In this document: positions 1 to 64,000 of the stretch, piece by piece | Numbering within the stretch: the first letter of the stretch is position 1 | Layout of the letters: every line of letters starts with the position of its first letter | Source: Clostridia bacterium | Lineage (GTDB): Bacteria; Bacillota; Clostridia; UMGS1883 | DNA: 64,000 bases | Direction: 5' to 3' | Assembly: GCA_017411435.1 (NCBI GenBank) | Contig: JAFQQD010000027.1 | Span: 2,926 to 66,925 of the forward strand | Translations under genes and position numbers: made by a program | The notes under the pieces: model-generated | Seen by the model: the letters and a program-made list of their open reading frames with translations, nothing else | Database searches by the model: none | Told to the model about the DNA's origin: nothing

Positions 1-1
1 T

Positions 2-649
2 CAGAACGGTCGCATTCTCGCGCAGTATGATAAGGAGATTGGTAATTCAATCGACCTTGATTATGTAAGCGGTGTGCCTGATTCAGGTACGCCGCATGCG
101 ATAGGATATGCCAATGAGAGCGGTGTGCCCTTTGGTCGTCCGTTTATAAAGTACACACCCACATGGGCAAGAAGTTTCACTCCTCCAAATCAAATTGAGC
201 GTGACCGTGTTGCAAAAATGAAGCAGCTTCCAGTTCACGATCTTATCGTTGATAAGAAACTACTTTTCGTAGACGATTCAATTGTAAGAGGAACTCAACT
301 TAAAGAAACCGTTGATTTTCTCTATTCTAACGGGGCAAAAGAAGTTCATATGCGCAGCGCATGCCCGCCCGTAATGTATAGCTGTAAGTATCTTAATTTC
401 TCCCGTGCAACAAATGAGATGGAGCTAATCGCAAGAAGAGTTATCGTAGAACTCGAGGGCGAAGAGGGACTTAAGTATATTGAGGAATACAGCGATGCTT
501 CAACAGCGAGAGGTAAATCACTTCGCAGGGCAATTGCTGAAAAGTTTAACTTTGCATCACTTGAATTCCAGTCAATAGAAGGTGCGATTAAAGCAATAGG
601 TATTGAACCTTGCAAACTTTGCACTTATTGTTGGAATGGTAAGGGTTAA
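2..649 (+). CDS. purF: Amidophosphoribosyltransferase, C-terminal part (5'-truncated by window)
   Basis: Open frame from position 2 (QNGRILAQYD...SGVPDSG); PRPP-binding FVDDSIVRGT; C-terminal CTYCW; followed by purM/purN. Confidence 0.95.
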   Translation, partial: QNGRILAQYDKEIGNSIDLDYVSGVPDSGTPHAIGYANESGVPFGRPFIKYTPTWARSFTPPNQIERDRVAKMKQLPVHDLIVDKKLLFVDDSIVRGTQLKETVDFLYSNGAKEVHMRSACPPVMYSCKYLNFSRATNEMELIARRVIVELEGEEGLKYIEEYSDASTARGKSLRRAIAEKFNFASLEFQSIEGAIKAIGIEPCKLCTYCWNGKG

Positions 650-666
650 TTGAAAGGAGTATTATT

Positions 667-1710
667 ATGCATTCTAATTCAAAATCGGAAAGTTACGCTG
701 CAGCAGGCGTTGATATTACAGCAGGCTACCGCGCGGTAGAACTTATGAAAAAACATATAGCAAGAACGATGGTTAACGGAAAAAAAGCTGATATTGGCGG
801 TTTTGGAGGGCTTTTTGAACTTGATGTTACCAATATGCCTCATCCCGTTCTTGTAAGTGGTACTGACGGTGTTGGTACAAAGCTTAAGCTTGCATTTCTT
901 CTGGACAAGCACGACACAGTTGGTATCGACTGCGTGGCAATGTGCGTTAACGATATTATCTGTTGTGGCGCAAAGCCGCTTCTTTTCCTTGACTATATCG
1001 CATGTGGAAAGAATTATCCCGAGAAGATAGCTGAAATTGTTTCCGGTATAGCAGAAGGCTGTGTTCAGGCGGGTTGCGAACTCGTGGGCGGTGAAACCGC
1101 AGAAATGCCCGGTTTTTACAGCGTAGATGAATACGACCTTGCGGGTTTTTCTGTTGGTGCAGTTGACAAGGCGAAGGTTCTTGATAATTCGAAGGTTGCT
1201 GAAGGCGATGTTATTATAGCGCTTTCTTCAAGTGGTGTTCATTCAAATGGTTTTTCTCTTGTAAGAAAAGTATTCGATGTTGAAAACAGCGATATTACTT
1301 CTCCTGTTGAGGCTCTTGGTGGCAAAAGTATCGGAGAAACACTCCTTACTCCTACAAGAATATATGTTAAACCCATGCTTGCTCTCTTCGAAGAAGTTAC
1401 TGTTAAAGCAGTTTCTCATATTACCGGTGGCGGTTTTTACGAGAACATTCCGCGCAGCCTTCCTGAGGGAATGTGTGCAAAAATCAAGAAAGAAGCTATC
1501 CGTATTCTTCCGATTTTTGACCTTATCGCAAAAACTGGTAATATTTCAGAACGCGATATGTTTAACACATTCAATATGGGTGTTGGTATGAGTATTGTCG
1601 TTTCAAAGGATGAGGCTGACAAGGCCCTTAAAATCCTTCAGGCAAATGGGGAAGACGCATACATTATCGGTGAAATCATCAAGAACGAGGAGAGCGTGGT
1701 AATATGCTAA
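667..1710 (+). CDS. purM: Phosphoribosylformylglycinamidine cyclo-ligase (AIR synthetase)
   Basis: YAAAGVDI, GGFGGLF, GTDGVGTK, GGETAEMPG, HITGGG and TFNMGVG motifs. Confidence 0.97.
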   Translation: MHSNSKSESYAAAGVDITAGYRAVELMKKHIARTMVNGKKADIGGFGGLFELDVTNMPHPVLVSGTDGVGTKLKLAFLLDKHDTVGIDCVAMCVNDIICCGAKPLLFLDYIACGKNYPEKIAEIVSGIAEGCVQAGCELVGGETAEMPGFYSVDEYDLAGFSVGAVDKAKVLDNSKVAEGDVIIALSSSGVHSNGFSLVRKVFDVENSDITSPVEALGGKSIGETLLTPTRIYVKPMLALFEEVTVKAVSHITGGGFYENIPRSLPEGMCAKIKKEAIRILPIFDLIAKTGNISERDMFNTFNMGVGMSIVVSKDEADKALKILQANGEDAYIIGEIIKNEESVVIC

Positions 1711-2300
1711 GGCGTATCGCAGTGTTGGTGTCGGGAGGCGGTACCAATCTTCAGGCGCTTATAGATGCTCAGAAAAGCGGTATTATTAAAAGCGGCGAGA
1801 TAACGCTTGTTGCTTCCAATAACCCTGATGCATATGCTCTTGAAAGAGCAAAAACCGCAGGAATAAATACTGCAGTTATAAATAAAAAAGAATGTGGCAC
1901 ACAGACAGAGTTTGAAGAAAAACTCATCAAAGCTTTAGATGAAAACAAAACCGACCTTATTGTACTTGCAGGTTTTATGTGTATTCTCAGCGAAAACTTC
2001 ACCTCAAAGTATGCCGACCGCATTATAAATGTTCATCCGTCACTCATTCCGTCTTTTTGTGGTCAGGGATTCTACGGACTTCGTGTTCACGAAGCGGCCC
2101 TTGGTTACGGTGTAAAAGTGACGGGTGCTACTGTTCATTTCGTAAATGAAATTCCTGACGGAGGAAAAATCATTATGCAGAAGGCAGTTGAAATAAATGA
2201 TACCGATACCCCTGAAACGCTTCAGAAAAGGGTTATGCAGGAGGCAGAATGGGTAATTCTTCCTCAGGCAGTTGAAAAAATATGTAAGGAGAACTTCTGA
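1704..2300 (+). CDS. purN: Phosphoribosylglycinamide formyltransferase
   Basis: VSGGGTNLQA, INVHPSLIP, GATVHFV and DGGKII motifs. Confidence 0.96.
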   Translation: MLRRIAVLVSGGGTNLQALIDAQKSGIIKSGEITLVASNNPDAYALERAKTAGINTAVINKKECGTQTEFEEKLIKALDENKTDLIVLAGFMCILSENFTSKYADRIINVHPSLIPSFCGQGFYGLRVHEAALGYGVKVTGATVHFVNEIPDGGKIIMQKAVEINDTDTPETLQKRVMQEAEWVILPQAVEKICKENF

Positions 2301-3013
2301 TGAAAAAAATCGATATTTATAAAGAACTTCAGGAAAACGCGTATCCCGGACGCGGAATTGTTATCGGCAAATCTGCTGACGGAAAGAGTGCTGTTACTGC
2401 ATACTTCATTATGGGCAGAAGTGTCAACAGCCGCAACCGCGTATTTGTAGAAGATGGCTGTGGTATTCGCACTCAGGCGTTTGACCCTTCAAAGCTTGAA
2501 GATCCGCATCTTATCATTTACGCTCCTGTACGCGTTCTTGGTAACAAAACTATCGTAACAAACGGAGATCAGACCGATACAATATATGAACTTATGAATC
2601 AGCAGCTTACTTTTGAGCAGGCTCTCCGTACTCGTGAGTTTGAAGATGATGCGCCTAACTACACCCCCCGTATTTCTGGTATTATGAAGGTTGAGGGTGG
2701 ACATTTTAGCTATGCAATGTCAATCTTAAAGAGTGCTAACGGAAACCCCGAATCCTGCCAGAGATTTACATTCAGTTATAAGAATTCTATTGATGGAGAG
2801 GGACATTTCATTCATACATATATGAGCGATGGCAATCCGCTTCCATCTTTTGAGGGCGAGCCTAAGCTTGTAGAAATACCTAATGATATTGATAAATTTA
2901 CAAATAACCTTTGGGCATCTCTCAACGAAGACAACAAGGTATCTCTTTTTGTAAGATTTATTGACATCAAGACAGGCGAAGTTGAATCCAGAATCGTTAA
3001 TAAAAACAAATAA
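2300..3013 (+). CDS. Stand-alone IMP cyclohydrolase (PurO-like Ntn fold)
   Basis: YPGRGI, YFIMGRS.NSRNR, NGDQTD and YTPRISG motifs of PurO-like cyclohydrolases; operon position. Confidence 0.85.
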   Translation: MKKIDIYKELQENAYPGRGIVIGKSADGKSAVTAYFIMGRSVNSRNRVFVEDGCGIRTQAFDPSKLEDPHLIIYAPVRVLGNKTIVTNGDQTDTIYELMNQQLTFEQALRTREFEDDAPNYTPRISGIMKVEGGHFSYAMSILKSANGNPESCQRFTFSYKNSIDGEGHFIHTYMSDGNPLPSFEGEPKLVEIPNDIDKFTNNLWASLNEDNKVSLFVRFIDIKTGEVESRIVNKNK

Positions 3014-3040
3014 TCTCACCATACGAAAGGACAAATACAA

Positions 3041-4225
3041 ATGAAAGAGTTTGAACTTAAATACGGATGTAATCCAAACCAGAAACCTTCAAAGATTTTT
3101 ATGCACGATGGGGCAGAACTTCCCATTGAAATACTTAACGGCCGCCCCGGATACATCAATTTTCTTGATGCCCTCAACAGCTGGCAGCTCGTAAAAGAGC
3201 TTAAAGAAGCTTTGGGTATGTGCGCTGCAACATCATTCAAGCATGTTAGTCCCACATCTGCTGCAGTAGGAGTCAAGATGAGTGACGACCTTAAGAAAGC
3301 ATGTTTTGTGGATGATGTAGAAGGTCTTGACGAATCCCCTCTCGCTACCGCGTACGCACGAGCAAGAGGAACAGACAGAATGAGCTCTTTCGGTGACTGG
3401 ATTGCCCTTTCAGATAAGTGTGATGTTACTTGCGCAAAACTTATCGCACGCGAAGTATCAGACGGTGTCATCGCACCGGATTATGACCCCGAAGCACTTG
3501 AAATATTGAAAGGAAAGAGAAAGGGTACATACAATGTAATCAAAATAGACCCTGATTTCGTTCCCGACCCCGTTGAGCATAAGCAGGTTTACGGAATAAC
3601 ATTTGAGCAGGGCAGAAACAATTTTGAAATTAACCGTGCACTTCTTGAAGATATCGTTACCGATAATAAAGAAATGCCTGAGGATGCAAAGCGCGACCTT
3701 ATAATTGCGCTTATTACACTTAAATACACTCAGTCTAACTCTGTTTGCTTTGCAAAGGATGGTCAGGCAATCGGTGTTGGTGCGGGACAGCAGTCAAGAA
3801 TACACTGCACTCGTCTTGCAGGAAACAAGGCTGATATCTGGCATCTTCGCCAGCACGAGAAAGTTCTGAATCTTCCTTTCAAGGCAGAGATTAAGCGTCC
3901 TGACCGCGACAATGCAATCGATGTTTATATTTCAGAGGATTATGAAGATGTTCTCGGCGATGGAATCTGGGAAACACTCTTTACAAAAAAGCCCGAACCT
4001 TTCACACGAAAGGAGCAGAGAGAGTATCTTGCTTCTCTTAAAGGTGTAGCACTTGGATCGGATGCATTTTTCCCATTCGGAGACAATATTGAACGCGCTG
4101 CAAGAAGCGGTGTAAGTTACATTGCTCAACCTGGTGGCTCAATCCGTGATGATAATGTTATCGAAGCTTGTAACAAACACGGTATGGTTATGGCAATGAC
4201 TAAAATGCGTCTTTTCCATCATTAA
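3041..4225 (+). CDS. purH: AICAR transformylase (PurH lacking the N-terminal IMPCH domain)
   Basis: LKYGCNPNQ, SFKHVSP, KYTQSNSV, GAGQQSR, SDAFFPF and QPGGSIRD motifs. Confidence 0.93.
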   Translation: MKEFELKYGCNPNQKPSKIFMHDGAELPIEILNGRPGYINFLDALNSWQLVKELKEALGMCAATSFKHVSPTSAAVGVKMSDDLKKACFVDDVEGLDESPLATAYARARGTDRMSSFGDWIALSDKCDVTCAKLIAREVSDGVIAPDYDPEALEILKGKRKGTYNVIKIDPDFVPDPVEHKQVYGITFEQGRNNFEINRALLEDIVTDNKEMPEDAKRDLIIALITLKYTQSNSVCFAKDGQAIGVGAGQQSRIHCTRLAGNKADIWHLRQHEKVLNLPFKAEIKRPDRDNAIDVYISEDYEDVLGDGIWETLFTKKPEPFTRKEQREYLASLKGVALGSDAFFPFGDNIERAARSGVSYIAQPGGSIRDDNVIEACNKHGMVMAMTKMRLFHH

Positions 4226-4254
4226 TAAAGAACTCTTGGAAGGATTGAATATAA

Positions 4255-5514
4255 ATGAAAGTTATGGTTGTAGGCGGCGGTGGCCGTGAGCATGCTATTA
4301 TAAAGAAAATAAAAGAAAATAAATCAGTTAGTGAAATTTTTGCACTTCCCGGAAACGGTGGTATCGCAGCAGATGCAACCTGCGTAAATATAGGAGCAAA
4401 AGATATTGAGGCAATCGTAAAGTTCGCAGTAGAGAATTCAATAGATTTTGCTATTGTTGCGCCTGATGACCCGCTTGTACTTGGTTGTGTGGATGCGCTC
4501 AATGCCAAAGGTATAAAAACATTTGGCCCCAATAAGGCAGCAGCAATTATTGAAGGCAGCAAGGTCTTCTCGAAAAACCTCATGAAGAAATATGGCATCC
4601 CTACTGCTCGGTATGAAGTATTTACAGATATGGATGCAGCGCTTAATTATCTTGAAACTGCACCCATTCCCACGGTTGTTAAAGCGGACGGTCTAGCACT
4701 TGGTAAGGGCGTTATAATCGCGCAGACAAGGGAAGAGGCGGTAGATGCGGTCCGTAGCATTATGGGCGATAGAGTATTCGGCGAAAGCGGCAGCAGCATT
4801 GTAATTGAGGAATTCCTTACAGGACCCGAAGTCTCTGTTCTCTCATTTACTGACGGTGAAACACTTGTTCCTATGGTGTCCTCTATGGACCACAAGAGAG
4901 CGCTTGATAATGACCAGGGGCTTAATACAGGCGGTATGGGCACAATTGCTCCCAATCCTTATTACACAGAAGATATTGCCAGAGAATGTATGGAAAAAAT
5001 ATTTATTCCCACAATTGATGCAATGAATAAAGAGGGTAGAAGCTTTTCAGGTTGTCTTTACTTTGGGCTTATGCTTACACCAAACGGTCCTAAGGTAATT
5101 GAGTATAACTGCCGTTTCGGTGACCCTGAAACACAGGTTGTGCTTCCTCTTCTTGAAAGCGATCTTCTTGAAATAATGCTTCATATTTCGGATAAGACTT
5201 TGAAAGATGCCGATGTTCGTTTCTCGGACGGCAGTGCTTGTTGTGTGGTAATGGCGTCTGACGGTTACCCCGGAAAATATGAAACGGGATTTGAGATAAC
5301 GATGCCTACAGATAAAAATATATATGTTGCCGGCGCAAAACACGAAGGTGGAAAACTTCTTACGGGCGGCGGCAGAGTGCTCGGCGTGACCGAAACTGCA
5401 GACACTCTCGAAAATGCTATAAAGAAGGCGTATGAAACTGTAAAGCAAGTTTCCTTTGCAAACGCTTATTGCAGAAGTGACATCGGCGCAAAGGCGCTTG
5501 AAGCCAACAAATAA
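4255..5514 (+). CDS. purD: Phosphoribosylamine-glycine ligase
   Basis: GGGGREHA, EGSKVFSK, KADGLALGKGV, NTGGMG, EYNCRFGDPE and GGRVL motifs. Confidence 0.97.
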   Translation: MKVMVVGGGGREHAIIKKIKENKSVSEIFALPGNGGIAADATCVNIGAKDIEAIVKFAVENSIDFAIVAPDDPLVLGCVDALNAKGIKTFGPNKAAAIIEGSKVFSKNLMKKYGIPTARYEVFTDMDAALNYLETAPIPTVVKADGLALGKGVIIAQTREEAVDAVRSIMGDRVFGESGSSIVIEEFLTGPEVSVLSFTDGETLVPMVSSMDHKRALDNDQGLNTGGMGTIAPNPYYTEDIARECMEKIFIPTIDAMNKEGRSFSGCLYFGLMLTPNGPKVIEYNCRFGDPETQVVLPLLESDLLEIMLHISDKTLKDADVRFSDGSACCVVMASDGYPGKYETGFEITMPTDKNIYVAGAKHEGGKLLTGGGRVLGVTETADTLENAIKKAYETVKQVSFANAYCRSDIGAKALEANK

Positions 5515-5530
5515 GAAAGGAGCAACCGAC

Positions 5531-8500
5531 ATGGTTTTCAGAATATATGTAGAAAAGAAAAGCGGACTTGACCACGGCGCGCGTTCTCTAAAAAAAGACC
5601 TTCAAGACCTTTTAGGTATAAAGGGTATAGAAGAGCTTCGTATGCTTAACCGCTATGATGTTGAAAACATTTCAGAAGAACTTTTTGAAAAATCAGTTAA
5701 GACAGTATTTTCTGAACCTCAGACAGACAATACTTACACAGAGTGTCCCATGGGAGATGTAGTATTTGCTGTAGAATATCTCCCCGGTCAGTTTGATGCC
5801 CGTGCAGCATCAGCGGCAGAATGTATTCAGATCATTTCCAAAGGCGACAGACCTGAGGTTAAAACTGCTACAATTTATGTTCTTAACGGAAAAATTTCTG
5901 AAGAAGAAGTTAAAAGCATAAAAAAATATGTAATTAACCCCGTAGAAGCCCGCGAAGCAGGTATGGAGCGCGTAGAAACACTCAAAACGGAATACACTAT
6001 CCCTACTGAGGTTGAAATTCTTGAAGGATTTTGTGCACTTTCTCGCGAAGAACTGCTCGCATTTATTGACGAGCGCGGTCTTGCGATGGATATTGATGAT
6101 ATTCTTTTCTGTCAGCAGTACTTTAAGAGTGAAGACCGTGAACCTACTATTACGGAAATCAAGATGATTGACACATATTGGTCAGATCATTGCCGTCATA
6201 CAACATTCCTCACAACAATCGATAGCGTTAAATTCGAGGATGAGCTTTTACAGAAAACTTATGACGAATATATAAATGACCGTAAGAAGCTTGGCAGAAC
6301 AAAGCCTGTTAACCTTATGGACATTGCGACTCTTGCTACAAGAGTTCTTAAAAAAGCAGGAAAACTTCCCAAACTTGATGAGTCCGAGGAAATTAATGCT
6401 TGTACAGTTAAAATTGATGTTATGAAGGATGGAAACCTGGAAAAATGGCTTCTTCTTTTCAAAAATGAAACGCACAATCATCCTACTGAAATCGAACCCT
6501 TCGGCGGTGCTGCAACATGTATAGGTGGTGCTATCCGTGACCCGCTTTCAGGCAGAAGTTATGTTTATGCGGCTATGCGTGTGACAGGTGCGGCAGACCC
6601 GACAGTTCCCGTTTCGGAGACTATGCAGGGTAAACTTCCGCAGAGAAAAATTGTTACAACTGCAGCAAACGGTTACAGTTCATACGGTAATCAGATTGGT
6701 CTTGCTACAGGTCAGGTTGATGAAATTTATCACGATGGCTATGTTGCAAAGAGAATGGAAATCGGCGCAGTTATCGCAGCAGCTCCTGAAGAAAATGTAA
6801 GAAGAGAACGGCCCGAAGACGGAGATATTGTAATCCTTCTCGGAGGAAGAACCGGCCGTGACGGTTGTGGCGGTGCAACAGGTTCATCAAAATCACACAA
6901 CCTTTCTTCTCTTGAAAGTTGCGGTGCAGAGGTTCAGAAGGGTAACGCCCCCGAAGAAAGAAAACTCCAGCGACTTTTCAGAAATAAGGAAGTTTCCCGT
7001 CTTATCAAGCGTTGCAATGACTTTGGTGCAGGCGGCGTATCCGTTGCTATTGGTGAACTTGCAGATGGACTTGAAATTGACCTCAATGCAGTACCTAAAA
7101 AGTATGAAGGCCTTGACGGAACAGAGCTTGCAATCAGCGAATCACAGGAAAGAATGGCAGTCGTAGTTGAAAGTAAGGATGTTGAGAAATTCTGTGCTCT
7201 TGCAAAGAAGGAAAACCTTGAGGCGACTGTTGTTGCGACTGTTAAGAATCATCCATATCTTGTTATGACTTGGAACGGAAAAGAAATTGTAAATCTTTCC
7301 AGAGAATTTCTTAATTCAAACGGTGCTGAAAAGCATATCGACATTGCACCTGCTAAGACTAAGGAATATAAAAAAGAAATTAAGGGTACATTTACAGATA
7401 ACTACAAATCCCTTGCCGAGGACCTTAATGTATGTTCAAAGCGTGGCCTTTCTGAGCGCTTTGACTCAACAATCGGTGCAGGCAGTGTATTGATGCCCTT
7501 CGGCGGTAAATACCAGCGCACGCCAGTTCAGGCAATGGTAAATAAAATTTCAACTCCTGATGGAGACACAAACACCTGCAGTCTTATGAGTTGGGGCTAT
7601 AACCCCTTCATTATGGAAAAGAGCCCCTATCATGGTGCATATCTTGCAGTAGTTGAATCTGTATGTAAGCTTATTGCACACGGTGGCTCATTTGAAGAAG
7701 TATATCTTACTTTCCAGGAATACTTCGAAAAGCCCAAGACAGATCCTGCTCGCTGGGGTAAACCCATGGCGGCACTTCTTGGTGCATTCAAGGCCCAGAA
7801 AGATTTTGAAATCGCATCAATCGGCGGCAAGGACTCGATGAGCGGCAGCTTTGAAAATATTGATGTTCCGCCCACGCTTGTTTCATTTGCTGTTACAACA
7901 GATAGCGTTGACAACATTATTTCTCCTGAATTTAAGAAAGCAGGAAGTAATGTCTATCTTGTAAAACCTGAGTATGACGAAAATAATCTCCCAGTGGCAG
8001 AATCAGTAAAAAAAGAATTTGCATTTGTGACCAAGCTTATACGAGATGGAAAAGTTCTAAGCTGTTACACACCCACATATGGTGGTATAGCCGAGGCTGT
8101 TCTTAAAATGGCAATGGGTAACGGTATTGGTTTCAGCTATAAAGAAACTGTTTCAACAGAAGAAATTTTTGGATATAATTACGGCGCATTTGTTCTTGAA
8201 ACCAGTGAGGAAATTGAAGGCGCAACCCTTCTTGGAAAAACTACATCAGATGACGAAATTTCATTTGGTGCAGAAAAGCTTTCTCTTACCGAGCTTTGTG
8301 AATTGTATGAAAATAAGCTTGAAAAGATTTACAAATGCAATATTGAAACACCTTTAGAGAAAGTTGAAAAGTTCAGTTACAGCGGTGCAAGTGCGATAAA
8401 GGCATCTTCAAAGATTGCACAGCCTCGCGTTCTTATTCCTGTATTTCCTGGTACAAACTGCGAATACGACAGCGCTAAGGCATTTGAAAATGCAGGTGCA

Positions 8501-9217
8501 AAAGCAGAGATTTTCGTTATAAACAACCTTACATCAGCAAATGTTGCCGAGTCGGTTACTGAATTTGCAAAAAAGGTTAACGAATCTCAGATTGTGTTTA
8601 TTCCAGGCGGTTTCTCAGGCGGTGACGAACCTGACGGAAGCGGTAAGCTTATAACAGCATTCTTCAGAAACAAGGAAATCAGCGAAGCGGTTATGAACCT
8701 TCTTAAAAATCGTGACGGTCTTATGGCAGGTATTTGTAACGGCTTCCAGGCACTTATAAAACTCGGACTTGTGCCTTTCGGCGAGATTCTCGAGGCGGAC
8801 GCAAACAGTCCCACCCTTACATTTAATACAATTTCACGCCATCAGTCCAAGATTGTTAACACAAGAATTGCTTCAAATAAGTCTCCGTGGCTTATGGAAA
8901 CAAATGTTGGAGACATTTATACTGTGCCGATTTCTCACGGTGAAGGTCGATTCCTCGCAAGCGAAGAACTCATCCGTAAACTTGCACAAAACGGTCAGGT
9001 TATCACTCAGTATGTTGACCTTGATGGTAACCCCACCTACGACATTCAATACAATCCCAACGGTTCAATTTGTGCGGTTGAGGGTATCATTTCCCCTGAT
9101 GGAAAGGTACTTGGCAAGATGGGTCATTCAGAGCGTATTGGTAAAAATCTTTATAAAAATGTTGAGGGTAACTATGATATGAAGATGTTCCTCTCAGCGG
9201 TAAAATATTTCAACTGA
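5531..9217 (+). CDS. purL: Large fused FGAM synthase (synthetase plus C-terminal glutaminase)
   Basis: YWSDHCRH, ETHNHPT, DFGAGG, GGFSGGD, GICNGFQ and MGHSER motifs; ATG at 5531 behind AGAAAGGAG chosen over the ORF-track start. Confidence 0.96.
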   Translation: MVFRIYVEKKSGLDHGARSLKKDLQDLLGIKGIEELRMLNRYDVENISEELFEKSVKTVFSEPQTDNTYTECPMGDVVFAVEYLPGQFDARAASAAECIQIISKGDRPEVKTATIYVLNGKISEEEVKSIKKYVINPVEAREAGMERVETLKTEYTIPTEVEILEGFCALSREELLAFIDERGLAMDIDDILFCQQYFKSEDREPTITEIKMIDTYWSDHCRHTTFLTTIDSVKFEDELLQKTYDEYINDRKKLGRTKPVNLMDIATLATRVLKKAGKLPKLDESEEINACTVKIDVMKDGNLEKWLLLFKNETHNHPTEIEPFGGAATCIGGAIRDPLSGRSYVYAAMRVTGAADPTVPVSETMQGKLPQRKIVTTAANGYSSYGNQIGLATGQVDEIYHDGYVAKRMEIGAVIAAAPEENVRRERPEDGDIVILLGGRTGRDGCGGATGSSKSHNLSSLESCGAEVQKGNAPEERKLQRLFRNKEVSRLIKRCNDFGAGGVSVAIGELADGLEIDLNAVPKKYEGLDGTELAISESQERMAVVVESKDVEKFCALAKKENLEATVVATVKNHPYLVMTWNGKEIVNLSREFLNSNGAEKHIDIAPAKTKEYKKEIKGTFTDNYKSLAEDLNVCSKRGLSERFDSTIGAGSVLMPFGGKYQRTPVQAMVNKISTPDGDTNTCSLMSWGYNPFIMEKSPYHGAYLAVVESVCKLIAHGGSFEEVYLTFQEYFEKPKTDPARWGKPMAALLGAFKAQKDFEIASIGGKDSMSGSFENIDVPPTLVSFAVTTDSVDNIISPEFKKAGSNVYLVKPEYDENNLPVAESVKKEFAFVTKLIRDGKVLSCYTPTYGGIAEAVLKMAMGNGIGFSYKETVSTEEIFGYNYGAFVLETSEEIEGATLLGKTTSDDEISFGAEKLSLTELCELYENKLEKIYKCNIETPLEKVEKFSYSGASAIKASSKIAQPRVLIPVFPGTNCEYDSAKAFENAGAKAEIFVINNLTSANVAESVTEFAKKVNESQIVFIPGGFSGGDEPDGSGKLITAFFRNKEISEAVMNLLKNRDGLMAGICNGFQALIKLGLVPFGEILEADANSPTLTFNTISRHQSKIVNTRIASNKSPWLMETNVGDIYTVPISHGEGRFLASEELIRKLAQNGQVITQYVDLDGNPTYDIQYNPNGSICAVEGIISPDGKVLGKMGHSERIGKNLYKNVEGNYDMKMFLSAVKYFN

Positions 9218-9231
9218 TAAGGAGCTTATTT

Positions 9232-9774
9232 ATGGATTCTGTCAGAAATAGAGTAAAAGAACACAGAAAAATAAGGAATAAAAAACTTTTGTTTGGTGTA
9301 ATCGCTGTAATCATTTTAATTATTGTTGCAATTACAGTAGAAAACAGAATCAGTTCTAAACCTACTGAGGTTACAATTTATAAAAATGAGATAACAGACG
9401 AAAAAGCGGTGTTCATCCCTGTAAAACAGCTTGACACCAGCATTATTGCTGTCAAAACAATTGACGGAAGCTATCGTCTTGCTTTTAATGATTGCATAGG
9501 TTGTTATCAGCAGTTTGGAGTTCGTGGTAAATTCAAAAACAATTCGGATAATACGGGTCTCATCTGTGACAACTGCAAAAGCGAAGTAATGTATGACGAA
9601 ATGGGTTACCTTGCTGAGGAAAGTATGCCTTATCCCATTCCTGAAGTTGAAATAGAGTCTCTTGATGACAAATTTGTAATTTCAGCAGATTATCTTGAGG
9701 CGAAAAAACAGGCTCTTCTTGAAATGCGTAGCGGTAAAGTGAAGAATCAGTACAGCGAAAACCCGAATAAATAA
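9232..9774 (+). CDS. Membrane-anchored CxxC...CxxC protein (DUF2318/FtrD-like Fe-S protein)
   Basis: N-terminal hydrophobic helix; AFNDCIGC and LICDNCK motifs resemble DUF2318. Confidence 0.6.
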   Translation: MDSVRNRVKEHRKIRNKKLLFGVIAVIILIIVAITVENRISSKPTEVTIYKNEITDEKAVFIPVKQLDTSIIAVKTIDGSYRLAFNDCIGCYQQFGVRGKFKNNSDNTGLICDNCKSEVMYDEMGYLAEESMPYPIPEVEIESLDDKFVISADYLEAKKQALLEMRSGKVKNQYSENPNK

Positions 9775-9796
9775 AATACAAATTTTTTCAAACATT

Positions 9797-9840
9797 AAAA
9801 CCTCTTTTCCTGCTTAAAATAAAGTAGGAAAAGAGGTTTT
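9797..9840. terminator. Bidirectional intrinsic terminator
   Basis: Perfect 15-bp arms AAAACCTCTTTTCCT / AGGAAAAGAGGTTTT. Confidence 0.75.
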
Positions 9841-9843
9841 TTT

Positions 9844-10437
9844 ATGAAAATTATTTTAATTGTTGCGATAGCTATTTTAACGGGATGTGCTGCCCGAAAT
9901 CAGCCAATAGCACAAAAACAAAGAGCTAATCCTCTTGAAAATAGATTTTTCAGACAAAAGGAACTGGTTGAAAAGGAAACAGTACTGGGGGAAGCATCAA
10001 CAAATATTCTCGACCAAGGAAAAAACAGAGTTCAGAATATTAAAATAGCATGCGAGAAAACGAGTGGTGTTGAGGTCAAGGCAGGGGAGACATTCAGCTT
10101 TAATTCCTCAACAGGCGAAAGAAACGAGGAAAATGGCTATAAAAATGCTCCGGTAATAGTTGACGGAGAAAAAAGTTACGGCGTAGGCGGGGGAGTATGC
10201 CAGGTAAGCACAACAATCTATCTGGCGGCACTTAATTCAAATTTGTCTGTCACAGAACATCATAACCACAGCGAACCTGTAGCTTACGCTCCGAGTGGAA
10301 AAGATGCAACTGTAGTATACGGGGTAAAGGACCTTAAAATTAGAAATAATACCGATAAATCTATCTATATTTATACCTGGATAGAAAATGAAAAAGTTTT
10401 TGCAAAAATTATTAAAAAAAGTATTGACATACAATAA
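9844..10437 (+). CDS. VanW-family lipoprotein (YoaR-like)
   Basis: Lipobox-like LTGC; FSFN, GGGVCQVSTT, HHNHS and DATV.YG motifs. Confidence 0.85.
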   Translation: MKIILIVAIAILTGCAARNQPIAQKQRANPLENRFFRQKELVEKETVLGEASTNILDQGKNRVQNIKIACEKTSGVEVKAGETFSFNSSTGERNEENGYKNAPVIVDGEKSYGVGGGVCQVSTTIYLAALNSNLSVTEHHNHSEPVAYAPSGKDATVVYGVKDLKIRNNTDKSIYIYTWIENEKVFAKIIKKSIDIQ

Positions 10438-10481
10438 AATTAATGCTATTATAATGACAAGAGATAACGATAACGATTATC
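10424..10481 (+). promoter_or_regulatory. Sigma-A promoter with downstream Fur/PerR box
   Basis: TTGACA 10424-10429, 17-bp spacer, TGcTATTAT 10444-10452; GATAACGATAACGATTATC 10463-10481 is 16/19 to the Fur consensus GATAATGATAATCATTATC. Confidence 0.75.
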
Positions 10482-10503
10482 GTTATTGGCAAGGAGGGAT
10501 TAT

Positions 10504-10863
10504 ATGAGGTATAGCAGACAGCGTGAAGCGCTTCTTGATTTACTTCGCTCGACAAAGTCCCATCCGGACGCAGAATGGTTGTATACCGGACTTCGTAAAG
10601 AATATCCCAATATATCGCTCGGTACAGTCTATCGTAATTTAAGGCAGCTGACTGAGGCGGGGGAAATAATTGAATTGTGTTATGGTAACATTTCACATTT
10701 TGACGGTGACATATCACCCCATTATCATATGAAATGTAATAACTGTAACCGAATTTACGATATACCGATATCAAGCGTTTCGATAAACCTCAGCGGTACA
10801 GACAACTTTGAAGTAGACACAATCAATCTCGTCATAAACGGTACTTGTCGGAATTGTCAGTAA
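10504..10863 (+). CDS. perR: Fur-family regulator, PerR-like
   Basis: [26 protein letters not shown] and C-terminal CxxC; upstream of rubrerythrin; ATG 10504 follows AAGGAGG. Confidence 0.85.
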
Positions 10864-10900
10864 AATAATTAATTTTTATATACGAAAGGAAAAGATTATT

Positions 10901-11488
10901 ATGAAAAAATTTGTATGTTCAGTATGTGGTTATGTTCACGAGGGTACAAATCCTCCCGAGGCTTGTCCCGTATGTAAGGTTCCTGCTGAAAAGTTCAAGG
11001 AAATGCAGGAAGGCGCAGCTCTTGCAGCAGAGCATGAGTATGGCGTATATGCAAAGACAGTAAAAAACAACCCCGATATTTCAGAAGAAGATAAGAAGTA
11101 CATCTTCGAACAGTTGATGGCTAACTTCAACGGCGAATGTAGCGAAGTTGGTATGTACCTTTGCATGGCACGAATTGCTCATCGCGAAGGATATCCTGAA
11201 ATTGGTCTCTACTGGGAAAAGGCAGCTTATGAAGAAGCAGAACACGCTGCAAAGTTTGCAGAGCTTCTCGGCGAAGACCTTGAGCCCAACATGAAGGCTA
11301 CAACAAAAGACAACCTTAAGTGGAGAGTTGACTGTGAATATGGTGCAACTCAGGGTAAGTTTGACCTCGCTTCTTGTGCAAAGAAGAACGGCCTTGATGC
11401 AATCCATGATACAGTTCACGAAATGGCTCGCGACGAAGCTCGACACGGGAAGGCATTAGAAGGTTTGCTCAATAGGTTCTTCAAGTAA
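10901..11488 (+). CDS. rbr: Reverse rubrerythrin (N-terminal rubredoxin site plus di-iron domain); last codons element-derived
   Basis: CSVCGY...CPVC at N-terminus; EAEHA and EARHG di-iron motifs. Confidence 0.93.
11435..11451 (+). repeat. attL core region
   Basis: GAAGCTCGACACGGGAA; 15/17 match to 24161-24177. Confidence 0.85.
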
Positions 11489-11495
11489 GAAAAAT

Positions 11496-11523
11496 AAAGG
11501 GTTTGGAACACTCCAAACCCTTT
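11496..11523 (+). terminator. Element-supplied terminator for the reconstituted rbr
   Basis: AAAGGGTTTGGA-acac-TCCAAACCCTTT followed by T-rich sequence. Confidence 0.85.
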
Positions 11524-11628
11524 TGTTATGCCACTTTTCTTTAATTTTTACTGTTTAGTTCACGAAACTAAAATTGTTTACTGTTCTTGAGAATTCCAGT
11601 GTGTTTTTTAATGGTTTTTTATGAAAAA

Positions 11629-11699
11629 GTGGGCAGTTGGTGGGCAAAACCCACCAAAAAATCACTCTGCCCACCACAAAAAATGCCATTTGCCCACCA
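11629..11699. repeat. Putative integrase arm-type sites near attL
   Basis: GTGGGCAGTTGGTGGGCAAAA 11629-11649 (exact copy at 24080-24100); inverted TGCCCACCA at 11668 and 11691. Confidence 0.7.
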
Positions 11700-11707
11700 A
11701 AGTATTG

Positions 11708-12286
11708 TCAAGTATTACTGTTTATAAACCCTTTGACTTCACTTTTTGCTCTGTTGTTTTCCCTATCAACCTTTAATTCTTTTGAGATAGATATTCTCCC
11801 TATCACTTCTTGTATATCAAGTCTTTTTCTTTCTTCAAAACAATATTCTACTGCATACATAAAGTTTAAATCATAAAACTTGGAATAATACTTGGGGTTA
11901 ATAACAACATATTTATTTCTTCCAATCTTATAAAATGCTATCAAGTTTAGTCTTTCAAGCATATTTAATGTATTATATGTATGTACCACAGAATAACCCA
12001 TTTTTTCTGCAATTTCTTTTATTGAAAGTTTCAAAAGGTTTGTATCTGGTTCTATATGCTTGACATTGATATTTACAAGTAGAATAAAAAAGTTTGTGTA
12101 TTTTCTATCTACACCCAATTTGTTTACAAGAAAATCTAATGCAGTAATATGTATCTTCATAAACTTTCTTTTGTCTTTTTTCTTTTTCTCTGGAAGAACA
12201 ATAGTAGAATACCCTTTACTGTTAATGCTAAAAAGTTCTTTCCAGATTTCATTATGTTCAAGACCACTGATTTGTTTCATATACAC
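11708..12286 (-). CDS. RepL-like winged-helix replication/maintenance protein
   Basis: SIKEIAEKMGYS...TLNMLE HTH followed by G...YVVINP, as in Firmicute RepL-type proteins. Confidence 0.55.
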   Translation of the reverse strand: MYMKQISGLEHNEIWKELFSINSKGYSTIVLPEKKKKDKRKFMKIHITALDFLVNKLGVDRKYTNFFILLVNINVKHIEPDTNLLKLSIKEIAEKMGYSVVHTYNTLNMLERLNLIAFYKIGRNKYVVINPKYYSKFYDLNFMYAVEYCFEERKRLDIQEVIGRISISKELKVDRENNRAKSEVKGFINSNT

Positions 12287-12423
12287 CCCCTAACAAGAGA
12301 AAACTTAAACTGAACTTTATATAAACATAAAATACAGTTTATATTTAAAAATCTTTGAAATGCCCACTGTTGCTTAATTTGTGAGCATTTTTTAATTTTT
12401 GTTATTCTTACTCTTATTAGTAT

Positions 12424-12849
12424 TTATTCTATATCTGCTATGTCAACTAAATCATTTTTGAAAACAAAACAAATCTCTTTTAAATCTCTACACTCTGTTA
12501 TTACATACTCAATGTTGAGAACCCTAAAATAAGTTTGAAAAAAAGCAAAAACTTCTGGAAACCAATTCCTAATTTTTAAAATACCATTTGAAAAATAAAT
12601 GTCTGCATTGTCATACATACTACTTGCATACTCTGCAATGTATTCAACAAGTCTGTATTGATTCACTGCAATAAAACCTTTAATGTTTTCTACTACACCT
12701 TTTTGTAAAAGAGAAGAAACAACATAAGAAATATTTGGTTGAGTGCAACCTATACACTTTGACATTTCTTCTTGGTTAAAATGAAATTGTTTGTTGTTTA
12801 GTAGTGATAATGTTAAAATCTCACTGCTATTTATGAAAAATGCTCCCAT
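12424..12849 (-). CDS. Small winged-helix (MarR-like) DNA-binding protein
   Basis: NQEEMSKCIGCTQPNISYVVSSLLQKGVV; ATG at 12849 follows AAGGAGGTG. Confidence 0.6.
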   Translation of the reverse strand: MGAFFINSSEILTLSLLNNKQFHFNQEEMSKCIGCTQPNISYVVSSLLQKGVVENIKGFIAVNQYRLVEYIAEYASSMYDNADIYFSNGILKIRNWFPEVFAFFQTYFRVLNIEYVITECRDLKEICFVFKNDLVDIADIE

Positions 12850-12977
12850 TTTCCACCTCCTTAAAAATAATATAATTTTGAGTTTATACAAATATAAATC
12901 TCTTTATAATTGTTTTAACACCATTTTATATTACTGTCAAATTATAAAAATATTTATATTTTGGTAAAGGTTTTGAT

Positions 12978-13124
12978 GGACTGCTTAAAAGATACTTTGA
13001 AACAAAACTGGTAAAAAAATCACAAAACTAAATCTGGACCGGTTCTGTGTTAGATTTAATTTCTGCAAAAAATAACCAGTTTTCAAAATAGGGGTTCAAA
13101 GGTCTGTTAGATAGATATTTTGAA
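12978..13124 (+). repeat. 147-bp structured direct repeat, copy A
   Basis: 3 mismatches to 20267-20413; nested inverted arms AAACTGGT/ACCAGTTT and TAAATCT/AGATTTA. Confidence 0.92.
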
Positions 13125-13130
13125 ATAAAA

Positions 13131-13161
13131 AAACTACCAACTGAAAAACAGTTGATAGTTT
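13131..13161 (-). terminator. Intrinsic terminator
   Basis: AAACTACCAACTG-aaaaa-CAGTTGATAGTTT hairpin at the 3' end of 13166-13642. Confidence 0.65.
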
Positions 13162-13165
13162 GCTT

Positions 13166-13642
13166 TTAATCTTCTATTGGTCTTGGAGAAATATTAAAAA
13201 TCTCTTTCTTTTTTCTTCTGGCATAGGTAAAGGTTCTGTATGCTCCCCCATAGTGCCTTTCTATATAGCAAATAACATACTCACAGTTATCTACAACATA
13301 CTCATTTCCTTTTATGATTTGAAACTTCTGGGGAGTGTTCAAGGGTATATCTGCCATAAGAATATTATCATAATCTTTATAATACAGTTCCTTGTATTCA
13401 TTTATGCCTTTGGTTATGTATGGTATAACCAACTCTAATTTTATATCAGTATAAGTTTTCTGCAACTCTCTTATAACAGAAGAAGAACACCCATCAAATC
13501 TGCCATAATGCCCAACCCAGAACTCACTGACATTATGATTTAAAATCAAATCTTCTGCTATTGCTTTTATTTTTTCTCTTGTTTCTTCTGGGTAAGTAAT
13601 ATCACTATGCCCACAGAAACAACACCTTTTTATATTTTCCAT
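13166..13642 (-). CDS. SLOG-superfamily protein (DUF1273/YspA-like)
   Basis: CCFCGH N-terminus; F.VG.YG.FD, N.YVVD and GGAY.T..YA motifs. Confidence 0.7.
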   Translation of the reverse strand: MENIKRCCFCGHSDITYPEETREKIKAIAEDLILNHNVSEFWVGHYGRFDGCSSSVIRELQKTYTDIKLELVIPYITKGINEYKELYYKDYDNILMADIPLNTPQKFQIIKGNEYVVDNCEYVICYIERHYGGAYRTFTYARRKKKEIFNISPRPIED

Positions 13643-13770
13643 AATTACACCTTGCTAAAATACTAAAACTTCCTTGACACAGAAGTTTTATTTTATTATA
13701 CATAATAATCTTTTATTTGTAAATAGTTTATAATTATATATATAAAATAATTATGTAGATAGGTGTTTTT

Positions 13771-14019
13771 ATGAACTATTATAATGAAAAAGAATATCAA
13801 ATGTTTATAATAAAAGTTGGGTTAAAAGTTGGTTATTACAGAAGACTTGCAAATATGACACAAGAGCAGTTGAGTGAAAGCAGTGGTATGTCATTAAACT
13901 TTATTTCTCAATTAGAAGGTCCTTCTGCTCCTTATGTTCCTTCCCTAAAATCACTATTTAAAATAAGTAAAGTGTTAGGTGTTCCAATAAATAAATTAGT
14001 AGATGTAGATAATGATTAA
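13771..14019 (+). CDS. XRE-family HTH regulator
   Basis: YRRLANMTQEQLSE...ISQLE...PSLKSLFKISKVLGV. Confidence 0.88.
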   Translation: MNYYNEKEYQMFIIKVGLKVGYYRRLANMTQEQLSESSGMSLNFISQLEGPSAPYVPSLKSLFKISKVLGVPINKLVDVDND

Positions 14020-14042
14020 AGACTGCCAATGAGCAGTCTTTT

Positions 14043-15044
14043 TTAACTATATAAATAAATCTGTTTCAGGTCCTTTCTTTCCCCACTATGAGATAAGTGC
14101 CTTTGAATAACCATACTTTCTGCTTTTTCTTTACTCCACCCTTTATCAAGATAATATTGTAGTGCAATCTGGCAGTGATATTTTCTAAATTGGTGGTTTT
14201 TCCCACTGACTTCTAACCCCAATTCTTTTGTGATTTTTCTTATTTCATTACTCATAATTTGCCTTGTTGCTTTTGTGTCCTTTGGTAAGTCAAAAAGTCT
14301 GTCAGTTGGGTTCTTGCCTTGTTTCAGTTCTTCAAAAAAACTTCTGTATTCTGGGAGTATAATTCTATAACTATCTTTGCCACCTTTACCTACAATATGA
14401 ACAGTAGAATAAGTGTCTATTCTTCCATCTTTGGTAGTGGTGGTATAGGTATGAGTGTCAAGGTTAATATCTTCTGCTTTTATATTTATGAGTTCAGAAA
14501 CTCTGCAACCTAAAAATGCCATTGTCTTAATCTCATTTTGTCTGTTCCCTTTGTAGTTGCATATCTGTATAATTTCAGTATTTGTGTAAGTTCTTGCAGA
14601 ATTAGTTTTATATGTATCTTCCACCTTGTGTGCCTTTACTTCTTGTGTATAAAACTGCTCACAACCAAACTTTTTGGAACAAGCAATAGAAACTTTTTCC
14701 AACATATTTTTGTATGCAGCAACAGTTTTTTTACTGCAACCTTGTTTTGTGTTCAAATATTCCAGACACATTTTTGGTGTGATTTCTTTAACCATTTTTA
14801 TGTTGTAGTTTTCTTTCAAGAACTTAACAAAGTTTTTGCTTTTCTCTGCCAAGCATTGTGCAGTTCTTTGAGAAAATACATAGTTAATGCTTGTCCCATT
14901 TTTCTTAAACTCCCTTTTGCCAACACTTGAAAAATGAGTGCCATTTTCTCTGTTGTAAATCTCTGTTCTTTTTTCTTGATTTTGCATATTTATTTCTGCA
15001 AGTGCAGTGTGTATTTGATAACCCAAAGACTTATTTTTGCCCAT
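14043..15044 (-). CDS. Second tyrosine recombinase (candidate recombinase-type relaxase)
   Basis: GCRVSEL (R), GKGGK (K), HQFR (HxxR), LSH and terminal Y; no recognisable arm-binding domain. Confidence 0.8.
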   Translation of the reverse strand: MGKNKSLGYQIHTALAEINMQNQEKRTEIYNRENGTHFSSVGKREFKKNGTSINYVFSQRTAQCLAEKSKNFVKFLKENYNIKMVKEITPKMCLEYLNTKQGCSKKTVAAYKNMLEKVSIACSKKFGCEQFYTQEVKAHKVEDTYKTNSARTYTNTEIIQICNYKGNRQNEIKTMAFLGCRVSELINIKAEDINLDTHTYTTTTKDGRIDTYSTVHIVGKGGKDSYRIILPEYRSFFEELKQGKNPTDRLFDLPKDTKATRQIMSNEIRKITKELGLEVSGKNHQFRKYHCQIALQYYLDKGWSKEKAESMVIQRHLSHSGERKDLKQIYLYS

Positions 15045-15073
15045 TTTGAAAATACCCCCTTTTTAATCTGTAT

Positions 15074-15609
15074 TCACTGAAAATGGCAACATTTTCAGTG
15101 ATTTTTCCATAAAAAATGATTTTACACATTTTTTATAATTTTTTTCCTATTAAATACATTTTATTCCTTTTTATTTCTTTTTTCTGGTGCAGTGCAAAAT
15201 TGTTTAGGTTTAAATCAACCTAACCAATTTTGCAACAAAGTTTGGTATAATAAAAACCGGTTTTTTATTATACCAAATATGTGCAAAAAAAATCTGCTAC
15301 AACCAATAGCAGATTTTATCTGTCTTTTGAAAAATCACTCTTTGACTTTTTATAAGTTTAGTATGGCAGTTGCCACAAAGAACTTTTAAAAAGTCCCAAA
15401 AATAATTTATGATAAACACCACAAGTGGTGGAAAGAAAAATTATTTTTCCCTTGTTTCCTTATCAAGAGAAAATGTCTTTTGTGGGAAAGACAAAGAGTG
15501 TAAGAGTGATTTTTTCCAAAAGTTGTGTATAAGTAAAAAGTTTTAATATTATATAGTCTATCTGTAAGTTAAAACTTTATTGTTGCGAGTGCAAGAGTTC
15601 TGCTCTTGC
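15074..15609. other. Non-coding cluster of inverted repeats (candidate oriT/origin)
   Basis: IRs at 15074-15101, 15193-15234, 15241-15277, 15289-15317 and 15591-15609, plus shorter ones; no credible ORF. Confidence 0.55.
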
Positions 15610-15702
15610 TTTTTCTTTTTAAGAAAGGTCTGTTGGGAGTGTATATAAATGAAACCATTTATATTATTGTAGATAAAAAGTAAATACCCTTTTTTACATA
15701 AG

Positions 15703-15733
15703 CAAAGGAGCAGATTTTTTGTCTGCTCCTTTT
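15703..15733 (-). terminator. Terminator of the Xre regulator gene
   Basis: AAAGGAGCAGA-7nt-TCTGCTCCTTT. Confidence 0.7.
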
Positions 15734-15740
15734 GTCATTT

Positions 15741-16793
15741 TTATTTTATATATGAAATCAGTAAATCAGTTAATTTAACTCTAAAACTTTCAATGTCTGT
15801 TTCTGTTGCAGAGAATAAAGGGGAGAAATCAACATTGATAGCATTAACAAACTTATCTTTTCCATTTGTGCAGTTGTCTATCAGTTTTAAAACACTTTCT
15901 GGCATATTGCCATTTTTTAAAGATTGCAGTTTGTTGTAAAAGTCCCTACTGCTTATAGGTGCTCCTTGACTGATAAAATTACTTTGAAAATTGTTGTCAG
16001 TGTAATTTTCAACAACCTTTGCAATTTTATCAAAAATGTTTTCATAACCATAACTTTCTAACTCATTGTAAATGTCTGCATAAATCTGGTCATAGTCTTT
16101 TCTTTGTCTTTCTTCCAGTTCCAGACAGACAAGCAGTGAAAACAAAGTGGAGTATCTTATCTTATTATTAGTAAGAATATCATTGACAATGCAGTTAATG
16201 TCCTTGTCAGTTAGTTCATATTTGATACACCAATAAGGGTAGTTGCCCAAGTCCTTGTATTTCTCTGTATCAAGACCAACATACACTTCATTTGCTACTT
16301 TTATACTTGTTTTCAGTTTTATGTGCTTGTTGCCATTAAGTTTTTGCAGTGCAACAGTCCAGGCAGTAAAAGTGTCAGTTTCTTCTATACTCCTTAATAT
16401 TCTTCTTTCAAGAGCATTACTCAAAGTAATATACTGATACTTCATATAATATGCCTTAACCCAGTCTTGATTTTGCAGATTTTCTATTTCTGCATTTGCC
16501 CCATACAAATATTTTTCCAAGTGCATAATCACAAATTGGTCTATGGGCATAGTTTCCCAACCCACCTTGTTTTTGTATATTTCAAAGAAATTATTAAGAG
16601 TGTCAGTTGTGATACTGTTGCTCCCAGTTGCCTTTTCAAGATTTTTATATGTGTTGAGTTTCATACCCAAAAGTTCTGCCATATCTTCTGCCATAAGATT
16701 TATGTCTTTTCTCATATCTTTAAGGTGCTTTTTCAGTTCTGGTGTCAAATCATACTTTACACCTTGTGTAATATTTCTGCTTTCAGTTCCCAT
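15741..16793 (-). CDS. Large XRE-HTH regulator (probable element repressor) with unknown C-terminal domain
   Basis: LKDMRKDINLMAEDMAELLGMKLNTYKNLE; divergent from xis-int. Confidence 0.72.
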   Translation of the reverse strand: MGTESRNITQGVKYDLTPELKKHLKDMRKDINLMAEDMAELLGMKLNTYKNLEKATGSNSITTDTLNNFFEIYKNKVGWETMPIDQFVIMHLEKYLYGANAEIENLQNQDWVKAYYMKYQYITLSNALERRILRSIEETDTFTAWTVALQKLNGNKHIKLKTSIKVANEVYVGLDTEKYKDLGNYPYWCIKYELTDKDINCIVNDILTNNKIRYSTLFSLLVCLELEERQRKDYDQIYADIYNELESYGYENIFDKIAKVVENYTDNNFQSNFISQGAPISSRDFYNKLQSLKNGNMPESVLKLIDNCTNGKDKFVNAINVDFSPLFSATETDIESFRVKLTDLLISYIK

Positions 16794-16827
16794 TTTGGTT
16801 GTCTCCTTTCCTTATTATATATTATAT

Positions 16828-16975
16828 ACTATACACCAAAAAATCTATTCTGTCAAGTCAAAAATACAAAAATAACACCCCAAGTGTTTTGGAATAAAAA
16901 ATATTTTAAAAATATTTCAAAAAACCATTGACACAATAATTTTTGTATGTTATAATATAAAACACTGAGGGTGTT
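16828..16975. promoter_or_regulatory. Divergent sigma-A promoters with two inverted 15-bp operators
   Basis: Plus strand: TTGACA 16928, 17 bp, TATAAT 16951. Minus strand: TTGACA (16856-16851), 17 bp, TATAGT. Operators AACACCCCAAGTGTT 16874-16888 and AACACTGAGGGTGTT 16961-16975 (13/15 as reverse complements). Confidence 0.8.
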
Positions 16976-17041
16976 AAAATGAAACATTGAAAACAAAATG
17001 TATTGTTTTAACATCATAATTTCAAAAAAGGGAGTGATTAA

Positions 17042-17254
17042 ATGACAACTTCAAGACTTGTGTTAAGTGTTTGTGAAGTAGCAAAGATATTAGGTGTCAA
17101 TAAGGGTTCAGTTTATGCCTTAATACATAGTGGAGCATTATCTGCTATAAAGTTTGGAACATACAAAGTTCCTTCTTTTGAAGTAGATAATTTTCTTCAC
17201 AAGTATTCTGGTTGTGATTTAACTGACCTTAATAATATAAAAACATTAAATTAA
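17042..17254 (+). CDS. xis: Excisionase (HTH_17/MerR-like)
   Basis: LSVCEVAKILGVNKGSVYALIHSGAL.A.KFG; directly upstream of int. Confidence 0.85.
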   Translation: MTTSRLVLSVCEVAKILGVNKGSVYALIHSGALSAIKFGTYKVPSFEVDNFLHKYSGCDLTDLNNIKTLN

Positions 17255-17271
17255 GAAAAGGAGTGTTGAAA

Positions 17272-18492
17272 ATGGCAGAAAAGATTTATGAAGGAACAAG
17301 ATTTAAGGGTGGTAGTTGGAGATACAGAATAAAAATGACACTGCCCAATGGTACAAAAATTAACAAAGAAAAAGCAGGTTTCAAAAGTTCTTATGAGGCA
17401 AGTCAAGCAAGAATTGAAGAGATTGGCAGAATAAAACTCACAAACTTTGTTGAGAAAAAGATAACTTTAAATGAAATGTATAGTCTTTACTTGAAAGAAA
17501 GTGCAACAAAGCAGAAGAGTTATAACACAGTGTTAAGGTATAATTCCATATACAAAAACCATATTGAAAATAGTCTTGGAGAAATGTATGTGGCAAGAAT
17601 ACAACCACTTGACATTACACATTTCTTAAATGAAAAGGCAGAGCAGTATAAGACTGACTACCCTTTGAGTATGTATAACTTTTTCTTGGTTCTCTTTGAT
17701 TTTGCAAGAAAGCATAAGTATATAAATGAAGATATTATGGCATTGGTTGAAAGACCAAGACCTTACACAAGACCAGAAAAGGTGTTGCTAACCCCAGAAG
17801 AGTTTAATGCTCTTGAAAAAAGGTTAATGTCAACAAATGTGCAAGTTGCTTTTACCATAGGAAAAAATAGTGGTTTAAGGGCAAGTGAAGTATATGGGTT
17901 AAGGTGGAGTGATTTTGACTTTGAAAACAACACTTTTGAAGTTAAAAGACAACTTCAAAAAAGGGAAATCAAAGAAGGTGGCAAAGTCTGGCATTTAGTT
18001 CCAGTGAAAACCACAAAAAGTGAAAGAACCATTTATTTTGGAGAAGAGTTTTCCCAGTATATGCAGTTTGTGAAGAAAATGCAAGAAGAAAACAGAAAAA
18101 GACTTGGTAAGTTCTATAAGAGCAACATAATAAATGCTGCAATGGACAAAAATCACCCAGAAATTGTGGAGATTTGGAATGTTGAAGATTTTGTCTGTGT
18201 AAAAGAAAATGGTGCAATGCTTTCTCCAGATAGCAACAAGGTTATTAGCAGAATTGCAAAAGAAATGGGTTTAAAGTTTAACTTCCATTTGTTAAGACAC
18301 TACTATGCAAGTGCCTTACAACAAAATGGTGTTGATATTACAGTTATTAGAGATTGTCTGGGACACTCTAATTTAAGAACCTTGCTTGAAGTCTATTCAC
18401 ATTGCAATGAAGAACAAAGAAGAAGTGCAGGAGCATTGATTGACAGTCTTATGGGTGCTAAAAATCTTATGCCAGAACCAGTGGCAGAGTAA
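17272..18492 (+). CDS. int: Tyrosine integrase with N-terminal arm-binding region
   Basis: GGSWRYRI...GF N-terminus; GLRASE, HLLRH, LGH and VYSH catalytic motifs; ATG 17272 after AAGGAG. Confidence 0.95.
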   Translation: MAEKIYEGTRFKGGSWRYRIKMTLPNGTKINKEKAGFKSSYEASQARIEEIGRIKLTNFVEKKITLNEMYSLYLKESATKQKSYNTVLRYNSIYKNHIENSLGEMYVARIQPLDITHFLNEKAEQYKTDYPLSMYNFFLVLFDFARKHKYINEDIMALVERPRPYTRPEKVLLTPEEFNALEKRLMSTNVQVAFTIGKNSGLRASEVYGLRWSDFDFENNTFEVKRQLQKREIKEGGKVWHLVPVKTTKSERTIYFGEEFSQYMQFVKKMQEENRKRLGKFYKSNIINAAMDKNHPEIVEIWNVEDFVCVKENGAMLSPDSNKVISRIAKEMGLKFNFHLLRHYYASALQQNGVDITVIRDCLGHSNLRTLLEVYSHCNEEQRRSAGALIDSLMGAKNLMPEPVAE

Positions 18493-18513
18493 AGGGTGGT
18501 ATTTCCACCCTTT
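18491..18513 (+). terminator. Hairpin after int
   Basis: AAAGGGTGG-tattt-CCACCCTTT. Confidence 0.6.
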
Positions 18514-18600
18514 ACCTTCTCAAGAGTTGATAATGAAGATACTGTAAATAGTGTTTTCTTTGTTATATATAGAACACAAAAATTAAAAAAATAATTAAAA

Positions 18601-18656
18601 AAGGAGGAGTAGCAGTCAATAGTGGTGTTCCTTTTGCAACTGCTACAAAAGAAAAT
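18601..18656 (+). repeat. SD-hairpin leader, variant 0
   Basis: AAGGAGGA-GTAGCAGT..22 nt..ACTGCTAC-AAAAGAAAAT-ATG. Confidence 0.6.
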
Positions 18657-19094
18657 ATGGAAGTAAAAAAAATCAAAGAATTAGCAAAAGAAAACTTTGA
18701 AAAAGGTTTTTGGGAAAGACATTTTAATTATGCCAGAACCAGTGAAGAAAACCAAAAATGTATGTTGGAAATCATTGAGAAAACTAAAAAAGTTTATGAT
18801 TTGGTTGAAAGTGAAAGTGTTTCATTTGAAGAAAAGTTGAATATGCTTTTTGAAATTGCAGAGAAAGTTTTTGAATATGATTTTGGAATCTGTTTGACAG
18901 AGTGGAAAAAGTATAGTGGCAATATAAATGAGTGTTTACATATAATTGAAATTGATAAAAATGCTCCATATCTAACCCAGTCAAAAAATAGTTTAACTGA
19001 TATTAAAAGCAAAACCTTGTATGGTGCAATAGTTTCCATAAATGTAGGTCTGCTAAAAGAAATATATTTTAATATGAAAGGAGAGTGGGAGTAA
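18657..19094 (+). CDS. Hypothetical protein (cassette 1)
   Basis: 145-aa ORF; its last codons and stop (KGEWE*) are encoded by the next leader repeat. Confidence 0.75.
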   Translation: MEVKKIKELAKENFEKGFWERHFNYARTSEENQKCMLEIIEKTKKVYDLVESESVSFEEKLNMLFEIAEKVFEYDFGICLTEWKKYSGNINECLHIIEIDKNAPYLTQSKNSLTDIKSKTLYGAIVSINVGLLKEIYFNMKGEWE

Positions 19095-19108
19095 ATCTCC
19101 CACAACAA
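19078..19108 (+). repeat. SD-hairpin leader 1
   Basis: AAGGAGA-GTGGGAG-taaat-CTCCCAC-AACAA. Confidence 0.85.
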
Positions 19109-19113
19109 GAAAA

Positions 19114-19374
19114 ATGACTGTTAGAACATTGAAAAAACATTATAAAAAGAACTTCCCAGAAGGACACTTTTTTGATAAAGAAACATTAGAATATTGGGGA
19201 GAGAGTATAAATGCTATGTCAATATCAAAAAACTTGGTTGATTTTAAAGGTCATAAGTGCTATGAATTAGTTGCTCTTCAAAAAAATGATTATCATAACT
19301 TGAATAGATATGTATGGTTTTATTTTGATTGTGAAACTTTTGCATATATTGATTGTAAGTTTAAAAAAGATTAA
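19114..19374 (+). CDS. Hypothetical protein (cassette 2)
   Basis: 86-aa ORF with GHFFDKETLEYWG; aromatic-rich. Confidence 0.75.
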   Translation: MTVRTLKKHYKKNFPEGHFFDKETLEYWGESINAMSISKNLVDFKGHKCYELVALQKNDYHNLNRYVWFYFDCETFAYIDCKFKKD

Positions 19375-19380
19375 AAGTGA

Positions 19381-19412
19381 AAGGAGAGTGGGGACACTGC
19401 TCCCCACAACAA
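19381..19412 (+). repeat. SD-hairpin leader 2
   Basis: AAGGAGA-GTGGGGA-cactgc-TCCCCAC-AACAA. Confidence 0.9.
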
Positions 19413-19419
19413 TTTTATT

Positions 19420-20205
19420 ATGACAAAGTTTGAAAATTATTTTAACAATAAAGACCTTGATAAGAAAACCATTGAAAAATATCTTAAAATCATAGAAAAC
19501 TTGTGTATAGAGTTTGAAGATATAGGTCTACACCCATATAATTATGTTAATGATATGCTATGTATAGCAGAATATTTTGGTGTGGAATTGTGCTACCCAC
19601 TTATCACAGGAGAGAAAGCAGAAAAAATTGTTTTTGAAAAATTAAAATCAAAAATAGAAAATATGGAATATGATTATAATTATGATAATGATACTGAAAC
19701 ACTTATTGACTGGAAAGAACTCAGTGATTTTGTTTATGATATACATAGAAATAGTGAAGATATATATTACTACTATTACAAAACAGATAGCAATTCAGTT
19801 ATGGGTGTTTCTCAACTGGGGGAAGTAGATATAAATAATATTAGAAAAAATCTTTTAGAAAAAATAATAGAGATTGTAGATAATGAACAAGGGAGAGTGG
19901 GGACACTGCTCCCCACAACAGAAAAAATGAAGTATAAAATGAATATAACAATTACCTATAATGACATTGAAACAACCATTGATTTAGATTGTAATTTTTT
20001 TATCATTAAAGAAAATGACTATGGCAACAAATATCATTTGTCAATTACAAACAAATTGGGTTTTAATGAGTGGGTTGATATTAGATATGACACAACCTTT
20101 GATATCAACAAAAAAGAAAAGTATCTTGTGGACTGGGCATATAATTATTGGACTGGTAAAAATGGTGCTTGGGGAATCAAGAGAATTAAAGTCATAAAAC
20201 TATAA
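19420..20205 (+). CDS. Hypothetical protein; in-frame fusion of cassettes 3 and 4 (internal start at 19927)
   Basis: 261-aa ORF that reads through leader 3 as GRVGTLLPTT; in-frame ATG at 19927. Confidence 0.7.
   Translation: MTKFENYFNNKDLDKKTIEKYLKIIENLCIEFEDIGLHPYNYVNDMLCIAEYFGVELCYPLITGEKAEKIVFEKLKSKIENMEYDYNYDNDTETLIDWKELSDFVYDIHRNSEDIYYYYYKTDSNSVMGVSQLGEVDINNIRKNLLEKIIEIVDNEQGRVGTLLPTTEKMKYKMNITITYNDIETTIDLDCNFFIIKENDYGNKYHLSITNKLGFNEWVDIRYDTTFDINKKEKYLVDWAYNYWTGKNGAWGIKRIKVIKL
19889..19920 (+). repeat. SD-hairpin leader 3 (inside ORF)
   Basis: AAGGGAGA-GTGGGGA-cactgc-TCCCCAC-AACA, essentially identical to leader 2. Confidence 0.9.
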
Positions 20206-20212
20206 ATGTATT

Positions 20213-20239
20213 AACCACCAACTATGGCAGTTGGTGGTT
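20213..20239 (+). terminator. Terminator of the cassette array
   Basis: AACCACCAACT-atggc-AGTTGGTGGTT followed by T-rich sequence. Confidence 0.8.
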
Positions 20240-20266
20240 TTCTTATACTCTGGAAAAGGGTTTAAG

Positions 20267-20413
20267 GGACTGTTTAAAAGATACTTTGAAACAGAACTGG
20301 TAAAAAAATCACAAAACTAAATCTGGACCAGTTCTGTGTTAGATTTAATTTCTGCAAAAAATAACCAGTTTTCAAAATAGGGGTTCAAAGGTCTGTTAGA
20401 TAGATATTTTGAA
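20267..20413 (+). repeat. 147-bp structured direct repeat, copy B
   Basis: Near-identical to 12978-13124. Confidence 0.92.
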
Positions 20414-20489
20414 TTATAAAAAAGGTGTTTATAAAGTTCTCTATAAATAAACAATTACAAAAAATAACATAATAAAGGGAGTGCTACAA

Positions 20490-20894
20490 ATGACACCAAC
20501 ATTAAAAGAACAGAAGAAAGAGTGCTTAACCAGATTGAAACTTTCTGGGTTATGCAATGAAGTTATTACAGACTTCAAAAATGGGCAGTTATACAAGACT
20601 GAACAACTGGGTATATTGTATTATATCAATGACAATGAAAAGGCAGTGGTTAAAGACTTTGAAGAAAAAAATAATGCTATGGTATATCATATATTACATA
20701 GTAATACAGAGTTTGGAGAATTACTTGCTTTACTCTATGTCAGTAAATACAAGGAAGAGTGGCAAACTGACAGAGAAGATTTAAAAGATAATATTGCTTT
20801 GTCTTATGTCTATAATGTTGATTGCCCAGATTTCAGTGAGTTTGGTTCTATTGGTTTTGCCCAGAGATTTGGGGGACTTGTGAGAACTGCATAA
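20490..20894 (+). CDS. Hypothetical protein (LYVSKYKEEW...DREDL...SEFGSIG...GGLVR)
   Basis: 134-aa ORF; ATG at 20490 after AAGGGAG; own terminator at about 20897-20943. Confidence 0.8.
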   Translation: MTPTLKEQKKECLTRLKLSGLCNEVITDFKNGQLYKTEQLGILYYINDNEKAVVKDFEEKNNAMVYHILHSNTEFGELLALLYVSKYKEEWQTDREDLKDNIALSYVYNVDCPDFSEFGSIGFAQRFGGLVRTA

Positions 20895-20973
20895 CCCCAC
20901 CACCACCAACCAATAAAAATTATGGTTGAGTGGTGGTTTTTTTTAACTTTTTTATGTTAATTCTGTGAAATTA

Positions 20974-21002
20974 TTGATTTTCCAACAGATATATGGTATA
21001 AT
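20974..21002 (+). promoter_or_regulatory. Sigma-A promoter of the MTase operon
   Basis: TTGATT, 17 bp, TGgTATAAT. Confidence 0.7.
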
Positions 21003-21039
21003 AAATACTAACTATACTTGCATATAGGAGAAGATAAAA

Positions 21040-22188
21040 ATGGCAGGGACAAAAGATTTACATAATGCAAAAAAAGAGAAAAAAGATGAGTTTTATACTC
21101 AACTTGAAGATATAGAACTTGAACTAAAACATTATAGAAATGACTTTAAAGGCAAGGTTATTTTTTGTAATTGTGATGACCCCTATGAAAGTAATTTCTT
21201 TAAATACTTTGCAATGAACTTTAATACTTTTGGACTTAAAAAGTTAATTGCTACTTGTTATGCTACTTCCCCAGTGGCAAACACACAACTTTCTTTGTTT
21301 GATATTTTAGATATGCCAGAAGAAACAGAAGAAGATAACAGAAAACCACATAAAATAGAGATTACAGAAGTTCTGGACTACAATGAAGATGGAGCAGTAG
21401 ATTTAGCAGATGTTGAGTTTCTTTTAAGAAGTAAAAAAAACACTCTTACACTTCTTAATGGAGATGGAGATTTTAGAAGTGAAGAGTGTATAGAACTTTT
21501 AAAACAAGCAGACATAGTTATAACAAACCCACCATTTTCTTTGTTTAGAGAATATGTTGCTCAACTAATTGAATATGACAAGAAGTTTATTATTATAGGA
21601 AATAAAAATGCTATCACTTATAAAGAAATATTTTCTTTAATACAAGAAGAGAAAATGTGGTTGGGTTATAGAAATATAAATGCAGATATGTGGTTTATAG
21701 TTCCAAAAGACTATGAGTGTGAAAAGGTTGTAAATGGTTTAAGAGTTAAGCATATTATGGGTTGTTGGTTCACAAATCTTGACACAACTAAAAGACACGA
21801 AGATTTATTGCTTTTCAAACCATATACCCCAGAAGAATACCCCAAATATGATAATTATGATGCCATAAATGTTGATAAAGTTAGTGATATTCCTTGTGAT
21901 TATGATGGTGTTATTGGAGTTCCTATAACATTTCTTGATAAATACAACCCTAACCAATTTGAAATACTTGGGTTGTCTCAAAAAGTTGGTATGGGGTTAG
22001 AAAGCAACAAGTTTTATGATGATTACAAGGAAGTAAGACAAGATGGCAGTTTTACTGGTAGTTCTGGCAAAAAAACAAATGGAAACCCAGTAATGAAAGG
22101 AAAACCAGAAAAAGGAAATTACTACACTAATGGAACTGATTTTGTATATTCTCTCTATGGAAGAATATTCATAAGGAAAAAAAGGTGA
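21040..22188 (+). CDS. Adenine-specific DNA methyltransferase, EcoRI family
   Basis: K.DEFYTQL, CNCDDP.ESNF, GDFRS.E, ITNPPFSLFREY and GVPITFLDKYNP.QFEI motifs. Confidence 0.92.
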   Translation: MAGTKDLHNAKKEKKDEFYTQLEDIELELKHYRNDFKGKVIFCNCDDPYESNFFKYFAMNFNTFGLKKLIATCYATSPVANTQLSLFDILDMPEETEEDNRKPHKIEITEVLDYNEDGAVDLADVEFLLRSKKNTLTLLNGDGDFRSEECIELLKQADIVITNPPFSLFREYVAQLIEYDKKFIIIGNKNAITYKEIFSLIQEEKMWLGYRNINADMWFIVPKDYECEKVVNGLRVKHIMGCWFTNLDTTKRHEDLLLFKPYTPEEYPKYDNYDAINVDKVSDIPCDYDGVIGVPITFLDKYNPNQFEILGLSQKVGMGLESNKFYDDYKEVRQDGSFTGSSGKKTNGNPVMKGKPEKGNYYTNGTDFVYSLYGRIFIRKKR

Positions 22189-22192
22189 GTTT

Positions 22193-23302
22193 ATGGAAAT
22201 AAGATTAGAAGAAAAAACAATTAGAGAAATCTATAATGGTTATCTTGATAGTGCAGAAAATGGAGTGGTTGCATTTGGTGGAAAATTAAATGTAAGACCA
22301 CCTTTCCAGAGAGAGTTTGTCTATTCTGGCAAACAGAGAGATGCAGTCATTGATACAATACAAAAAGACTTCCCATTAAATGTTATGTATTGGGTTGAAA
22401 ATGACAATGGTTATTATGAACTTCTTGATGGACAACAAAGAACCATAAGCATTTGTCAATATGTGGGTGGAGAATATTCCATAAACCACAGAGCATTTGG
22501 AAACTTGACTGAAACTGAAAAAGAGCAGATTTTGAATTATAAACTAATGATTTATATTTGTAAAGGTAATGACAAAGAGAAATTAGACTGGTTCAAAATC
22601 ATAAATATTGCAGGAGAAAAACTAACAGACCAAGAGTTGAGAAATGCCATTTATACTGGTGAGTGGTTGTCAAATGCAAAAGCATATTTTTCTAAAAATA
22701 ACTGCCCAGCATATCAAATAGCAAGTAAATATATGAGGGGAACACCCATAAGACAAGACTACCTTGAAACAGTCTTAAAATGGGTTTCTGCAAGAGATAA
22801 TATTGACTTGGAAGATTATATGGCAGAACACCAGAACACCACAAATGCAAGTGAATTATGGTTGTATTTCAACAGTGTTATTACTTGGGTAAAAACTATA
22901 TTCCCTAATTACAGAAAAGAAATGCAAGGCATTGAGTGGGGACTGCTCTATAACAAATATGGTAATGATAAACTTGACCCACAAGAACTTGAAAAAAGAA
23001 TAGTTGAGTTAATGCAAGATGATGACATAACAAAAAGAAGTGGCATATATGAATACTTATTAAGTGGAGAAGAAAAATACTTGAACATAAGAAGTTTCAC
23101 AGACACAATGAAAAGAAAAGTCTATGAGAAACAAAAAGGTATATGCCCACATTGTAAAGCAGAGAAGAAAGAGAAAATACACTGGGAGATTGAAGAAATG
23201 GAAGCAGACCACATTACACCTTGGTGTGAAGGAGGAAAAACAGAAATTGAAAATTGCCAAATGCTCTGCAAAGAACATAACAGAAGAAAATCAAGTAAAT
23301 AA
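22193..23302 (+). CDS. DUF262 (GmrS-like) plus C-terminal HNH endonuclease
   Basis: P.FQR, DGQQRT and F..IN motifs; CPHC...MEADHITPW.EGGKT...NCQMLC..HN.RK. Confidence 0.9.
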   Translation: MEIRLEEKTIREIYNGYLDSAENGVVAFGGKLNVRPPFQREFVYSGKQRDAVIDTIQKDFPLNVMYWVENDNGYYELLDGQQRTISICQYVGGEYSINHRAFGNLTETEKEQILNYKLMIYICKGNDKEKLDWFKIINIAGEKLTDQELRNAIYTGEWLSNAKAYFSKNNCPAYQIASKYMRGTPIRQDYLETVLKWVSARDNIDLEDYMAEHQNTTNASELWLYFNSVITWVKTIFPNYRKEMQGIEWGLLYNKYGNDKLDPQELEKRIVELMQDDDITKRSGIYEYLLSGEEKYLNIRSFTDTMKRKVYEKQKGICPHCKAEKKEKIHWEIEEMEADHITPWCEGGKTEIENCQMLCKEHNRRKSSK

Positions 23303-23312
23303 GGAAGAAAAT

Positions 23313-23939
23313 ATGCCAGATTTTTCAATTAAAGCAATAGTTTTAACAATAATTACAACAATAATTACAACTTTAATAGGAATAATAATTAAGGGTATTT
23401 CAATCAGTAAAATAAAAAAATGGTGGGAAGATACAAGAATATATAAGTATTTTAAAAGGTATCAATTTGTTAATGATATTGAAGACAATCAAAAGACCTT
23501 TAGCACCTTTATAACATTAAGCAAAAGTAATACAGACCAAACAAATACAGAATATCAAAAAGCAATGTTTTCCATACAAGACAAATTACATAAAACAGTA
23601 GTTAAAGAAAAGGAACTTTGGGGGAAAATCAAATCAAGTACAACATCTCCAAAGGAAAGAGAAATATTAAATGAATTATTGTCAATAAATAGTGGTGGTA
23701 ATACTGATAATATTTCAAAAAGTGAATTAAAAACTATTGGAGATAAAAGGTTGAAGTGTTGTAAGCAGTATATTAAAACACTAAAAAAATATCAACAAAC
23801 ACCAATAGAGAATTATCAAGTTGAAAAACTTGACTGCTTGAAAGATTATGTTAATGCAACAAAGTCTTATTATGAATTGTTGTATATCTATTTACCCATT
23901 GACAAAAGAAATATTATAGAAAAATCTTTTAATAAATAA
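23313..23939 (+). CDS. Hypothetical protein with N-terminal transmembrane helix
   Basis: IKAIVLTIITTIITTLIGIII; ATG 10 bp after the HNH gene stop. Confidence 0.7.
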   Translation: MPDFSIKAIVLTIITTIITTLIGIIIKGISISKIKKWWEDTRIYKYFKRYQFVNDIEDNQKTFSTFITLSKSNTDQTNTEYQKAMFSIQDKLHKTVVKEKELWGKIKSSTTSPKEREILNELLSINSGGNTDNISKSELKTIGDKRLKCCKQYIKTLKKYQQTPIENYQVEKLDCLKDYVNATKSYYELLYIYLPIDKRNIIEKSFNK

Positions 23940-23944
23940 AAAGA

Positions 23945-23973
23945 TTGCAATATCAAGCAGTATGTGGTATAAT
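23945..23973 (+). promoter_or_regulatory. Outward-facing sigma-A promoter pointing at attR and ftnA
   Basis: TTGCAA, 17 bp, TGgTATAAT; no credible ORF before attR. Confidence 0.65.
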
Positions 23974-24060
23974 AAAAATACATAATCACAGAATATAAAT
24001 ATACTGTGATAAACAGAAACAGACCTAAAACCTTTGGTTTTATGCCCTTATTCTTTGAAA

Positions 24061-24100
24061 TGGTGGGCACAAGAAAAAGGTGGGCAGTTGGTGGGCAAAA
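24061..24100. repeat. Putative integrase arm-type sites near attR
   Basis: TGGTGGGCA 24061; GTGGGCAGTTGGTGGGCAAAA 24080-24100. Confidence 0.7.
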
Positions 24101-24160
24101 TGAGATTGAAAATCACAGAACCCTTGATTTTACTGGGTTTCTGTGAGTAAGTCCCATTGT

Positions 24161-24211
24161 GAGGCTCGCCACGGGAAAGGCTTGGAAGGTCTTTTGAAGA
24201 GATATTTCTAA
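24161..24211 (+). pseudogene. attR with the displaced original 3' end of rubrerythrin
   Basis: Translates EARHGKGLEGLLKRYF*, versus [17 protein letters not shown] at 11435-11488. Confidence 0.9.
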
Positions 24212-24221
24212 TCAACAATTT

Positions 24222-24252
24222 AACAGGCGACCGCATAATCGGTCGCCTGTTT
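24222..24252 (+). terminator. Host hairpin between the original rbr end and ftnA
   Basis: AACAGGCGACC-gcataatc-GGTCGCCTGTT(TT). Confidence 0.65.
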
Positions 24253-24270
24253 TAGAAAAGGAGAATGTAT

Positions 24271-24786
24271 ATGTTAAATTCAAAAGTGGCACAATTACTT
24301 AACGAGCAGATAACAAAAGAGTTGTACTCAGCATATCTTTATCTTGATTTTTCTGTCTTCTATGAAGCACAGGGTCTTGACGGCTATGCGAACTGGTACA
24401 TGATTCAGGCGCAGGAGGAAAGAGACCACGCTATGCTCTTTATGAAATATCTTCAGATGTGCGGAGAAAAGGTGTCTCTCGGTGCAATAGACAAGCCTGA
24501 TAAAGTACTCAATACTCTTATGGACCCACTAGTGGCAGGTCTTGAACATGAACAGTATGTTACAAGCCTTATTAACGATATCTACGCTGCCGCGTACGAT
24601 GTAAAAGATTTTAGAACAATGCAGTTCCTTGACTGGTTTGTAAAGGAACAGCTTGAAGAAGAAAAGAATGCAGATGATTTAATCAAGAAAATGGAGCTTT
24701 TTGGAGGAGATTCAAAGGGACTTTATTCTCTTGACGCGGAATACGCAGCAAGAATCTATACTGCACCTTCTCTTGTGCTTGACTGA
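24271..24786 (+). CDS. ftnA: Non-heme ferritin
   Basis: ELYSAYLYL, QAQEERDHA, EQYVT..I and FLDWFVKEQLEEE ferroxidase motifs. Confidence 0.95.
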   Translation: MLNSKVAQLLNEQITKELYSAYLYLDFSVFYEAQGLDGYANWYMIQAQEERDHAMLFMKYLQMCGEKVSLGAIDKPDKVLNTLMDPLVAGLEHEQYVTSLINDIYAAAYDVKDFRTMQFLDWFVKEQLEEEKNADDLIKKMELFGGDSKGLYSLDAEYAARIYTAPSLVLD

Positions 24787-24793
24787 TTTTAAT

Positions 24794-24831
24794 AAAAGCA
24801 TGACTGTAGCAAGTTCTGCAGTCATGCTTTT
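24794..24831 (+). terminator. Terminator after ferritin
   Basis: AAAAGCATGACTG...CAGTCATGCTTTT. Confidence 0.8.
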
Positions 24832-24908
24832 ATTTACTTTTCCAAAAGAGTATGATATACTTTTTCAATAATGAACGAATTCTTTATTGAAAGCCGGTGT
24901 GTGGAAAT

Positions 24909-25784
24909 ATGATTAAAAAAAGCGATATTGATAGTGGAATCAAGTTTTTTAATATTGACAACAAATATAAAGAAAAATGCTACGAATGTGCAGATTTTCT
25001 GAACGCTGATTCCAGATTTCTTAAATCATTTCAAGATGTATATGATTTTCTCAATTACGGAAATATTAATAACCTCAAGAAAATATGGGAGATTGAAGAT
25101 ATATCAGATTTGTTTATAAAAGAAATTCCTCCTTTTGCAACAAATCTTATGGTAGTACTCGGATATGAAAAATGTAGAGAAAATATGGATAAAGCGCAAC
25201 TCGACACAAAGATTGCAGACACACATATCAAAAGAATTAAAACGATTTTTGAAAATGATGCTGATATAGCTTTGCATGGAGGTATTTTATTCACACAAAT
25301 GTCCTGGGCATACTACTTTATAAGAATGAGGATTATCGAGGCAGGAAGACTTCAGTACGAAAACTTTGATGGCAAGCTTATAAAGATACATATACCATCA
25401 TCGGTGCCATCAGGTGAAAAGCTTACCGTAGAAGCAGTACGGAAATCATATTTGGAATCGAAGGCATTGACGGAAAATGTTTTCGGATTTTTCGATCCGG
25501 ACTATTTATGTGAATCCTGGCTATTAAGTAAACAGGTTGTGTCAGATTTTGATAAAGAAACGAATCTATATAAGTTTTACAGCCTTTTTGATGTTTCGGA
25601 GGGGGAAGACTGTCTTAAAGATGTTCTGCACTATGTTTTTCCGGGAATGGAGAAAGAAAATTACAAAAATCTTCCGGAAAAAACAACCCTTCAGAAAGTA
25701 GTCAAGGAGAAGCTTATTAACGGAACAACTTTCAAATTGGGAATGGGAAAGCTAATAAAAGAAAAAATAATCAACAATAATTAG
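24909..25784 (+). CDS. Acyltransferase-domain protein (GNAT-like C-terminal domain)
   Basis: GRLQYE, KIHIP and CESWLL...NL.KF..LF motifs. Confidence 0.6.
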   Translation: MIKKSDIDSGIKFFNIDNKYKEKCYECADFLNADSRFLKSFQDVYDFLNYGNINNLKKIWEIEDISDLFIKEIPPFATNLMVVLGYEKCRENMDKAQLDTKIADTHIKRIKTIFENDADIALHGGILFTQMSWAYYFIRMRIIEAGRLQYENFDGKLIKIHIPSSVPSGEKLTVEAVRKSYLESKALTENVFGFFDPDYLCESWLLSKQVVSDFDKETNLYKFYSLFDVSEGEDCLKDVLHYVFPGMEKENYKNLPEKTTLQKVVKEKLINGTTFKLGMGKLIKEKIINNN

Positions 25785-25790
25785 ATTCAC

Positions 25791-25826
25791 CAAAAAACGC
25801 CTCTGCATCAGCAGAGGCGTTTTTTG
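25791..25826. terminator. Bidirectional terminator
   Basis: CAAAAAACGCCTCTGC-atca-GCAGAGGCGTTTTTTG. Confidence 0.88.
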
Positions 25827-25871
25827 TAAGTTATAAGATGTTTGCCTTGATTTATTAATACTCGCAAAGCA

Positions 25872-26681
25872 TTAATAAATCTGGAATGAAGTTAAGTATT
25901 TTCCGTCCGAGTTTCTGTATTCAACATAGAATGAGCCAACAGGATAACCGTTTGCTCTTATAAGGTCAAGAGTTTCCTGAATTTCAGCCTTATCTCCGGG
26001 CACAATATTCGCCTTGATATGGTTAAGATTTGCATTATTCACATATGTTCGAGCAGTACCAATCAACATCATAACATTACCTTTAGCTCTGATAATTCTT
26101 TTCCAGTCAGAATTATAGTCAAGACTGTTATGCAGTGATATTGCAAGTTCAGCAACGATATTGGTGTTCAATCCACTTACTGTAAGAGAAATTTCGCGTC
26201 TGCTATCGTCATAAGAAACTGCGCCGAATCTTGAAAGCTCGTTGAAACTGATGATTGTCTGACCATTAATGTTTGAACTTGATACATAGTATCCGTCCAC
26301 ATATGTCTTGATATCAGTATAGAGGATTTTCTTGCGAGTGTTGTTTGAACCTATCTGCCAGAATTTAGGATTAGTGTTCTGAGGATCAATCTGGGAAACA
26401 TAATTGTTGCGAGCTACTGAAAGCGTTCTTGTGTAATCATCATATACAACATCAAAACCATAATACCTCAAATCCTCAACACATATGTATGTATAGCCAT
26501 TCACATTGTAAGATTCAAGCTGATAACCATTAATTGATGCAACAATGTCAGTAGGCTGAGCATAGCCGACTACATCACCAACTCTTGCAGCACCAACTGT
26601 TGTGGGAAGAAGCGAGAGGATGAACATTGTAACGATAACAAGACCAATAAATTTTTTTGTAGTTTTTTTCAAATTTACCAC
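25872..26681 (-). CDS. Secreted protein with two tandem stalk-like repeats
   Basis: Signal peptide; two TDI...NG..S.N.NG.T.I...L..G.V.YDD..R units. Confidence 0.7.
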   Translation of the reverse strand: MVNLKKTTKKFIGLVIVTMFILSLLPTTVGAARVGDVVGYAQPTDIVASINGYQLESYNVNGYTYICVEDLRYYGFDVVYDDYTRTLSVARNNYVSQIDPQNTNPKFWQIGSNNTRKKILYTDIKTYVDGYYVSSSNINGQTIISFNELSRFGAVSYDDSRREISLTVSGLNTNIVAELAISLHNSLDYNSDWKRIIRAKGNVMMLIGTARTYVNNANLNHIKANIVPGDKAEIQETLDLIRANGYPVGSFYVEYRNSDGKYLTSFQIY

Positions 26682-26913
26682 TCCTTTTGTTATATTTTAC
26701 CATAACATATAACAAAAGTAAATAATAGAGTTAAAGAAAAACAAATAATTTTCAAGTGTTTCAGATTAAATCGCATGGATTGTGGGTATCAAAAGCTTGT
26801 GCAAGAATACTGTCTCTTTTTGCGTCAAAGGAACTTTTTTTCCGACAAAGGTTATCAGATTTTGCAGAGAAATATGTGATAAAATCATATCTGAATAATG
26901 AAAGGATGGGGTA

Positions 26914-27270
26914 ATGATGTCAAAGAATTTCTATCTCGGAAAAAATTCGCTGATAGTAAACCTTCGCGGAGAAATTGACCAATATGCAGCAGCACAGTTA
27001 AAATCAAACATTGATATAGAAATAGAAAATTCTCCAAAGAAAAACCTGATATTTGATCTTAAAGAGGTTACTTTGATGGATTCATCAGGAATTGGGCTTA
27101 TTGTAGGAAGATATAAACTTGTAACATCACTGGGAGGAAAAATGATGCTTTGTAATGCATCCGAAAGCGTTTTCAAGATGCTGCGGCTAAGTGGTATACA
27201 AAAGGTCGTAGATATATACGAAACGCTGGCAGACGCAGAAAAATCATTATCAAAGCAGAAAGGTAGATAA
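26914..27270 (+). CDS. spoIIAA: Anti-sigma-F antagonist
   Basis: LRGEIDQY, FDLKEVTLMDSSGIG (phospho-Ser motif). Confidence 0.93.
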   Translation: MMSKNFYLGKNSLIVNLRGEIDQYAAAQLKSNIDIEIENSPKKNLIFDLKEVTLMDSSGIGLIVGRYKLVTSLGGKMMLCNASESVFKMLRLSGIQKVVDIYETLADAEKSLSKQKGR

Positions 27271-27274
27271 AATT

Positions 27275-27688
27275 ATGAATAATTACTTAAAAGCAGAATT
27301 CAGCTCCAAATCAATAAACGAAAGCCTTGCAAGAATTATAGTGTCGGGATTTATAATGTCGCTTGACCCAACGATAGAAGAGCTTTCAGATGTGAAAACA
27401 GCAGTTTCTGAAGCTGTCACAAACTCTATAATACACGGATATGAAGGGAAAGAGGGAAAAGTGATGCTGGAACTCACTCTGGAAGATAGAGAACTGACTG
27501 TAAAAGTATGCGACCATGGTATAGGAATACTTGATATAGAACAGGCGAGAGAGCCACTTTATACATCAAAGCCCGAATGTGACAGAAGCGGGATGGGTTT
27601 TACCGTTATGGAGAGTTTCATGGACTCTTTACATATCGTCAGCGAGCAGGGGCAGGGAACGACTGTAATTATGACAAAAAAGCTTTAA
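27275..27688 (+). CDS. spoIIAB: Anti-sigma-F factor
   Basis: TAVSEAVTNSIIHGY, DHGIGI, SGMGFTVMESFMD. Confidence 0.95.
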   Translation: MNNYLKAEFSSKSINESLARIIVSGFIMSLDPTIEELSDVKTAVSEAVTNSIIHGYEGKEGKVMLELTLEDRELTVKVCDHGIGILDIEQAREPLYTSKPECDRSGMGFTVMESFMDSLHIVSEQGQGTTVIMTKKL

Positions 27689-27701
27689 TAGGTGTAAAAA
27701 T

Positions 27702-28421
27702 ATGAAAGAAGAAAACTATCGCCTTATAAAACTTGCGCAAAGCGGTGATAAATCGGCACTGGAGGAACTAACTCTCAAAAACAGCGGACTTATATGGGCT
27801 TCAGTAAGAAAATTTTCAGGCAGAGGTGTGGATATCGATGATTTGTTTCAAATCGGAGCAATAGGCCTTATAAAAGCAATAAACAAATTTGATACTTCAT
27901 TTAATGTAGAATTTTCAACATATGCAGTTCCTATGATATTAGGGGAAATAAGACGGTTTTTGCGCGATGACGGAATTATAAAGGTAAGTCGTAATCTCAA
28001 AGAAATTGCAGCATCGGCAAAGAATGCCGCGGAGAAAATTTATCTCAAAGAGGGGAGAGAGGCAACCGTGTTCGAGATTGCGCAGGAAATTAATTGTTCC
28101 GTAAGCGATGTAACCTTGTCTCTTGAAGCAACCCAACCCACAGAGTCTATATACCGAAGTATTCACGATGGGGAAAATTCACAGATACTTCTTATAGATA
28201 AAATTAATTCTGACACAGACAAGGAAGAGAACCTTTTGACCAGTATGGCGCTAAGACAAGCAATAGATACTTTACCCTCGAGAGAAAGACAAATTTTGTT
28301 GCTTCGTTATTACAAAGAAAAGACACAAAGTGAGGTAGCGAAAATAATGGGGGTAAGTCAGGTTCAAATTTCAAGAATTGAGAAAAAACTCCTCGGAATT
28401 CTTCGTAAAAAAATAGGATAA
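27702..28421 (+). CDS. sigF: Sporulation sigma factor F
   Basis: DDLFQIGAIGLIKA, FSTYAVPMI.GEIRRFLRDDG, TQSEVA..GVSQVQISR; third gene of the spoIIA operon. Confidence 0.92.
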   Translation: MKEENYRLIKLAQSGDKSALEELTLKNSGLIWASVRKFSGRGVDIDDLFQIGAIGLIKAINKFDTSFNVEFSTYAVPMILGEIRRFLRDDGIIKVSRNLKEIAASAKNAAEKIYLKEGREATVFEIAQEINCSVSDVTLSLEATQPTESIYRSIHDGENSQILLIDKINSDTDKEENLLTSMALRQAIDTLPSRERQILLLRYYKEKTQSEVAKIMGVSQVQISRIEKKLLGILRKKIG

Positions 28422-28458
28422 AAGGCCTTTTAATTTGAAATTTTCTGCACTATAATCA

Positions 28459-28487
28459 TTGACACCATACCCGTAAAGTGATATTAT
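28459..28487 (+). promoter_or_regulatory. Sigma-A promoter of kdgK-eda
   Basis: TTGACA, 17 bp, TGaTATTAT. Confidence 0.7.
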
Positions 28488-28541
28488 ATAGATAATTGGG
28501 AAATTAGGCAAAAATTTCAAAACAAAAAGGAGTCGTTACAA

Positions 28542-29573
28542 ATGGCAAAAATAGTTACAATGGGAGAGATAATGCTTCGCTTATCAACTCCCAACAACGA
28601 AAGATTCATTCAGGCAGACGAGTTTGATGTGTGTTATGGCGGCGGTGAAGCCAATGTTGCAGTTTCACTTGCAAATTACGGTCATGATGCTGAATTCGTT
28701 ACAAAAGTTCCTGCAAATCCCATCGGCGAATGTGCAGTTGCTGCTCTTCGCAAGATGAATGTTAAAACTGACAACATTGCTCGCGGAGGAGAAAGACTTG
28801 GTATCTATTTCCTTGAAACGGGTGCCTCAATGCGTGCTTCCAATGTTGTATATGACAGAGCTCACTCTTCAATTTCTACTGCAGTTGCAGAAGATTTTGA
28901 TTTTGATAAAATCTTTGACGGTTGCGACTGGTTCCACTTCACAGGAATCACTCCCGCAGTTTCTGACCAGGCTGCAGAGCTTACTGAAATCGCACTTAAG
29001 GCTGCAAAGACTAAGGGCGTAAAGGTTTCTTGTGACCTTAACTTCAGAAAGAAACTCTGGTCAAGCGAGAAGGCTCAGCGCGTTATGTCTAACCTTATGC
29101 AGTATGTTGATGTATGTATCGGCAATGAAGAAGATGCTGAAAAGGTTCTTGGCTTCAAGCCCGGCGAAACAGATGTTACTAGCGGTGAACTTGAACTTGC
29201 AGGTTACAAGAGTATTTTTGAACAGATGGTTGAAAAGTTTAACTTCGAATATGTTATTTCTTCACTTCGTGTTTCTCACTCTGCTTCAGATAACGGTTGG
29301 TCTGCTTGTATTTATTCGAGAGATACTAAAGAATTTTACCATTCAAGAGAATATCGAATTGCTCCTATCGTTGACCGCGTAGGTGGTGGCGACAGTTTTG
29401 CAGGCGGTACAATCTGTGGTTTCCTCGATGGAAAGAACTTCAAGGAAGCACTTGAGTTCGGTGTTGCTGCATCTGCTCTTAAGCACACAATCCCCGGAGA
29501 TATGAACCTTGTTACACGCGCAGAGGTTGATAACCTTGTTGGCGGTGACGGAAGCGGCCGTGTACAGAGATAA
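28542..29573 (+). CDS. kdgK: 2-keto-3-deoxygluconate kinase (PfkB family)
   Basis: GEIMLRLS, GGGEANVA, DLNFRKKLW, DRVGGGDSF. Confidence 0.92.
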   Translation: MAKIVTMGEIMLRLSTPNNERFIQADEFDVCYGGGEANVAVSLANYGHDAEFVTKVPANPIGECAVAALRKMNVKTDNIARGGERLGIYFLETGASMRASNVVYDRAHSSISTAVAEDFDFDKIFDGCDWFHFTGITPAVSDQAAELTEIALKAAKTKGVKVSCDLNFRKKLWSSEKAQRVMSNLMQYVDVCIGNEEDAEKVLGFKPGETDVTSGELELAGYKSIFEQMVEKFNFEYVISSLRVSHSASDNGWSACIYSRDTKEFYHSREYRIAPIVDRVGGGDSFAGGTICGFLDGKNFKEALEFGVAASALKHTIPGDMNLVTRAEVDNLVGGDGSGRVQR

Positions 29574-29593
29574 CTTTTGAAAGGAAGATAAAA

Positions 29594-30553
29594 ATGTTAA
29601 AGGAAATTTACAATATCGGTGTTATTCCGGTAATCAAGATTAATGATGCATCTAAAGCTGTTCCGCTTGCAAAGGCTCTTATTGACGGCGGTCTTCCTGC
29701 TGCAGAAGTTACATTCAGAACTGATGCTGCTGAAGATGCAATCCGCGCTATCTCAAAGGCATATCCTGATATGCTTGTAGGCGCAGGAACGGTACTTACA
29801 ATCGAACAGGCTCAGCGCGCGCTTAATGCAGGCGCAAAGTTTATCGTTAGCCCCGGATTCAACCCCAAGGTTGTTCAGTGGTGCCTTGACAACAATGTAA
29901 CTCCGCTTCCCGGATGTACTACACCTTCTGAAATTGAGCAGGCTCTTGAGCTTGGTCTTAAGGTTGTAAAATTCTTCCCTGCAGAGCAGAGTGGCGGTCT
30001 TGACAAGATTAAGGCTATGTCAGCTCCTTACGGAAATGTTAAGTTTATGCCCACAGGCGGTGTAAGCCTCGACAATGTTAATAACTACCTTAATTGCAAC
30101 AAGATTGTTGCTTGTGGCGGAAGCTTTATGGTTAAGGAAAACTTCATCGATAACGACCAGTGGGATGAAATCACCGCACTTACAAAGAAGTCTGTAGATA
30201 CAATCCTCGGTCTTGAAATTGCTCATATAGGTATCAATAGCGAAAACGAAGAAGATGCAATGAAGACAGCAAATATGCTTTCACTTCTTCTCGGTAAGCC
30301 TGTTGAAAAGGATACTCCCAAGAGCGCATTCGTAACAACTGAATTTGAAGTTATGAAGTCTAAGGGCCCTGGAAAGTGCGGACACATTGCAGTTTATACA
30401 AACAATGTTGAGCGTGCAATCTATCATCTTGGCGCGCGCGGCGTTAAGTTCAACGAAGAAAGCGCAACATACAACGCTGACGGCACAAGAAAGTTCATCT
30501 ATCTTGCAGAAGAATACGGCGGATTTGGTATCCACCTTATGCAGAAAAAGTAA
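29594..30553 (+). CDS. eda: KDPG/KHG aldolase with ~110-aa C-terminal extension
   Basis: EVTFRT, GAGTVL, KFFPAE and FMPTGGV; extra HIGIN...GHIAV...GFGIHL domain. Confidence 0.92.
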   Translation: MLKEIYNIGVIPVIKINDASKAVPLAKALIDGGLPAAEVTFRTDAAEDAIRAISKAYPDMLVGAGTVLTIEQAQRALNAGAKFIVSPGFNPKVVQWCLDNNVTPLPGCTTPSEIEQALELGLKVVKFFPAEQSGGLDKIKAMSAPYGNVKFMPTGGVSLDNVNNYLNCNKIVACGGSFMVKENFIDNDQWDEITALTKKSVDTILGLEIAHIGINSENEEDAMKTANMLSLLLGKPVEKDTPKSAFVTTEFEVMKSKGPGKCGHIAVYTNNVERAIYHLGARGVKFNEESATYNADGTRKFIYLAEEYGGFGIHLMQKK

Positions 30554-30602
30554 TTAAATGAAAAAAACACCCTTACCAAATCGGTAGGGGTGTTTTTTGG
30601 CT

Positions 30603-31190
30603 TTATTTATTCATATTTGCGCTATAGCATCTTTTATCTGACATATCCTGAACACTGCGAAGAGCTTCACCAAATCTCTGAAAATGCACTATTTCGCGTG
30701 CACGGAGGAACTTAATCGGTTCGATAACATCAGGGTCATCTGCAAGACGCAGAATGTTATCATAGGTGGCACGGGCTTTCTGTTCTGCTGCAAGGTCTTC
30801 TGTAAGGTCGGCAATAACATCAGCCTTTGACTGAATATATGCTGCGCTCCAAGGAACACCTGCTGCAGAGGCAGGGTAGATGCCGGTGTTATGGTCAACA
30901 AAGTATTTATCAAATCCTGACGCCTTAATTTCTTCCGTTGAAAGGTTGCGGGTAAGTTGATAAACAATTGTACCTATCATTTCAAGATGGGCAAGTTCTT
31001 CCGTACCAATGTCGTTAAGAGTTGCCTTAGTTATTTCGTTAGGCATGCTAAATCTCTGACTGAGGTAGCGGAGGGATGCGCCTAATTCACCATCAGGACC
31101 ACCGTACTGACTGAGGATGACCTGTGCCATTTTAGGGTCCGGGTTTTTAATTTTTACCGGAAACTGTAACTTTTTTTCATAAATCCACAT
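30603..31190 (-). CDS. cotJC: Mn-catalase-like spore coat protein
   Basis: MWIYEKKLQFPV, QYGGPDGEL.ASLRY, TEELAHLE, REIVHFQRFGE. Confidence 0.94.
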   Translation of the reverse strand: MWIYEKKLQFPVKIKNPDPKMAQVILSQYGGPDGELGASLRYLSQRFSMPNEITKATLNDIGTEELAHLEMIGTIVYQLTRNLSTEEIKASGFDKYFVDHNTGIYPASAAGVPWSAAYIQSKADVIADLTEDLAAEQKARATYDNILRLADDPDVIEPIKFLRAREIVHFQRFGEALRSVQDMSDKRCYSANMNK

Positions 31191-31193
31191 AAC

Positions 31194-31457
31194 TTAACTC
31201 CTTTCTTTTTCCCATGTCCAAGGATTTTTCGACCATTGCCACGGTGTTTTTCCTGAAGAACGAGTTGCTGTAAGCGGACCGTATTTTTCTTCAAATTCGT
31301 GTCTTAATTCGTCTGCTTCTCTGACTGTATTTTTGTAGAGTGTCAATGCGCGCTCGCACATTGGATGAGTGTTAAGATAAAGTCCAAGGTCAAGCGCAAA
31401 GAAATCGGCTTCCTGAATTTTTCGAAGAAGCGCCTGGCGTGAATTATTTTCCATCAT
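31194..31457 (-). CDS. cotJB: Spore coat protein CotJB
   Basis: DLGLYLNTHP, YGPL, WQWSKNPWTWE. Confidence 0.9.
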   Translation of the reverse strand: MMENNSRQALLRKIQEADFFALDLGLYLNTHPMCERALTLYKNTVREADELRHEFEEKYGPLTATRSSGKTPWQWSKNPWTWEKERS

Positions 31458-31681
31458 ATTTCTTTCACACCTGCCTTAGTTGAAAATTCTTTTCCATATA
31501 CTCCGTAGGGCTTATTAAGTCCGGGGAATACAGTACCTACACAGAGTGCTTTTTCCTTGCTGTAAGGGGTTTCATAGCGCTGATAGGGGACATAGCTATA
31601 TGCAAGGGGCAAATCGTTGCACCTGTCGCAATCATACGAGACCATATGGGGAATAAACTCAATATCAAGTAAATCCTTCAT
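31454..31681 (-). CDS. cotJA: Spore coat protein CotJA
   Basis: PLAYSYVPYQ...AL.VGTVFPGL.KP. Confidence 0.85.
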   Translation of the reverse strand: MKDLLDIEFIPHMVSYDCDRCNDLPLAYSYVPYQRYETPYSKEKALCVGTVFPGLNKPYGVYGKEFSTKAGVKEI

Positions 31682-31764
31682 AAGAATTACCTTCCTTTCT
31701 GAATCGTTAAAGCGGGAATTTTCTTCCCAATATTCATTTTATTCCCCGATATTAATTTTGTGAT

Positions 31765-32895
31765 TTAGGCTTGGAGTAATCCTTTCAACATATAGATAAA
31801 ATAGTCTCCCGATCCTTTTCGTTTAATAGTACGGTCGGAGACCAAATTTGTTTTCGTAATTGTTTCTCCATCAAGGGTAACTATCATTTCGCCAATTATA
31901 TCGCCTTTTTTTATGGGTGCGGTTATGTTTTTGTGCAAGTTTATATGAGTTTTTATTCGCTCTTTATCTTCTTTTTCAATTACAACCGAAGTATCGGAAT
32001 GGGTGAGAGCAAGCACGCTAGTGCTTTTTCCGTAAAGTACAGGAACTTTACACACCGAGGAACCTTTTTCACCAAAATTGTTTACTGCAAAATTAGAAAA
32101 TCCGTAGTTCAGAAGTTCGCTTGCTGCTGCAAAGCGGTCCTTGCTTGAGGGAGCTCCCATGACAACCGCTATAAGCTGCATTCCGTCTCTTTTTGCAGTT
32201 GCGCTTATACAGCATCCTGCACCACTTGTAGAACCCGTTTTAAGCCCGTTTGCGCCTTGATAGAAACGAATTAATTTATTCGTATTTGCAAGTTGGAATT
32301 TGCCTCCACGAAGCGTATCCATCCAGATGGTTGTATACTTTTCAATCATTTTATGCTTCAGAAGTTCGCGACTCATTATAGCTATGTCATAGGCACTTGT
32401 ATGATGATTTTCAGCATCTAATCCATTGCAGTTAACAAAATTTGTATCCTTCATACCAAGTTCTCTTGCACGAGAATTCATTTTATCAACAAACGATTCG
32501 ACACTTCCGCACATATGTTCCGCTACTGCTACAGATGCATCATTTGCACTTGCTACAGCAATTCCTTTTAACATATCGTTAAGTGACATAACCTCATTCG
32601 TATCAAGAAAAATTGTGCTTCCGCCCATGCTTTTTGCACGCTCACTTGCTGTAATCTGAGTATCAAGTGTAATTTCGCCTCGTTCAAGAGCTTCACAAAT
32701 AAGAAGCATCGTCATAATTTTTGTAACGCTTGCCGGTGGTAGAGATTCATGTGGGTTATTCTCATAAAGTATTTTTCCACTGCTTGCTTCCATCAAAAGC
32801 AAGGATTTTGCAACTGCGGATGTTTTCCATTCGGCAAATGTGCATAACGGAAACATCAATATAAAAACAAGAGAAAGCGAAATTAGTTTTTTCAT
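31765..32895 (-). CDS. dacF: D-alanyl-D-alanine carboxypeptidase (DacF-like)
   Basis: PASVTKIMT (SxxK), SAN, LKTG and NTNKLIRFY.G. Confidence 0.85.
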   Translation of the reverse strand: MKKLISLSLVFILMFPLCTFAEWKTSAVAKSLLLMEASSGKILYENNPHESLPPASVTKIMTMLLICEALERGEITLDTQITASERAKSMGGSTIFLDTNEVMSLNDMLKGIAVASANDASVAVAEHMCGSVESFVDKMNSRARELGMKDTNFVNCNGLDAENHHTSAYDIAIMSRELLKHKMIEKYTTIWMDTLRGGKFQLANTNKLIRFYQGANGLKTGSTSGAGCCISATAKRDGMQLIAVVMGAPSSKDRFAAASELLNYGFSNFAVNNFGEKGSSVCKVPVLYGKSTSVLALTHSDTSVVIEKEDKERIKTHINLHKNITAPIKKGDIIGEMIVTLDGETITKTNLVSDRTIKRKGSGDYFIYMLKGLLQA

Positions 32896-32924
32896 ATTTA
32901 TATACTCCTTACATTTTATATACT

Positions 32925-32953
32925 AGAATATGCCTTAAAATCATCAGTTATTC
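32925..32953 (-). promoter_or_regulatory. Possible sporulation sigma (E/F/G-type) promoter
   Basis: GAATA-N16-CATATTCT upstream of dacF-cotJ. Confidence 0.35.
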
Positions 32954-32998
32954 CGTTATATTGACAACAGGCATGGGTTGTGATATTCTTTACTATAA

Positions 32999-33679
32999 AT
33001 GAAAGGGGTGATTACGATTAACGGAATTTGTTATATTTTTGCTGCATGCAAAGAAAATTCAGAAGAAATTCTTATTTTTCCAAGCAAAAGAGATATAATT
33101 ATTGCCGCGGACGGCGGTTATGACATATTAACGGAGAAAGGCATAATTCCGGATGTTGTAATCGGGGACTTTGACTCTATTGAAGGAAATTTAACACATG
33201 AAAATATCATAAAACATCCTGTCGAAAAGGATGATACTGATACATTTCTTGCTTGCAAGCTTGGCTTTGAGAAAAATTTCAACAATTTTGTGATACTCGG
33301 TGGTGTTGGAGGAAGAATCGACCATACAATTGCCAACATCCAGGCTCTTTTGTGGGCAGCAAAAAGGGGAGGGAGAGCATTTTTGATTGGTAATGATGTC
33401 GTTATGACAGTAATTTTCAACCAAAACATCGCATTTTCTGCTGATTTTAATGGGAAAATAAGCGTTTTTGCTCAGGAAAAAAGCGCAAATGCCGTATCGA
33501 TTAAAGGTCTTAAATATAATGCTGAAAAAATAACCCTTGCTCCTGAATTTCCTCTTGGTGTAAGTAATGAGTTTGTAGGAGAGAGGGCGGAAATTTCTGT
33601 TGAAAACGGCGCACTTTTGATTGTGTGGGAACAGAAATTCAAAGATTTTATTGAAAAAATAAATGATTTTATAATATAA
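32999..33679 (+). CDS. thiN: Thiamine pyrophosphokinase
   Basis: IAADGG, GDFDS, EKDDTDT, GGRIDH, PLGVSNE; start codon uncertain. Confidence 0.92.
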   Translation: MKGVITINGICYIFAACKENSEEILIFPSKRDIIIAADGGYDILTEKGIIPDVVIGDFDSIEGNLTHENIIKHPVEKDDTDTFLACKLGFEKNFNNFVILGGVGGRIDHTIANIQALLWAAKRGGRAFLIGNDVVMTVIFNQNIAFSADFNGKISVFAQEKSANAVSIKGLKYNAEKITLAPEFPLGVSNEFVGERAEISVENGALLIVWEQKFKDFIEKINDFII

Positions 33680-33749
33680 AAAAACGAGGGCAACCCCTCG
33701 TTTTTACCGTATAGGAAATTGTGTGTGTTTTTATCGCGACCAATCTTTT

Positions 33750-34721
33750 TTATTCAGGCTTAATTTTAGATAACGGATTTTTGTCAACTGCTTTCCTGAG
33801 CTGTTCTTCATCGATGTGCGTATAAATCTGGGTTGTTGATAAGTGCTCATGCCCCAAAATTTCCTGCAAAGCACGAACATCTACATTCCCGTATTTATAC
33901 ATCAATGTAGCGGCTGTGTGTCTTAATTTATGCGGAGAATAGATGTTAGAATCAAGCCCTGCGCGCTCTATATTCTTTTTAATCATTCTATACACCATAT
34001 TATTTGATATACGCGTTTTTTGTTTACTTAAAAAGAGTGCTCTTCGGTCTTTTACAGCATCCTTCGGGCGAACTTCCATATATGATTGTATAGCTCGCTG
34101 ACAAGCTTCATTAAGGTATACCGTGCGTTGTTTGTTGCCTTTACCGGTAACGGTAAGACTGTCTCCGTGTATATCAGAGATATTAATTCCTACTAATTCA
34201 CTGAGACGCATTCCGCAATTAAGAAATAGCGTAATAATACAATAATCTCTTATTTTGAACTCGCCATCAACATTTTCCAATAATTGTAAACTCTCATCCA
34301 GGGAAAGAAAAACAGGTAATTTTGAAGGAATTTTAGGCGAGTCAAGCTCTTTTGTAATATTGATATCGAGAAGATGTGCCTTGCTGGACATATAATTGAA
34401 AAAGCTCTTCAACGAAGAAACCTTTCTGGCGCGAGCATTTGCGCTATTATCACGGTCGCTGTTAGCATACATTAAATATTCATACAAATCATCAAGGGAT
34501 ATATCTTTGATAAAATCTGTATCAATATCACTACAATCAATTTTTTCAAAATCATCATACGATTCAAGTAATCTGTGACATTTCATAAAACGGAAGAATG
34601 TACGAAGGTCATAGTAATATTCATTAATTGTGGTATCAGATTTTCCTTTAATATTTGAAAGGTAACTTAAAAAATTCCTGACATCACGGGGAACATCAAT
34701 ATAATGTCTTAAATCAGCCAT
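33750..34721 (-). CDS. xerC: Chromosomal XerC/XerD-family recombinase
   Basis: RKVSSLKSFF, RDYCIITLFLNCGMRLSEL, GKGNKQR, SPHKLRHTAAT, LGHEHLSTTQIYTH; host-like composition. Confidence 0.85.
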   Translation of the reverse strand: MADLRHYIDVPRDVRNFLSYLSNIKGKSDTTINEYYYDLRTFFRFMKCHRLLESYDDFEKIDCSDIDTDFIKDISLDDLYEYLMYANSDRDNSANARARKVSSLKSFFNYMSSKAHLLDINITKELDSPKIPSKLPVFLSLDESLQLLENVDGEFKIRDYCIITLFLNCGMRLSELVGINISDIHGDSLTVTGKGNKQRTVYLNEACQRAIQSYMEVRPKDAVKDRRALFLSKQKTRISNNMVYRMIKKNIERAGLDSNIYSPHKLRHTAATLMYKYGNVDVRALQEILGHEHLSTTQIYTHIDEEQLRKAVDKNPLSKIKPE

Positions 34722-34966
34722 TAAAAATCCTCCTTTTGTTAAATCCCTATATAATGGGGTTTTTCTCGATAATCTCCCTATCGCCAATTCAACAAAATTT
34801 TTATTTTGTTGAATTGTATATATTTTATCACAGCACCTTCCCTTTGTCAAGTTATATATATTATAATAGCCAACAACTGATAAAAAAGAAGCATGCCGAA
34901 CTTAAAACCAACAAAATTTCTTATACAATAAAAAGAACGAGTGAAATTACTCGTTCTTTTTAATTA

Positions 34967-35692
34967 TTATTCATCCCAGTTATGATAAACATTCTGCACA
35001 TCATCGTTGTCATCTAACATATCAATAAGTTTATTCATATTCTTCAAGTCTTCCTCATCAGTAAGTTCTACAGTTGTCTGAGGAATCATCTGTATTTCTG
35101 CAGTCAGGAAACTGTATCCCCTCTCCTCCAAAGCTTCGCGTACAGCTGAAAAATTTTCAGGAGCTGTGAGAACTTCATAAATACCATCTTCTGAAGAAAA
35201 GTCATCTGCGCCAGAGTCTAGCGCATCCATCATAACAGCATCTTCATCAGGAAGTTCTTCTGCAGAAATCAAAAGGACGCCTTTTTTGTCAAACATATAG
35301 CTTACGCATCCTGTTTGGCCAAGGTTTCCACCATATTTATCAAAATAATGTCGCATATCTGCTGCAGTACGGTTTCTGTTGTTTGTAAGAGTCTCAACAA
35401 TTACTGCAACGCCGCTTGGACCGTAACCTTCATATGTAATTTCTTCATAATCATTTCCGCCCGTTTCGCCTGCTGCCTTTGCAATACAACGCTGAATATT
35501 ATCGTTAGGCATATTGTTTGAACGCGCTTTAGCTATAGCATCACGAAGTTTTCCGTTACTGTCTGGATTGGGGCCTCCAGCCTTTACAATTACAGCTATT
35601 TCTCTGCCGAGCTTTGTGAAAATCTTAGCGCGCTGTGCGTCTGATTTTTCTTTTTTATTTTTTATGTTATTCCATTTGGAATGTCCGGACAT
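34967..35692 (-). CDS. yebC: YebC/PmpR-family protein
   Basis: MSGHSKWNNIK, YEGYGPSG, DDNDDVQNVYHN. Confidence 0.96.
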   Translation of the reverse strand: MSGHSKWNNIKNKKEKSDAQRAKIFTKLGREIAVIVKAGGPNPDSNGKLRDAIAKARSNNMPNDNIQRCIAKAAGETGGNDYEEITYEGYGPSGVAVIVETLTNNRNRTAADMRHYFDKYGGNLGQTGCVSYMFDKKGVLLISAEELPDEDAVMMDALDSGADDFSSEDGIYEVLTAPENFSAVREALEERGYSFLTAEIQMIPQTTVELTDEEDLKNMNKLIDMLDDNDDVQNVYHNWDE

Positions 35693-35710
35693 AATTACAC
35701 CTCTGTCAAA

Positions 35711-36199
35711 TTATTCTGCTTTTTCGCTCTTTTCCGCAGCAATTGCTGTTTTAGAAGCTTCCTGTCTTACATCTGCACGAGCTTTTCTGATTATAGATTG
35801 TGCCTTTGTAAGCTTTGCGTCTGTATCAGCAAAAAGGGAATCAACATACTGTCTTGCGCCCATTCTGAGTTCACGAGAGTTTTTCTGAGCAGCAGCAACA
35901 ATCTGGTTTGCCTGTTCATAAGCTTTCTTTGTGATCTCATGCTCATCAACCATTTTTTCAGTTTTGATTTTTGCAGCATTGATGATATCTTCTGCCTCAG
36001 ACTGTGCTTCAGCAAGGATTCTTTTTCTCTCATCTTTAATAAGTTTCGCCTGCTTCATATCTTCAGGAATATTGAGTCTGATTTCTTCAATTGCGGCAAG
36101 AAGCTCCTCTCTATCGATTAAAGCTCGGTTCAAAAGCGGAATTGTTTTTGTCTGTTCAACCTTGTCTTCCAAAAGGTCAATCATTTTCAAAATTTCCAT
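35711..36199 (-). CDS. Conserved coiled-coil protein (coaD-linked)
   Basis: LEDKVE...PL...ID.EEL..I..IR..P..K.A pattern; usual neighbour of coaD in Clostridia. Confidence 0.75.
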   Translation of the reverse strand: MEILKMIDLLEDKVEQTKTIPLLNRALIDREELLAAIEEIRLNIPEDMKQAKLIKDERKRILAEAQSEAEDIINAAKIKTEKMVDEHEITKKAYEQANQIVAAAQKNSRELRMGARQYVDSLFADTDAKLTKAQSIIRKARADVRQEASKTAIAAEKSEKAE

Positions 36200-36684
36200 T
36201 ATCGTGTGCCTCCTATTTTCTCTTTTATATCTTCTATAATTTCAAGCGGTACCATTTCAGTGAAATCTCCTCCGTACTTGGCAACCTCTTTAACTATACT
36301 TGAGCTAAGGTACGCATATTTAGCGTTTGTAGTTATGAAGAATGTCTCAATTTCAGGAGCTAACTGCTTATTTGTCAGCGACATCTGAAATTCGTATTCA
36401 AAATCAGTTACAGCTCTCAGGCCTTTTACTATGAATTTTGCATTTTTAGCCCTTGCATAATCCACAAGCAGCCCTGTAAAGCCTTCAACCTTTACATTTG
36501 GCAAATCATGAGTAACACGCTCTATAAGAGAAATCCTTTCTTCTACAGAAAACAAAGGATTCTTTGAACTGTTTGAAAGAATGCTTACATACACCATATC
36601 AAAAAGTTCGCTTGTTCTTTTTATAATATCTAAATGACCGTTAGTAACGGGATCAAAACTTCCTGGAACGATAGCAATATTCAT
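36199..36684 (-). CDS. coaD: Phosphopantetheine adenylyltransferase
   Basis: [31 protein letters not shown]. Confidence 0.97.
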
Positions 36685-36688
36685 CAAG

Positions 36689-37234
36689 TCATCTCCATTT
36701 CAAAACCGTTATCCCTACTCTTCCATACTTTTTTTCCTTGAAGACTTCAAACATTTGCCCGATATTAATATGTTTTTCTGCACCAAAGTCCTGTTCAATT
36801 ACAATAAGACCTTCATTGCTGAGAAGTTTATTCTCAGCAATCAGATTGATAGTATTTTCATACAATCCATCTGCGTATGGAGGATCAAGAAAAACAATGT
36901 CAAATTGCTGACTGCAATTTTTGAGGAATCCGATTGCATCTGTCTTCATAACTACCGAGCTCTTAGTAAATTTTGCTGCAGTAATATTTGAATTAATACA
37001 GGAAATAGCCTCTTGCGAACTGTCTATAAAATAGGACTTGTCCGCGCCACGGCTCAGAGCTTCGATACCTAATGCTCCAGAACCTGCAAAGAGATCAAGT
37101 ATTAAAGCCCCATTTATGTACGGGGAAAGCATCGAAAAAACGGCTTCCTTCACCCTGTCGAGTGTAGGTCTTGTTTCTATACCATCAGGACTTACAAGTT
37201 TCAGCCCTCTGGCACTTCCCGATATAACTCTCAC
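36689..37234 (-). CDS. rsmD: 16S rRNA m2G966 methyltransferase
   Basis: [40 protein letters not shown]; GTG start after GGAGG. Confidence 0.94.
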
Positions 37235-37347
37235 AAATTCCTCCGAAAATAAATTCCTTCTCAATACAGAAAAGGAATTTAGTGTACTATATATATTTTA
37301 CAATAACTTCTGAAAAAGTCAAGTATTTTCGGTTAATTAGTAATAAT

Positions 37348-37989
37348 TTACACTACGCGTCTTGCGGTAACATAATTTCTTACATAATATTCTTTGCTAA
37401 GATTGTCTTTAACAACCCCTCGTGTGCTTGTTGATGCATGTATAAACTCGTTGTTTCCAACATATACGCCAACATGGTTTATGCGTCTGTCGCTTCGATT
37501 AGAGAAGAAAACAAGGTCGCCAGGCTGTAACGCACTTTTCTCAACATAAGAACCTGCACTTCCCTGAGAGATTGATGTGCGCGGTAATGAAATCCCCTGC
37601 TTTTTATATAAGTAGCTAGTAAAACCGCTGCAGTCGAAAGCGTTGGGGCCTGAAGCTCCGTACACATAACTGTAACCAAGATAGTTGTATGCATCTGCCG
37701 CAACTTTTGAAGCAGCATCGCTGCCAGCAGTAGAATATGAAATATAAGGAGCAGATACAAAACCTGTAACTCCATCTTCCATACGAATGTTGTGCCAGCC
37801 GTTATCAGTATAAATAATATCAATCTTTGTTCCGTAAGGAAGCTTTGTTACTATTTCTGATGCAGTGCTTGGGGATACTCGCACATTAAGTATATCACAG
37901 TTAACATATCCAACTTGATTTGCATATGTAGGCATAAATGAGAAAAGCATTAAGACCACAAGCACAAATGAAAGTATATATTTTTTCAT
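37348..37989 (-). CDS. SH3b plus NlpC/P60 cell-wall peptidase
   Basis: Signal peptide; LNVR SH3 motif; FDCSGF, GDLVFF, HVGVY and FIHAS. Confidence 0.92.
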   Translation of the reverse strand: MKKYILSFVLVVLMLFSFMPTYANQVGYVNCDILNVRVSPSTASEIVTKLPYGTKIDIIYTDNGWHNIRMEDGVTGFVSAPYISYSTAGSDAASKVAADAYNYLGYSYVYGASGPNAFDCSGFTSYLYKKQGISLPRTSISQGSAGSYVEKSALQPGDLVFFSNRSDRRINHVGVYVGNNEFIHASTSTRGVVKDNLSKEYYVRNYVTARRVV

Positions 37990-38177
37990 AAATCATTGCT
38001 CCTATTTTTTTCTTACGAGCTTATTATACTATAGTTTTATCAAAATGTCAAACTTTTTTAATAATTTCTTCATAATTTCTAAATTATTTTGAAACGATAT
38101 TGCCGGATTAAAATAATTTTCCGCCTCTCTCCTATTACGACATTTTATCTATAGTTGCTGTTGTATAATTTAATAGG

Positions 38178-39080
38178 GTGGTGCTTGTGACTATTATATA
38201 TATTGATGTTTTGTTTGTTGTTAACCTTTTAATTAACTACATATTGTTGAGAGCGTGTTGCGTTTTGTGCAGATTAAGGCTAAATCAATACAGAATACTT
38301 TTTGGAGCTTTCGTAGGAGCCTCATATGCAGTTCTTGTTTTCTTTCCGGATTTTTCTGTAATATATTCAACTCTGTGCAAAATGCTTATTTCGATGCTTT
38401 TGGTTGCTGTTTCCTTTCCTTTTTATTCTCTTAAAGGATATCTTAAAGCGCTTTTTGTGTTTTACATGGTTTCATTCGGATTTGGCGGATGTGTATTAGG
38501 AACTTTTTATTTTAGTGATGTTGGAGCAAGTCTGGGTGCAGTCTATTCAAATGGTATTTTGTATTTTAATTTGCCGTGGACCATCCTGGCTTTGTCCGGA
38601 ACCCTTTTTTATGTAGCTACAAAGTTATTTGCTTTCTTTTCAAAAAGAAGTTTTAAGGTTAATGGCCTCCGAAAGAAACTATATCTCTCTTTCGGGGATA
38701 AGACGGCAGAAATAACTGCTCTGATGGATACCGGAAACTCTTTGGTCGATCCGTTGACTCTCTCTCCGGTTATAGTAGCTGAATACCGATTATTAAAAAA
38801 CTTGTTCAGCGAGGACATCAGGATTTCTCTTGATAAACTTGAAAACGGAAACCTGATGTGGATTATGGATGATATCGTTCAAAAAGGACTTTCTGCACGC
38901 CTTATCCCCTTCTCATCGTTAGGAAAATCCAATGGAATGCTTATTGGATTTATTCCTGACCGCGCAGAAATCCGTGATGAGTGTGGCGTAAGGGTTCTTG
39001 ATAAATGTGTTGTGGGAATTTGTGACGGTCAACTTTCAAAAGACAGGAGTTACGGAGCTTTACTAAACCCCTATATGTAA
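38178..39080 (+). CDS. spoIIGA: Pro-sigma-E processing aspartic protease
   Basis: YIDVLF..N, multiple TM helices, ALMDTGNSLVDP, LIPFSSLG. Confidence 0.93.
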   Translation: MVLVTIIYIDVLFVVNLLINYILLRACCVLCRLRLNQYRILFGAFVGASYAVLVFFPDFSVIYSTLCKMLISMLLVAVSFPFYSLKGYLKALFVFYMVSFGFGGCVLGTFYFSDVGASLGAVYSNGILYFNLPWTILALSGTLFYVATKLFAFFSKRSFKVNGLRKKLYLSFGDKTAEITALMDTGNSLVDPLTLSPVIVAEYRLLKNLFSEDIRISLDKLENGNLMWIMDDIVQKGLSARLIPFSSLGKSNGMLIGFIPDRAEIRDECGVRVLDKCVVGICDGQLSKDRSYGALLNPYM

Positions 39081-39095
39081 TAAAAGGAATGATTT

Positions 39096-39818
39096 GTGTT
39101 GAATATTATGAAAACAATGAAAGCGTACTATCAGGTAGGTTATCTGAAATTGTTGCAAAAAATGGACATAGAGGAAAGTGTTCATTACATAGGTGGCGGA
39201 ACATATCTTCCTCCTCCACTCTCACAGGAGGAAGAAACTACTCACATTGAAAATATTAATGATGAAAAAAGCCGTCAGATTTTAATTGAGCATAATTTAA
39301 GACTCGTTGTATATATTGCAAAAAAATTTGAAAACACAAACATCTGTGTAGATGATTTAATATCAATAGGAACAATAGGCCTTATAAAAGCAATTAATAC
39401 ATTCAAAAAAGATAAACAGATAAAACTTGCCACATATGCCAGCAGATGTATCGAGAATGAAATACTGATGTATTTAAGAAAAAACAACTCACAAAAAATC
39501 ATCATATCTTTTGACGAGCCTCTCAATGTCGATTGGGACGGAAATGAACTTCTTTTAGGCGATGTATTAGGAACTGATGATGACTGCGTGGATCGCCACC
39601 TGGAAGACGAGGCCGAAAAAGAACTTCTTCGCTCTGCTATGGAAAATCTAGGATTACGAGAAAAACAAATAATGCAACTCCGGTACGGCTTATCCGGTTC
39701 AAGAGAAAAAACACAAAAAGAAGTTGCGCAGATGCTCGGAATAAGTCAAAGTTACATTTCAAGGCTAGAAAAACGGATTATAAAGCGTCTAAAAACCGAA
39801 ATTGCGAAAAACATATAA
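39096..39818 (+). CDS. sigE: Sporulation sigma factor E (pro-form)
   Basis: YIGG...[55 protein letters not shown]. Confidence 0.95.
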
Positions 39819-39903
39819 AAGTTTGTGCGTTTTTTATAAAAAAATGTTGAAAAATGCTCTCAATTTGTGTATAATTAGTTCGTATGCACTTAGGAGGGAT
39901 ATA

Positions 39904-41433
39904 ATGTTCTTTCAACACAAAGAAAAGATTAGTAATGCGGATGCAATGCGCGAATTCGAAAAATTATGGAATGAAGAGCTTCTTAAAAGAGGCGAATACA
40001 GAGACTTTTCCAAAGCGTATGATTATGCAATAAAAAATGCGTCAATCCGCGAAGAATGTATAAAAAAATACTTTGATTTTGAGTCAGAAGGTTCTGTAAG
40101 ATATAAGGAAGCTTGCCATGCTTTTGACGAAGGGGATATTTACTGGACTTTTATACTGTTGCGTCAGTTTTCCAGTGTGCCTTCCCTTAACGCAACATTA
40201 AAGGAACTTACAAACAAGCGTCGTATTTTTCTCTCCGAAGACCGCAAGGAATCTGTCGTAGCGCGTCAAAGTGTCGAGATTTTTCTGGAAAGAATAATGA
40301 AAGCTTCTTCAAAGAAGTCCGAAGAGTTTGTTAAAGATGCACTGTTAAATTTTGATGCTTATAATGCATTAAAAGAACAGAAAAAATATAAATCAGCATA
40401 CAAAACGATTGTTTTTGCAGATAAAGCTAACAGCTATGTTATCAATCTGAAAAAACACCTCTACTATGTAGCAAGCCGCAATATTACAGAGGAAAATAAA
40501 GAACAGACAAAAAAATATTTTGAGCTTATTAAGAAATATTTTAATTTCAAAAGAAAAACAAAGGAAAACGAGCTTATTACGGTTGATGACATAGATATTA
40601 TAATTGCACTTCTGACATATATGAAAAATGGCGGAGATGTTTCACCGGAAGATCTCTCAAAAAGACTGCACAGGACAGTTAAAGTATACTGTGCGGAAAA
40701 CCTCTCTTCCTCTGTTTGCGTTTTGGCGGACTACTTGCATCTTATTGGCGAAACTGAGCTTGAACAAATTGCTTTAAGACAGCTCGTGAAAAGTGGACAG
40801 TCAATCAATGATAAGTACAAAAAGCGCTATACTTATCTTGAACTTATGAACGAAAATTCAAACAAGTTTATTTTCAGACACAATTCTAAAATTCCGCTTG
40901 AGTGCATTGTTCGGAACGAAAGCGTGGATACTCTTCCTGAAATCTTTAAGAAGAGTGTTAAAGAAAAGGATGTTAACTCATGGTGTCTCGTTGTAAAACA
41001 TGATGTTAAGACATATGAATCAAACTGTAAAAATTTCCAAGAAGATAAGATTCTTTCAACACTGGAAACAGTACTCGATAATGAATTCGGAGATTATTTG
41101 TTAGAGCATTCTGTCGATACATACTTTACAGGAGACAGCAGCAAAAAAGCTAAAGAGTCCATGCTCATAATAACAAGCGGAAGAAACCATTACAGCGATT
41201 TCCCGAAGCTTGGAGTTATGGTTAAGATAGAACCTATCACAAAGAAAATTATAAATGTTCATTACTGCGTACTCTACCTCCCCGAAGAGGAATATACGCC
41301 TTCTCTTTTGGAAGAAGACTGTAAATACATTGAAAAAATTCTCAATGATGATACAGATTCCAGATATAAAACTTTCTCTACTGTTGTCGAAGAGCTAGTA
41401 TGGAACACAGTCAATGATTTGTTAGCTAAATAA
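39904..41433 (+). CDS. Hypothetical 509-aa protein
   Basis: Long ORF; SD AGGAGG at 39892; own terminator 41438-41470; no recognised domain. Confidence 0.75.
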   Translation: MFFQHKEKISNADAMREFEKLWNEELLKRGEYRDFSKAYDYAIKNASIREECIKKYFDFESEGSVRYKEACHAFDEGDIYWTFILLRQFSSVPSLNATLKELTNKRRIFLSEDRKESVVARQSVEIFLERIMKASSKKSEEFVKDALLNFDAYNALKEQKKYKSAYKTIVFADKANSYVINLKKHLYYVASRNITEENKEQTKKYFELIKKYFNFKRKTKENELITVDDIDIIIALLTYMKNGGDVSPEDLSKRLHRTVKVYCAENLSSSVCVLADYLHLIGETELEQIALRQLVKSGQSINDKYKKRYTYLELMNENSNKFIFRHNSKIPLECIVRNESVDTLPEIFKKSVKEKDVNSWCLVVKHDVKTYESNCKNFQEDKILSTLETVLDNEFGDYLLEHSVDTYFTGDSSKKAKESMLIITSGRNHYSDFPKLGVMVKIEPITKKIINVHYCVLYLPEEEYTPSLLEEDCKYIEKILNDDTDSRYKTFSTVVEELVWNTVNDLLAK

Positions 41434-41492
41434 TGTTAGAACGCCATCCACAATCAAAGGATGGCGTTCTTTATATATTTTATAAAAAATAC

Positions 41493-41521
41493 TTGCAATT
41501 TCATGAAATTCCGTGTATAAT
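41493..41521 (+). promoter_or_regulatory. Sigma-A promoter of tRNA-Ser
   Basis: TTGCAA, 17 bp, TATAAT. Confidence 0.75.
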
Positions 41522-41536
41522 ACTAAAGTCGGTTAT

Positions 41537-41628
41537 GGAGAGATGGCTGAGTTGGTCTAAGGCGCACGACTGGAAATCGTGTAACGGCTAATACCCGTTC
41601 GAGGGTTCGAATCCCTCTCTCTCCGCCA
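41537..41628 (+). tRNA. tRNA-Ser (anticodon GGA)
   Basis: GGAGAGA/TCTCTCC acceptor stem; CACGA-CTGGAAA-TCGTG anticodon arm; long variable arm; GGTTCGAATCC T-loop; encoded CCA. Confidence 0.97.
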
Positions 41629-41804
41629 AAGAAGTCGGTTACCTTTTTTAGGTAGCCGGCTTTTTTTATTTTATAGGGATTCGAACCCTCGAAGGCAAAA
41701 GAGTTATCTTTTTTCGATAATTTCTTTTTTATTTAATTCGTATATATTTTTGTTTGAAAGGTAAAATTAATATATACTTGTTTTTAGCGAAAGGAAAATG
41801 TTAT

Positions 41805-42062
41805 ATGACAGAATTTACATTTACGGTCAAAGATTCATCAGGTATACATGCAAGACCGGCAGGATTACTTGTTAAAGAAGCCGGCAAGTACAGTTCTGAT
41901 ATAAAAATTCTCCATAACAGCAAACAAGCAGATGCAAAGAGAATTTTTTCGGTTATGGGGCTTGGCGTTAAATGCGGGGACAGCATAAAACTAGTAATTA
42001 ACGGAGAAGATGAAAATCTAGCAAAAAAAGAACTTATGGAGTTTTTAAGCCAGAATTTGTAA
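41805..42062 (+). CDS. ptsH: Phosphocarrier protein HPr
   Basis: GIHARPAG (His15) and AKRIFSVMGLG (Ser46). Confidence 0.95.
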   Translation: MTEFTFTVKDSSGIHARPAGLLVKEAGKYSSDIKILHNSKQADAKRIFSVMGLGVKCGDSIKLVINGEDENLAKKELMEFLSQNL

Positions 42063-42072
42063 GGAGTTATAT

Positions 42073-43704
42073 ATGAAATCTTATCATGGAAAAAGTGTCT
42101 ATGGCGGAATAGCTATAGGGAAAATTAGATTTTGGAAAAAATCCGATGCGGACATAGCATGTTACAGAGTAAAGAACCCTGATGAAGAATTCATAAGATT
42201 TGAAAAAGCTCTTTCTGAAGCTAAAAATCAGATTGATAATTTGAAAGAAAAAGCCTTGAACGAAGTTGGAGAAGAAAATGCGGAAATATTTGAGATTCAT
42301 AAATTAATGCTTGAAGATAAAGATTATATTGAATCTGTTGAAAACATAATTTGCAACCAGGGTATTAATGCCGAATATGCTGTGTCGGCCACTGCAGAAA
42401 CATTTGCAGCTATGTTTTCCGGGATGGATGACCATTACATGCAAGCTCGGGCTGTAGATGTAAGGGATATTTCAGACAGAATAGTAGACATACTCTCAAA
42501 AAAAAGCGAAAGCATTGTTTCTTACAATGAACCTGTTATCATAGTCGCAGAAGACCTCACTCCCAGCGAAGCACTTCAACTTGACAAATCTAAAATACTC
42601 GCATTCGTAACTTTCAAGGGTTCCTTAAACTCACATACCGCAATCTTAGCAAGAACCATGAATATACCTGCGATAATTGGTGTTGACCTTATCTCGAATG
42701 AAGATATTGATGGAAATTTGGCTGTTGTTGATGGGTTCAGTGGTACAATTTATATAGAGCCGGATGAGGAATTTCTTAAAAAAAGTTATCAGTGTCTTAA
42801 GGAGGAGCTGGAGAAAAAAGAGCTCCTCGAAACATTGAAAGGCAAAGAGAACACCACTCTTGATGGAAAAAAGATTGAGCTTTTTGCAAATATCGGAAAT
42901 ATCAAAGATGTGTCTCTTGTTATTGAAAATGATGCTAATGGAATCGGGCTTTTTCGAAGTGAGTTTATTTTTCTCGAGAAGAACACTTTTCCTTCCGAGG
43001 AAGAGCAGTTTGCAATATATAAAAATGCTGTTGAGACTATGGCGGGAAAAAAAGTTATAATAAGAACCCTCGACATTGGCGCGGATAAAAAGGTTGATTA
43101 TTTCAAACTCGAACAAGAAGAAAATCCAGCCCTTGGCTTGCGTGCAATAAGATTATGTATTAAGCGCCCTGAGATATTCAAAACGCAGCTCAGAGCACTT
43201 TTAAGAGCTTCTTTTTACGGAAATCTTTCAATAATGTTTCCTATGATTACCTCGCTTAAAGAGGTTTGTGATGTAAAAAGAATGGTATATCAAACCGCAG
43301 CAGAACTAGAGAGTCAGAACATCAATTACAAAATTCCTGAAATGGGAATCATGATCGAAACTCCTGCCGCTGTTATGATTTCTGATGAGCTTGCCAAGGA
43401 GGTGGATTTCTTCAGCATCGGAACAAATGACCTTTCGCAGTATTCTATGGCAATAGACAGACAAAACGAAGAACTTGATGAGTTCTTTGACCCATACCAC
43501 AAGGCAATTATCAGGATGATAGATATTACCACTCAAAATGCACATAAGGCAGGAATCTGGGTGGGGATATGCGGAGAATTAGCTGCTGATACCGATCTTA
43601 CACAAACTTTCCTCTCTATTGGAGTTGATGAACTCTCTGTTTCCCCTTCACGCCTCCTCCCTGTTCGTAAAAAAATAAGAGAAATAGATTTAAGGAAAAA
43701 ATAA
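42073..43704 (+). CDS. ptsI: PTS enzyme I
   Basis: SHTAILAR, GLFRSEF, RTLDIGADK, ENPALGLRAIR, FSIGTNDL, GICGE. Confidence 0.97.
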   Translation: MKSYHGKSVYGGIAIGKIRFWKKSDADIACYRVKNPDEEFIRFEKALSEAKNQIDNLKEKALNEVGEENAEIFEIHKLMLEDKDYIESVENIICNQGINAEYAVSATAETFAAMFSGMDDHYMQARAVDVRDISDRIVDILSKKSESIVSYNEPVIIVAEDLTPSEALQLDKSKILAFVTFKGSLNSHTAILARTMNIPAIIGVDLISNEDIDGNLAVVDGFSGTIYIEPDEEFLKKSYQCLKEELEKKELLETLKGKENTTLDGKKIELFANIGNIKDVSLVIENDANGIGLFRSEFIFLEKNTFPSEEEQFAIYKNAVETMAGKKVIIRTLDIGADKKVDYFKLEQEENPALGLRAIRLCIKRPEIFKTQLRALLRASFYGNLSIMFPMITSLKEVCDVKRMVYQTAAELESQNINYKIPEMGIMIETPAAVMISDELAKEVDFFSIGTNDLSQYSMAIDRQNEELDEFFDPYHKAIIRMIDITTQNAHKAGIWVGICGELAADTDLTQTFLSIGVDELSVSPSRLLPVRKKIREIDLRKK

Positions 43705-43722
43705 AAGTGGCTTTAGCCACTT

Positions 43723-45159
43723 TTATTTTTTCCATGTATACGGAGAGAAAAGTATTAATATCGGGAAAACCTCAAGTCTTCCTATGAGCATATCAAAGGT
43801 TAGTACCAATATTGAAAAATCAGAGTAAACCGAGAAGTTGGATGTCGGACCGACTTTTGCAAGGCCCGGCCCTATATTATTGAGAGTGGCTGCGACTGCA
43901 GTAAAATTAGTAGTAAAATCAAGATTGTCGATGCTGATTGCAAGAAGCGATAAAACAAACACAACAATATACGCTGCCATAAATACATTTACGCTTCTTA
44001 CGGTTTCATGTTCCACTATTCTTCCGCTCATCTGGATTTTTTTCGTAAGTTTCGGGTGTGCCGCTATAGATATTTCTTTTTTGATACTCTTAAGATAAAT
44101 AAGTATTCTTGATACTTTTATACCACCTCCGGTACTTCCTGCACAGGCGCCTATAAACATAAGCAAAACAAGTATCGTTTTTGAAAGTTCCGGAAATTTA
44201 TCAAAGTCGACAGTAGAAAACCCCGTTGTGGTCATTATTGAAGAAACCTGGAATGCACTGTGTCTCAATGACGCCCATATGTTTTCAAACAGATTTACAC
44301 AGTTAATACTTATTATAAGCGTAGACACGAGAATAATTCCTATATATGCTTTCACTTCGTCAGACTTGAGCATAAGTTTGAATTTACCAAGTAACAGCAG
44401 ATAATATACGGAAAAATCAATTCCAAAGAGAGCCATAAATACAGTAATTACTATCTGAAGATACGGAGAATAGTCAGCAAGGCTGGAATTTTTGATTCCA
44501 AAACCACCCGTTCCTGCTGTGCCGAACATATGAGTTATTGCTTCAAAAAAGCTCATGCCACCGGCAAGAAGTAAAACCAAAAGAATTAAGCTTAGTCCTA
44601 TATAAATTCCATAAAGAATTTTTGCACTTGATTTTACCTTCGGGACAAGCTTGTTTACGGCAGGTCCTGTACTTTCAGCTCTCATAAGATGGAGGTTACT
44701 TCCACCCGACAAGGATAATATAGCCATCAAAAATACGAGTACTCCCATACCGCCTATCCAATGAGTAAAACTTCTCCAGAAAAGAACAGATTTTGGGATT
44801 ACTTCAACATCTTTGAGAATGGATGCGCCGGTGGTAGTAAATCCCGAGGCAGTTTCAAAGAACGCGTGTATAAAGTTTGGTATCGCCTCTGAAAAAACGA
44901 ACGGTAATGCACCAAAAAGACTCATTAATATCCAAGAAAGAGCAACAACAACGAAGCCCTCTTTGGAATACATTTCATTCTTCTTCGGCTTTATAAGATA
45001 CAAAGGGATGCCACATACAAGACATAAAACAATAGATGCTATAAAACTGTATATGGCCACTTCATCGTATATTATTGCACATATTGAAGGGAGTATTAAA
45101 AGCATTGCTTCAAAGCACAGCACTACTCCCAAAGTGTGAAAAATTCGTTTGAAATCCAT
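43723..45159 (-). CDS. trkH: Trk K+ uptake membrane subunit
   Basis: FETASGFTTTG, WIGGMG, TAGTGGF, GACAGSTGGGIK, LNNIGPG, GRLE. Confidence 0.95.
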   Translation of the reverse strand: MDFKRIFHTLGVVLCFEAMLLILPSICAIIYDEVAIYSFIASIVLCLVCGIPLYLIKPKKNEMYSKEGFVVVALSWILMSLFGALPFVFSEAIPNFIHAFFETASGFTTTGASILKDVEVIPKSVLFWRSFTHWIGGMGVLVFLMAILSLSGGSNLHLMRAESTGPAVNKLVPKVKSSAKILYGIYIGLSLILLVLLLAGGMSFFEAITHMFGTAGTGGFGIKNSSLADYSPYLQIVITVFMALFGIDFSVYYLLLLGKFKLMLKSDEVKAYIGIILVSTLIISINCVNLFENIWASLRHSAFQVSSIMTTTGFSTVDFDKFPELSKTILVLLMFIGACAGSTGGGIKVSRILIYLKSIKKEISIAAHPKLTKKIQMSGRIVEHETVRSVNVFMAAYIVVFVLSLLAISIDNLDFTTNFTAVAATLNNIGPGLAKVGPTSNFSVYSDFSILVLTFDMLIGRLEVFPILILFSPYTWKK

Positions 45160-45163
45160 AAAA

Positions 45164-46528
45164 TCAACCTTCCAAAATATCGTTGATATCCTTTAGTCCA
45201 CTAAGGGTTGTAACAACTACTACGCTGTCACCAACATGGATAGAATCCTGACCTTTCGGGATTATTACCTTTCCGTCACGGTTAATGCAGGATATAATGT
45301 TGTTCTTTCTTATATTGAGTTGGTACAACGGTTTTCCGACAACCGCGGATTTCTCTTTTATATGGAATTCAAGTGCTTCAGCCTTGCCACCAAGAATATA
45401 GTGCATGGTTTCTATATTGTTACTTGTAAATGAGTTGTTTTTTGCTCTTACGAAACGCAGAACATCCTCTGCTGTAATTGTTTTAGGATGTATAATTGTA
45501 TCAAGATCGAGCTTTCTTATTATTTCATCATACTCTACACGGTTAATCTTTGTAATAAGCTTTCCACCTGTTTTGCTTTTAGCAAAAAGTGAGAGTATTA
45601 TATTTTCCTCGTCTATATTGGTAAGAGCAATAACAGAATCAGCACTTTCTATCCCCTCTTCGAGAAGAAGCGCATTATCAGTGCCATCACCGTTTATAAT
45701 AGTGGCTTTTGGAAGCAAACAGGAAAGTTCCTCACATCTTTCCTTTTTCTCTTCAATGATTTTAACATCTATACCTGCCTGAATGAGCATGTTCGCAAGA
45801 TAATATCCTGTTACTCCGCCACCTATAATAATTGAATTTTTAACTCTTGATGATTTAATACCTATTTTTTTGAAAAAGACATTGGCATTATTGTATGTTG
45901 ATACAATACTTATAAGATCTCCGGGGTGAAATTCGAAATTACCATCAGGGATATAGACCTCTCCCCCTCTTTCAACACCGCAAACAAGAACATCACAATT
46001 AAGCTTTGCTCCCATCTCCGAAAGTTTTAATCCTTGAAGAACAGAGTCATCATTAATTTTGAACTTAAGTATTTCTATTCTGCCCTTTGCAAAAGTATCT
46101 ATCTGGATGGCTGTCGGAAATTTCAGAATTCTTGCTATTTCTCGCGCTGCAGCTATATCTGAATTGATAGCAAGTGCAAGCCCGATATCATCTTTGAAAA
46201 GATTAATTGTTTTTGTATATTGCGGCTTTCTTACCCTTGCAATAGTCTGACAGTCTCCTATTTTTTTCGCGAGAAGGCATGTTGTGAAATTTATTTCATC
46301 ACTGCCTGTAGTAGCAATCAATATATCGGCATCTTTAACGCCTGCCTCTTCTAATATTTCAGCATTGATACAGTCGCCGGAAACACCCATTACATCGTGT
46401 TTGTTTACAATTTCATTCAAAATATGATTACGAATATCGACAACTGTTATATTGTGTTCCTTTTCTTCACATAATTTCTCTATTATTTTTTGACCTGTTT
46501 TACCACAACCGACAATTATAATATTCAT
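45164..46528 (-). CDS. trkA: Trk K+ uptake NAD-binding subunit
   Basis: Two RCK_N (GCGKTG; GGGVTG) and RCK_C pairs. Confidence 0.95.
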   Translation of the reverse strand: MNIIIVGCGKTGQKIIEKLCEEKEHNITVVDIRNHILNEIVNKHDVMGVSGDCINAEILEEAGVKDADILIATTGSDEINFTTCLLAKKIGDCQTIARVRKPQYTKTINLFKDDIGLALAINSDIAAAREIARILKFPTAIQIDTFAKGRIEILKFKINDDSVLQGLKLSEMGAKLNCDVLVCGVERGGEVYIPDGNFEFHPGDLISIVSTYNNANVFFKKIGIKSSRVKNSIIIGGGVTGYYLANMLIQAGIDVKIIEEKKERCEELSCLLPKATIINGDGTDNALLLEEGIESADSVIALTNIDEENIILSLFAKSKTGGKLITKINRVEYDEIIRKLDLDTIIHPKTITAEDVLRFVRAKNNSFTSNNIETMHYILGGKAEALEFHIKEKSAVVGKPLYQLNIRKNNIISCINRDGKVIIPKGQDSIHVGDSVVVVTTLSGLKDINDILEG

Positions 46529-46622
46529 TGATTCACCTTCTTTAGAGGAAATTATAACAAAAAAAGCAAGAACTTTCAAGTGTTATCTATAAAAATATAC
46601 CCTGCTGCTGCAGGGTATATTT

Positions 46623-46814
46623 TTACTCAGTAATAATAATGTCAAGCGCTTCTTTGAGTTCTGCGTTGGGTACCAATATCTCAAAACAATCTTCGCCAAC
46701 CCGGTCCTCAAGCTTTATGCTGCGCATCATCACAAGAATTTCAGAATTCTCCATTTTTCTGCGCATAGCCCGTGCAGTATCAATATTTTGCGTCATATAT
46801 ACTGAAGTCCACAT
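46623..46814 (-). CDS. Small conserved hypothetical protein downstream of dnaE
   Basis: MWTSVY...FEILVP..E...A; followed by terminator 46591-46624. Confidence 0.65.
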   Translation of the reverse strand: MWTSVYMTQNIDTARAMRRKMENSEILVMMRSIKLEDRVGEDCFEILVPNAELKEALDIIITE

Positions 46815-46882
46815 AAATATTTTCCTTTCAAGCATATTGCCAGTGGATATATTACAACATTTTGGCTGAGATTTCAAGTAAA

Positions 46883-49800
46883 TTATTTATTTTCTTTCAA
46901 AACATTTTCCCCAAAAAGAGAATTTATTCCGCTTTTAAGCTCTTCACTTGGTTCTACTGTTAAGTTTTTTACAATAATTTTACCGTAACTACACTCGATT
47001 TGTAAAGGATATGCTCCCGGATATTTTGAAACAAGAGTTTTGAGTTTGTCAAGCTGTTTTAAGTTTTCGTCACTTAAAACGAGAGTGAGAGAATCGGCCG
47101 TAGATATATACTGAGTTGCTGAATCCAATATAAGTTTCGCATCCTCATCTTCTCTGATGTCAAGTCGACCGTGAAGCATAACAATCGAATCCTCTGCAAG
47201 CAGTGCATCAAGCTTTGAAAGAATTTTAGGAAACACAATTACTTCCATACTTGCTGTAAAATCTTCTATGGTAAGAAATGCCATGTTAGTGTTAGAACGG
47301 GTTAATTTATCTTTTCTGTTAGATATAATACCTACAACAGAAACTTCTTTACCATCATAGAAATCATTTTGCCGAGCAGAATATCCGTCTTCATCGGATG
47401 ATTCTGAAGCTAAAAACTCAGCTATGCACGGATAATTCATTTTTGCTAAATCATCCCTGTACTCGTCAAGGGGATGTCCTGAGAAATATATTCCGGCAAC
47501 TTCTTTTTCCATATTGAGAAGTTCTCTTTTTGAAAAATCTTTTACTTTATCAGAAAAAACATCCTTCTTCTCCGTTTCTTCTGCAAAGAAAGAAAACTGT
47601 CCTGCAATATTATTTTTTCCTGCACGAACCTCTGAGTCTATTATTTCCTCATAAACTGCAAGTTTCTGTGCGCGGGTACCATCCAGAGAATCAAAAGCAC
47701 CACTTTTTATAAGGCATTCAACACTTCTTTTGTTGAGTTCACCCATCATTCGCGATGCAAAATCTCGAATGCTCTTGAATAAACCGTTTTCATTTCGTTC
47801 TTTTACACATTTTCTAACGAAATTTTCACCCACATTTTTTATAGTGGATAGACCAAAACGAATATCGCTTCCTTCAACAGAAAACTCTGCCATACTCTTA
47901 TTTATGTCCGGAGGAAGGATTTTTATTCCTCTTTGTACACAGTTGTTAATGTAGGCAGATACCTTGTTAGTGTCATCCATTACGCTGGAAATGAGAGCTG
48001 CCATAAACTGTGAAGGATACAAACATTTAAGATAAGCAGTCTGGTATGTAACATAAGAATATGCAGCAGCGTGACTTTTGTTGAAGGCATACTGTGCAAA
48101 AGCATCCATATCGTCAAATATGCTCTCGGCAGTTTTTTCATCAATGCCGTTCCTGATACATCCCATGTAGCGGATACTTCCGTCATCGTTATCTTCGCCA
48201 TAAATGAAACTCTGACGGGCTTTTTGCATCTCCTTTGCTTTCTTTTTACTCATGGCGCGGCGAACTTCATCAGCACGCCCCATTGAGAAACCGGCTAATT
48301 TTTGCACAATTTGCATAACCTGTTCCTGATACACAATACAGCCATAAGTCATCTCCAGAATATCTCTAAGGAGCGGATGCTTGTATCTGATGTTTTCGGG
48401 ATTTGTTTTATTCTTTATATATGCGGGGATAAAGTCCATAGGGCCAGGTCTGTACAACGCTATTCCTGCGGTTATGTCTTCTATATTCTTCGGGATGAGG
48501 CGTTTCATGAATGAGCGCATTCCGCCACTTTCAAGCTGAAAGACACCGTCTGTATCACCCTCTGATATCATTTTATACACTTCAGGAACATCATAGCTGA
48601 TATTTTTCATGTCAATATCAATACCCATAGCTCCTGCAATTTTAACTGTATCTTCTATTACAGTAAGGTTTCTGAGCCCCAGAAAGTCCATTTTAAGAAG
48701 TCCCAGTTCTTCAACTGTATCTTTTGTGTATTGAGTGGAAATAATATCCTCGCTACGCTGTACAGGCACATAGCTTGACACCTTTTTGCCTGCTATAACA
48801 ACGCCTGCTGCGTGAGTTCCAATATTTCTTGGAAGCCCCTCTACTGCCCTCGCAGTATCTACAAGCTTTTTAATATCAGCTGAAGATTCATAGGCTTCTT
48901 TTAATTTTGGGTTTTCAAGAGCAAGGTCAAGCGTCATTCCCAGGTCATTAGGAACCATTTTTGCAATAGTGTCAACTTCGCCGTATGGCATACCTAAAAC
49001 TCTGCCGCAGTCACGGATGGCACCTCGTGCTTTCATAGTACCGAAAGTTCCTATTTGACTGACATTTTCAGCGCCGTATTTCTCTATTACATAATCAATA
49101 ACTTCTCCTCTGCGTTTGGGACAGAAGTCAATATCGATATCAGGCATACTTACTCTTTCAGGGTTAAGAAACCTCTCAAAAATAAGATTGTAATGAAGCG
49201 GCTCAATGTCGGTGATTCCCAGAACATATGAGACAAGGCTTCCTGCTGCGCTTCCTCGTCCAGGGCCAACTGAAACACCATTACTTTTAGCATAATTTAT
49301 GAAATCCCATACTATGAGAAAATAATCCACAAACCCCATGCTTTGTATAACGCCCAGTTCATAATCAAGCCTTTCCGTATGCTCGGTCGTGGGGTTTTTA
49401 TAGCGCTTTTCAAGTCCTTTTTTACACAAGGATTTGAGATATTCAAACGGCTCCATGTTATCCGGTACCGCATACTTTGGAAGATGTCTTTCTCCGAATT
49501 TGAAATCAAAGTTACATTTTTCTGCAATAATATTTGTGTTTTCTATTGCTTCAGGGGCATATTTGAAAAGATTTCGCATCTCCTCTTCGCTTTTCAAGTA
49601 AAATTCCTCGGTTTCAAAGCGCATTCTGTTCTCTTCATCAAGGGTTTTACCCGTTTGAATACAAATCAGAACATCCTGATTTTTAGCATCCTCTGATTTA
49701 ATATAATGAACATCGTTTGTTGCCACAAGAGGTGTGTTTGTATCCTTAGCAAGCTTTACAAGGAGCGGATTTACCTTTTTCTGTTCTTCAATTCCATGGT

Positions 49801-50317
49801 CCTGTATTTCTATATAAAATTCCTCGAAAAGTTCTTTGTACTCGCATACAATTTCCTTTGCGCGTTCTTCGTTGCCTGAAAGAAGAGCCTTAGGTATTTC
49901 TCCTGCCAAGCATGCTGAGAGCGCAATGAGTCCGCCACTGTATTTCTTAAGGGTTTCCATATCAACTCTGGGACGGTAATAAAAGCCTTCTACAAACCCT
50001 TCTGAAACAATTTGAATAAGATTCTCGTAGCCTTTTTCATTCACGCATAAAAGTATCAGATGGTTGGTTTCATTTTCTCCCCTGCCACCACTTTTATCAA
50101 GTCGGTTTTTGGTTGTGTAGACCTCACAGCCTATAATCGGCTTTATTCCCTCTGCTTTGCACGCTTTGTAAAAATCTACTGCACCGTACATCACGCCATG
50201 GTCAGTCAAAGCGACAGCTGTCTGACCCAGCTCTTTTGCTCTTTTGGGAATTTCTCTTATGCGACACATACCGTCAAGTAAACTATATTCACTATGTACA
50301 TGTAAATGAGTGTACAT
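46883..50317 (-). CDS. dnaE: DNA polymerase III alpha subunit
   Basis: HLHVHSEYSLLDG, GPGRGSAAGS, PDIDIDF, KMDFLGLRNL, FNKSHAAAY. Confidence 0.98.
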   Translation of the reverse strand: MYTHLHVHSEYSLLDGMCRIREIPKRAKELGQTAVALTDHGVMYGAVDFYKACKAEGIKPIIGCEVYTTKNRLDKSGGRGENETNHLILLCVNEKGYENLIQIVSEGFVEGFYYRPRVDMETLKKYSGGLIALSACLAGEIPKALLSGNEERAKEIVCEYKELFEEFYIEIQDHGIEEQKKVNPLLVKLAKDTNTPLVATNDVHYIKSEDAKNQDVLICIQTGKTLDEENRMRFETEEFYLKSEEEMRNLFKYAPEAIENTNIIAEKCNFDFKFGERHLPKYAVPDNMEPFEYLKSLCKKGLEKRYKNPTTEHTERLDYELGVIQSMGFVDYFLIVWDFINYAKSNGVSVGPGRGSAAGSLVSYVLGITDIEPLHYNLIFERFLNPERVSMPDIDIDFCPKRRGEVIDYVIEKYGAENVSQIGTFGTMKARGAIRDCGRVLGMPYGEVDTIAKMVPNDLGMTLDLALENPKLKEAYESSADIKKLVDTARAVEGLPRNIGTHAAGVVIAGKKVSSYVPVQRSEDIISTQYTKDTVEELGLLKMDFLGLRNLTVIEDTVKIAGAMGIDIDMKNISYDVPEVYKMISEGDTDGVFQLESGGMRSFMKRLIPKNIEDITAGIALYRPGPMDFIPAYIKNKTNPENIRYKHPLLRDILEMTYGCIVYQEQVMQIVQKLAGFSMGRADEVRRAMSKKKAKEMQKARQSFIYGEDNDDGSIRYMGCIRNGIDEKTAESIFDDMDAFAQYAFNKSHAAAYSYVTYQTAYLKCLYPSQFMAALISSVMDDTNKVSAYINNCVQRGIKILPPDINKSMAEFSVEGSDIRFGLSTIKNVGENFVRKCVKERNENGLFKSIRDFASRMMGELNKRSVECLIKSGAFDSLDGTRAQKLAVYEEIIDSEVRAGKNNIAGQFSFFAEETEKKDVFSDKVKDFSKRELLNMEKEVAGIYFSGHPLDEYRDDLAKMNYPCIAEFLASESSDEDGYSARQNDFYDGKEVSVVGIISNRKDKLTRSNTNMAFLTIEDFTASMEVIVFPKILSKLDALLAEDSIVMLHGRLDIREDEDAKLILDSATQYISTADSLTLVLSDENLKQLDKLKTLVSKYPGAYPLQIECSYGKIIVKNLTVEPSEELKSGINSLFGENVLKENK

Positions 50318-51205
50318 TTATTTTTCCTCCGCTAAATTCATAAGCTTTTTCATTCGTCTGTTGACACTGCTTTTTGTCATTGGTGGGGACATTTTTTCTC
50401 CTATTGCAGAAAGAGATAGGTCAAAATTATCAAGTCTTAACTGGGCTATCTCTTTTGTTTTATCATCAATTTCTTCCCAAAAAGGCGTTTCTTTTAATTT
50501 TAATATTGCCTTATACTGATAGGCAGCGGCAGAAATAGTTTTGTCTACATTTGCCGCAATACAGTTCTGCGTACGGTTTTCTTTGTTATTTATATCTTTT
50601 TCAATCTGAGTTACCATAAAATCAAGCATTGACTTATGAGCCCCTATTATATTCAGAAAATCCCCGACTGATGTCTTATCTTTCAAATATGTTATGTAAT
50701 TTTTATTTCTTTTAACTGTGTTTGCCTTTATACCAAATGTTTCAAGCATCTCTGCAGCTAGATATGACATATTCTCGTTAAATGTAACAAGTTCGCACGA
50801 ATATCCTTTCTGCGGATCTGAAATTGTTCCGCTCATTACAAATGCGCCGCGTAAAAACGCTCTTTTTTCAAGTTCGGTTTCACAAATATCTTCGTCAAAG
50901 GCTATTTCACCGTCTTCGTAAAAGTAAACCCCTGCTTTTTCAGAAAGCCTGGAGGGAAAACTTACACAATAATTCTTCCGTCCTTTTAAGATATCGATTG
51001 CTCTTTCTTCATCAATAGCTTTTCTGAGAATAAGTTGTATTCTGGCTGCAATATTAGGATTGTCCGTGCGAAGTGATACAGTATCATTTATGACATTTTC
51101 TCCAAAAAGAATCATTGCGGCAAGTTCAGAAACTGCCTCTTCCCTTTTGAATTTTACTTCACATAATTCATTTTTCACTTCATGAGAAAAAGTTTTGTTC
51201 GCCAT
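50318..51205 (-). CDS. whiA: WhiA-family DNA-binding protein
   Basis: FSHEVKNEL, FLRGAF..SG.I.DP..Y, NR..NC..AN..K, KSSVNRRMKKL. Confidence 0.9.
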   Translation of the reverse strand: MANKTFSHEVKNELCEVKFKREEAVSELAAMILFGENVINDTVSLRTDNPNIAARIQLILRKAIDEERAIDILKGRKNYCVSFPSRLSEKAGVYFYEDGEIAFDEDICETELEKRAFLRGAFVMSGTISDPQKGYSCELVTFNENMSYLAAEMLETFGIKANTVKRNKNYITYLKDKTSVGDFLNIIGAHKSMLDFMVTQIEKDINNKENRTQNCIAANVDKTISAAAYQYKAILKLKETPFWEEIDDKTKEIAQLRLDNFDLSLSAIGEKMSPPMTKSSVNRRMKKLMNLAEEK

Positions 51206-51234
51206 TGAAATTCAATCCTTTATAATTATCGGGG

Positions 51235-52128
51235 TCAATCCCAATATTTTACTTCGGGCTCAAGAGCTACACCGTGAATATCATATACAGTTTTTTGTAC
51301 TAATTCTATCAAATCACAAATATCCTGTGTTGTAGCATTTTCTCTATTGATTATAAAACCAGCGTGTTTTTCACTTACCTGAGCTCCTCCAACAGATTTC
51401 CCTTTCAGATTGGAGCTTTCTATTAACGCCCCTGCAAAATAGCCGTGAGGACGCTTGAATGTGCTGCCTGCGCTTGGGTACTCAAGCGGTTGTTTTTCGC
51501 GTCTTCGAGATGCCAGATCAGCCATTTTACCAAGGATTTCTTCTTTGCTACCGCGAGTAAGTTTTAATGTAGCGCCTGTAATTATACATCCCGTATCCAT
51601 TAAAGCGCTCTCTCTGTATCCAAATTCCATTTCCTCGCCGGAAACTACATATTCTTTACCTGTTATATCGATAAAGCTTACGGCTTCAACGACATCCTTC
51701 ATTTCTCCACCATATGCGCCTGCGTTCATTATGAGCGCACCGCCAAGAGTTCCCGGGATACCTGCAGCAAATTCAAATCCCGTAAGAGATTCTTCTGCTG
51801 CCCTTTTTGCAATAGCGGAAAGATGCTCGCCTGCTTTTGCAGTAATACAATCTTCAAAAACTTCTATACCGCTGAAGTTTTTATCCATATAGATTACGGG
51901 ATTTTTAACACCATCATCGCTTACAAGCAAATTACTTCCATTACCAAGGATATAGTAGCTGATTGAGTTTTCGTAAAAGAAATTCATAATATTTTTCAGC
52001 TCGTCCGTGGTCGTAGGAGAAATGAGAATTTCAGCTCTTCCTCCCGTTTTGAAAGTTGTGTAAGAAGCCATGGAAACATTGGTTTTTATTTTGTTTACAT
52101 CAATAATATTTTTTATTCTATCAAGCAT
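51235..52128 (-). CDS. murB: UDP-N-acetylenolpyruvoylglucosamine reductase
   Basis: TTFKTGG, GNGSNLL, GIPGTLGGA..MNAGAYG, PSAGSTFKRP, KHAGFIIN. Confidence 0.96.
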   Translation of the reverse strand: MLDRIKNIIDVNKIKTNVSMASYTTFKTGGRAEILISPTTTDELKNIMNFFYENSISYYILGNGSNLLVSDDGVKNPVIYMDKNFSGIEVFEDCITAKAGEHLSAIAKRAAEESLTGFEFAAGIPGTLGGALIMNAGAYGGEMKDVVEAVSFIDITGKEYVVSGEEMEFGYRESALMDTGCIITGATLKLTRGSKEEILGKMADLASRRREKQPLEYPSAGSTFKRPHGYFAGALIESSNLKGKSVGGAQVSEKHAGFIINRENATTQDICDLIELVQKTVYDIHGVALEPEVKYWD

Positions 52129-52143
52129 AATATTCCCTTTCCT

Positions 52144-53115
52144 TTAGAAGAGGTCGCTTCCGGATATTCCATTGTTCTCCATCTGTTTTGACAATCGTTC
52201 GCTAAGTTCTTCAGCGGCATTATATCCCATCTTCTGTTGTCTGTGGTTCATAGCTGCTATTTCGATAATAACAGCCAGATTTCTTCCCGGCTTTACAGGA
52301 ATTGTAAGAGACGGAATGTCGATTCCCAATAGATTTGTAACTTCTTTGTCAAGGCCGAGTCTTTCGTAATTTTTTCCTTGCTGCCATACTTCGAGATTTA
52401 TAATAAGATTGATGCTCTCAGTATCTTTTACAGCACCCATACCGAAAATTTTCTTTACATCAACAATACCGATACCACGGAGTTCAATAAAGTGGCGTAT
52501 TATCTCAGGAGAACTTCCTACGAGTGTTTTTGCGGAAACGCGTCTTATTTCAACCGCATCATCAGCAACAAGTCTGTGACCGCGTTTAATAAGCTCTACC
52601 GCAGTTTCACTCTTACCTACGCCACTTTCTCCCAACAAAAGTACGCCTTCGCCGTATACTTCTACAAGTACTCCGTGTCTGGTGATACAAGGCGCAAGCG
52701 AAAGGTTTAGAGAGGCAATGAGCGCAGCCATGAATGACGAAGTACTTTCTTCAGTTCTTAGAAGCGGCACCTTGTATTTTTCTGCAGCCGCTTTTAACAC
52801 ATCCGGCACATCTAATCCGCGTGTGACGATTGCCGCAGGTATGCCCTTTGATATAAGTTTTTCATATGCTACTTTTTGATTCTCCAAAGACTTTTGCATC
52901 ATATAAGAGTGCTCAACCTTTCCGAGAATCTGAATACGGTCACTGTCAAAATAGTCAAAAAAGCCTTCGCTGAGCTGTATTCCCGGTCTATGAACATCTG
53001 AAGAATTAATCATTATGCTATCAAGGTTTTCAGGTGCATAGATTATCTCAAGATGGAACTCATCAATTAATTTTGTTAGGTTAACTTTGTACTGAGGATC
53101 GTTCATGTTTTTCAC
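52144..53115 (-). CDS. hprK: HPr kinase/phosphorylase
   Basis: [40 protein letters not shown]. Confidence 0.96.
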
Positions 53116-54182
53116 CCTTCGTTATTTTTAAGCTTCTCGCTTTGAAAATGAGTTATAAGAGCATCTATTATCTCGTCCATATCTCCGTCCATTATTGATT
53201 CTATTTTATAAAGAGTCAGATTAATACGGTGGTCGCTTACCCTGCCCTGGGGGAAGTTATATGTCCTTATTCTTTCGCTTCTGTCCCCGCTTCCAACCTG
53301 ACTTTTTCTTTCTTTACTGATAGCATCGTTTCTTTGAGATTCCATAAACTCATAAAGACGGCTTCTCAAAACTTTCAGCGCCTTGTCCTTATTTTTATGT
53401 TGGCTTTTTTCATCCTGGCACGAAACCACAAGTCCGGTAGGAATATGCGTTACGCGTACTGCTGAATCCGTAGTATTAACGCACTGACCACCTGGGCCGC
53501 CTGCACGGAAAACATCTATTCTTAAATCATTCGGATTTATCTCGAGTTCTACTTCTTCTACTTCAGGAAGTACTGCAACCGTAGCGGCACTTGTGTGAAT
53601 TCTTCCGCCCGATTCAGTTTCAGGCACTCGCTGAACTCTGTGAACGCCACTTTCATACTTTAATCTGCTATATGCTCCGGCTCCTTCAACTGTAAAGGTG
53701 ATTTCCTTGTAACCCCCAAGTTCTGTCGGATTTGAGTTCATAATATCTATTTTCCAGTTTCTGTTTTCAGCATACATGCTGTACATTCTGAAAAGCGAGC
53801 CGGCAAAAAGCGCTGCCTCTTCTCCGCCTGTACCGCCGCGTATTTCAACAATAACATTTTTCTCATCATTAGGGTCTTTTGGTAAAAGAAGTATTTTAAG
53901 CTCTTCTTCTATTTTTTCAATTTTTTCTTTGTTTTCTTCTATTTCCGAAAGAAGCATTTCTTCAAACTCTCTGTCAGCGCCCTCTTCAAGCATTTCCTTT
54001 GCCTCTGAGATAGCAGTATTTGCTGCCTTGTATTCCCTGTATCTTTCCACGATTGGTGTAATATCAGAATTTTCTTTACAGAGCTTACGCCAGCGGTTCT
54101 GGTCGGCAATAATTTCAGGGTCACTTATTTTCTGCGAAAGTTCTTCGTATCTTTCTTCTATAAATGCAAGTTTATTAAACAT
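53112..54182 (-). CDS. prfA: Peptide chain release factor 1
   Basis: [39 protein letters not shown]. Confidence 0.97.
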
Positions 54183-54190
54183 AGGTAAAA

Positions 54191-55051
54191 TCAATTCTTT
54201 CTATCTAAAAGATATAATGCAAGCTCTTTAAGGAATTCTCCTTTTGTTCCAAGAAAATGGAGGGAATCAATTGCGTTTTGAGTTTCTTCTTTAAGAATTT
54301 CTTTTGCTCCATCCATACCGTAAAGAGTGACATAGGTTGTTTTTGAGTTCTTTTCATCACTTAATATCGGCTTGCCAAAAGTTTCAACATCCCCTTCAAT
54401 ATCGAGAATGTCATCCCTGATCTGGAATGCCAGCCCGAGAGAAAGAGCGTACTTTTCAAATATCGCGGGGTCTTTGCCTGCAGACACAGCTCCGAGAGCC
54501 GCAGATGCACAGATAAGTGCGCCCGTTTTCTTTTTATGAAGGAGCGAAAGCGTTTCTGCGTCTATTTGGGTTACTTCCGCTTCCATGTCCATTATTTGTC
54601 CGCCTATCATTCCTTCTGCGCCTGAAGCCGTGTAAATAATTTTCAAAGCATCAAGCTGCATCTTTGAATCTTTGATATCGGCGGTAAGAACAGACTCACA
54701 GGCATAGTTAAGGAGCGCATCTCCGGACAATACTGCAGTCGCTTCGCCGTAAACAATATGATTTGTCGGCTTTCCGCGTCTTAAATCATCATTATCCATA
54801 CATGGTAAATCGTCATGTATCAACGAGTATGTATGAATCATTTCGATTGCACACGCATAAGAAAGAGCCGCCTCCATATCCCCGCCAAGCGCTTCGCAAC
54901 ACGCAAGAGTAAGAACGGGCCTTATTCTTTTGCCGCCTGCGTAGAGGCTGTATCTCATTGCCTCGTAGATTAACCCTTCCTTTGAATCCAGTAGCGTATG
55001 AAGATGTGTATCTATTTTGTTTATATATTCACCAAGTTTTTCTCTGAACAT
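54191..55051 (-). CDS. ispA: Farnesyl diphosphate synthase
   Basis: [33 protein letters not shown]. Confidence 0.93.
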
Positions 55052-55263
55052 CACATATTCTCCGTATCAAATTCAGTTTCGCTATTGTTTTCTGCGATAA
55101 GTTTTGTAACCTTGAGCTGAGCTTCTGAAAGAAGCTTCTGACAGGTTTTTGAAAGGCCTACACCTTTTTCGAAAAGCTCCATCGCCTCATCCAATGATAC
55201 TTCTTCGCTTTCGAGCTTATTCACAGTTTCCTCAAGTTCTTTCATTGCTTCTTCAAATTTCAT
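55051..55263 (-). CDS. xseB: Exonuclease VII small subunit
   Basis: FEEAMKELEE.V..LE...SLDEA...FEKG. Confidence 0.92.
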   Translation of the reverse strand: MKFEEAMKELEETVNKLESEEVSLDEAMELFEKGVGLSKTCQKLLSEAQLKVTKLIAENNSETEFDTENM

Positions 55264-56470
55264 TAATTTCTCTCCTTCCGGTAACAAGACAATCTGCCTC
55301 GCCATCTGTTAACCGTAAAACGATATTGTCTCCTTCGCTGAGCTGGGAAATATTTTTTACGGTTTTTCCGTTTTTTGTCGTACTTGTATATCCTCTTTCA
55401 AAAACCGCAAGCGGACTGAGCGCTGATAACTTACCGCAAAGTGCACCAAAAAGTTTTTCTGATACCTGCTTTTTATTTTTGAAAGCCATAACGCACCTGT
55501 CAAGTAACAAGTCTGCATCCTGTTGCTTATCTAAAAGGAATTTACCAAATTGCGTCAGCGATCTTCTCTTAGTAAGAAGTTCAAGTTGTCTTGCCTGGGT
55601 TTCCACTCTGTTTTTCAAAAGAGCCGACATTGCGCTTTTCAATGAATCCATAGTTCTTCTTAATTCAGTAACATCAGGAACTGCAAGTTCCGCTGCTGCA
55701 GACGGAGTCGGTGCTCTCAAATCCGATACGAAGTCACAAATCGTAAAATCCACCTCATGCCCTACTGCAGATATGACAGGAATCTCGGAAGAAGCAACTG
55801 CACGCGCTGTTATTTCCTCATTAAAAGCCCATAAATCCTCAATTGAGCCACCACCGCGCCCTGTAATGATAACATCAACTTTCTTCTTAGTGTTAAAGTA
55901 TTCTATTCCTTCGCAAATGCTTTTCGCGGCATCCGTTCCCTGTACCAGACAAGGAAAAATGATAACCTTTACCATAGGGCATCTTCTGCGCAATACATTT
56001 ATCATATCTCTGATTGCAGCCCCCGTAGGGCTTGTTACAATTCCTATTGTTTCAGGGAATTTGGGAATTGCTTTTTTTCTGCTTTCATCAAAAAGGCCTT
56101 CCTCGGAAAGCATTCTTTTAAGAGCCTCAAACCTGGCATACAGGTCCCCCATGCCTTCGGCTTCCATTTCCTCGATATACATCTGGTATTGTCCGCCTGA
56201 TTCGTAAACCCCGATTTTACCACGGGCAAGAACCTTTGTTCCATCCGCAGGCTTAAAACGAAGATGTGCTGCAGCATTCCTGAACATAACTGCCTTAAGA
56301 ACTGAACCTTCGTCCTTAAGTGTCAAATATATATGTCCTGACGAATGAATCTTGAGGTTGCTGATTTCGCCTTTAATCCATATATTTTGAAGAACAGGAA
56401 CCTTATCCAGGACGGCCTTTATGTAATTGTTAATCTGCGACACAGTAGCAATCCTTCTGCCATCTGTCAT
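55253..56470 (-). CDS. xseA: Exonuclease VII large subunit
   Basis: GEISN, SGHIYLTLKD, TSPTGAAIRD, RGGGSIEDLWAFN, APTPSAAAE. Confidence 0.96.
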   Translation of the reverse strand: MTDGRRIATVSQINNYIKAVLDKVPVLQNIWIKGEISNLKIHSSGHIYLTLKDEGSVLKAVMFRNAAAHLRFKPADGTKVLARGKIGVYESGGQYQMYIEEMEAEGMGDLYARFEALKRMLSEEGLFDESRKKAIPKFPETIGIVTSPTGAAIRDMINVLRRRCPMVKVIIFPCLVQGTDAAKSICEGIEYFNTKKKVDVIITGRGGGSIEDLWAFNEEITARAVASSEIPVISAVGHEVDFTICDFVSDLRAPTPSAAAELAVPDVTELRRTMDSLKSAMSALLKNRVETQARQLELLTKRRSLTQFGKFLLDKQQDADLLLDRCVMAFKNKKQVSEKLFGALCGKLSALSPLAVFERGYTSTTKNGKTVKNISQLSEGDNIVLRLTDGEADCLVTGRREINEI

Positions 56471-56491
56471 AGTATATCAATTCCTTCTGAC

Positions 56492-56926
56492 TTATCCGTC
56501 TAAGTTTGTAATAACTGTTCCCAAAACACCATTCACAAAAGAAGCGCTATCTTTTCCGCCGTATGTCTTGGCAAGTTTAACAGCTTCGTTTACAGACACC
56601 TTTTGGGGAATGTCTTCCATAAAATATATCTCATAAACGGCTAACTTCAAAAGTGCAAGATTTACTTTTGAAATACGCGAAATTGTCCAGTCTTTCAGGG
56701 TGGGAGTGATGATTTCAATAAGAAAATCGCACTTTTCCCTAACCCCCTTAACAATTTCCTCTATATACTTTCTGTTAGGTGCTGAAATAAATTCCTGTGC
56801 CCACATTTCATTCTTTTTTTCTACTGTTTCATATAAATAAGAGATTGCACTTTCTGAATCTATCTTTGTAATTTCCATTTCAAAAATCAACTTGAATGCG
56901 TCTTCTCTTGCAAATGCTCTGCTCAT
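56492..56926 (-). CDS. nusB: Transcription antitermination factor
   Basis: AREDAFKLIF, VSVNEAVKLAK.YG...FVNGVL. Confidence 0.92.
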   Translation of the reverse strand: MSRAFAREDAFKLIFEMEITKIDSESAISYLYETVEKKNEMWAQEFISAPNRKYIEEIVKGVREKCDFLIEIITPTLKDWTISRISKVNLALLKLAVYEIYFMEDIPQKVSVNEAVKLAKTYGGKDSASFVNGVLGTVITNLDG

Positions 56927-56947
56927 TAGTAAATCTCCTTCTTGCGT

Positions 56948-57970
56948 TTAGTTAAAAAGGTCTGCAATATCCCCAACGGTTACAAAAACAGCAAGAACCA
57001 TCAGGAGAACAAACCCTATTATACTTGCGTAACCAATTATTTCACTTTTTACTTTTTTGCGTGTTATCAGTTCATAAAGTGCAAATACTATGCTTCCGCC
57101 GTCAAGCGCCGGAAAAGGAAGTAAATTAAACACTCCAAGGTTGACTGTAATCATCGCAAAAAGCATCAATATAGATAAAAATGTATATTCAGTCTTTGCC
57201 GATGCAACGGAATCAACAACGCTGACTATCTCTACCGGACCTGACAGTGTGTTCATTCCAACTCTACCACTTACAAGGTCTCCCACTGCGTAAAGTACAG
57301 CTTTAGTTATATACACCGTATCATAAACTGCAAATTCCGCACTTTTTATAAGCGATGAATCTTCATTCTTAAATATTACACCTAATTTGTATCCTTCATC
57401 AGTTTTGATTGGAGTAAATTCTTTGACGGTCATTTTCTCCCCGTCTCTTTTGATTGTGATAGAAATGGGGTCTCCTTCTTTGTATCGACTCATAAAAAGG
57501 AGGACATCATCATTCGTTCTTACGCGTGTGTTGTTCAACCTTAAGATTTCGTCTCCGCTTTCAAGATAAACCTGCCTGTTTTTCATTTTGTCAGGTACAC
57601 TTTCCACAACAGACGGAACTATACCCACGCTCAAATTTATAATTGTAAAAATCATAAATCCTAAAAGAATGTTCATTAAAGCTCCGGAAATAAGAACTAT
57701 TATTCTTTTTAAGGGATGCAAATTTGAAAACGAACGGGGATTATCATTTTCTTCGACTTCATTTTCCCCTTCAAGTTTTACATATCCGCCTATCGGAAAA
57801 AGTCTTAAAGAGTATTTTGTCTCCCCTTTTCCAAAAGAAACTATCTTGGGCCCCATTCCTATTGAAAACTCATGCACCAATACGCCAAATTTTTTAGCCG
57901 TTATAAAATGGCCAAGCTCGTGCAAGATTATCATTATTCCAAATCCGATGATGGTAATTAGAATTGCCAA
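56948..57970 (-). CDS. rseP: RIP metalloprotease RseP
   Basis: HELGH, PIGGYV, NLLP.PALDGG. Confidence 0.93.
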   Translation of the reverse strand: MAILITIIGFGIMIILHELGHFITAKKFGVLVHEFSIGMGPKIVSFGKGETKYSLRLFPIGGYVKLEGENEVEENDNPRSFSNLHPLKRIIVLISGALMNILLGFMIFTIINLSVGIVPSVVESVPDKMKNRQVYLESGDEILRLNNTRVRTNDDVLLFMSRYKEGDPISITIKRDGEKMTVKEFTPIKTDEGYKLGVIFKNEDSSLIKSAEFAVYDTVYITKAVLYAVGDLVSGRVGMNTLSGPVEIVSVVDSVASAKTEYTFLSILMLFAMITVNLGVFNLLPFPALDGGSIVFALYELITRKKVKSEIIGYASIIGFVLLMVLAVFVTVGDIADLFN

Positions 57971-59110
57971 TTAACAACATTCCTTTACAATTTCTCTGGC
58001 AAAAGAATCAGCGTCTGCGATATCCTCAAGAGTTGCATTTTCTATCCTGGGAGCTTTTTGCATCGCTTTTTCTATAAGCTCAGTAATTTGGGTAAATTTA
58101 CATTCGCCTTTCAAAAACTTTTCTACAGCAGCTTCGTTTGCGCCGTTATATACTGCACACATCACGCCGCCATCCTTTGCTGCCTTTTTTGCAAGTTCCA
58201 CTGCCGGGAATGCCTCGTTATCTATGTTATAAAAAGAAAGGTTTGAAATTTCTACTAAATCAAGAGGTTTTGTAACCGGAACACTTCTTTCAGGATACGA
58301 CAAAGCGTAGCTGATGGGAAGCTTCATATCAGGAACTCCTAACTGTGCAATAACACTTCCGTCACAGAATTCAACTAATGAATGGATTATGCTCTCCCTA
58401 TGAACGACAGGTTGAATATAATCCACACCGATATCAAAAAGATGCGTAGCCTCAATTATTTCAAGTCCCTTATTCACAAGAGTTGCACTATCAACAGTTA
58501 TTTTTGCACCCATATTCCAATTTGGGTGTTTGAGTGCCATTTCAGGAGTTACAGCAGTAAGGAAAATTCTGTCCTTTCCAAAAAAAGGTCCTCCTGATGC
58601 TGTTATTATGATTTTCTTAAGGAACTTTTCCTGATTTGATATGGACTGAAAAATAGCACTGTGTTCACTATCAACAGGTATAATTTCAGCATTATACTCT
58701 TTTGCTGATTTTTTAACAATTTCGCCTGCTGTTACAAGCGTTTCCTTATTTGCAAGTGCAATTCGCTTTCCTTTTGAAATTGCGCTGAGTGTAGGTTTTA
58801 ACCCTGCAATACCCACTATCGCAGTTACAACTGTGTCTGCATCGTTGTCTGCTGCACACTCACATACTCCGTCAATTCCCGAAAGAACCAAAGTCCCTGT
58901 ATCTGCAACACGGACCTTGAGATCTTTAGCGGCCCTTTCATCTGTCATACTCACTTTTTTAGGAGCATATTTACGGATTTGACTTTCCATAAGGGCAACA
59001 TTTGAGTGGGCGCTAAGGGTTTCCACCTGATATTCTTTTGTAATATCAACCACATCAAGTGTTTGAGTTCCTATTGAGCCTGTTGAACCAAGTACAGAAA
59101 TTTTTTTCAT
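57971..59110 (-). CDS. dxr: 1-deoxy-D-xylulose 5-phosphate reductoisomerase
   Basis: GSTGSIG, LANKE, PVDSEHSAI, HPNWNMGAKIT.DSAT..NKGLE. Confidence 0.97.
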   Translation of the reverse strand: MKKISVLGSTGSIGTQTLDVVDITKEYQVETLSAHSNVALMESQIRKYAPKKVSMTDERAAKDLKVRVADTGTLVLSGIDGVCECAADNDADTVVTAIVGIAGLKPTLSAISKGKRIALANKETLVTAGEIVKKSAKEYNAEIIPVDSEHSAIFQSISNQEKFLKKIIITASGGPFFGKDRIFLTAVTPEMALKHPNWNMGAKITVDSATLVNKGLEIIEATHLFDIGVDYIQPVVHRESIIHSLVEFCDGSVIAQLGVPDMKLPISYALSYPERSVPVTKPLDLVEISNLSFYNIDNEAFPAVELAKKAAKDGGVMCAVYNGANEAAVEKFLKGECKFTQITELIEKAMQKAPRIENATLEDIADADSFAREIVKECC

Positions 59111-59128
59111 ATGAATACCTGCTTTGAA

Positions 59129-59932
59129 TCAGAAAAATATCGGGAAAAATTCCAGGATGTAATAAAGTGCCGGTGCTACAAAAAGAAGACTGTCAAATCT
59201 ATCCATAACTCCTCCATGACCGGGCATAATGTTACCAAAATCCTTTATATTGTGTTCCCTTTTAATTATCGATGCACAAAGGTCACCGAACTGAGAAAGA
59301 ACACCTGCAACAAGTCCAATAATAATTGCAGAATAAATGTTTACTGACTTATCCATTATATTGCCTGCAATCAATGAATATGCAACAATAATAACGATAA
59401 CACCAAAAATGCCACCTATTGAGCCTTCTATAGTCTTCTTTGGACTGATTTCAGGTGCAAGTTTGTGCTTTCCAAAGAAATATCCCGCAAAATATGCACA
59501 TGAATCAGTAATCCAGCTACCTATAAGCACTACAAGCACATCAAGATTTTCGTTACCAAGTCTCCTTACGAGAGATACATGAAGGAACGAAATTGAAAAA
59601 ATTACTGAAACTGCAATATAGAGAGCTGTATCTGTAAAAGAATATCTACCCTTACTAAATAGCATCGTAATCATGAATATAGCTATAAAGAGGAAAATAA
59701 GTGAATGTAGATATTCTGCGGAGAAGTATGAAACGCTCATAAGAGCCGCCGGCATCAATACGGAAATAGCAGTCATTTTTTTATTTTTACTAAGTCCGAT
59801 TGCATTTATAACCTCATAAATAGCCATGGCTGAAATAAGAGTTACCACTACATCGAAAACAAGTTGATTTCCAAGCAAAACAAGAACAAGTATTATTATT
59901 CCAAAAAAAGCACTGATTACTCTTTGCTTCAT
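59129..59932 (-). CDS. cdsA: Phosphatidate cytidylyltransferase
   Basis: ISPKKTIEG, SIIKR...IKDFG..MPGHGGVMDRFDS. Confidence 0.95.
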   Translation of the reverse strand: MKQRVISAFFGIIILVLVLLGNQLVFDVVVTLISAMAIYEVINAIGLSKNKKMTAISVLMPAALMSVSYFSAEYLHSLIFLFIAIFMITMLFSKGRYSFTDTALYIAVSVIFSISFLHVSLVRRLGNENLDVLVVLIGSWITDSCAYFAGYFFGKHKLAPEISPKKTIEGSIGGIFGVIVIIVAYSLIAGNIMDKSVNIYSAIIIGLVAGVLSQFGDLCASIIKREHNIKDFGNIMPGHGGVMDRFDSLLFVAPALYYILEFFPIFF

Positions 59933-59959
59933 AATGTAATCTTCCTTTCAGAAAGAGTA

Positions 59960-60715
59960 TTAAACTCCTCCAAATCTTCTGTTTCTTTTCTGGTAATCAG
60001 ATATTGCCTCAAGTAATTCCTTCTTTGAAAAATCGGGCCAGAGACAATCTGAAAACCAAAGTTCGCTGTAAGCACCCTGCCACATAAGGAAATTGCTTAG
60101 TCTGAATTCGCCACTGGGGCGGATAATAAGATCAGGATCTGGCTGCCCGCTTGTGTAAAGGTGCTTTGAAATAGTATCTTCTGTAATTTCATCAGGGTTA
60201 ATTTCCCCATTTTTTACTTCCTCAGCTATTTGTTTAACCGCATTCGTGAGCTCGGCACGACCTCCGTAATTAAGTGCAACATTAAGTAAAAGACCACCGT
60301 TATCACGAGTGGCCTTTTCCATGTGCGCAAGTTTCTTTTGAAACTTATCGGAAAAGGCAGCTGAATCTCCAATAAAGTGTATCTTAACATCGCGTCCTGC
60401 AATACGCTCAAGACCATTATCAAGATAATCTTCCAGAAGGCTCATTAAAGCGTCTACCTCATCTTTAGGCCTGCTCCAGTTTTCTGTCGAAAACGCATAA
60501 ACCGTAACAACCTTGATGCCGATATCGCCTGCATCTTCAATAATTTTTTCAAAAGTTTTTGCTCCTGCAGCATGACCGCCTGAACGAGGAAGGCCGCGTT
60601 TTTTTGCCCAACGGCCGTTCCCGTCCATAATTATACCGATATGCTGCGGTAAATTTTCAAGGTCCACCTTATGCTCATCCTGCTTGAATAAGTTTTTTAG
60701 TTTAAGCATAATCAT
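59960..60715 (-). CDS. uppS: Undecaprenyl diphosphate synthase
   Basis: IMDGNGRWA, YAFSTENW.RP, IRPSGE.RLSNF. Confidence 0.96.
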   Translation of the reverse strand: MIMLKLKNLFKQDEHKVDLENLPQHIGIIMDGNGRWAKKRGLPRSGGHAAGAKTFEKIIEDAGDIGIKVVTVYAFSTENWSRPKDEVDALMSLLEDYLDNGLERIAGRDVKIHFIGDSAAFSDKFQKKLAHMEKATRDNGGLLLNVALNYGGRAELTNAVKQIAEEVKNGEINPDEITEDTISKHLYTSGQPDPDLIIRPSGEFRLSNFLMWQGAYSELWFSDCLWPDFSKKELLEAISDYQKRNRRFGGV

Positions 60716-61266
60716 ATTTCCATTATTTCTTTATTTTTCTTCTCAGCAATCTTGTCGATTTCCTTAATCTGAGCATCTACGATATCCTGAATATCTTTTT
60801 CAATGCCCTTAAGGTCGTCTTCTGTAATTTCACTCTTTTTCTTCATTGCTTTGAATTTTTCAATCTCATCTCTTCTGATACCGCGAATTACAACCTTGCA
60901 GTCTTCTGATTTCTTTGCTACTGTCTTTGTAAGTTCCTTACGGCGGTCCTCAGTAAGCTGAGGGAAAGAAAGACGGATTACTTTGCCGTCATTCTGAGGA
61001 TTGATTCCAAGCTCTGAAGCAAGAATCGCCTTTTCAATATCTTTGATAAGAGTTGCGTCCCAGGGCTGGATTGCAATTGTTCTTGCATCAGGTGTAGAAA
61101 CAGCCGCAACCTGAGGTATCGGTGTCATTGTGCCGTAATAGTCAACACTGATTCTGTTAAGAACAGTTGTGTTAGCTCTTCCTGCACGAATAGAACCGAG
61201 ATCGTCTACAAAATAATTAATTGCCTTTTCGATTTTTGCTGAAAGTTCCGGATAATCGTTTTTCAT
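60712..61266 (-). CDS. frr: Ribosome recycling factor
   Basis: IRAGRA, GINPQNDG, LTEDRRKEL. Confidence 0.96.
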   Translation of the reverse strand: MKNDYPELSAKIEKAINYFVDDLGSIRAGRANTTVLNRISVDYYGTMTPIPQVAAVSTPDARTIAIQPWDATLIKDIEKAILASELGINPQNDGKVIRLSFPQLTEDRRKELTKTVAKKSEDCKVVIRGIRRDEIEKFKAMKKKSEITEDDLKGIEKDIQDIVDAQIKEIDKIAEKKNKEIMEI

Positions 61267-61303
61267 TGTTTGTTCCTCCATAATATATAAATATAAATAA
61301 AAA

Positions 61304-62011
61304 TTATGAATAGATAAGTGTGCCTATTTCCTCACCGTTGAGAACGCGCTTAATGTTGTCCGGATCAGAAAGACCGAACACGCGAATGGGCATCTTGTTA
61401 TCCATGCAAAGAGATGTCGCGGTTGTATCCATGACACCGAGTCCTTTATTGAGGACATCTATATAAGATATAGAGTCGAACTTTGCCGCATCGGGATTGG
61501 TTGCAGGATCGCTGTCATATACGCCATCAACTTTCTTTGCAAGAAGTATTGCGTCAGCATCAATTTCAGCCGCGCGAAGTGCTGCTGTTGTATCTGTCGA
61601 GAAGAACGGGTTACCTGTACCGCAACCGAAGATTACGACCCTTCCCTTTTCAAGATGGCGCACTGCTCTGCCTCTTATGTATGTTTCAGCAATCTGCTTC
61701 ATTTCAATAGCTGTCTGCACCCTCGTAGGTACTCCGTTGCGCTCAAATGCATCACAAAGAGCAAGAGAATTAATTACAGTTGCAAGCATACCCATATGGT
61801 CCGCACGGGTGCGTTCCATATTTTCACCTGTCCTTCCGCGCCAGAAATTACCGCCGCCTACAACAACTGCAATTTCTACGCCCATCTTTACACACTCTTT
61901 AATTGTTTTAGCAATACTATCAAGAGTTTTTTCATCAAGGCCAAAACCTTTATCCCCGGCAAGAGCCTCGCCGCTCATTTTAATAAGTACCCTTTTATAT
62001 TTCTTCTGCAT
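61304..62011 (-). CDS. pyrH: UMP kinase
   Basis: [34 protein letters not shown]. Confidence 0.97.
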
Positions 62012-62131
62012 AAAACCACAGCCTTTCCTTTGTACTTTACTTATACACATCCATTTTAACATATTTAATTGCAATTTGTAAATATCTATAGTATAATAAG
62101 TTAAAATATTTTTTAAGTGAGGTGTTGAAAA

Positions 62132-63043
62132 ATGGGCGAATTCCCTCGTATTTGGAAAAATCTGGTAAATTCAGAAACGGGACTTCCTGTTGTTGTTAAA
62201 TCGGTACAGAAGATTATGGATGCAAGACATCATCCTGACCATATAAGCCTCCACGACGAATTCGAACTTGTTTATATGCAGGAAATTGACCGCGGAACCT
62301 TTTATATTGACGACAAAACCGTAAGCGTGCGTACAGATGACCTGCTTCTTATAAAGCCAAGAATCCCTCATTACCTTAAAGTTGAATGTACCCGTCCTTG
62401 TAGGTTTGTGGTACTTAAGTTCTCGTTTGCCCAAAGCGATGAAACGAATATTTCAGATATAAGTGCAAATGATTTCCTCTCATTTATTTCGGAAAACAAC
62501 GATTTTGGTGGATTTTTCAAGCTTTCCAGTAATTACTGCTCCACTATTTCGACAATAATGCAACAGATTATGCATGAAGACAAATCTCCCGATGGCGAAA
62601 GCGCGTTTCTGCGAAGTCTTCTTACCATGGAACTTTTTGTATGGCTGAGTCGAAGTCTTCGCGAACAGTGGGAAACCAACCTTTCCACAAAGGGGCATAA
62701 ATTACAGGAAATATTGGAATCCGCACGAGCATATATAAACAATAATTACAATAATGATATTTCTCTTTCCGATATTGCAGGTTATGTTTATCTTTCCACA
62801 AGTCATTTCGCCAGAGCTTTCAAAAAACACTATGGAACTAGTCCCATTCAGTATCTTCTAAGTGTTCGCATCGAGAAAGCTAAATCTCTTCTTGAGGAAA
62901 CGAATCTTAAAGTCGGTGATATAGCCTTATCTGTAGGTTTTAGTGCTCAGCAGCGATTTAATGATATATTCAAAAAACATCTGGATGTTTCTCCGAGCGA
63001 ATACAGACAGAAATATAAGGAAAATCTGCTTAACAAAGAATAA
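62132..63043 (+). CDS. AraC-family regulator (cupin plus HTH)
   Basis: H.H..FEL; C-terminal SLSDIA...S.SHF.R.FKK..G.SP..Y and GFS....F...FKK. Confidence 0.93.
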
Positions 63044-63086
63044 ATTGCTCCCTCTTCACAATACTAGTATCAGGAGGCGAAATATT

Positions 63087-63440
63087 GTGAATTATTTATG
63101 GGCATTTATTATCGGTGGCATAATATGTTCTATCGGTCAGTTTTTTATAGACAAAACTGCACTTACACCCGCAAAACTCCTGACGGGATATGTTTGCAGC
63201 GGCGTCTTTCTATCGCTCTTTGGAATATATGAAAAGCTTGAAAAATTTGCAGGAGCAGGTGTAACAGTTCCTCTTACAGGCTTTGGACACACGCTTTTTC
63301 AAGGCGTTAAAAAAGCAGTGGAAAAAGATGGATTTCTAGGAATTTTTACCGGAGGTCTTACTGCTACTGCCGGCGGAATTACCGCAGCAATTTTCTTCGC
63401 TCTGATTGCATCTTTAATTTTCAAGCCTAATTCAAAATAG
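63087..63440 (+). CDS. spoVAE: Stage V sporulation protein AE
   Basis: YLWAFIIGG.IC.IGQ, AGAGVTVPLTGFG, IFKP; GTG start after AGGAGG. Confidence 0.9.
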   Translation: MNYLWAFIIGGIICSIGQFFIDKTALTPAKLLTGYVCSGVFLSLFGIYEKLEKFAGAGVTVPLTGFGHTLFQGVKKAVEKDGFLGIFTGGLTATAGGITAAIFFALIASLIFKPNSK

Positions 63441-63509
63441 GTATGGACAAAACAAAACAATGAGAGTATAATATTATAAAACAAATGAAGAAGGACGGTG
63501 CTGAAAAAA

Positions 63510-64000
63510 ATGAATAACTTTACTGTTATGAATCATCCCTTAATTTCTCATAAGCTTTCCATTTTGCGCCACAAGGATACCGGCGGAAAGGAATTTCGTG
63601 AACTGGTAAGCGAAATTGCTATGCTTATCTGTTATGAAGCGACACGCGATATGAAAACAACACCTGTGGATATCCCTACACCTCTTATGACCGCAAAGTG
63701 CGAGATGATTACTACTGAAAAGCCTGTTTTAGTACCTATTCTCCGTGCAGGCCTCGGAATGGTTGACGGTATGCTTACTATTCTTCCTTCTGCAAAAATC
63801 GGACATATTGGTATGTGTCGTAACCATGAAACATTAGAGCCTGAGCAGTATTATTGCAATCTTCCTGCGGATATTTCTGAAAGAACTGTGTTTGTTCTCG
63901 ACCCAATGCTTGCAACCGGTGGTTCTCTTGCTGCTGCAATTTCTATTCTTAAAGAAAAAGGCGCAAAGAAGATTAAGGTTTTAAGTATTGTTGGTGCACA
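63510..64000 (+). CDS. upp: Uracil phosphoribosyltransferase (3'-truncated; not in the ORF track)
   Basis: My translation gives MNNFTVMNHPLISHKL, VPILRAGLGM and DPMLATGGS. Confidence 0.95.
   Translation, partial: MNNFTVMNHPLISHKLSILRHKDTGGKEFRELVSEIAMLICYEATRDMKTTPVDIPTPLMTAKCEMITTEKPVLVPILRAGLGMVDGMLTILPSAKIGHIGMCRNHETLEPEQYYCNLPADISERTVFVLDPMLATGGSLAAAISILKEKGAKKIKVLSIVGA

Follow-up and report, generated by a model that had tools for sequence, protein, structure and literature searches.

Islands that target tRNA and tmRNA genes cross over within the gene and rebuild its 3' part, and unrelated integrases reuse the site as a hotspot at which insertions pile up. Recombinases of the Tn916/Tn1549 family tolerate heterology in the crossover region. 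At icd of E. coli, e14 and phage 21 supply the 3' end of the gene that they enter, which leaves a functional reading frame with conservative changes, and for e14 a 163-bp icd' is left stranded (PMC6379469). Integrative mobilizable elements (IMEs) and ICESt1-type elements use the 3' ends of housekeeping genes, have a recombination directionality factor and an att repeat that contains the gene end, and include tandem arrays that arise when an element enters a resident att site, decayed CIMEs that are flanked by att sites and have no integrase, and relaxase-less IMEs (PMC5704250). Among IMEs, the MTnPi elements encode two distantly related tyrosine recombinases in tandem genes and integrate with low specificity (PMC5704250). 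Rubrerythrin has 0 occurrences in that IME review (PMC5704250), and in the literature searched we found no paper that describes rubrerythrin as an att site. Hence, the integration logic is already known, and rbr as a target appears to be unreported.

Here we describe an insertion in rbr, the gene for the peroxide-defence protein rubrerythrin, in a 64-kb stretch of Clostridia bacterium contig JAFQQD010000027.1; this whole stretch is called the window. Taken together, the evidence makes it likely that a 12.7-kb element has integrated at the EARHGK codons, within the last 18 codons of rbr, and supplied the gene with a new end.

Anatomy of the insertion

The rbr reading frame is uninterrupted and encodes an N-terminal rubredoxin-like and a C-terminal di-iron domain (Pfam and PDB matches); NCBI names its relatives NADH peroxidase. 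The intact frame and the ExxH motif that it contains suggest that Rbr function is kept after the insertion. A second in-frame copy of the gene end, at 24161-24211, reads EARHGKGLEGLLKRYF followed by a stop codon and lies in otherwise non-coding DNA, with the non-rbr sequence ...AGTCCCATTGT immediately 5' of it and a hairpin and then ftn on its 3' side (Table 1). Both gene ends are found at the positions, and with the sequences, given in the original prediction. The shared core of about 17 bp proposed there has approximately the right length, but two mismatches fall inside it and exact identity between attL and attR extends over only 8 bp: the two 18-nt cores agree at 15 of 18 positions, with CACGGGAA as the sole exact run. 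The gene end had also been described as conserved in protein and diverged in DNA downstream of the core, and the 30 nt that follow the cores are indeed identical at 19 of 30 nucleotides and 7 of 10 residues. As noted earlier, the stranded copy contains GGCT (at 24163 and 24179), whereas the attL tail, with aag gca tta in its place, has none. Because the stranded-tail layout, with AGTCCYATTGT before it, recurs in at least 10 more loci from other hosts, it is not a product of chance. The sequence comparisons support the view that the last ~12 codons of rbr in the window come from the element.

The insert runs from ~11447 to ~24170 and has a GC content of 30%, compared with 38-42% in the flanks. 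Between 11437 and 24163 (12,726 bp) there is not one RGCY site where 37-71 are expected; the flanks contain 8-9 per kb, and the next longest RGCY-free gap in the 64-kb window is 660 bp. The RGCY avoidance that had been predicted is therefore confirmed, but it belongs to a purge that reaches much further: the CpG observed/expected ratio of the element is 0.02, GATC, CATG, CTAG and GGAT are all absent, and the depletion of these words together with RGCY and CpG spans exactly core to core. The host itself avoids ACGT. The attL tail is free of every purged word and the attR tail carries GGCT, so that, as predicted, the attL copy fits the avoidance pattern of the element and the stranded copy does not. 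The literature searched contained no relevant report of a bacterial mobile element with a comparable loss of CpG and other words.

Two tyrosine recombinases are encoded in the element. In int409 the catalytic motifs GLRASE, HLLRH and GHS...VYSH align with those of integrase 3nkh, and the N-terminal PF14657 match (E=0.0011, 18.9 bits) falls under the cutoff of 22.3, several relatives having precomputed PF14657 annotations. int409 is at most 30% identical to annotated phage integrases and matches the Tn1549 Int (6emy) weakly (E=3e-7). In int333, a divergent tyrosine recombinase, the motifs R, K, HxxR, H and Y are invariant in the family alignment. The p350 gene, divergent from xis-int, is a candidate master repressor. 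The restriction-modification (R-M) cargo is also recognized by PADLOC (MTase_II E=9e-121, REase_II E=8e-136) and is present in a related element, L099; in L002, which has the same right arm, a 104-aa gene takes the place of the R-M pair, and thus the cargo varies. Several further genes belong to no recognized family.

Searches of the 18 largest element open reading frames (at least 70 aa) against Pfam, PHROGs, NCBIfam and PADLOC gave no matches to a relaxase, a coupling protein or type IV secretion. No virion, terminase or primase-replicase gene was detected, PHROGs returning integrase and regulator matches only, and no replication gene was recognized among the frames scanned. Scans of viral collections revealed no relative of the element family in IMG/VR and gave nothing beyond one fortuitous match, within the gene of an unrelated integrase, and there were no matches for p350 in plasmids or for int333 in the PDB. 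Because recognizable conjugation, replication and virion genes are absent from these searches, the element resembles a relaxase-less IME in its gene content. It does not fit the definition of a CIME, which is integrase-less, since it carries int409, xis and int333.

Table 1 Features of the rbr locus and of the inserted element (coordinates in the window; att, arm and tail assignments are putative).
Feature	Position	Strand	Basis
perR/Fur-family regulator, host	10504..10863	+	Pfam FUR E=8e-24; called gene in L005; 5' of rbr
rbr, reverse-type rubrerythrin, 195 aa	10901..11488	+	Pfam RUBY_RBDX and Rubrerythrin; PDB rubrerythrin matches
attL core GAAGCTCGACACGGGAAG, codons EARHGK	11435..11452	+	15/18 identical to attR core; crossover probably at about positions 9-12 (R-H codons)
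Replacement tail, P' side, probably element-borne, 11 aa	11453..11488	+	Without RGCY, CpG or GGAT words; odd tail unlinked from gene-body lineage
12-bp-stem hairpin terminator, probably element-supplied	11496..11523	.	Directly after new stop; kept at start of P' arms in int409 element family
P' arm-type repeats GTGGGCA	11629..11697	11629(+), 11640(+), 11668(-), 11691(-)	Same clusters in L041, L090-L099, L180, L184
p192 and p155, two small winged-helix-like proteins	11708..12891	-	Weak wHTH Pfam matches; conserved gene order, family backbone
D1a, 180-nt repeat with two fossil rbr tails (GKGFDGLLKRYFE..., GFKGLLDRYFE...)	12954..13133	+	Same fossil pair, same place, in L090 and L091
SLOG/YpsA-like gene (-) and small HTH_3 regulator (+)	13166..14019	.	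Pfam-type domain search
int333, second tyrosine recombinase	14043..15044	-	Pfam E=1.7e-7; PHROG integrase; 83-92% conserved in family
p350, N-terminal HTH, divergent from xis-int	15741..16793	-	PHROG 11187 E=2e-6; conserved in all family members
xis-like recombination directionality factor, HTH_17	17042..17254	+	Pfam E=4e-10; immediately 5' of int409; conserved in all family loci
int409, tyrosine integrase: putative arm-binding, SAM_3 and catalytic domains	17263..18492	+	Pfam Phage_integrase E=3e-21; R/HxxR/GHS..Y align with 3nkh
D1b, second 180-nt fossil-tail repeat	20243..20422	+	94% identical to D1a; same context in L184
Cargo Type II R-M pair	21040..23302	+	EcoRI-methylase-family MTase 21040-22188; DUF262/HNH REase 22193-23302; Pfam
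P arm-type repeats GTGGGCA x3	24063..24097	+	Repeat search of window
AGTCCCATTGT, non-coding P-arm end abutting core	24150..24160	+	AGTCCYATTGT in window, L007, L092-L099, L181, L184
attR core GAGGCTCGCCACGGGAAA	24161..24178	+	Compared with attL core
Stranded, probably native rbr tail GLEGLLKRYF and stop	24179..24211	+	Natural tail of P0012, P0017, P0172, P0178 and others; 26/30 nt against L009 native tail
Native rbr terminator hairpin	24224..24249	+	Orthologous to empty site L015: 70% over 56 nt, hairpin kept
Ferritin (ftn), host	24271..24786	+	Pfam E=2e-36; 79% DNA identity to L015 ftn

Integration target and origin of the two tails

Proteins close to int409 form ~15 clusters among 5.8 billion proteins. 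In the contigs of relatives that are 67-84% identical, the shared backbone (p190, p141, with or without SLOG, HTH, int333, p350, xis, int and cargo) lies directly after perR-rbr wherever the left end is visible. That is the case at 8 loci (the window, L090, L091, L092/93, L095, L099, L180 and L184) in at least 5 different upstream contexts, the contigs of L095, L180 and L184 beginning inside rbr. The host flanks are purL...VanW in the window, EF-P, Zip and a second Rbr in L090, a GGGtGRT-family gene in L091, HpcH and AraC in L092/93, and AddB and DUF896 in L099. The predicted integration into rbr thus extends to the whole family, each relative with a visible left end abutting perR-rbr in differing hosts, and from these junctions rbr can be named with high confidence as the integration target of the int409 element family.

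The heptamer GTGGGCA is clustered at the two element ends only (7 of 13 occurrences in 64 kb), and an exact 21-nt repeat is found at 11629 and 24080, where 0 are expected by chance. The repeats are conserved on both the P and the P' arm across the int409 family and are candidate arm-type sites. In its catalytic domain, these repeats, the adjacent xis and the unoccupied sites of relatives, the element corresponds to heterobivalent (lambda-type) tyrosine-integrase elements. In every attR the non-coding AGTCCYATTGT abuts GARGC..., the start of the EARH codons, and AGTCCCATTGT is a candidate core-type binding site. An identical block of 7 bp or more in attL and attR is not a feature of every locus; at the left end of L184, identity extends over GAAGC at most. 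The contigs searched contained no attP-like junction.

We propose that conservative recombination by a tyrosine recombinase would join attP of the element to an attB in the EARHGK codons of reverse rubrerythrin, with strand exchange in or beside the R-H codons (core positions ~9-12). The attP would carry an rbr-like core, a substitute tail of 11-12 codons with its stop, and a terminator that belongs to the element. In the integrated state, attL would consist of the host rbr body, the element tail and the element terminator, so that rbr stays whole, and attR would consist of the P arm (GTGGGCA sites, then AGTCCCATTGT) followed by the original host tail, now displaced, with its native terminator and ftn. 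Its putative arm-binding domain, the adjacent Xis and the repeats on both arms make int409 the likely acting integrase, and the element is presumably still mobile. The predicted attB is CACGAAATGGCTCGCGACGAAGCTCG(A/C)CACGGGAAAGGCTTGGAAGGTCTTTTGAAGAGATATTTCTAATCAACAATTTAACAGGCGACC and the predicted attP is GTGAGTAAGTCCCATTGTGAGGCTCG(C/A)CACGGGAAGGCATTAGAAGGTTTGCTCAATAGGTTCTTCAAGTAAGAAAAATAAAGGGTTTGG; the excised circle would not have the order P arm, GAGGCTCGCCACGGGAAAGGCTTGGAAGG... (a stranded-type tail), P' arm.

The position of the boundary in attR is given by elements that share a P arm. L007 and L099 are identical over 92 nt (81 nt of P arm and core positions 1-11), after which 11 of 40 positions mismatch and the flanks are unalignable. 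Similarly, five elements with the same integrase have P arms that are ~100% identical as far as ATTGT-GAGGCAAG, beyond which L097 shows 10 mismatches in 46 positions and a different flank. Since the identical P arms give way to differing sequence there in both of these independent pairs, attR to the right of core positions ~9-12 is chromosomal or resident sequence; with this boundary and a reciprocal exchange, attL to the right of the same point would come from the element.

The gene bodies point the same way. Every rubrerythrin whose gene body is closest to that of the window (95-98% over residues 1-178) has a G(K/R)GLEGLL(K/N)RYF tail, and two of them, P0178 and P0172, carry exactly the stranded tail GKGLEGLLKRYF. 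The attL tail of the window recurs on P0160 only, the body of which is 92.7% identical and ranked 17th of 129. In L184 the attL tail is also odd (KAFQGFLDRMFK), the nearest gene body carries GKGLEGLLKRYF, and GRGLEGLLKRYF with a stop codon is stranded at attR. Two loci, L015 and L009, which are genus-level relatives only, have a contiguous perR-rbr-(bfd)-ftn with tails that read GKGLEGLLKRYF(K/C) and stop. The terminator hairpin (70%) and ftn (79%) of L015 align with the attR side of the window, and the sequence after the attL stop is unalignable; the L009 tail matches the stranded copy at 26 of 30 positions vs 22 of 30 for the attL tail. The pair boundaries, the nearest bodies, L015 and L009, the terminator and the purged words all agree with the original prediction that the attL tail is derived from the element and the stranded tail is native, and we regard this direction of replacement as likely for the window.

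Element-free relatives with rbr before ftn had been expected as well. L015 and L009 provide the rbr-(bfd)-ftn arrangement, but an empty site of the same species was not found: exact-protein look-ups of ftn, perR and rbr returned the contig of the window itself and short fragments, and the best match of an ftn-anchored metagenome scan was 91% identical with an incomplete locus. L004 has a different 30 nt 5' of ftn on a contig too short to interpret. Adjacency of rbr and ftn is not general (1 of 80 loci). The P0012 and P0017 contigs, which have the exact stranded tail, were rejected as empty sites since they come from another species with different synteny and without ftn. P0009 (AFKGFLDRMF tail) was rejected as a native reference, its locus being occupied by another element type with GTGGGGTAA repeats at which the contig ends.

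The 3' end of rbr is a multi-family insertion hotspot with tandem arrays and mini-elements. In L041 the rbr tail is followed by five GTGGGCA repeats and an integrase 34% identical to int409, and a remnant of an L041-type arm lies after attR in L094-96. In the L092/93 tandem array the second element encodes another integrase, of 419 aa, and the rbr homology of the third tail begins 15 nt further upstream. L185 has GTGGGGTAA/TTACCCC repeats after rbr. Inserts with two tails and no integrase occur in L007 (770 bp), L023 (870 bp) and L035 (220 bp), and that of L007, with the same P arm, fits the CIME definition. Contigs end within 300 nt after rbr in 7 of 76 species-representative loci. The earlier description of rbr as an unusual target therefore holds in the sense that it is unreported in the literature searched, but not in frequency, given that it is a common hotspot of several element types.

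Poorly fitting signals and competing explanations

Several observations fit a simple crossover at the EARH codons poorly. The conserved P' arm begins only at the last 1-2 codons (TTC AAG TAA gaaaaataaaggg in the window and L184), and the tails before it are very different. L092 and L095 have the same integrase and arms that are 99-100% identical, and their attL tails differ at 6-8 of 30 positions; in attR, core and tail are nearly identical and the flanks differ right after the stop. The attL tail of L099 has CGC/CTC codons of the host type and 2 CpG, in a 13-kb element that contains only 9 CpG overall, and that of L184 contains GGAT and a junction GGCT, its attR tail being clean. The attL tails of L099, L184 and L092 thus look host-like. 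An exact overlap common to all loci is also missing, and P0160 has the attL tail of the window on a different gene body. Comparisons of this kind have low statistical power, however, since the tails are 30-nt AT-rich sequences that converge through codon usage, and the elements compared are mostly not near-identical (integrases 67-84%), with the exception of two pairs. On these two grounds we do not take the poor fits as a refutation of the crossover model and read them as a possible signal of tail turnover, through a second exchange point or conversion. The same considerations removed two lines of evidence: the window, L184 and L099 could not be treated as near-identical elements, their integrases being only 67-84% identical, and 27-nt tail identities across hosts were down-weighted as evidence of circulating tails because AT-rich codon usage makes tails converge. 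In an all-pairs test of whether the tail tracks the body or the arm, no more than 4 pairs were informative; they disagree among themselves and provide little power.

Tail turnover would keep the crossover at EARH and let the 10-12-codon tail swap between element and host as well, either at an additional exchange point in the last Phe codon, with int333 as the possible recombinase, or by heteroduplex or gene conversion, so that tails would circulate independently of gene body and element. This would account for the sharp junction between variable tail and conserved arm at TTC AAG TAA, for odd tails scattered on bodies whose neighbors carry the standard tail, and for the mixed clean and dirty barcodes of the attL tails. 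It also agrees with the comparison of the window with L099 (body 90%, arm 96%, tail 64%) and with L184 (tail ~52%), in which the tail has diverged further than the sequence on either side, with the presence of two conserved recombinases, and with the first tail codon, which in L092 and again in L095 varies jointly in attL and attR. Nonetheless, known tyrosine integrases use a single 6-8-bp overlap for both integration and excision, the divergence of the tails may be ordinary in elements that, except for two pairs, are only 67-84% identical in their integrase, and the samples are small, the sequences short and a direct exchange was not seen. We consider turnover rather unlikely, though more credible than the explanations that follow. 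Equally tentative is the broader idea that the last ~11 Rbr codons are an exchangeable cassette, with at least 3-4 unrelated element types and tails that move between elements and chromosomes; if true, mobile elements under unusually strong anti-restriction selection would have written a large part of the variety found at rubrerythrin C-termini in gut Clostridia.

Alternatively, several elements that target rbr could have accreted in tandem to give a composite insert. Both recombinase genes are bracketed by two 180-nt direct repeats, spaced 7,289 bp apart, which together contain four internal fossil rbr tails, and real tandem arrays exist at L092/93 (three tails, two integrase types), with L041-type arm remnants after attR in L094-96. 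Against this, at least 6 hosts have the same backbone order, whether or not the D1 repeat is present, the GTGGGCA arm sites are at the outer ends only, all three segments are equally purged, and the fossils have no EARH core. A recent tandem of three elements, as the D1 repeats might suggest, was rejected in view of the conservation of the backbone across hosts; this backbone and the conserved attR identify the insert of the window as one coherent element. Given the coreless fossils and the shared backbone, any accretion would be ancient and ancestral to the family, and we hold a composite to be improbable.

The least probable explanation reverses the assignment: the crossover would lie at the last Phe codon or stop, the gene would keep its own tail except for the last residue, and EARHGKGLEGLLKRYF with its stop would be an element-borne mimic on the P arm, predicting an attP with GGCTTGGAAGGTC...TTTC joined to AAGTAAGAAAAATAAAGGG and an attB ending in ...AATAGGTTCTTCTAATCAACAATT. 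It would suit the attL tails of L092 and L095, which diverge like host DNA (6-8 of 30) beside nearly identical attR cores and tails, the P' arms of the window, L184, L099 and L180, shared from the last codon onward only, and the CpG and host-type codons in the attL tail of L099 and the dirty attL and clean attR tails of L184. These tests, however, compare convergent, AT-rich tails of 30 nt and have low power, whereas the attR sequences of two separate element pairs, each identical in its P arms, part from core positions 9-12 onward, purged words occur in the attR tails of the window, L099, L090, L092, L096 and L097, the odd attL tail of the window differs from the tail of the nearest gene bodies, and it is not evident what an in-frame mimic of 50 nt on the left side of the crossover would do.

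Implications and relation to known systems

Integration at the EARHGK codons, with an end supplied by the element, adds a new protein-coding att site, located in the C-terminal di-iron helix of reverse rubrerythrin, in the abundant and poorly studied Oscillospiraceae of gut and rumen. Rubrerythrins with odd C-termini in databases may be chimeras of host and element, and assemblies tend to break at the rbr end. The near-total loss of CpG and of several 4-mers in the int409 family marks element DNA to the base and indicates that restriction pressure, of a kind so far uncharacterized, is strong where these bacteria live. Since its small attB is conserved in many anaerobes, such an integrase could also become a genetic tool for Clostridia.

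The closest parallel is e14/phage 21 at icd, where, as here, an element with a tyrosine integrase lies in the 3' end of a housekeeping gene, supplies an alternative end and leaves the displaced original end stranded. The differences are the target, rbr, the length of the replaced stretch (~12 vs ~54 codons), and the element, which here is not a prophage. The L092/93 tandem array and the integrase-less mini-element of L007 are reminiscent of IMEs and ICESt1-type elements; unlike those, the att repeats are imperfect and have no common exact overlap, and a relaxase, an oriT and a helper were not identified. The heterology tolerance of the Tn916/Tn1549 family would fit the absence of an exact shared overlap, although membership of that family is not established and, unlike Tn916/Tn1549, the int409 family is strictly site-specific for rbr. 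As in MTnPi, a small element contains a recombinase duo, but here 2 kb separates the two genes, which lie on opposite strands, and the element integrates site-specifically. With tRNA and tmRNA islands the element shares the restoration of its target and the reuse of a hotspot; unlike in those islands the target is protein-coding, and hence synonymous and conservative changes can accumulate in the restored part, which leads to a recoded tail.

Sequence composition of the element and the window

The element, a 12.7-kb insert in the 3' end of the rubrerythrin gene (rbr), is nearly free of CpG, with 5 occurrences observed against 287 expected (observed/expected ratio, O/E, 0.02); the host flanks of the window have an O/E of 0.94-1.00, and the limits of the purged tract are the two att cores. 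Within the same tract GATC, CATG, CTAG, GGAT/ATCC and RGCY are each absent, and GTAC, GCWGC and CCWGG are scarce. The CpG depletion is family-wide, at O/E 0.02-0.16 across the elements related through int409, the 409-aa tyrosine integrase (the window, L090, L092, L095, L099, L180 and L184), and the second element at L092 is unpurged (O/E 1.19). A literature search found no report comparable to this CpG and word purge.

A further word, ACGT, is missing from the entire 64,000-nt window, host flanks included, against 83 occurrences expected under a Markov model, and its counts are normal in related loci. On these word counts, the absence suggests an ACGT-specific restriction pressure on the window's host.

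Locations of the features in the window and in related loci
Feature	Location	Remarks
Purged tract	window 11453-24160	
180-nt direct repeat	window 12954-13133 and 20243-20422	94% identity between copies, 7,289 bp apart
int333, second tyrosine recombinase	window 14043-15044 (minus strand)	
Swapped cargo	window 20894-23940 versus L002 1-840	element ends alike, contents differ
Promoter-like site	within window 23945-24020	faces outward
Contigs ending just after rbr	L006, L012, L018, L033, L056, L058, L069	
Sequence upstream of ferritin	L004 1-30	
Tandem array at rbr	L092/L093 4408-17200	
Mini-element	L007 10590-11304	770 bp, att-flanked
Other repeat family 3' of rbr	L185 10585-11051	

Recombinases, fossil tails and cargo

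The second recombinase, int333, is more strongly conserved across the family than int409 (83-92% versus 67-84%) and shows no variation there in the R, K, HxxR, H and C-terminal Y motifs; a PDB search with int333 gave no match. Both recombinase genes are flanked by the two copies of the 180-nt repeat, each of which holds two fossil rbr tails that lack the EARH core (GKGFDGLLKRYFETKLVKKSQN with its stop, and GFKGLLDRYFE...). L090 and L091 carry the same fossil pair in the first of these two positions, and L184 carries it in the second. The repeat may have been left behind by ancient accretion, or it may be a site of secondary recombination.

In the P arm, the element end at the attR side, an extended -10 promoter-like site (TTGCAA-17-TG-TATAAT) points toward attR and the host ferritin gene, with an inverted repeat (ATCACAG...CTGTGAT) after it. 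P arms of the family conserve both this inverted repeat and the TATGGTATAAT motif, and in L002, from another sample of the same study, the motif also lies upstream of the cargo gene. This cargo, a gene of 104 aa, occupies the position taken up in the window by the methyltransferase, restriction endonuclease and p208 module; the restriction-modification module is also present in L099.

Other arrangements next to rbr and ferritin

Seven of 76 species-representative contigs end at most 300 nt past the rbr stop, and polymorphic insertions are the likely cause of these breaks; L012 terminates in an arm motif (AGATAC...AGATACGATT) of the type seen at L041, a locus with a more distant integrase after rbr. 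The L004 contig carries a ferritin identical to the window's but has other sequence just upstream (tttcgaaccccttagaaaagg...), like half an rbr-type terminator, which could be an alternative or an empty site, the stretch being too short to tell.

At L092/L093, the array opens with a 7.26-kb int409-type element, after which comes a second element encoding a resolvase and an integrase of 419 aa; a third rbr tail lies next, and beyond that tail are a further arm-like sequence and a DUF927 protein. Directly 3' of rbr in L185 lies a different repeat family (GTGGGGTAA/TTACCCC), followed by the contig end; these repeats probably represent another type of rbr-targeting element. The L007 mini-element has no integrase, encodes one small, membrane-protein-like ORF and shares 81 identical P-arm nucleotides with the 13-kb L099 element. 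It is CIME-like, resembling the att-flanked cis-mobilizable elements that lack their own integrase.

Follow-up and report, generated by a model that had tools for sequence, protein, structure and literature searches.

A tyrosine recombinase gene and its structured upstream region recur as a unit in gut clostridial islands and filamentous-like prophages

Relaxases with a tyrosine recombinase (YR) fold form a recent class that has been little studied. Its three characterised members, TcpM of pCW3, MobK of pIGRK and MpsA of SGI1, make up the MOB_M group and have been described as lacking both core-binding and arm-binding domains (PMC8152469, section 2.1). Chromosomal islands reportedly often carry YR-type relaxases, 96% of which lie next to an integrase (bioRxiv 10.64898/2026.01.13.699239), and in SGI1 an essential small RNA (sgm-sRNA) is encoded next to mpsA and oriT (PMC8152469, PMC9299015). 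The locus described here resembles these systems in that a YR gene adjoins a hairpin-rich non-coding region in an island with its own integrase, and a YR domain is here proposed to process a strand at an adjacent origin. A further likeness to SGI1, where the small RNA required lies between mpsA and oriT, is a structured domain of ~200 nt near the YR gene. Unlike the MOB_M proteins, the protein studied here, YR333, has no specific sequence relation to TcpM, it contains a core-binding domain and, at its N-terminus, a 60-aa extension, its surroundings show no detectable conjugation genes, and its module is also present in filamentous prophages.

The YR333 gene lies in a window of 64,000 nucleotides, the whole stretch of clostridial DNA that was analysed, within an island of ~12 kb that is flanked by 21-bp direct repeats (Table 1). 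Because the island has its own Int, Xis and terminal repeats, YR333 is not the island's integrase. The earlier note on this DNA had likewise set YR333 apart from Int, and the recurrence of the module with differing integrases bears this out.

Table 1. Features of the island and of the YR333 module (window coordinates)
Feature	Position	Strand	Description
Left direct repeat	11629..11649	+	21 bp, GTGGGCAGTTGGTGGGCAAAA; island end, start of low-GC block
w192	11708..12286	-	winged-helix protein, 192 aa; with YR in island-type loci only
Winged-helix protein	12424..12891	-	155 aa; with YR in island-type loci only
HTH82	13771..14019	+	Cro/C1-type HTH protein, 82 aa; convergent with YR gene
YR333	14043..15044	-	tyrosine recombinase, 333 aa, two-domain; ATG start
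Proximal hairpin	15074..15101	-	just upstream of Shine-Dalgarno (AAAGGGGG) and ATG of YR gene
A/T-rich tract	15105..15192	-	conserved A-runs; between invariant hairpin and YR gene
Invariant hairpin	15193..15234		proposed YR333 target; core GGTTAGGTTGATTTAAACCTAAAC at 15202-15225 (-)
Palindrome	15241..15277		perfect, 16 nt, TGGTATAAT on both strands; promoter-/operator-like
Terminator-like hairpin	15284..15323	-	followed by T8 (15292-15285), YR strand
Multi-helix domain	15325..15522	-	covarying, ~200 nt; long closing helix and internal hairpins
TATAAT	15548..15553	-	-10-like hexamer upstream of ~200-nt domain; read from sequence
Terminator hairpin	15704..15732		end of 350-aa HTH gene; distal edge of non-coding region
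Xis and Int	17042..18492	+	Xis-like HTH_17 protein and 409-aa Int; island's own integration module
Right direct repeat	24080..24100	+	21 bp; other island end

Judged by its sequence, YR333 is a member of the tyrosine recombinase superfamily with a complete set of catalytic residues. It matches the Pfam family Phage_integrase (PF00589) with 31.6 bits (cut-off 27.1), and R181, K220 (GKGGK), H284 and R287 (HxFRK), H319 and Y330 are invariant in a family alignment of 45 sequences, which confirms the R, K, HxxR, H and terminal Y motifs that had been noticed earlier. The protein begins with a conserved helical N-terminal extension of 60 aa, which is followed by the core-binding and catalytic domains. 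As the earlier note had observed, it has no arm-binding N-terminus; Pfam finds neither an arm-binding nor a SAM_3 match in YR333, both of which are present in the neighbouring Int (17263-18492; SAM_3 significant, Arm-DNA-bind_4 sub-threshold), and reports a weak SAM-like match at residues 94-138. The family searches match only YR families, with no HUH or Rep_trans domain. An AF2 model (pLDDT 93) retrieved IntI, XerH and Cre in Foldseek at probability 1.00, with matches to IntI, XerH, XerA and Cre spanning ~300-350 columns and an IntI-attC complex at the top. Neither the Xer nor the IntI subfamily claims the protein, as the equivalog scores lie far below their cut-offs (TIGR02225, 40 bits against 330; XerA, 39 against 220) and there is no match at E <= 0.1 to the IntI family (TIGR02249) or the IntI-specific extra domain, so that the likeness to IntI is one of fold alone. 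In addition, a PDB search with the single sequence gave no match, and a fold search of BFVD returned generic phage integrases only.

The fold, domain order and catalytic residues of YR333 are those of Xer and Cre recombinases, which is consistent with a dimer or multimer resolvase of the Cre/lox or Xer/dif type that would recombine a pair of the palindromic sites and so keep the excised circle or a phage replicative form monomeric. A family profile that ranks an Xer-like PDB protein above TcpM, a target that resembles an inverted repeat and relatives on small plasmids with their own Rep all point the same way, but we regard a resolvase as unlikely. Subunit exchange in Cre and Xer uses the segment after the nucleophilic tyrosine, and in the family alignment YR333 ends only 3 residues beyond Y330, so it lacks this segment. 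Xer and Cre sites consist of a duplex core with inverted arms and a fixed spacer of 6-8 bp, whereas the arms of the YR333 hairpin are 6-11 bp apart and its outer stem covaries as in a hairpin. A resolvase would also leave the ~200-nt domain, to which YR333, unlike Xer and Cre, is always linked, and the missing phage Rep unexplained, and no need for dedicated resolvases is known in filamentous phages and rolling-circle plasmids.

The earlier note had offered, as an alternative, a resolvase acting on 147-bp repeats. A repeat pair does exist, although it measures 180 nt (12954-13133 and 20243-20422, 94% identical). It occurs as a pair only in L023 and L012 and is single in L001, while L002-type islands and the phages have the YR but no copy of the repeat; it is therefore not the general substrate of the YR, and the proposal that YR333 resolves these repeats is not sustained.

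The principal claim of that note was that YR333 may be a TcpM/MobK-like relaxase, which would make it a MOB_M conjugative relaxase, the region 15045-15740 an oriT and the island an integrative mobilisable element that borrows a helper T4SS. The island fits in having an integrase and no other relaxase: none of its main ORFs (>=70 aa) matches a relaxase or Rep family in Pfam, nor in PHROGs and NCBIfam, which were run on subsets of these ORFs, and the note had been right on this point. The frequency of such relaxases beside integrases in islands and the need of SGI1 for a small RNA encoded beside mpsA and oriT also speak for it. However, sequence comparison, in which TcpM stood for the three MOB_M proteins, gives no support for placing YR333 in the TcpM/MobK family. 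The family HMM gives TcpM 16.2 bits, compared with 37.1 for the Xer-like PDB protein 4a8e and 66-92 for YRs of small plasmids (the published MOB_M profile has a cut-off of 84 bits), and BLASTP finds nothing significant (E = 2-3). In the kind of comparison that the note had proposed, hhalign does align TcpM, over 219 columns with a probability of 90.7%, but any two YRs would be expected to reach this level; the profile ranks the Xer-like protein above TcpM, and the closest folds are IntI, XerH and Cre. The presence of a core-binding domain in YR333 also counts against MOB_M, although this criterion is soft because TcpM itself aligns with XerA models nearly end to end. Furthermore, no conjugation gene (T4SS or T4CP) was noticed in about 40 loci, covering the window island and the precomputed Pfam lists of the other loci, no pCW3-like conjugative plasmid appears among the plasmid matches, and the module supplies the replication-slot gene of filamentous prophages, which need no conjugative relaxase. 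A conjugative relaxase of this group is therefore quite improbable.

Relatives of YR333 on plasmids bear on both of these readings. Distant relatives on plasmids of 3.3-3.6 kb occupy the slot usually held by Mob, in line with a relaxase-like role. In pCQ92_6 the start of the relative is overlapped by an ORF for a ribbon-helix-helix protein of 78 aa that weakly matches NikA (E 0.0018), which favours a role in mobilisation. These plasmids also encode a Rep_1 protein, and the YR is thus not what initiates replication in at least these cases.

The cluster of hairpins that had been reported at the start of the gene, of about 700 bp, is well founded. The non-coding region (15045-15740) is 696 bp long with no conserved ORF, and it contains five of the seven terminator-like hairpins found in 13600-17300, where 1.1 are expected. 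The fold is strong, with an MFE of -79.8 kcal/mol (z = -8.97) for the 258 nt at 15278-15535(-). The region is nevertheless not a mere oriT-like hairpin cluster, as the note would have it, since a covarying domain and an invariant hairpin are also present. Its DNA is conserved beside YR proteins of only 45-68% identity. The proximal hairpin has a stem that covaries between loci and, on the opposite strand, reads as a terminator that is followed by a T-run (conserved TGATTTT). The palindrome is found in island-type loci and is missing from phage-type loci.

The ~200-nt domain is bounded by promoter-like and terminator-like signals, of which the TATAAT is kept in closer loci only and the hairpin with its T-run is found at the same position in 16/16 aligned loci. 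Within the domain, 77% of cells pair, as opposed to 40-49% in slid controls; double changes affect 32 pairs, and the observed score was reached by 0/500 shuffles. An unpaired ACTAAAC is invariant, and a loop reads TTCCYACA. The excess of G.T over A.C pairs, a pointer to the folding strand, is only modest (88 vs 58). In Rfam, a search of 13 kb at E <= 1 gave one 21-bit chance match elsewhere and none for the domain, and RNA runs yielded only uninformative low-depth contigs of related elements without usable ends. On these sequence data the domain would act either as structured RNA or as an origin in single-stranded DNA.

The long-range inverted repeats at 15330-15351 and 15493-15514, together with promoter-like hexamers within the region, could also be read as a switch, in which YR333 would be a DNA invertase that flips a promoter-bearing upstream segment. 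We consider this extremely unlikely, since region and gene keep one relative orientation in all of 20 or more loci, and the repeats act together as the helix that closes a covarying fold. Reads and contigs with both orientations were looked for and none was seen.

The proposed target of YR333 is a hairpin with the consensus GGTTAGGT-N3-8-AACCTAAAC and a covarying lower stem of 8 bp. Among 26 distinct versions, the apical arms and a G.A mismatch are invariant, and each of lower-stem positions 1 to 7 forms a Watson-Crick pair in 23-26 versions, with 13 different stems in use. As the distance between the invariant heptamers depends on the locus, a hairpin fits better than a duplex core site with a fixed spacer. 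There is one such hairpin per YR gene, while the chance expectation in the window is none. A scan of IMG/VR with the hairpin pattern gave 40 matches, mostly one unrelated hairpin with a T-run and without the lower stem, and they represent about as many independent families as chance would give.

A two-domain YR and a hairpin substrate with a conserved mismatch are also found in IntI/attC and in XerCD/CTX-phi attP(+), and YR333 might by analogy be a second, single-strand-specific integrase that joins the folded hairpin to a chromosomal or partner site. The IntI-attC complex as top fold match and the arrangement of some elements in tandem arrays (L039, L040) are in line with this possibility, which we nonetheless rate as very improbable. 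Wherever the bounds of an element are clear, a different integrase gene lies at its end and direct repeats are present; the hairpin is internal, 150-190 nt from the YR gene and at no junction, and has coincided with element ends in no integrated copy so far. Unlike IntI, YR333 has no IntI-specific family match, and the heptamer has the reverse polarity. The attC likeness of GTTAGGT, which fits GTTRRRY, was dismissed as coincidence, the motif being low in information and opposite in polarity to attC R boxes.

The upstream region, the YR gene and the small HTH gene form a unit in more than 40 loci. In all of them the non-coding region and the YR gene travel together, with differing integrases; a tyrosine Int with Xis is found in ten loci, and large serine recombinases in five others and in the phages. 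The module is thus conserved as a unit that is independent of the integrase of the element, and it is common to phage-less integrative islands and a lineage of Gram-positive inovirus-like prophages. HTH82 is found with the YR in the majority of the islands and phages examined, with 82-100% identity in most and about 50% in two loci (L013 and L019). A tblastn search of phage GenBank gave no match and a scan of IMG/VR proteins no relative, and a scan of metagenome contigs gave short contigs only.

The occurrence of the module as the first gene of filamentous-like prophages is new in this analysis. Serine-integrase prophages of ~9-10.5 kb that resemble Gram-positive filamentous phages begin with the gene for a YR relative of 302-321 aa. 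This gene directly follows the structured region, a slot that in filamentous phages is normally held by the rolling-circle initiator (gpII). One of these, L028, is a circular contig of 10.57 kb (141-bp overlap) and encodes a pI/Zot homologue (Pfam 21 bits, cut-off 20.3; E 4e-8 for PHROG 1675, 'protein I of M13'), a coat-like protein of 59 aa, proteins that bear a signal peptide and are anchored at the C-terminus, as well as a serine recombinase. Eight further elements (L027, L039-41 and L089-92) have the same layout, with a Zot match on record for L092, and no gene in them has a Pfam record for a Rep or relaxase. Together with L026 and L028 they carry a pI/Zot morphogenesis ATPase and small coat-like proteins, which with a genome of 6-10 kb are the marks of an inovirus; in the window island no Zot or coat-like inovirus genes were found. 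Small unannotated phage ORFs, or a second conserved non-coding region of ~1 kb that phages carry and islands do not, could hide an unrecognised initiator. The 180-nt repeat of the island has only a terminator-like hairpin in common with this second region.

The arrangement resembles the intergenic region and gene II of Ff phages, in which a structured region is followed by a hairpin, an A/T-rich tract and the first gene, and the phage-type carriers likewise possess small coat-like proteins, a pIII-like protein and pI/Zot. In contrast to Ff, the hosts are Gram-positive gut Clostridia and Bacilli, and integration is by a large serine recombinase. With a YR in place of an HUH nuclease, the covalent link should also have the opposite polarity. 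Since the same pair of YR and upstream region occupies the initiator slot in a group of gut filamentous phages, its role may well be to cut and rejoin a strand at an origin and not to integrate. The earlier relaxase-like reading keeps its tie to the adjacent non-coding region and to strand processing, while the assignment to the TcpM/MobK family finds no support.

We tentatively favour, at a little under even chances, a Rep- or relaxase-like enzyme that cuts and rejoins one strand at the hairpin. The structured domain, invariant hairpin, A/T-rich tract, YR gene and Cro/C1-type repressor would then constitute a portable origin module, in which the YR may bind the hairpin once supercoiled DNA has extruded it or a single strand has folded into it, and would cleave and rejoin one strand there, starting and/or finishing unit-length single-stranded circles, a role analogous in function to that of TcpM, MobK or MpsA. 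The ~200-nt domain might act as a transcript (a primer or cofactor, like sgm-sRNA for the YR-type relaxase of SGI1) or as a folded complementary-strand origin. The covalent intermediate of a YR is a 3'-phosphotyrosine, and the free 5'-OH that results is unable to prime rolling-circle synthesis; the model must therefore assume an extra priming step. The fold of YR333, closest to the true recombinases IntI, XerH and Cre, speaks against a Rep-like role.

In the window island, the module may serve single-strand-based replication or transfer after excision by Int and Xis, and the island is perhaps a satellite of a related filamentous phage. The RS1 and TLC satellites of CTX-phi are similar in that phage-less elements carry phage replication and regulation genes, stand in tandem with phage (as in L040) and share a near-identical repressor with it (HTH82, 90%). 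The Vibrio satellites differ in relying on the HUH Rep RstA and on the XerCD of their host, and the second 1-kb region of the phages is not common to the islands here. It is conceivable, if rather doubtful, that a lineage of Gram-positive gut filamentous phages swapped the HUH initiator for a YR that acts on the hairpin in concert with the ~200-nt RNA or single-strand element, and that the islands with methylase and GmrSD are RS1-like satellites that keep the module, repressor and integrase. If the origin-module model holds, YR-fold relaxases would extend to Gram-positive gut bacteria and, because the module takes the initiator slot of prophages without another detectable Rep, to virus replication. 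The module brings a clear testable substrate in the invariant hairpin with its conserved mismatch, its covarying domain without an Rfam match parallels the unexplained small RNA requirement of SGI1, and it suggests a possible mode of movement for the small islands that carry defence genes in gut Clostridia.

In both metagenomes that contain the window, the read depth of the island is chromosomal (about 17x), with no circular or empty-site junction, which counts against the favoured model; an L028-like phage gave only low-complexity matches and the shared HTH region there. The island carries a methylase and a GmrSD nuclease. Its w192 protein has a MarR/ArsR-like core with a weak DnaD-like PHROG match, and its predicted structure (pLDDT 61) gives generic MarR/ArsR-like matches that indicate no function. 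Lastly, 248 clusters (50% identity) match the family profile at E <= 1e-10, and 'second integrases' like YR333 are probably widely mis-annotated.

YR333, the 333-residue tyrosine recombinase (YR) under study, has the catalytic residues ascribed to it in the earlier note. Its Pfam Phage_integrase match exceeds the cut-off (31.6 vs 27.1 bits), the XerD, XerA and XerC models give only far-sub-threshold matches, and R181, K220, H284, R287, H319 and Y330 are invariant in an alignment of 45 sequences, as are many residues of a 60-residue N-terminal extension. The nucleophile position, Y330, lies three residues before the C-terminus. No arm-binding domain was found in YR333, in agreement with the earlier note and unlike the neighbouring Int, which gives a sub-threshold Arm-DNA-bind_4 match and a significant SAM_3 match. 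Since the AF2 model (pLDDT 93.2) aligns over 300-350 columns with the two-domain recombinases IntI4-attC 2a3v, XerH, XerA, Cre and Tn1549 Int, a core-binding domain is present in YR333. Among 5.8 billion proteins searched, 105 clusters were found, nearly all from Clostridia gut metagenomes; one class has 333 aa and is 64-92% identical, the other has 302-321 aa and is 44-55% identical. The family itself is small (18 clusters at E <= 1e-30) and is nested among about 250 clusters of YRs, roughly 300 aa long, that are recovered at E <= 1e-10.

YR333 had been proposed to be a relaxase resembling TcpM and MobK. TcpM, taken from pCW3, aligns with the YR333 family profile in hhalign with 90.7% probability over 219 columns; in HMMER the profile scores it at 16 bits, below an Xer-like PDB protein (37 bits) and the YRs of the small plasmids pCQ92_6, pRGI00546 and pA01 (66-92 bits). 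By these scores YR333 has no closer affinity to TcpM than it has to ordinary recombinases, and the proposed TcpM/MobK ancestry is not retained, while a relaxase- or Rep-like function stands as the preferred reading. The plasmids (L006, L033 and L007, respectively) measure 3.3-3.6 kb and their YRs are 21-29% identical relatives. In pRGI00546, which encodes a Rep_1 protein and the YR and nothing else, and in pA01, which carries Rep and YR, a rolling-circle Rep is the sole other sizeable gene; in small plasmids of this kind the second gene usually serves mobilisation. No recognisable Rep was found in pCQ92_6, where a small ribbon-helix-helix ORF overlaps the YR start.

Three YR-type relaxases are known and are reported without a core-binding domain (PMC8152469); the MOB_M relaxases TcpM, MobK and MpsA thereby differ from YR333, which has one. 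On chromosomal islands, YR-type relaxases are reported to be common, adjoining integrases (2026 preprint, bioRxiv 10.64898/2026.01.13.699239), and in SGI1 an essential sRNA is encoded beside mpsA and oriT (PMC9299015). These precedents bear on the reading of YR333 as a strict conjugative relaxase, which we consider quite unlikely. Among the main ORFs of the island there was no match to relaxase, Rep, coupling-protein or T4SS families, as the earlier note had claimed for HUH relaxases.

Comparison of more than 40 loci with a YR333 homologue revealed that the upstream region, the YR and usually the small helix-turn-helix protein HTH82 travel together, while the integration module is swapped: tyrosine Int and Xis in L001, L009-14, L023, L035 and L036, and a large serine recombinase in L002, L003, L015, L020 and L021. 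The upstream DNA is still alignable where the YR proteins are only 45-68% identical. YR333 is thus a member of a portable module and not the integrase of the island. In none of the loci is the upstream region inverted with respect to the YR gene, which disfavours an invertible switch; single-strand integration or inversion by the YR is regarded as very improbable. HTH82 is 90-100% identical among the window, L028 and L002, where the respective YRs are only 44-68% identical (90% and 44% for the window and L028), and its near-identity in a filamentous prophage and an island suggests that the two share regulation or immunity, or that the gene was exchanged recently. At their left end, immediately upstream of the module, integrated elements have a 42-55-codon fragment that resembles part of the serine recombinase; it may be left over from an earlier tandem copy, or the att site may be within the recombinase gene.

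The earlier note had placed a hairpin-rich region beside the YR333 start, and the 696 bp at 15045-15740 are indeed hairpin-rich and hold no conserved ORF. The folding energy of a 258-nt stretch is -79.8 kcal/mol (z = -8.97). In 16 sequences of the structured domain, 77% of cells are paired, compared to 40-49% with slid partners, 32 pairs have changes on both sides, and the observed covariation was reached by none of 500 shuffles. G.T pairs are in modest excess over A.C pairs (88 vs 58), and the YR strand is probably the one that folds. The domain has no match in Rfam; the promoter-like start and the conserved hairpin with its T-run favour an RNA, and the phage context allows a role as single-strand origin. 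The unpaired ACTAAAC (15359-15365) repeats CTAAAC of the 3' arm of the invariant hairpin (15202-15207), so that base pairing through this motif between an RNA and the hairpin's opposite strand would be possible; the motif is short and may match by chance.

Coordinates of the module, the island and related elements (window positions unless a locus is named)
Feature	Position	Strand	Remarks
YR333 ORF	14043-15044	-	ATG start, 333 aa
HTH82	13771-14019; L028 9086-9352; L002 11030-11278
Covarying hairpin	15101-15074	YR strand	after A/T-rich tract; before Shine-Dalgarno sequence and ATG
Invariant hairpin	15234-15193		followed by A/T-rich tract
Palindrome carrying TGGTATAAT	15277-15241		islands only
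Hairpin, then T8	15323-15284	YR strand
Structured domain, about 200 nt	15522-15325	YR strand	long closing helix, several internal hairpins, invariant unpaired ACTAAAC
TATAAT-like hexamer	15553-15548	YR strand
350-aa HTH protein	15741-16793
Int	17263-18492
Methylase and nuclease	21040-23302
Island ends, 21-bp direct repeat	11629-11649 and 24080-24100		bound low-GC block
180-nt direct repeat	12954-13133 and 20243-20422
Serine-recombinase-like fragment	L002/L003 9254-9379; L039 9347-9490; L027 9137-9301
Second non-coding region of phages	L092 10967-12036; L039 11506-12545; L089 8376-9517; L028 9916-10572 and 1-362

Each YR gene at 27 loci has a single invariant hairpin, GGTTAGGT-N3-8-AACCTAAAC, 150-190 nt upstream of it; the window also has one, against none expected there by chance. 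Its 26 distinct versions have the apical arms and a G.A mismatch in common; the seven base pairs under the arms are Watson-Crick in 23-26 of the 26, with 13 different sequences, and the invariant heptamers are spaced 6 to 11 bp apart. The pattern is that of a hairpin or cruciform read partly by shape and partly by sequence, and not that of a fixed-spacer duplex core site. Both this spacing and the Xer-like fold matches bear on the main rival, in which the YR is a dimer resolvase and which appears improbable.

The module also occurs in phage-type elements. The ends of the 10,713-bp contig L028 overlap by 141 bp, so that it is circular. It carries, in order, the upstream region described above, a YR of 319 aa, the HTH on the other strand and a two-TM protein; next, after about 1 kb of conserved non-coding DNA and some small ORFs, come a coat-like protein of 59 aa, two proteins of 248 and 376 aa that each have a signal peptide and a C-terminal anchor, a membrane protein of 83 aa, a pI/Zot homologue of 248 aa (Pfam Zot 21 bits, cut-off 20.3; PHROG 'morphogenesis, protein I of M13' E 4e-8) and a 594-aa serine recombinase; an 84-aa ORF is placed at gpV by position and size alone. 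The layout recurs in L027, L039-41 and L089-92, and in L026 as far as its contig extends. The pI/Zot and coat-like genes and the shared layout suggest that these elements are integrated Gram-positive filamentous phages. For none of their genes is a Rep or relaxase family recorded, and the YR with its structured upstream region occupies the position of gene II plus the intergenic origin region. In the window island no phage morphogenesis genes were found. L039 and L040 (9245-20960) hold tandem arrays at one site, in which a filamentous prophage ends with its serine recombinase and a second element starts directly with its own hairpin and YR; the one that follows in L040 is of island type and has a 333-aa YR. 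Beyond the small membrane protein, the phages have a second conserved non-coding region of about 1 kb, which is 70-93% identical among them, has no ORF above 96 aa and is not shared by the islands; it is a candidate for a packaging signal or an additional origin.

We tentatively propose that the YR is the origin-processing enzyme of a module common to phages and islands, which would cleave and then rejoin a strand at the invariant hairpin. The most economical reading of these comparisons is a relaxase- or Rep-like function, of other than TcpM/MobK ancestry and not demonstrably conjugative. The main difficulty is the chemistry, since a 3'-phosphotyrosine intermediate would leave no 3'-OH primer; priming could be supplied by the structured transcript, if the domain is transcribed. 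Our literature search found no report of a YR as initiator of a filamentous phage.

The island block has a GC content of 0.26-0.33, compared to about 0.42 in the flanks. Its left part comprises two island-specific winged-helix proteins (w192 and w155), a YpsA/SLOG-like protein, HTH82 (82 aa, Cro/C1-type) and YR333, followed on the right by the non-coding region, the 350-aa HTH protein and Xis-Int; several unknown ORFs come next, and then an EcoRI-type methylase with a GmrSD/HNH nuclease. No excised form was found in the two metagenomes holding the window, where island depth is chromosomal. The 350-aa protein lies between the module and Xis-Int, has only its N-terminal HTH recognised (a weak RstR-like match), and is found only in tyrosine-Int islands (34-94% identity). 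The adenine methylase (467 bits) and GmrSD-N/HNH nuclease are a probable defence or modification-dependent restriction pair, also present in L010, L014 and L022 at differing positions relative to the YR. A 180-nt direct repeat (94% identical, hairpin-rich inside, no Rfam match) lies between the YpsA-like gene and w155 and again upstream of a 137-aa ORF; L023 and L012 keep both copies in the corresponding positions, and L001 has one. Several GGTGGGCA/TGCCCACC copies in both orientations, probably Int binding sites, lie at the island ends (11629-11700 and 24060-24100). Among them are a tandem repeat of 23 bp (11655-11699) and, at 20226, a 12-bp stretch matching part of the att repeat. Just outside the right repeat, a rubrerythrin 3'-end remnant (…ARHGKGLEGLLKRYF*) is followed by a terminator (24150-24212), and the intact gene ends at 11488, left of the island, which suggests an earlier insertion at the same site.

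Follow-up and report, generated by a model that had tools for sequence, protein, structure and literature searches.

Genomic context of the cassette array

Positions 18600-20248 of the window, a 64-kb stretch of DNA, were found to make up the variable cargo slot of an integrative island (~12.5 kb) carried by gut Clostridia (Table 1). The island was bounded by two 26-nt direct repeats, the candidate attL and attR cores, and the left repeat was followed on its 3′ side by GGTGGGCA motifs and the palindrome TTGGTGGG-CAAAA-CCCACCAA. The attP-like core itself was a GTGGG...CCCAC palindrome.

The array of small open reading frames was preceded by an excisionase-like gene (xis) and a tyrosine integrase gene (int), of which the latter was co-oriented with the cassettes and, as an earlier sequence-only reading of this DNA had noted, directly upstream of them. 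The array was located downstream of a repressor-controlled divergent promoter pair, and the predicted promoter upstream of xis probably serves xis-int and reaches the array by read-through. The hairpin over the int stop codon was conserved and was found to covary in related islands (GGGTGG/CCACCC vs GAGTGG/CCACTC). The claim that the array ends in one terminator was borne out, the sole + strand terminator with a strong stem in the array being found at 20213-20239.

The 134-aa gene was found to be the conserved right-hand anchor of the slot. In conjugative elements its distant homologues had ArdA, AcrIIA9, ssb and orphan methylase genes as neighbours, adjacent to a relaxase. Neither a relaxase nor an oriT could be identified in the island itself. 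The other island genes contained ordinary Shine-Dalgarno (SD) sequences 7-9 nt from the start codon. A PDB sequence search with the 134-aa profile gave no match and a scan of JGI metagenomes with the same profile gave one short contig. The scans of IMG/VR with three leader patterns and with the 134-aa protein gave one high-GC chance match only, so the island is not a recognised virus.

Table 1. Positions of the island features within the 64-kb window.
Feature	Position	Strand	Description
Left 26-nt direct repeat, candidate attL core	11624..11649	+	Bounds the island
Second tyrosine recombinase	14043-15044		333 aa, conserved
Sigma-70-like consensus promoter	16928..16956	+	TTGACA, 17 nt, TG-TATAAT; upstream of xis; pattern match only
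Excisionase-like gene (xis)	17042..17254	+	HTH_17
Tyrosine integrase (int)	17263..18492	+	Alternative start 17272; SAM_3 and catalytic domains, weak arm-binding match
Hairpin over int stop codon	18489..18515	+	11 bp, no T-run
Upstream box GAACAC	18572..18577	+	Complementary to GTGTTC 18625-18630 in the leader 1 hairpin loop
Leader 1 (long-loop type)	18600..18659	+	SD AAAGGAGGA 18600-18608; 8-bp stem GTAGCAGT 18609-18616 / ACTGCTAC 18639-18646; loop 22 nt; A-rich spacer 10 nt; ATG 18657
Cassette ORF1	18657..19094	+	145 aa, family F1; predicted six-helix bundle without known fold relative
Leader 2 (type A)	19077..19116	+	SD AAAGGAG 19077-19083, then A; stem GTGGGAG 19085-19091 / CTCCCAC 19097-19103; loop TAAAT; 10-nt spacer AACAAGAAAA; ATG 19114
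Cassette ORF2	19114..19374	+	86 aa; family F6, found in L011 and L031 as well; dN/dS 0.35
Leader 3 (type B)	19380..19422	+	SD AAAGGAG 19380-19386, then A; stem GTGGGGA 19388-19394 / TCCCCAC 19401-19407; loop CACTGC; spacer 12 nt; ATG 19420
261-aa ORF	19420..20205	+	Acidic F2-family cassette (aa 1-169) fused in frame to an ORF4-family cassette (aa 170-261)
Leader 4 (type B)	19891..19929	+	SD GGGAG 19891-19895; stem 19897-19903 / 19910-19916; spacer 10 nt; ATG 19927
Intrinsic terminator	20213..20248	+	11-bp stem, then T-run; closes the array
134-aa gene	20490..20894	+	Conserved; ordinary SD; right-hand anchor of the variable slot
Right 26-nt direct repeat, candidate attR core	24075..24100	+	Bounds the island

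Leaders of the window

Each of the four leaders was found to contain an SD followed by a hairpin, an A-rich spacer of 10-12 nt and an ATG. Leaders of this kind had been claimed for all four positions and were present at each of them. A strict scan of both strands of the window (GGAG, 0-3 nt, a perfect stem of 7 bp or more, 8-14 nt and ATG) returned these four and no others, where block shuffles expect 0.26 ± 0.53. The SD AGAAAGGAG was complementary over 9 nt to the Firmicute 16S 3′ end.

Leader 1 represented a longer version with an extra element upstream, the box GAACAC, which by its complementarity is a candidate pseudoknot partner of the hairpin loop. Leaders 2-4 formed a single direct-repeat family, in which leaders 3 and 4 were identical across 29 nt, and the loop of leader 2 was found to contain the stop codon of ORF1.

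The tabulated stem was formed in the predicted fold of leader 2 (-12.8 kcal/mol, z -3.0) and of leader 3 (-15.8 kcal/mol, z -3.4). The stem of leader 1 was formed at -13.2 kcal/mol with a z of only -1.2, and this leader is therefore not significant by energy alone. The minimum-energy fold of leader 4 was an alternative helix sequestering the SD (-14.0 kcal/mol, z -3.2), with a probability of 0.11 that the SD is free.

That the hairpins are not terminators, as had been proposed, agrees with the sequence of every leader. The hairpins of leaders 1-4 were followed directly on the 3′ side by AACAA or AAAAG with no T-run on the sense strand, and the combination of a GC-rich hairpin and a U-tract that defines an intrinsic terminator was not found in them. 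No promoter-like hexamer pair was found over leaders 2-4 by pattern matching. The search of Rfam 15 gave no match at the gathering threshold, the sole match at E up to 1 being a chance U6atac.

Minus-strand terminator flags at leaders 2 and 3 merely reflected the SD complement CTCCTTT, and an antisense terminator was rejected since no minus-strand gene or strong promoter was present downstream. The stems are too short for an RNase III site, which was therefore rejected, as was a CRISPR-like repeat, given the spacing of 300-500 nt with ORFs within the intervals. The GTG in the 5′ arm was rejected as the true start in view of its distance of 1 nt from the SD and its frame of only 11 codons.

Cassette open reading frames

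The cassette ORFs are real genes. The dN/dS was 0.32-0.36 in four cassette comparisons and about 1.07, on few substitutions, for ORF3N. The leaders stood at all four ORF starts that had been listed, but the last start did not hold as that of a separate ORF: no stop codon was present between ATG 19420 and ATG 19927, and leader 4 was found in frame inside the 261-aa ORF. Residues 170-261 of this ORF corresponded to a widespread stand-alone family of ~95 aa (ORF4), with its native start at the Met of ATG 19927. The fusion of F2-family and ORF4-family cassettes was also present in array L002, where mutations affected SD, 5′ arm and ATG of the leader alike, between identical flanks. ORF3N was not homologous to the ORF upstream of ORF4 in L045, and the upstream partners of ORF4 thus differ between arrays.

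All cassette ORFs as well as the 134-aa protein were without a match in Pfam, PHROGs and NCBIfam, and ORF4 gave no match in plasmid and phage collections. The AlphaFold models were confident (pLDDT 89 and 93), and the best E values of the F1 and ORF4 models in Foldseek against the PDB were 0.97 and 0.36, so no fold was assigned to either; two cassette genes are modelled confidently with novel folds.

The cargo may act at establishment or against host defence. An anti-defence role is suggested by circumstantial observations, namely the strongly acidic nature of some cassette families, their fast evolution and the ArdA, AcrIIA9 and ssb neighbours of the 134-aa homologues. No match was found between the cassettes and known anti-defence proteins.

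Structure and spacing of leaders in related islands

Twelve further distinct arrays were found in four GTDB Clostridia species genomes and in metagenome contigs, making 13 distinct arrays with about 12 ORF families, and the island family was present in at least five gut Clostridia lineages. These arrays kept the leaders and the frame from xis-int to the 134-aa gene and differed in cassette content and order. The GTDB-wide scan with the leader pattern gave 13 matches, four of them true leaders from four Clostridia species genomes, and all four occupied the same position in the same kind of island; additional loci were found via the 134-aa anchor gene. A covariance model of the short-loop leaders matched only inside arrays of 24 sources (E 4e-11 to 1.6e-7), the long-loop class-II leaders being matched more weakly, and no leader copy was found outside the arrays in the 64 kb and about 190 kb of related loci.

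The hairpin was predicted directly 3′ of the SD in 25 of 25 leaders. The twelve distinct stems were 96.4% paired, a percentage inflated since the stems for this count were chosen because they pair, and six of seven pairs were changed on both sides. The covariation score was 0.853 vs 0.318 ± 0.056 in shuffles (0 of 500 as high), with slid controls at 0.08-0.23. Covarying pairs were counted on a loop-excised alignment because the MAFFT alignment of the long-loop leaders was not structure-consistent. The stem intermediates were G.U pairs on the sense strand. The covariation that had been claimed from the window, which by itself offers three stem versions, was not convincing there and became so once the related loci were added.

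The linear distance from SD to AUG was 29-51 nt (sd 7.6) in the 25 leaders, and was 10-14 nt (12.1 ± 1.1) after subtraction of the hairpin. The SD was always found 1-3 nt from a perfect stem of 7-10 bp, the hairpins measured 17-39 nt in total, and the spacer from stem to AUG stayed at 9-12 nt regardless of hairpin size. The spacers contained no GG and no second SD.

The hairpins could instead be processing or stability elements of the mRNA, in which an SD-bound ribosome and the stem-loop shield the 5′ end of the downstream cistron after endonucleolytic cleavage of the polycistronic transcript, in the way of a STAB-SD or 5′ stem-loop stabiliser of Firmicutes. The stem might also shield the 3′ end of the upstream cistron, and translation would be secondary. 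This reading was considered unlikely. Stems without T-runs occur at every cistron boundary amid AU-rich single-stranded RNA, the box-loop pairing of leader 1 would tie down 5′-proximal RNA, and the hairpin is dispensable for translation in homologues, as described below. However, shielding leaves unexplained both the constant gap between SD and stem and the steady spacer between stem and AUG; there is no second SD for initiation, unlike in STAB-SD; and the leader in L002 lost SD, stem and ATG together once the ORF was read as a fusion.

The ensemble probability had a median of 0.99 for the formed hairpin and of 0.72 for a free SD. Class-II leaders of other islands were predicted, like leader 4, to sequester the SD; the type B leaders could adopt an alternative SD-sequestering helix, and the type A leaders contained no competitive alternative fold. 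A box with complementarity to the loop of the hairpin was also present in the long-loop leaders. It came in four sequence versions, always 23-30 nt upstream of the stem (duplex z -1.6 to -6.8), and the class-II box was able to pair with either the loop or the SD.

Such alternative pairings, together with the one motif common to all cassettes and the repressor-controlled promoter pair upstream, would suit a translational operator, by which an RNA-binding factor of the element or host, or a fold switch, toggles all cassettes jointly, for example on cell entry or induction. This reading was judged quite unlikely. The island yielded no candidate for an RNA-binding protein, the type A leaders lack a competing fold, and a sequence-specific binder is improbable given the variable stems and the dissimilar loops of types A and B.

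The ORF4 homologues of L044 and L045 were found to contain the same SD and spacer without the hairpin, and the hairpin is therefore not needed for translation there. Relative to these homologues the hairpin appeared as a clean ~20-nt insertion. The stem-loop as a selfish or neutral small palindromic insert, functionless and spread by conversion between ribosome sites, would account for this insertion and for the identity of copies inside one element, yet was held to be extremely improbable: 12 stems of different sequence have stayed paired through compensatory changes, the constraint on spacing is seen in all leaders, the copies are confined to the arrays and no REP- or IS200-type transposase was found nearby.

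Exchange of cassettes between leaders

The same leader of ~45 nt was found 5′ of unrelated ORFs in at least 12 other arrays, in agreement with the portable expression modules of the sequence-only reading. An invariant gene order, which that reading had named as contrary to its proposal, was not found; cassette content and order varied among islands that were otherwise 99% identical. The arrays L020 and L021 contained left flanks of 99.1% and right flanks of 99.8% identity around entirely different cassettes, with the breakpoints at leader 1 and at the terminator, the latter being the right-hand breakpoint in cassette-block swaps. L020 and L023 differed by a precise one-cassette indel between two leaders, with a hybrid leader left behind. 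At leader 2 the window and L015 were 100% identical over 33 nt flanked by unrelated ORFs. Homology breakpoints between arrays thus fall in leaders, and a replacement or indel of small ORFs bounded by the leader was also found between the window and L002. Hybrid stems were not seen, the one mapped crossover being located 3′ of the stem. The leader breakpoints do not prove homologous recombination, since they are expected at conserved leaders under any exchange mechanism.

The sequence-only reading had also compared the array with integrons and proposed the hairpins as possible substrates of one of the two recombinases. The hairpins, or their double-stranded inverted repeats, would then be recombination sites of the integrase or of the second recombinase, integron-like with a non-IntI enzyme. 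This is very unlikely, although several features agree with it: two recombinases are present; the leaders are direct repeats, each with a 7-bp inverted repeat whose arms are 5-6 nt apart; the cassettes between them vary from island to island, including the precise indel; and leader 4 resembles a short-patch conversion from leader 3. The class-II stem arms GTGGGCAG/TTGCCCAC were found to match the GGTGGGCA repeats at the island att sites, and because of this match the leaders may have a role at the DNA level. The palindromic form of the attP-like core is a further feature in agreement.

The integron part of that proposal was not supported, as the integrase scored 47.9 bits against the IntI cutoff of 265 and the stems were too short and too perfect for attC, with no R/L boxes. 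The recombinase-substrate part fared no better. On the sense strand the hairpins always keep their position between SD and AUG, an integrase of only 41% identity was found with the same leader types, and the second recombinase is present in L027, where hairpin leaders are absent. The lack of hybrid stems also counts against it. Three unrelated stems occur in one element and 12 in the family, which argues that the structure and not a binding sequence is conserved.

A structure-specific variant, in which a tyrosine recombinase of non-integron type (Int or the 333-aa recombinase) captures cassettes at the hairpins, was rated highly improbable. The class-II arm match, the one-cassette indel and the apparent conversion of leader 4 are the observations in its favour. 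If it were true, the site would lie inside a ribosome-binding site and captured genes would arrive ready for translation.

Proposed role of the leaders

The leaders are best explained, with somewhat better than even confidence, as split ribosome-binding sites of the mRNA that also serve as recombination seams. The island carries two to four small, fast-evolving genes after xis-int, in the same orientation and closed by one terminator, each with a modular initiation leader made of a strong SD, 1-3 nt, a hairpin of 7-10 bp, an unstructured A-rich spacer of 9-12 nt and the AUG. The hairpin would fold in the mRNA and be looped out of the path of the ribosome, by which the effective distance between SD and AUG would shrink to 10-14 nt, the arrangement known for T4 genes 25 and 38, and it may also stack on the helix of SD and anti-SD. 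In the first, long-loop leader the loop would pair with the box ~25-30 nt upstream in a pseudoknot-like fold around the SD.

The leader would act at the same time as a homology patch, since its ~45 nt are nearly identical between cassettes and islands, and cassettes would be deleted, inserted, converted and swapped by ordinary recombination in the manner of PeSLs (promoter-early stem-loops). Against the split ribosome-binding site count the effective spacing of 10-14 nt, which exceeds the 7-9 nt of the neighbouring genes, the ORF4 homologues that do without the hairpin, and the SD sequestration predicted in leader 4 and in the class-II leaders.

As a split-type leader the motif would be a standard part placed before every gene of the hypervariable slot in a mobile island family, and a case outside phages and integrons in which regulatory motifs are the seams of gene shuffling. 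The leader together with the xis-int and 134-aa anchors provides a sequence handle for the harvesting of small, fast-evolving, uncharacterised genes, which are plausible establishment or counter-defence factors.

Comparison with known systems

Integrons resemble the array in their co-oriented, mostly promoterless small ORFs beside a tyrosine recombinase, in the hairpin repeat that delimits each ORF and in the variable content. Their attC sites, which lie 3′ of the cassette ORF, are imperfect palindromes of 57-141 bp that contain extrahelical bases and R″-L″/L′-R′ boxes (RYYYAAC ... GTTRRRY). The island hairpins differ in being perfect and 17-39 nt long, without attC boxes or extrahelical bases, and in their place within the ribosome-binding site at the 5′ side of each ORF; RYYYAAC is not matched by CCCACAAC, nor GTTRRRY by GTGGGGA. 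The integrase does not belong to IntI (47.9 bits vs a cutoff of 265 for TIGR02249, 35.4 vs 435 for PRK15417), and the second recombinase gave no match to these models. The integron layout, with a divergent intI and with attI and Pc between, was not found, the integrase being located upstream and in the same direction.

In the STAB-SD of B. thuringiensis cryIIIA, which Agaisse and Lereclus are said to have described in 1996, the SD is reportedly not used to start translation, for which the start codon has a second SD. The leaders share with it a perfect SD well upstream of the start codon, a Firmicute message and adjoining secondary structure, and differ from it in having no second SD.

The ssDNA promoters of plasmid leading regions are long hairpins (~300 nt) and not 20-nt stems. 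The anti-defence and establishment clusters of these regions are similar to the array as small, variable, early-expressed accessory genes on mobile DNA (PMC11541004, PMC13478746), and differ in that a relaxase or oriT and known anti-defence matches among the cassettes were found neither in the island nor in its array.

The PeSLs of T4-type phages are likewise repeated intergenic stem-loop modules between small, non-essential ORFs of unknown function, and bound the insertions, deletions and replacements between close relatives (PMC2839356, PMC4122927), as the repeated leader does for the small-ORF indels and replacements of the islands. PeSLs carry a sigma-70 early promoter and their stem-loop is a terminator or attenuator (PMC2839356, PMC4122927). 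The internal leaders 2-4 are unlike them in containing neither promoter-like hexamers nor a T-run, with the stem located between SD and AUG in a polycistronic message.

Very few split ribosome-binding sites have been described, essentially those of two phage T4 genes, and the literature search gave little beyond these. In the split (accommodated) sites of T4 genes 25 and 38 (Nivinskas 1999; Malys & Nivinskas 2009; reviewed in PMC3014915), a stable hairpin lies between a distant SD and the AUG, and the hairpin of gene 25 cuts this distance from 27 to 11 nt (PMC3014915). The comparison with these genes, already drawn for gene 38 from the sequence alone, fits the leader geometry: the SD is linearly too far from the AUG in the 25 leaders with no alternative SD, the stem-loop reduces the spacing from 29-51 to 10-14 nt, and the stem is phylogenetically conserved, with compensatory change in 12 stems whose arms were chosen for pairing. 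These 12 natural variants offer a phylogenetic and experimental system for how the ribosome bridges a hairpin in a Firmicute. The T4 sites are single, gene-specific and from a lytic coliphage, whereas in the Clostridia islands one leader family was found before every gene of a variable array, with box-loop pairing in the first copy, and, unlike the T4 sites, these leaders move with or between unrelated ORFs.

Leaders of the window

Four leaders (L1 to L4) with a common layout of SD, hairpin, spacer and ATG were found on reading positions 18300-20500 together with the ORF table, as the sequence-only reading had described. A strict scan of both strands of the 64 kb (GGAG, then 0-3 nt, a perfect stem of 7 bp or more, a gap of 8-14 nt, and ATG) was found to match these four sites only, with 0.26 matches from shuffles. 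L2, L3 and L4 were found to form a single repeat family. The predicted folds of L2 and L3 contained the listed stems (z about -3.0 to -3.4), the minimum-energy fold of L4 was an alternative SD-sequestering helix (z -3.2), and the L1 stem was formed in its predicted fold with an energy that alone is not significant (z -1.2). In agreement with the earlier reading, no T-run was found 3′ of any of the four hairpins, and a terminator with an 11-bp stem closed the array. No Rfam match was found at the leaders or the array. Four cassette ORF starts had been claimed, and a leader was present at all four, but no stop codon lies between ATG 19420 and ATG 19927, so that L4 is in frame within one 261-aa ORF (ORF3).

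Features of the window and their coordinates
Feature	Coordinates	Sequence	Remarks
L1 (long-loop)	SD 18600-18608; stem 18609-18616 / 18639-18646; ATG 18657	SD AAAGGAGGA; stem GTAGCAGT / ACTGCTAC	loop 22 nt; spacer 10 nt
L2 (short-loop, type A)	SD 19077-19083; stem 19085-19091 / 19097-19103; ATG 19114	SD AAAGGAG; stem GTGGGAG / CTCCCAC; loop TAAAT; spacer AACAAGAAAA	
L3 (short-loop, type B)	SD 19380-19386; stem 19388-19394 / 19401-19407; ATG 19420	stem GTGGGGA / TCCCCAC; loop CACTGC	spacer 12 nt
L4 (short-loop, type B)	SD 19891-19895; stem 19897-19903 / 19910-19916; ATG 19927	SD GGGAG; stem as in L3; loop CACTGC	spacer 10 nt
Box and loop of L1	18572-18577 with 18625-18630	GAACAC / GTGTTC	version 1
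Array terminator	20213-20239		
Island direct repeat	11624-11649; 24075-24100		26 nt
Island-end repeats	11624-11700; 24060-24100	GGTGGGCA	4 left, both orientations; 3 right
Palindrome	11637-11657	TTGGTGGG-CAAAA-CCCACCAA	
Promoter pair	16828-16956		between 350-aa HTH gene and xis; back-to-back, near-consensus (12/12 and 11/12 matches)
Extended -10 boxes	15243-15257; 20994-21008; 23965-23979	TGGTATAATAAA	consensus; one upstream of methylase gene, one facing island right end
Direct repeat, 180 nt, 94% identical	12954-13133; 20243-20422		between two minus-strand genes; just past array terminator, upstream of 134-aa gene
Inverted repeat in 180-nt repeat	20291-20337	ACAGAACTGGT / ACCAGTTCTGT	one of several
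Exact 17-nt repeat	18467-18483; 18728-18744	TTATGCCAGAACCAGTG	int 3′ end; inside ORF1, different frame
Int-stop hairpin	18489-18515	GTAAAGGGTGG / CCACCCTTTAC	overlaps int stop codon; no T-run
Second variable slot	20895-24075		134-aa gene to attR
tRNA gene	41537-41625		Rfam RF00005, 58.7 bits; sole Rfam match in window; unrelated to island

Island context

The array was found inside a low-GC island (30% vs 37% for the window) bounded by the 26-nt direct repeat and flanked by rubrerythrin and ferritin genes. In order, the island contained one YpsA-like and one HTH gene, a 333-aa tyrosine recombinase and a 350-aa HTH protein (both minus strand), divergent consensus promoters, xis and int, the array, a conserved 134-aa gene, and genes for a methylase of EcoRI type and a GmrSD_N-HNH protein. 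All other island genes had an ordinary SD at 7-9 nt from their start. The promoter pair resembles a lysogeny-type switch, which would place xis-int, and probably the array also, under repressor control. The 180-nt repeat, conserved in related islands, is a candidate sRNA, operator or transfer-related site, and the 17-nt repeat (about 0.005 expected by chance in 13 kb) may be the scar of an earlier rearrangement. The int-stop hairpin was kept with compensatory changes in two related islands, L030 and L037 (GAGTGG/CCACTC), and in L011 and L035 a nearly identical stem formed the hairpin of a leader.

Stem covariation and loop pairing

The hairpin was found immediately 3′ of the SD in 25 of 25 leaders collected. 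The stem covariation first seen in the window held across the 12 distinct stems of the leader family, counted on a loop-excised alignment: 96.4% of cells were paired and both sides had changed in 6 of 7 pairs, the arms having been chosen because they pair. The covariation score was 0.853 vs 0.318 ± 0.056 when shuffled (0/500 as high) and 0.08-0.23 with partners slid; independent of the choice of arms, every leader had a stem in the corresponding position, irrespective of the stem sequence. A covariance model of the short-loop leaders, a search proposed earlier, was found to match inside arrays only (257 kb searched, E 4e-11 to 1.6e-7), and it also detected, more weakly, the class-II leaders, a long-loop type of other islands.

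The long-loop leaders contained a box that is complementary to the hairpin loop and lies 23-30 nt 5′ of the stem, a feature absent from the sequence-only reading. Four versions were found, namely that of L1, TGCCACT/AGTGGCA, ATAGTACCATAA/TTATGGTACTAT and AGCACTAT/ATGGTGCT, the last with one G.U pair, and the duplexes gave z scores of -1.6 to -6.8. The complementarity implies a candidate pseudoknot-like fold enclosing the SD linker. In the first leaders of four islands (L020_1, L021_1, L011_1, L016_1; class II) the box UGCCACUCC has two possible pairing partners, the loop of the hairpin and the SD GGAGAGUG, and nested folding left the SD almost always sequestered (P free 0.01-0.04); the modelled pairings suggest a two-state switch.

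The GGTGGGCA repeat, an 8-mer, was found in 13 copies in the window vs 3.6 expected, and as a tandem pair at the right end in all related islands with that end captured (L015, L016, L018, L020, L021, L023-L031 and L037, the last with a single copy). The palindrome at the left end looks like an attP core. The class-II stem arms GTGGGCAG/TTGCCCAC are these same island-end repeats, and a DNA-level role of the leader hairpins, as a protein-binding duplex, keeps some small probability on that account. However, three unrelated stems coexist within one element, the family holds twelve different stems, the stem position is locked to SD and AUG, and the intermediates are sense-strand G.U pairs (L018, L037, L011), which argue for a folded sense-strand element instead.

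SD-AUG spacing and translation

The linear SD-AUG distance was found to be 29-51 nt (sd 7.6), becoming 10-14 nt (12.1 ± 1.1) with the hairpin removed, and the SD always lay 1-3 nt from the stem. No second SD was found in the stem-to-AUG spacers. The same arrangement has experimental precedents in T4 genes 38 (22 to 5 nt) and 25 (27 to 11 nt) (PMC3014915). In thermodynamic ensembles the median probability of the hairpin was 0.99 and that of a free SD, P(SD free), 0.72; L4 was an exception (0.11), an extra G-C pair there favouring the SD-sequestering helix.

Two comparisons that serve as natural experiments speak for a role of the leader in translation. The homologues of ORF4 (residues 170-261 of the fused ORF) in L044 and L045 stood as genes of their own, in which SD and spacer were the same but the hairpin was missing (GGAGAACATAAAATG), so that the stem-loop is a clean insert into an otherwise ordinary ribosome-binding site; in contig L002 ORF4 is read solely as part of a fusion, and mutations had struck all of its leader's SD, stem and ATG. 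Against such a role, the effective spacing of 10-14 nt exceeds the local norm of 7-9 nt, and the hairpin-free homologues indicate that the stem is not needed for translation. Candidate contributions of the stem are stacking on the SD helix, message protection and regulation.

Cassette exchange among related islands

ORF3 had a single relative among 5.8 billion proteins, on the 1.4-kb contig L002, in which one unrelated 142-aa ORF replaces ORF1 and ORF2 between the same leaders. A GTDB-wide scan for GGAGAGTGGGR-N3-9-YCCCACAAC gave 13 matches, of which 4 were true leaders, in Clostridia MAGs of four species, and 9 were chance matches in unrelated or high-GC genomes. The 18 further contigs retrieved with the 134-aa gene as anchor all contained the HTH(-)/xis/int ... 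134-aa gene frame. The content between int and the 134-aa gene differed from island to island across the 13 arrays tabulated, and the invariant gene order that would have told against the sequence-only reading was therefore not found. Identity was 22-71% within a cassette family, 64-95% for int in most islands (41% in L011 and L035) and 72-99% for the 134-aa protein.

Cassettes of the window and related loci (F, cassette ORF families; X92, Y217, Z155, W139, other cassette ORFs)
Locus	Cassettes
Window	F1, F6, F2 fused to ORF4
L002	F7, F2 fused to ORF4
L011	F1, F1, F6, X92
L015	F2, F5
L016	F1, F2
L018	F7, Y217
L020	F1, Z155, F5
L021/L022	F2, W139
L023/L024	F1, F5
L030	F7
L031	F1, F6
L035	F2
L037	F1

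In the subgroup L025-L029 (integrase 69% identical) the same slot was occupied by genes for a 156-aa membrane protein and a 269-aa N6 methylase, whose SDs were ordinary and which lacked hairpin leaders; a RelB/YoeB pair was present downstream in some copies. The second variable slot contained restriction-modification-like cargo, namely an EcoRI-type methylase and a GmrSD_N-HNH protein in the window, L016 and L030, a Bsp6I endonuclease and C5 methylase in L037, and almost nothing in L018.

Homology between the window and L015 extended from int to 24 nt past ATG 18657 and ended there, came back as 33 nt of 100% identity at L2 (19078-19110) and resumed at the terminator (20214). Between L020 and L021 all cassettes differed, although the flanks were 99.1% and 99.8% identical; the left breakpoint fell within leader 1, between its SD and 3′ arm, and the right one in the terminator hairpin. 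L020 and L023 differed by the precise gain or loss of a single 155-aa cassette, and the hybrid leader of L023 contained a type-B stem followed by the next cassette's spacer, with the crossover in CCCACAACA. The leader appears to be a discrete unit, either converted or lost, because L4 was identical to L3 over 29 nt while its L002 counterpart differed at 12 of the 37 positions, in the SD, 5′ arm and loop and with ATG changed to AAG, between identical flanks of 33 nt upstream and 15 nt downstream. The same leader types were present in L011, with an integrase only 41% identical, and array and integrase thus recombine independently.

Cargo genes

Matches to ORF4 were found in 112 representative clusters of ~95-aa proteins, and many of these proteins start exactly at the Met of ATG 19927; ORF4 is therefore a genuine stand-alone cassette whose upstream stop codon was lost in the window. 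A 45% identical homologue at L047 8001-8303, with an ordinary ribosome-binding site, was the first gene of a rightward operon, in the position of an early accessory gene, adjoining a serine recombinase and a CI-like repressor in a siphovirus-like prophage with siphovirus-type tail genes. The dN/dS was 0.32-0.36 for ORF2, ORF4, F1 and F5, and about 1.07, from few substitutions, for ORF3N, the N-terminal F2 part of ORF3. AlphaFold models gave a six-helix bundle for F1 (pLDDT 89) and a beta-sheet plus helix for ORF4 (pLDDT 93); for neither was a significant fold match found in the PDB. The F2 and F5 families were strongly acidic (pI 4.0-4.65) except for the F2 of L016 (pI 5.1).

Homologues of the 134-aa protein (~50% and ~34% identical) were found in conjugative elements of Clostridia and Enterococcus, next to ArdA and PcfJ, or to AcrIIA9, ssb, a nuclease (thermonuclease) and an orphan methylase, which are typical leading-region company (PMC11541004). 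Such homologues, 34-50% identical, were present in 328 plasmids, mostly of Enterococcus; the loci include L038-L043 and L046 (NZ_OQ434560.1 24543-25037). These neighbours and the cargo traits make a putative establishment or counter-defence role of the cargo plausible.

Comparison with known systems

The integron-like sites suggested by the sequence-only reading were ruled out, as IntI models scored far below cutoff for the island's integrase, int was co-oriented with the array and the leader stems contained no attC features. The proposal of portable expression modules fared better, since the leaders appear to be portable, structured expression leaders around swappable cassettes in related islands. 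They resemble the PeSL motifs of T4-type phages as a repeated stem-loop module bounding indels or replacements, but PeSL has promoter and terminator character (PMC2839356, PMC4122927), and no promoter-like hexamer pair was found over L2 to L4 and no T-run on the sense strand of the leaders. The comparison with T4 gene 38 was borne out at the sequence level, the leader agreeing with the T4 split ribosome-binding sites in distance, intervening stem, effective spacing and covariation. With somewhat better than even probability, the leaders are best explained as split ribosome-binding sites which also act as recombination seams.

Follow-up and report, generated by a model that had tools for sequence, protein, structure and literature searches.

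Within the window, the whole 64-kb stretch of DNA that was analysed, positions 19420-20205 of the forward strand form a single open reading frame (ORF) of 261 aa (protein P0001), which closes a variable operon as its last cistron. We consider it likely that this ORF consists of two cassette genes, fused because no stop codon separates them, across a leader with the layout of a split ribosome-binding site (RBS), and that internal initiation of the downstream gene has probably been kept. It belongs to a small integrative island in gut Clostridia, where the operon comes after xis (HTH_17) and a phage-type integrase gene and is followed, downstream of its terminator, by a conserved 134-aa gene, an EcoRI-type methylase and a GmrSD_N/HNH nuclease. 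The features referred to below are:

18602-18656 (+), RBS of the first cistron: AAGGAGGA, GTAGCAGT, a 22-nt loop, ACTGCTAC and a 10-nt spacer, then ATG 18657
19080-19113 (+), leader 1: stem variant GTGGGAG/CTCCCAC, with a loop TAA (19092-19094) that stops the upstream 145-aa ORF; then ATG 19114
19383-19419 (+), leader 2: Shine-Dalgarno sequence (SD), hairpin and 12-nt spacer, then ATG 19420
19420-20205 (+), fused ORF P0001: 261 aa
19420-19887 (+), N-half module: 156 aa, acidic (pI 4.5), mainly helical
19888-19926 (+), leader 3 as linker: translated in frame as QGRVGTLLPTTEK, 13 residues
19891-19896 (+), SD of leader 3, GGGAG(A), inside the fused ORF
19897-19916 (+), hairpin of leader 3, GTGGGGA/cactgc/TCCCCAC, inside the fused ORF
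19917-19926 (+), spacer of leader 3, AACAGAAAAA: 10 nt, then ATG 19927
19927-20205 (+), C-half module: 92 aa, starting at the internal ATG, member of a ~95-aa stand-alone family
20213-20239 (+), intrinsic terminator: 11-bp stem followed by a T-run, ending the operon right behind the fused ORF

A leader repeat is read in frame within the 261-aa ORF

A reading made from the sequence alone had placed a third copy of the leader in frame inside the 261-aa ORF, with an in-frame ATG at 19927 that would give a separate 92-aa protein. Both points are borne out: positions 19892-19920 are read through as part of the 13-residue linker, and the ATG is codon 170 of the ORF, leaving 92 aa to its end. Leader 3 shares with leader 2 (19383-19411) the 29-nt repeat GGAGAGTGGGGACACTGCTCCCCACAACA, identical at 29/29 positions, and such a repeat pair occurred in 0/100 shuffled controls. 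SD, hairpin, 10-nt spacer and ATG are all intact in leader 3, and the C-half domain begins exactly at 19927. The GC content of the leader-3 stretch is 54%, compared with 25-28% in the coding DNA on either side.

The identical 261-aa protein is recorded on four contigs from NCBI, Logan and ENA. Searches of the N-half, the C-half and the neighbouring small ORFs against Pfam, PHROGs and NCBIfam returned nothing above the cut-offs, and the fusion, used as a tblastn query against phage and plasmid collections, found no match.

The leaders have the layout of split ribosome-binding sites

The leader consists of GAAAGGAG(A), a 7-bp stem with a loop of 5-6 nt and 10-12 A/T-rich nt, so that in the three copies the ATG (19114, 19420 and 19927) follows 10-12 nt downstream. 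Leader 1 is a variant, GGAGAGTGGGAGTAAATCTCCCACAAC at 19080-19106, whose loop TAA confirms the earlier observation that the repeat itself supplies the stop of the upstream ORF (KGEWE*); the 86-aa ORF upstream of leader 2 ends 8 nt 5′ of the leader's GGAG. A looser form of the pattern occurs three times in the 2.0-Mb genome, each time within this operon. Scanning of genome contigs gave 60 stretches, only four of them real, namely the Clostridia MAG loci L033, L043, L048 and L063, while 10 stretches in viral contigs and 8 in metagenome contigs were all due to chance. Across the five genomes concerned (that of the window and those of its four relatives), the leader is confined to the island, and among genomes of the same order (n = 87) it was found in only one other.

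Two base pairs of the stem are changed on both sides between leader 1 (GTGGGAG/CTCCCAC) and leaders 2 and 3 (GTGGGGA/TCCCCAC), and hairpin classes a and b show G-U changes on one side; with only five distinct stem variants to compare, the statistics of these compensatory changes are thin. Predicted stabilities range from -12.8 to -15.8 kcal/mol (z ~ -2.8). For leader 3, an alternative fold is predicted in which the SD (GGGAG) pairs with CUCCC, which makes a regulatory role of this copy conceivable.

No second SD was seen near ATG 19114, 19420 or 19927. From the end of GGAG to the ATG, the distance is 30-33 nt in the window's three class-d leaders and ~48 nt in the first cistron; with the hairpin removed, a distance of ~31 nt shrinks to 11 nt. 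Because hairpin removal shortens the SD-to-ATG spacing much as in T4 genes 25 and 38, we infer from the layout that the leader is a portable split RBS. Counting against this reading, the effective spacing of 11-13 nt exceeds the usual optimum. Neither a -35/-10 pair in the leaders nor a T-run 3′ of the hairpin on the + strand was present, and for want of such a T-run we rejected the leader hairpin as a + strand terminator. An Rfam scan of the whole 64-kb window returned tRNA only.

The layout extends beyond the repeat. All 14 variable-operon cistrons of the window, L033, L043, L048 and L063 carry an SD, a hairpin, 9-12 nt and an ATG, with an SD-hairpin gap of 1-3 nt, a stem of 7-10 bp and a spacer of 9-12 nt, yet their hairpins fall into four sequences unrelated to one another. 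The first-cistron hairpin of the window, for instance, is unrelated in sequence to those of leaders 1-3 and is conserved in L043 and L063, the stem in L063 being GTGGCAGT, with a one-sided change that gives a G-U pair. L033 carries two further hairpin classes, and the first cistrons of L033, L048 and L063 share the layout with unrelated hairpins. A genome-wide scan for the layout (both strands, 2 Mb) gave eight hits, three of them in this operon; being restricted to AGGAG, it misses leader 3 (GGGAG), with which the operon total is four. The reversed-sequence control of the same scan gave no hits. In this island family, every cassette gene would begin with a strong SD (AAGGAG), a stable hairpin of 7-10 bp that loops out ~20-40 nt, an A/T-rich spacer of 9-12 nt and the ATG.

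Stand-alone relatives of the C-half and probable ones of the N-half

The earlier reading had proposed to search the two halves separately, in the expectation of stand-alone homologs, and for the C-half these prove to be the norm: proteins of ~95 aa with a start equivalent to M170. Exhaustive HMMER searching across 1.84 billion representatives gave 113 hits, all of which except P0002 (112) were limited to residues ~170-261. The majority are 90-110 aa long and stand alone, and in many the first residue aligns to M170. Five close stand-alone relatives (P0003-P0007) are 69-83% identical. The N-terminus of P0003, MLFPTTDIM, is leader-encoded; this protein thus starts inside the leader, and the leader plus C-half cassette therefore exists in unfused form. 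Alignment of the fusion with the C-half family by hhalign gave a probability of 99.9% for residues 169-260, and an AF2 model of the 92-aa part alone reached a pLDDT of 95.1 and a pTM of 0.84, its first strand starting from residue 2. A fold search with this model brought up no convincing match among solved structures (best Foldseek E 0.45; best VIA-align Z 5.3, at noise level). Among 399 genomes of the class, the C-half profile was found in the window's own genome only.

Further C-half relatives occur in other settings. IMG/VR contigs L087-L092 (86-158 kb and two short ones) carry them at 3001-3519 among small ORFs. In these large low-GC phage genomes, the relatives are 172 aa long with a C-terminal extension, start with MKYRMN and have an ordinary RBS without a hairpin. 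In the metagenomic proteins P0012, P0013, P0019, P0028 and P0057, the C-half domain forms the last portion of longer ORFs whose N-terminal parts are unrelated. Three of these longer ORFs (P0013, P0019 and P0028) retain an internal Met where family members usually start (MKY or MGY), so that fusion or read-through onto the C-half domain may be a recurrent event.

The N-half is more isolated. Exhaustive HMMER searching found P0002, the fused relative described below, as its sole clear homolog. By BLASTP, it matched a 156-aa gene of L043 with E 0.038 and a 165-aa gene of L048 with E 0.007, and these two genes matched each other with E 2e-5. A profile built from the three sequences, and thus containing the N-half itself, retrieved six stand-alone proteins of 153-175 aa, the one of 175 aa being the L048 gene called from a GTG within the leader, with P0001 and P0002 as the only fused forms; P0119 and P0121-P0124 (153-165 aa) are each stand-alone. 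Against this stand-alone family, an independent profile comparison by hhalign gave a weak match to the N-half (E ~1e-4, probability 53-59%, 45-residue core). In a sequence alignment, the C-terminal helix of the family falls on the last part of the N-half, immediately 5′ of the leader. Five proteins (P0119, P0123, P0125, P0127 and P0128) end in GEWE or GVWE, which implies a stop at the TAA in the leader loop; in the DNA of L043, the 156-aa gene indeed stops at a TAA within the leader loop. The AF2 model of the N-half was poor (pLDDT 52, with the leader-encoded tail below 50) and unusable for a fold search. The N-half agrees with this family, whose 153-165-aa members stand alone in islands of the same type, in size, in position and in a similarity that is weak but consistent; its membership is graded as probable, because the hhalign probability reached only 53-59% over 45 columns.

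Fused forms are thus rare, accounting for 2 of ~120 family members. Against the possibility raised beforehand that full-length proteins would predominate and neither half would be seen by itself, P0001 and P0002 were the only fused forms found.

Homology breaks lie at or near the leaders

The islands share xis-int and the downstream genes at 80-93% identity but vary in the interval 18680-20214. Relative to L043 and L063, the leader is the only shared sequence within this interval. Relative to L033, 92% identity extends over 19056-19418 and takes in leader 1, the 86-aa gene and leader 2, with the block starting 24 nt 5′ of leader 1 and ending at 19418, the 3′ edge of leader 2. Homology with the other islands resumes at 20210-20214. 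Gene content and order vary as well, a relative of the N-half being cistron 1 in L043, cistron 2 (the last) in L048 and cistron 3 in the window. "Cassettes" is a fair term for these units, and we infer that their shuffling arises by recombination at the leaders.

A diverged relative of ORF1 of the window (145 aa, 18657-19094) is encoded on the - strand of L033 (141 aa; reverse-complement positions 4507-4932; ~35% identity by eye). The L033 relative stops just 5′ of the leader, whereas ORF1 enters the leader by five codons (GEWE) before the loop TAA. Directly after the variable operon, at 20490-20894, a 134-aa protein (MTPTLKEQKKECLTRLKLSGLC...) is encoded in 5/5 islands with 80-93% DNA identity; searches of Pfam, PHROGs and NCBIfam gave no match to it. 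Positions 21040-23302 hold an EcoRI-type adenine methylase (PF13651, E 4.5e-140) and, 4 nt on, a gene for a GmrSD_N plus HNH nuclease, an unusual partner for a methylase of this type.

The earlier proposal that leaders are inserted or recombined independently of ORF ends, with two products of one ORF or new domain fusions as the outcome, finds support here. Upstream ORFs end before the leader, end at the TAA in its loop or read through it: across the eight class-d leaders, the stop lies 1-8 nt before the SD in five, in the loop in two, and one is read through. This variation in junction type fits an independence of leaders and ORF ends, and the islands lose homology to one another at the leaders or right beside them.

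Origin of the fusion and number of products

Read in three frames, the TAAAT-loop variant of the leader has one frame that stops in the loop, as in ORF1 and the L043 gene. In the CACTGC-loop variant, one frame ends at a TGA overlapping the ATG, one runs in frame into the next gene and one is out of frame. As the RBS element often supplies the stop, a swap of leader variant or frame would decide between stop, overlap and fusion. Ribosomes initiating at 19420 would have to make an N-linker-C protein, because the N-half gene lacks its own stop codon and reaches leader 3 in the single frame, out of three, that continues into the next gene; the linker would be the 13 residues of translated leader. 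Ribosomes probably also begin at ATG 19927 and yield a free 92-aa protein, given that leader 3 duplicates leader 2 perfectly, with every element in place. For the copy in the window, we lean slightly towards such internal initiation being in use.

Recoding was also considered. No X XXY YYZ heptamer was seen in frame near leader 3 by eye. At leader 1, a GAG codon precedes the TAA; again by eye, the next ~45 nt contain no second GAG, which a bypass of the T4 gene-60 type would need. Programmed frameshifting and bypassing were rejected, there being no slippery heptamer and no matched take-off and landing codons.

P0002 is the only other fused form found, 87% identical to P0001 and in the same fused frame. 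It has K at position 170 in place of M, and 7/13 linker residues differ, compared with 86-90% identity in the flanks of the linker. The internal RBS looks decayed in this lineage, where the fusion itself may for that reason be the selected product. Comparison of the two proteins suggests that the internal start site can decay after the genes have fused, while the fusion persists.

The same comparison bears on whether the 261-aa ORF encodes an established two-domain protein under selection, in which leader 3 is now linker only and ATG 19927 is unused. The persistence of the fused frame in P0002, with M170 lost and the linker diverged, would be expected under this explanation, and the C-half domain evidently tolerates fusion, as P0011-P0014, P0019, P0028, P0057 and P0104 carry N- or C-terminal extensions. 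In P0001, however, leader 3 has stayed identical to leader 2, with SD, hairpin, spacer and ATG kept, and it is GC-rich within GC-poor coding DNA; a free linker would be expected to evolve differently. The scarcity of fused forms in the family points the same way. We hold an established two-domain protein to be a minority prospect, albeit a substantial one. That the fusion is a sequencing or assembly artefact, due to the loss of a stop codon or to an indel close to the three Gs at 19891-19893, is barely credible. A single-base error could make or abolish the fusion, since the frame one base away stops at the TGA overlapping ATG 19927, but the agreement of the four contigs from several sources and the same fused frame in the diverged P0002 make such an error unlikely.

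Other explanations concern the leaders rather than the fusion. Hairpins between cistrons commonly protect RNA ends, and those described here might be RNA-processing or stability elements, or operators of a translational repressor, that are incidental to initiation regions. One hairpin common to three cistrons could be recognised by a single RNA-binding protein, and the alternative fold of leader 3 would suit a regulatory hairpin. Yet four unrelated hairpins occupy one position with a gap of 1-3 nt and a spacer of 9-12 nt, a fixed spacing that argues for a geometric rather than a sequence-specific role, and these ATGs have no alternative SD; this explanation appears unlikely to us. Far less probable is that the leaders are recombination sites of an integron-like cassette system driven by one of the island's tyrosine recombinases, with the fusion as a by-product of insertion. 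In its favour, the integrase is followed by a same-strand ORF array in which each ORF has a short, conserved, hairpin-forming repeat, no promoter is evident in the array by eye, and cassette content and order differ among islands with breakpoints at the leaders. Set against this, Int scores 47.9 bits against TIGR02249 (cut-off 265) and 35 against NF011946 (cut-off 435), has a phage-type arm-binding domain and adjoins Xis. The repeats are ~33-nt units, each a 20-nt perfect hairpin with an SD directly upstream of the ATG and, by eye, no second inverted core; moreover, cistrons with wholly different hairpins show the same layout, and 29-33 nt of identity suffice for ordinary homologous exchange. 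We rejected an integron, since Int falls short of the IntI models and the repeats do not resemble attC sites. Only as a long shot do we entertain the further idea that, besides their role in translation, the leaders are exchange sites of a dedicated, recombinase-adjacent cassette system of Firmicute integrative islands, in which the RBS hairpin would serve both translation and capture, and read-through would build two-domain proteins while the free downstream protein is kept. The reading of two fused cassette genes with a portable split RBS between them remains the one that we prefer.

Discussion

The island operon would be a natural case of a portable, structured ribosome-binding unit that sets gene boundaries: depending on leader variant and frame, the upstream gene would stop before the unit, stop in its loop or fuse onward. 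Mobile islands would thereby gain an inexpensive way of creating domain fusions and possibly also nested genes with two products.

The leaders also affect annotation. Gene callers merge two genes at 19420-20205 and elsewhere start genes at a GTG within the leader, so that a widespread stand-alone family of ~95 aa, to which no fold or function is assigned, is concealed within longer ORFs. The database entry of P0120 (175 aa, L048:1144-1671) starts at a GTG inside the leader. GTG or TTG starts inside the leader or hairpin are likewise seen in at least two database entries, P0003 and P0120, and in the longest-ORF reading of the first cistrons of L033, L048 and L063, and they lead to false N-termini such as VGTLLPTTDIM. 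Judging from the layout, the true start of these genes is likely the ATG 9-12 nt past the hairpin.

Comparison with known systems

Integron attC sites are imperfect palindromes of 57-141 bp with inverse core sites, located downstream of cassette ORFs. Like an integron, the island combines a tyrosine recombinase with an adjacent same-strand array of variable small ORFs and hairpin-forming repeats between them. Unlike in integrons, however, Int is not IntI, the repeats are RBS units 5′ of the ORFs, and there is no attI-Pc arrangement.

We know of no gene fusions in PeSL cassettes. These cassettes, found in T4-type phages, place conserved stem-loop regulatory motifs beside variable ORFan genes, with PeSL being an early promoter plus a terminator-like stem-loop (PMC2839356, PMC4122927). 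As with PeSL, the leader is the sole sequence common to otherwise differing gene sets, and exchange breakpoints lie at the motif; modular shuffling by recombination at the motif fits the island because the motif is the only sequence that the gene sets share. The leader differs in being an SD plus hairpin within a single transcript, without promoter or terminator.

The 261-aa ORF also resembles a stop-loss fusion with nested initiation, in that same-strand neighbours are joined and the downstream start and its RBS are still in frame. In an ordinary stop-loss fusion, however, the linker is not a translated structured RBS, nor does the stop often come from the RBS element itself, as it does here from the loop TAA.

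The closest parallel to the leaders themselves is found in phage T4, where split initiation regions of genes 25 and 38 were reportedly described by Nivinskas et al. in 1999 and by Malys and Nivinskas in 2009. As in those two genes, the leader SD lies ~31-33 nt from the ATG with a hairpin wholly in between, which reduces the distance to 11-13 nt, the leaders have no other SD, and the stem is kept by compensatory changes. In T4, where these regions have been studied experimentally, the hairpin shortens the SD-AUG distance from 27 to 11 nt for gene 25 and from 22 to 5 nt for gene 38 (PMC3014915). The island leaders would differ from the T4 regions in serving every cistron of one operon, with four hairpins, in a Clostridia integrative island, and in being portable before unrelated genes, with one copy within coding sequence. 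What is particular to the present case is a whole operon of putative split-RBS units in a Clostridia island, one unit of which is translated as a linker. If the split-RBS function holds true, a mechanism of two T4 genes would extend to mobile elements of Firmicutes and to a whole operon.
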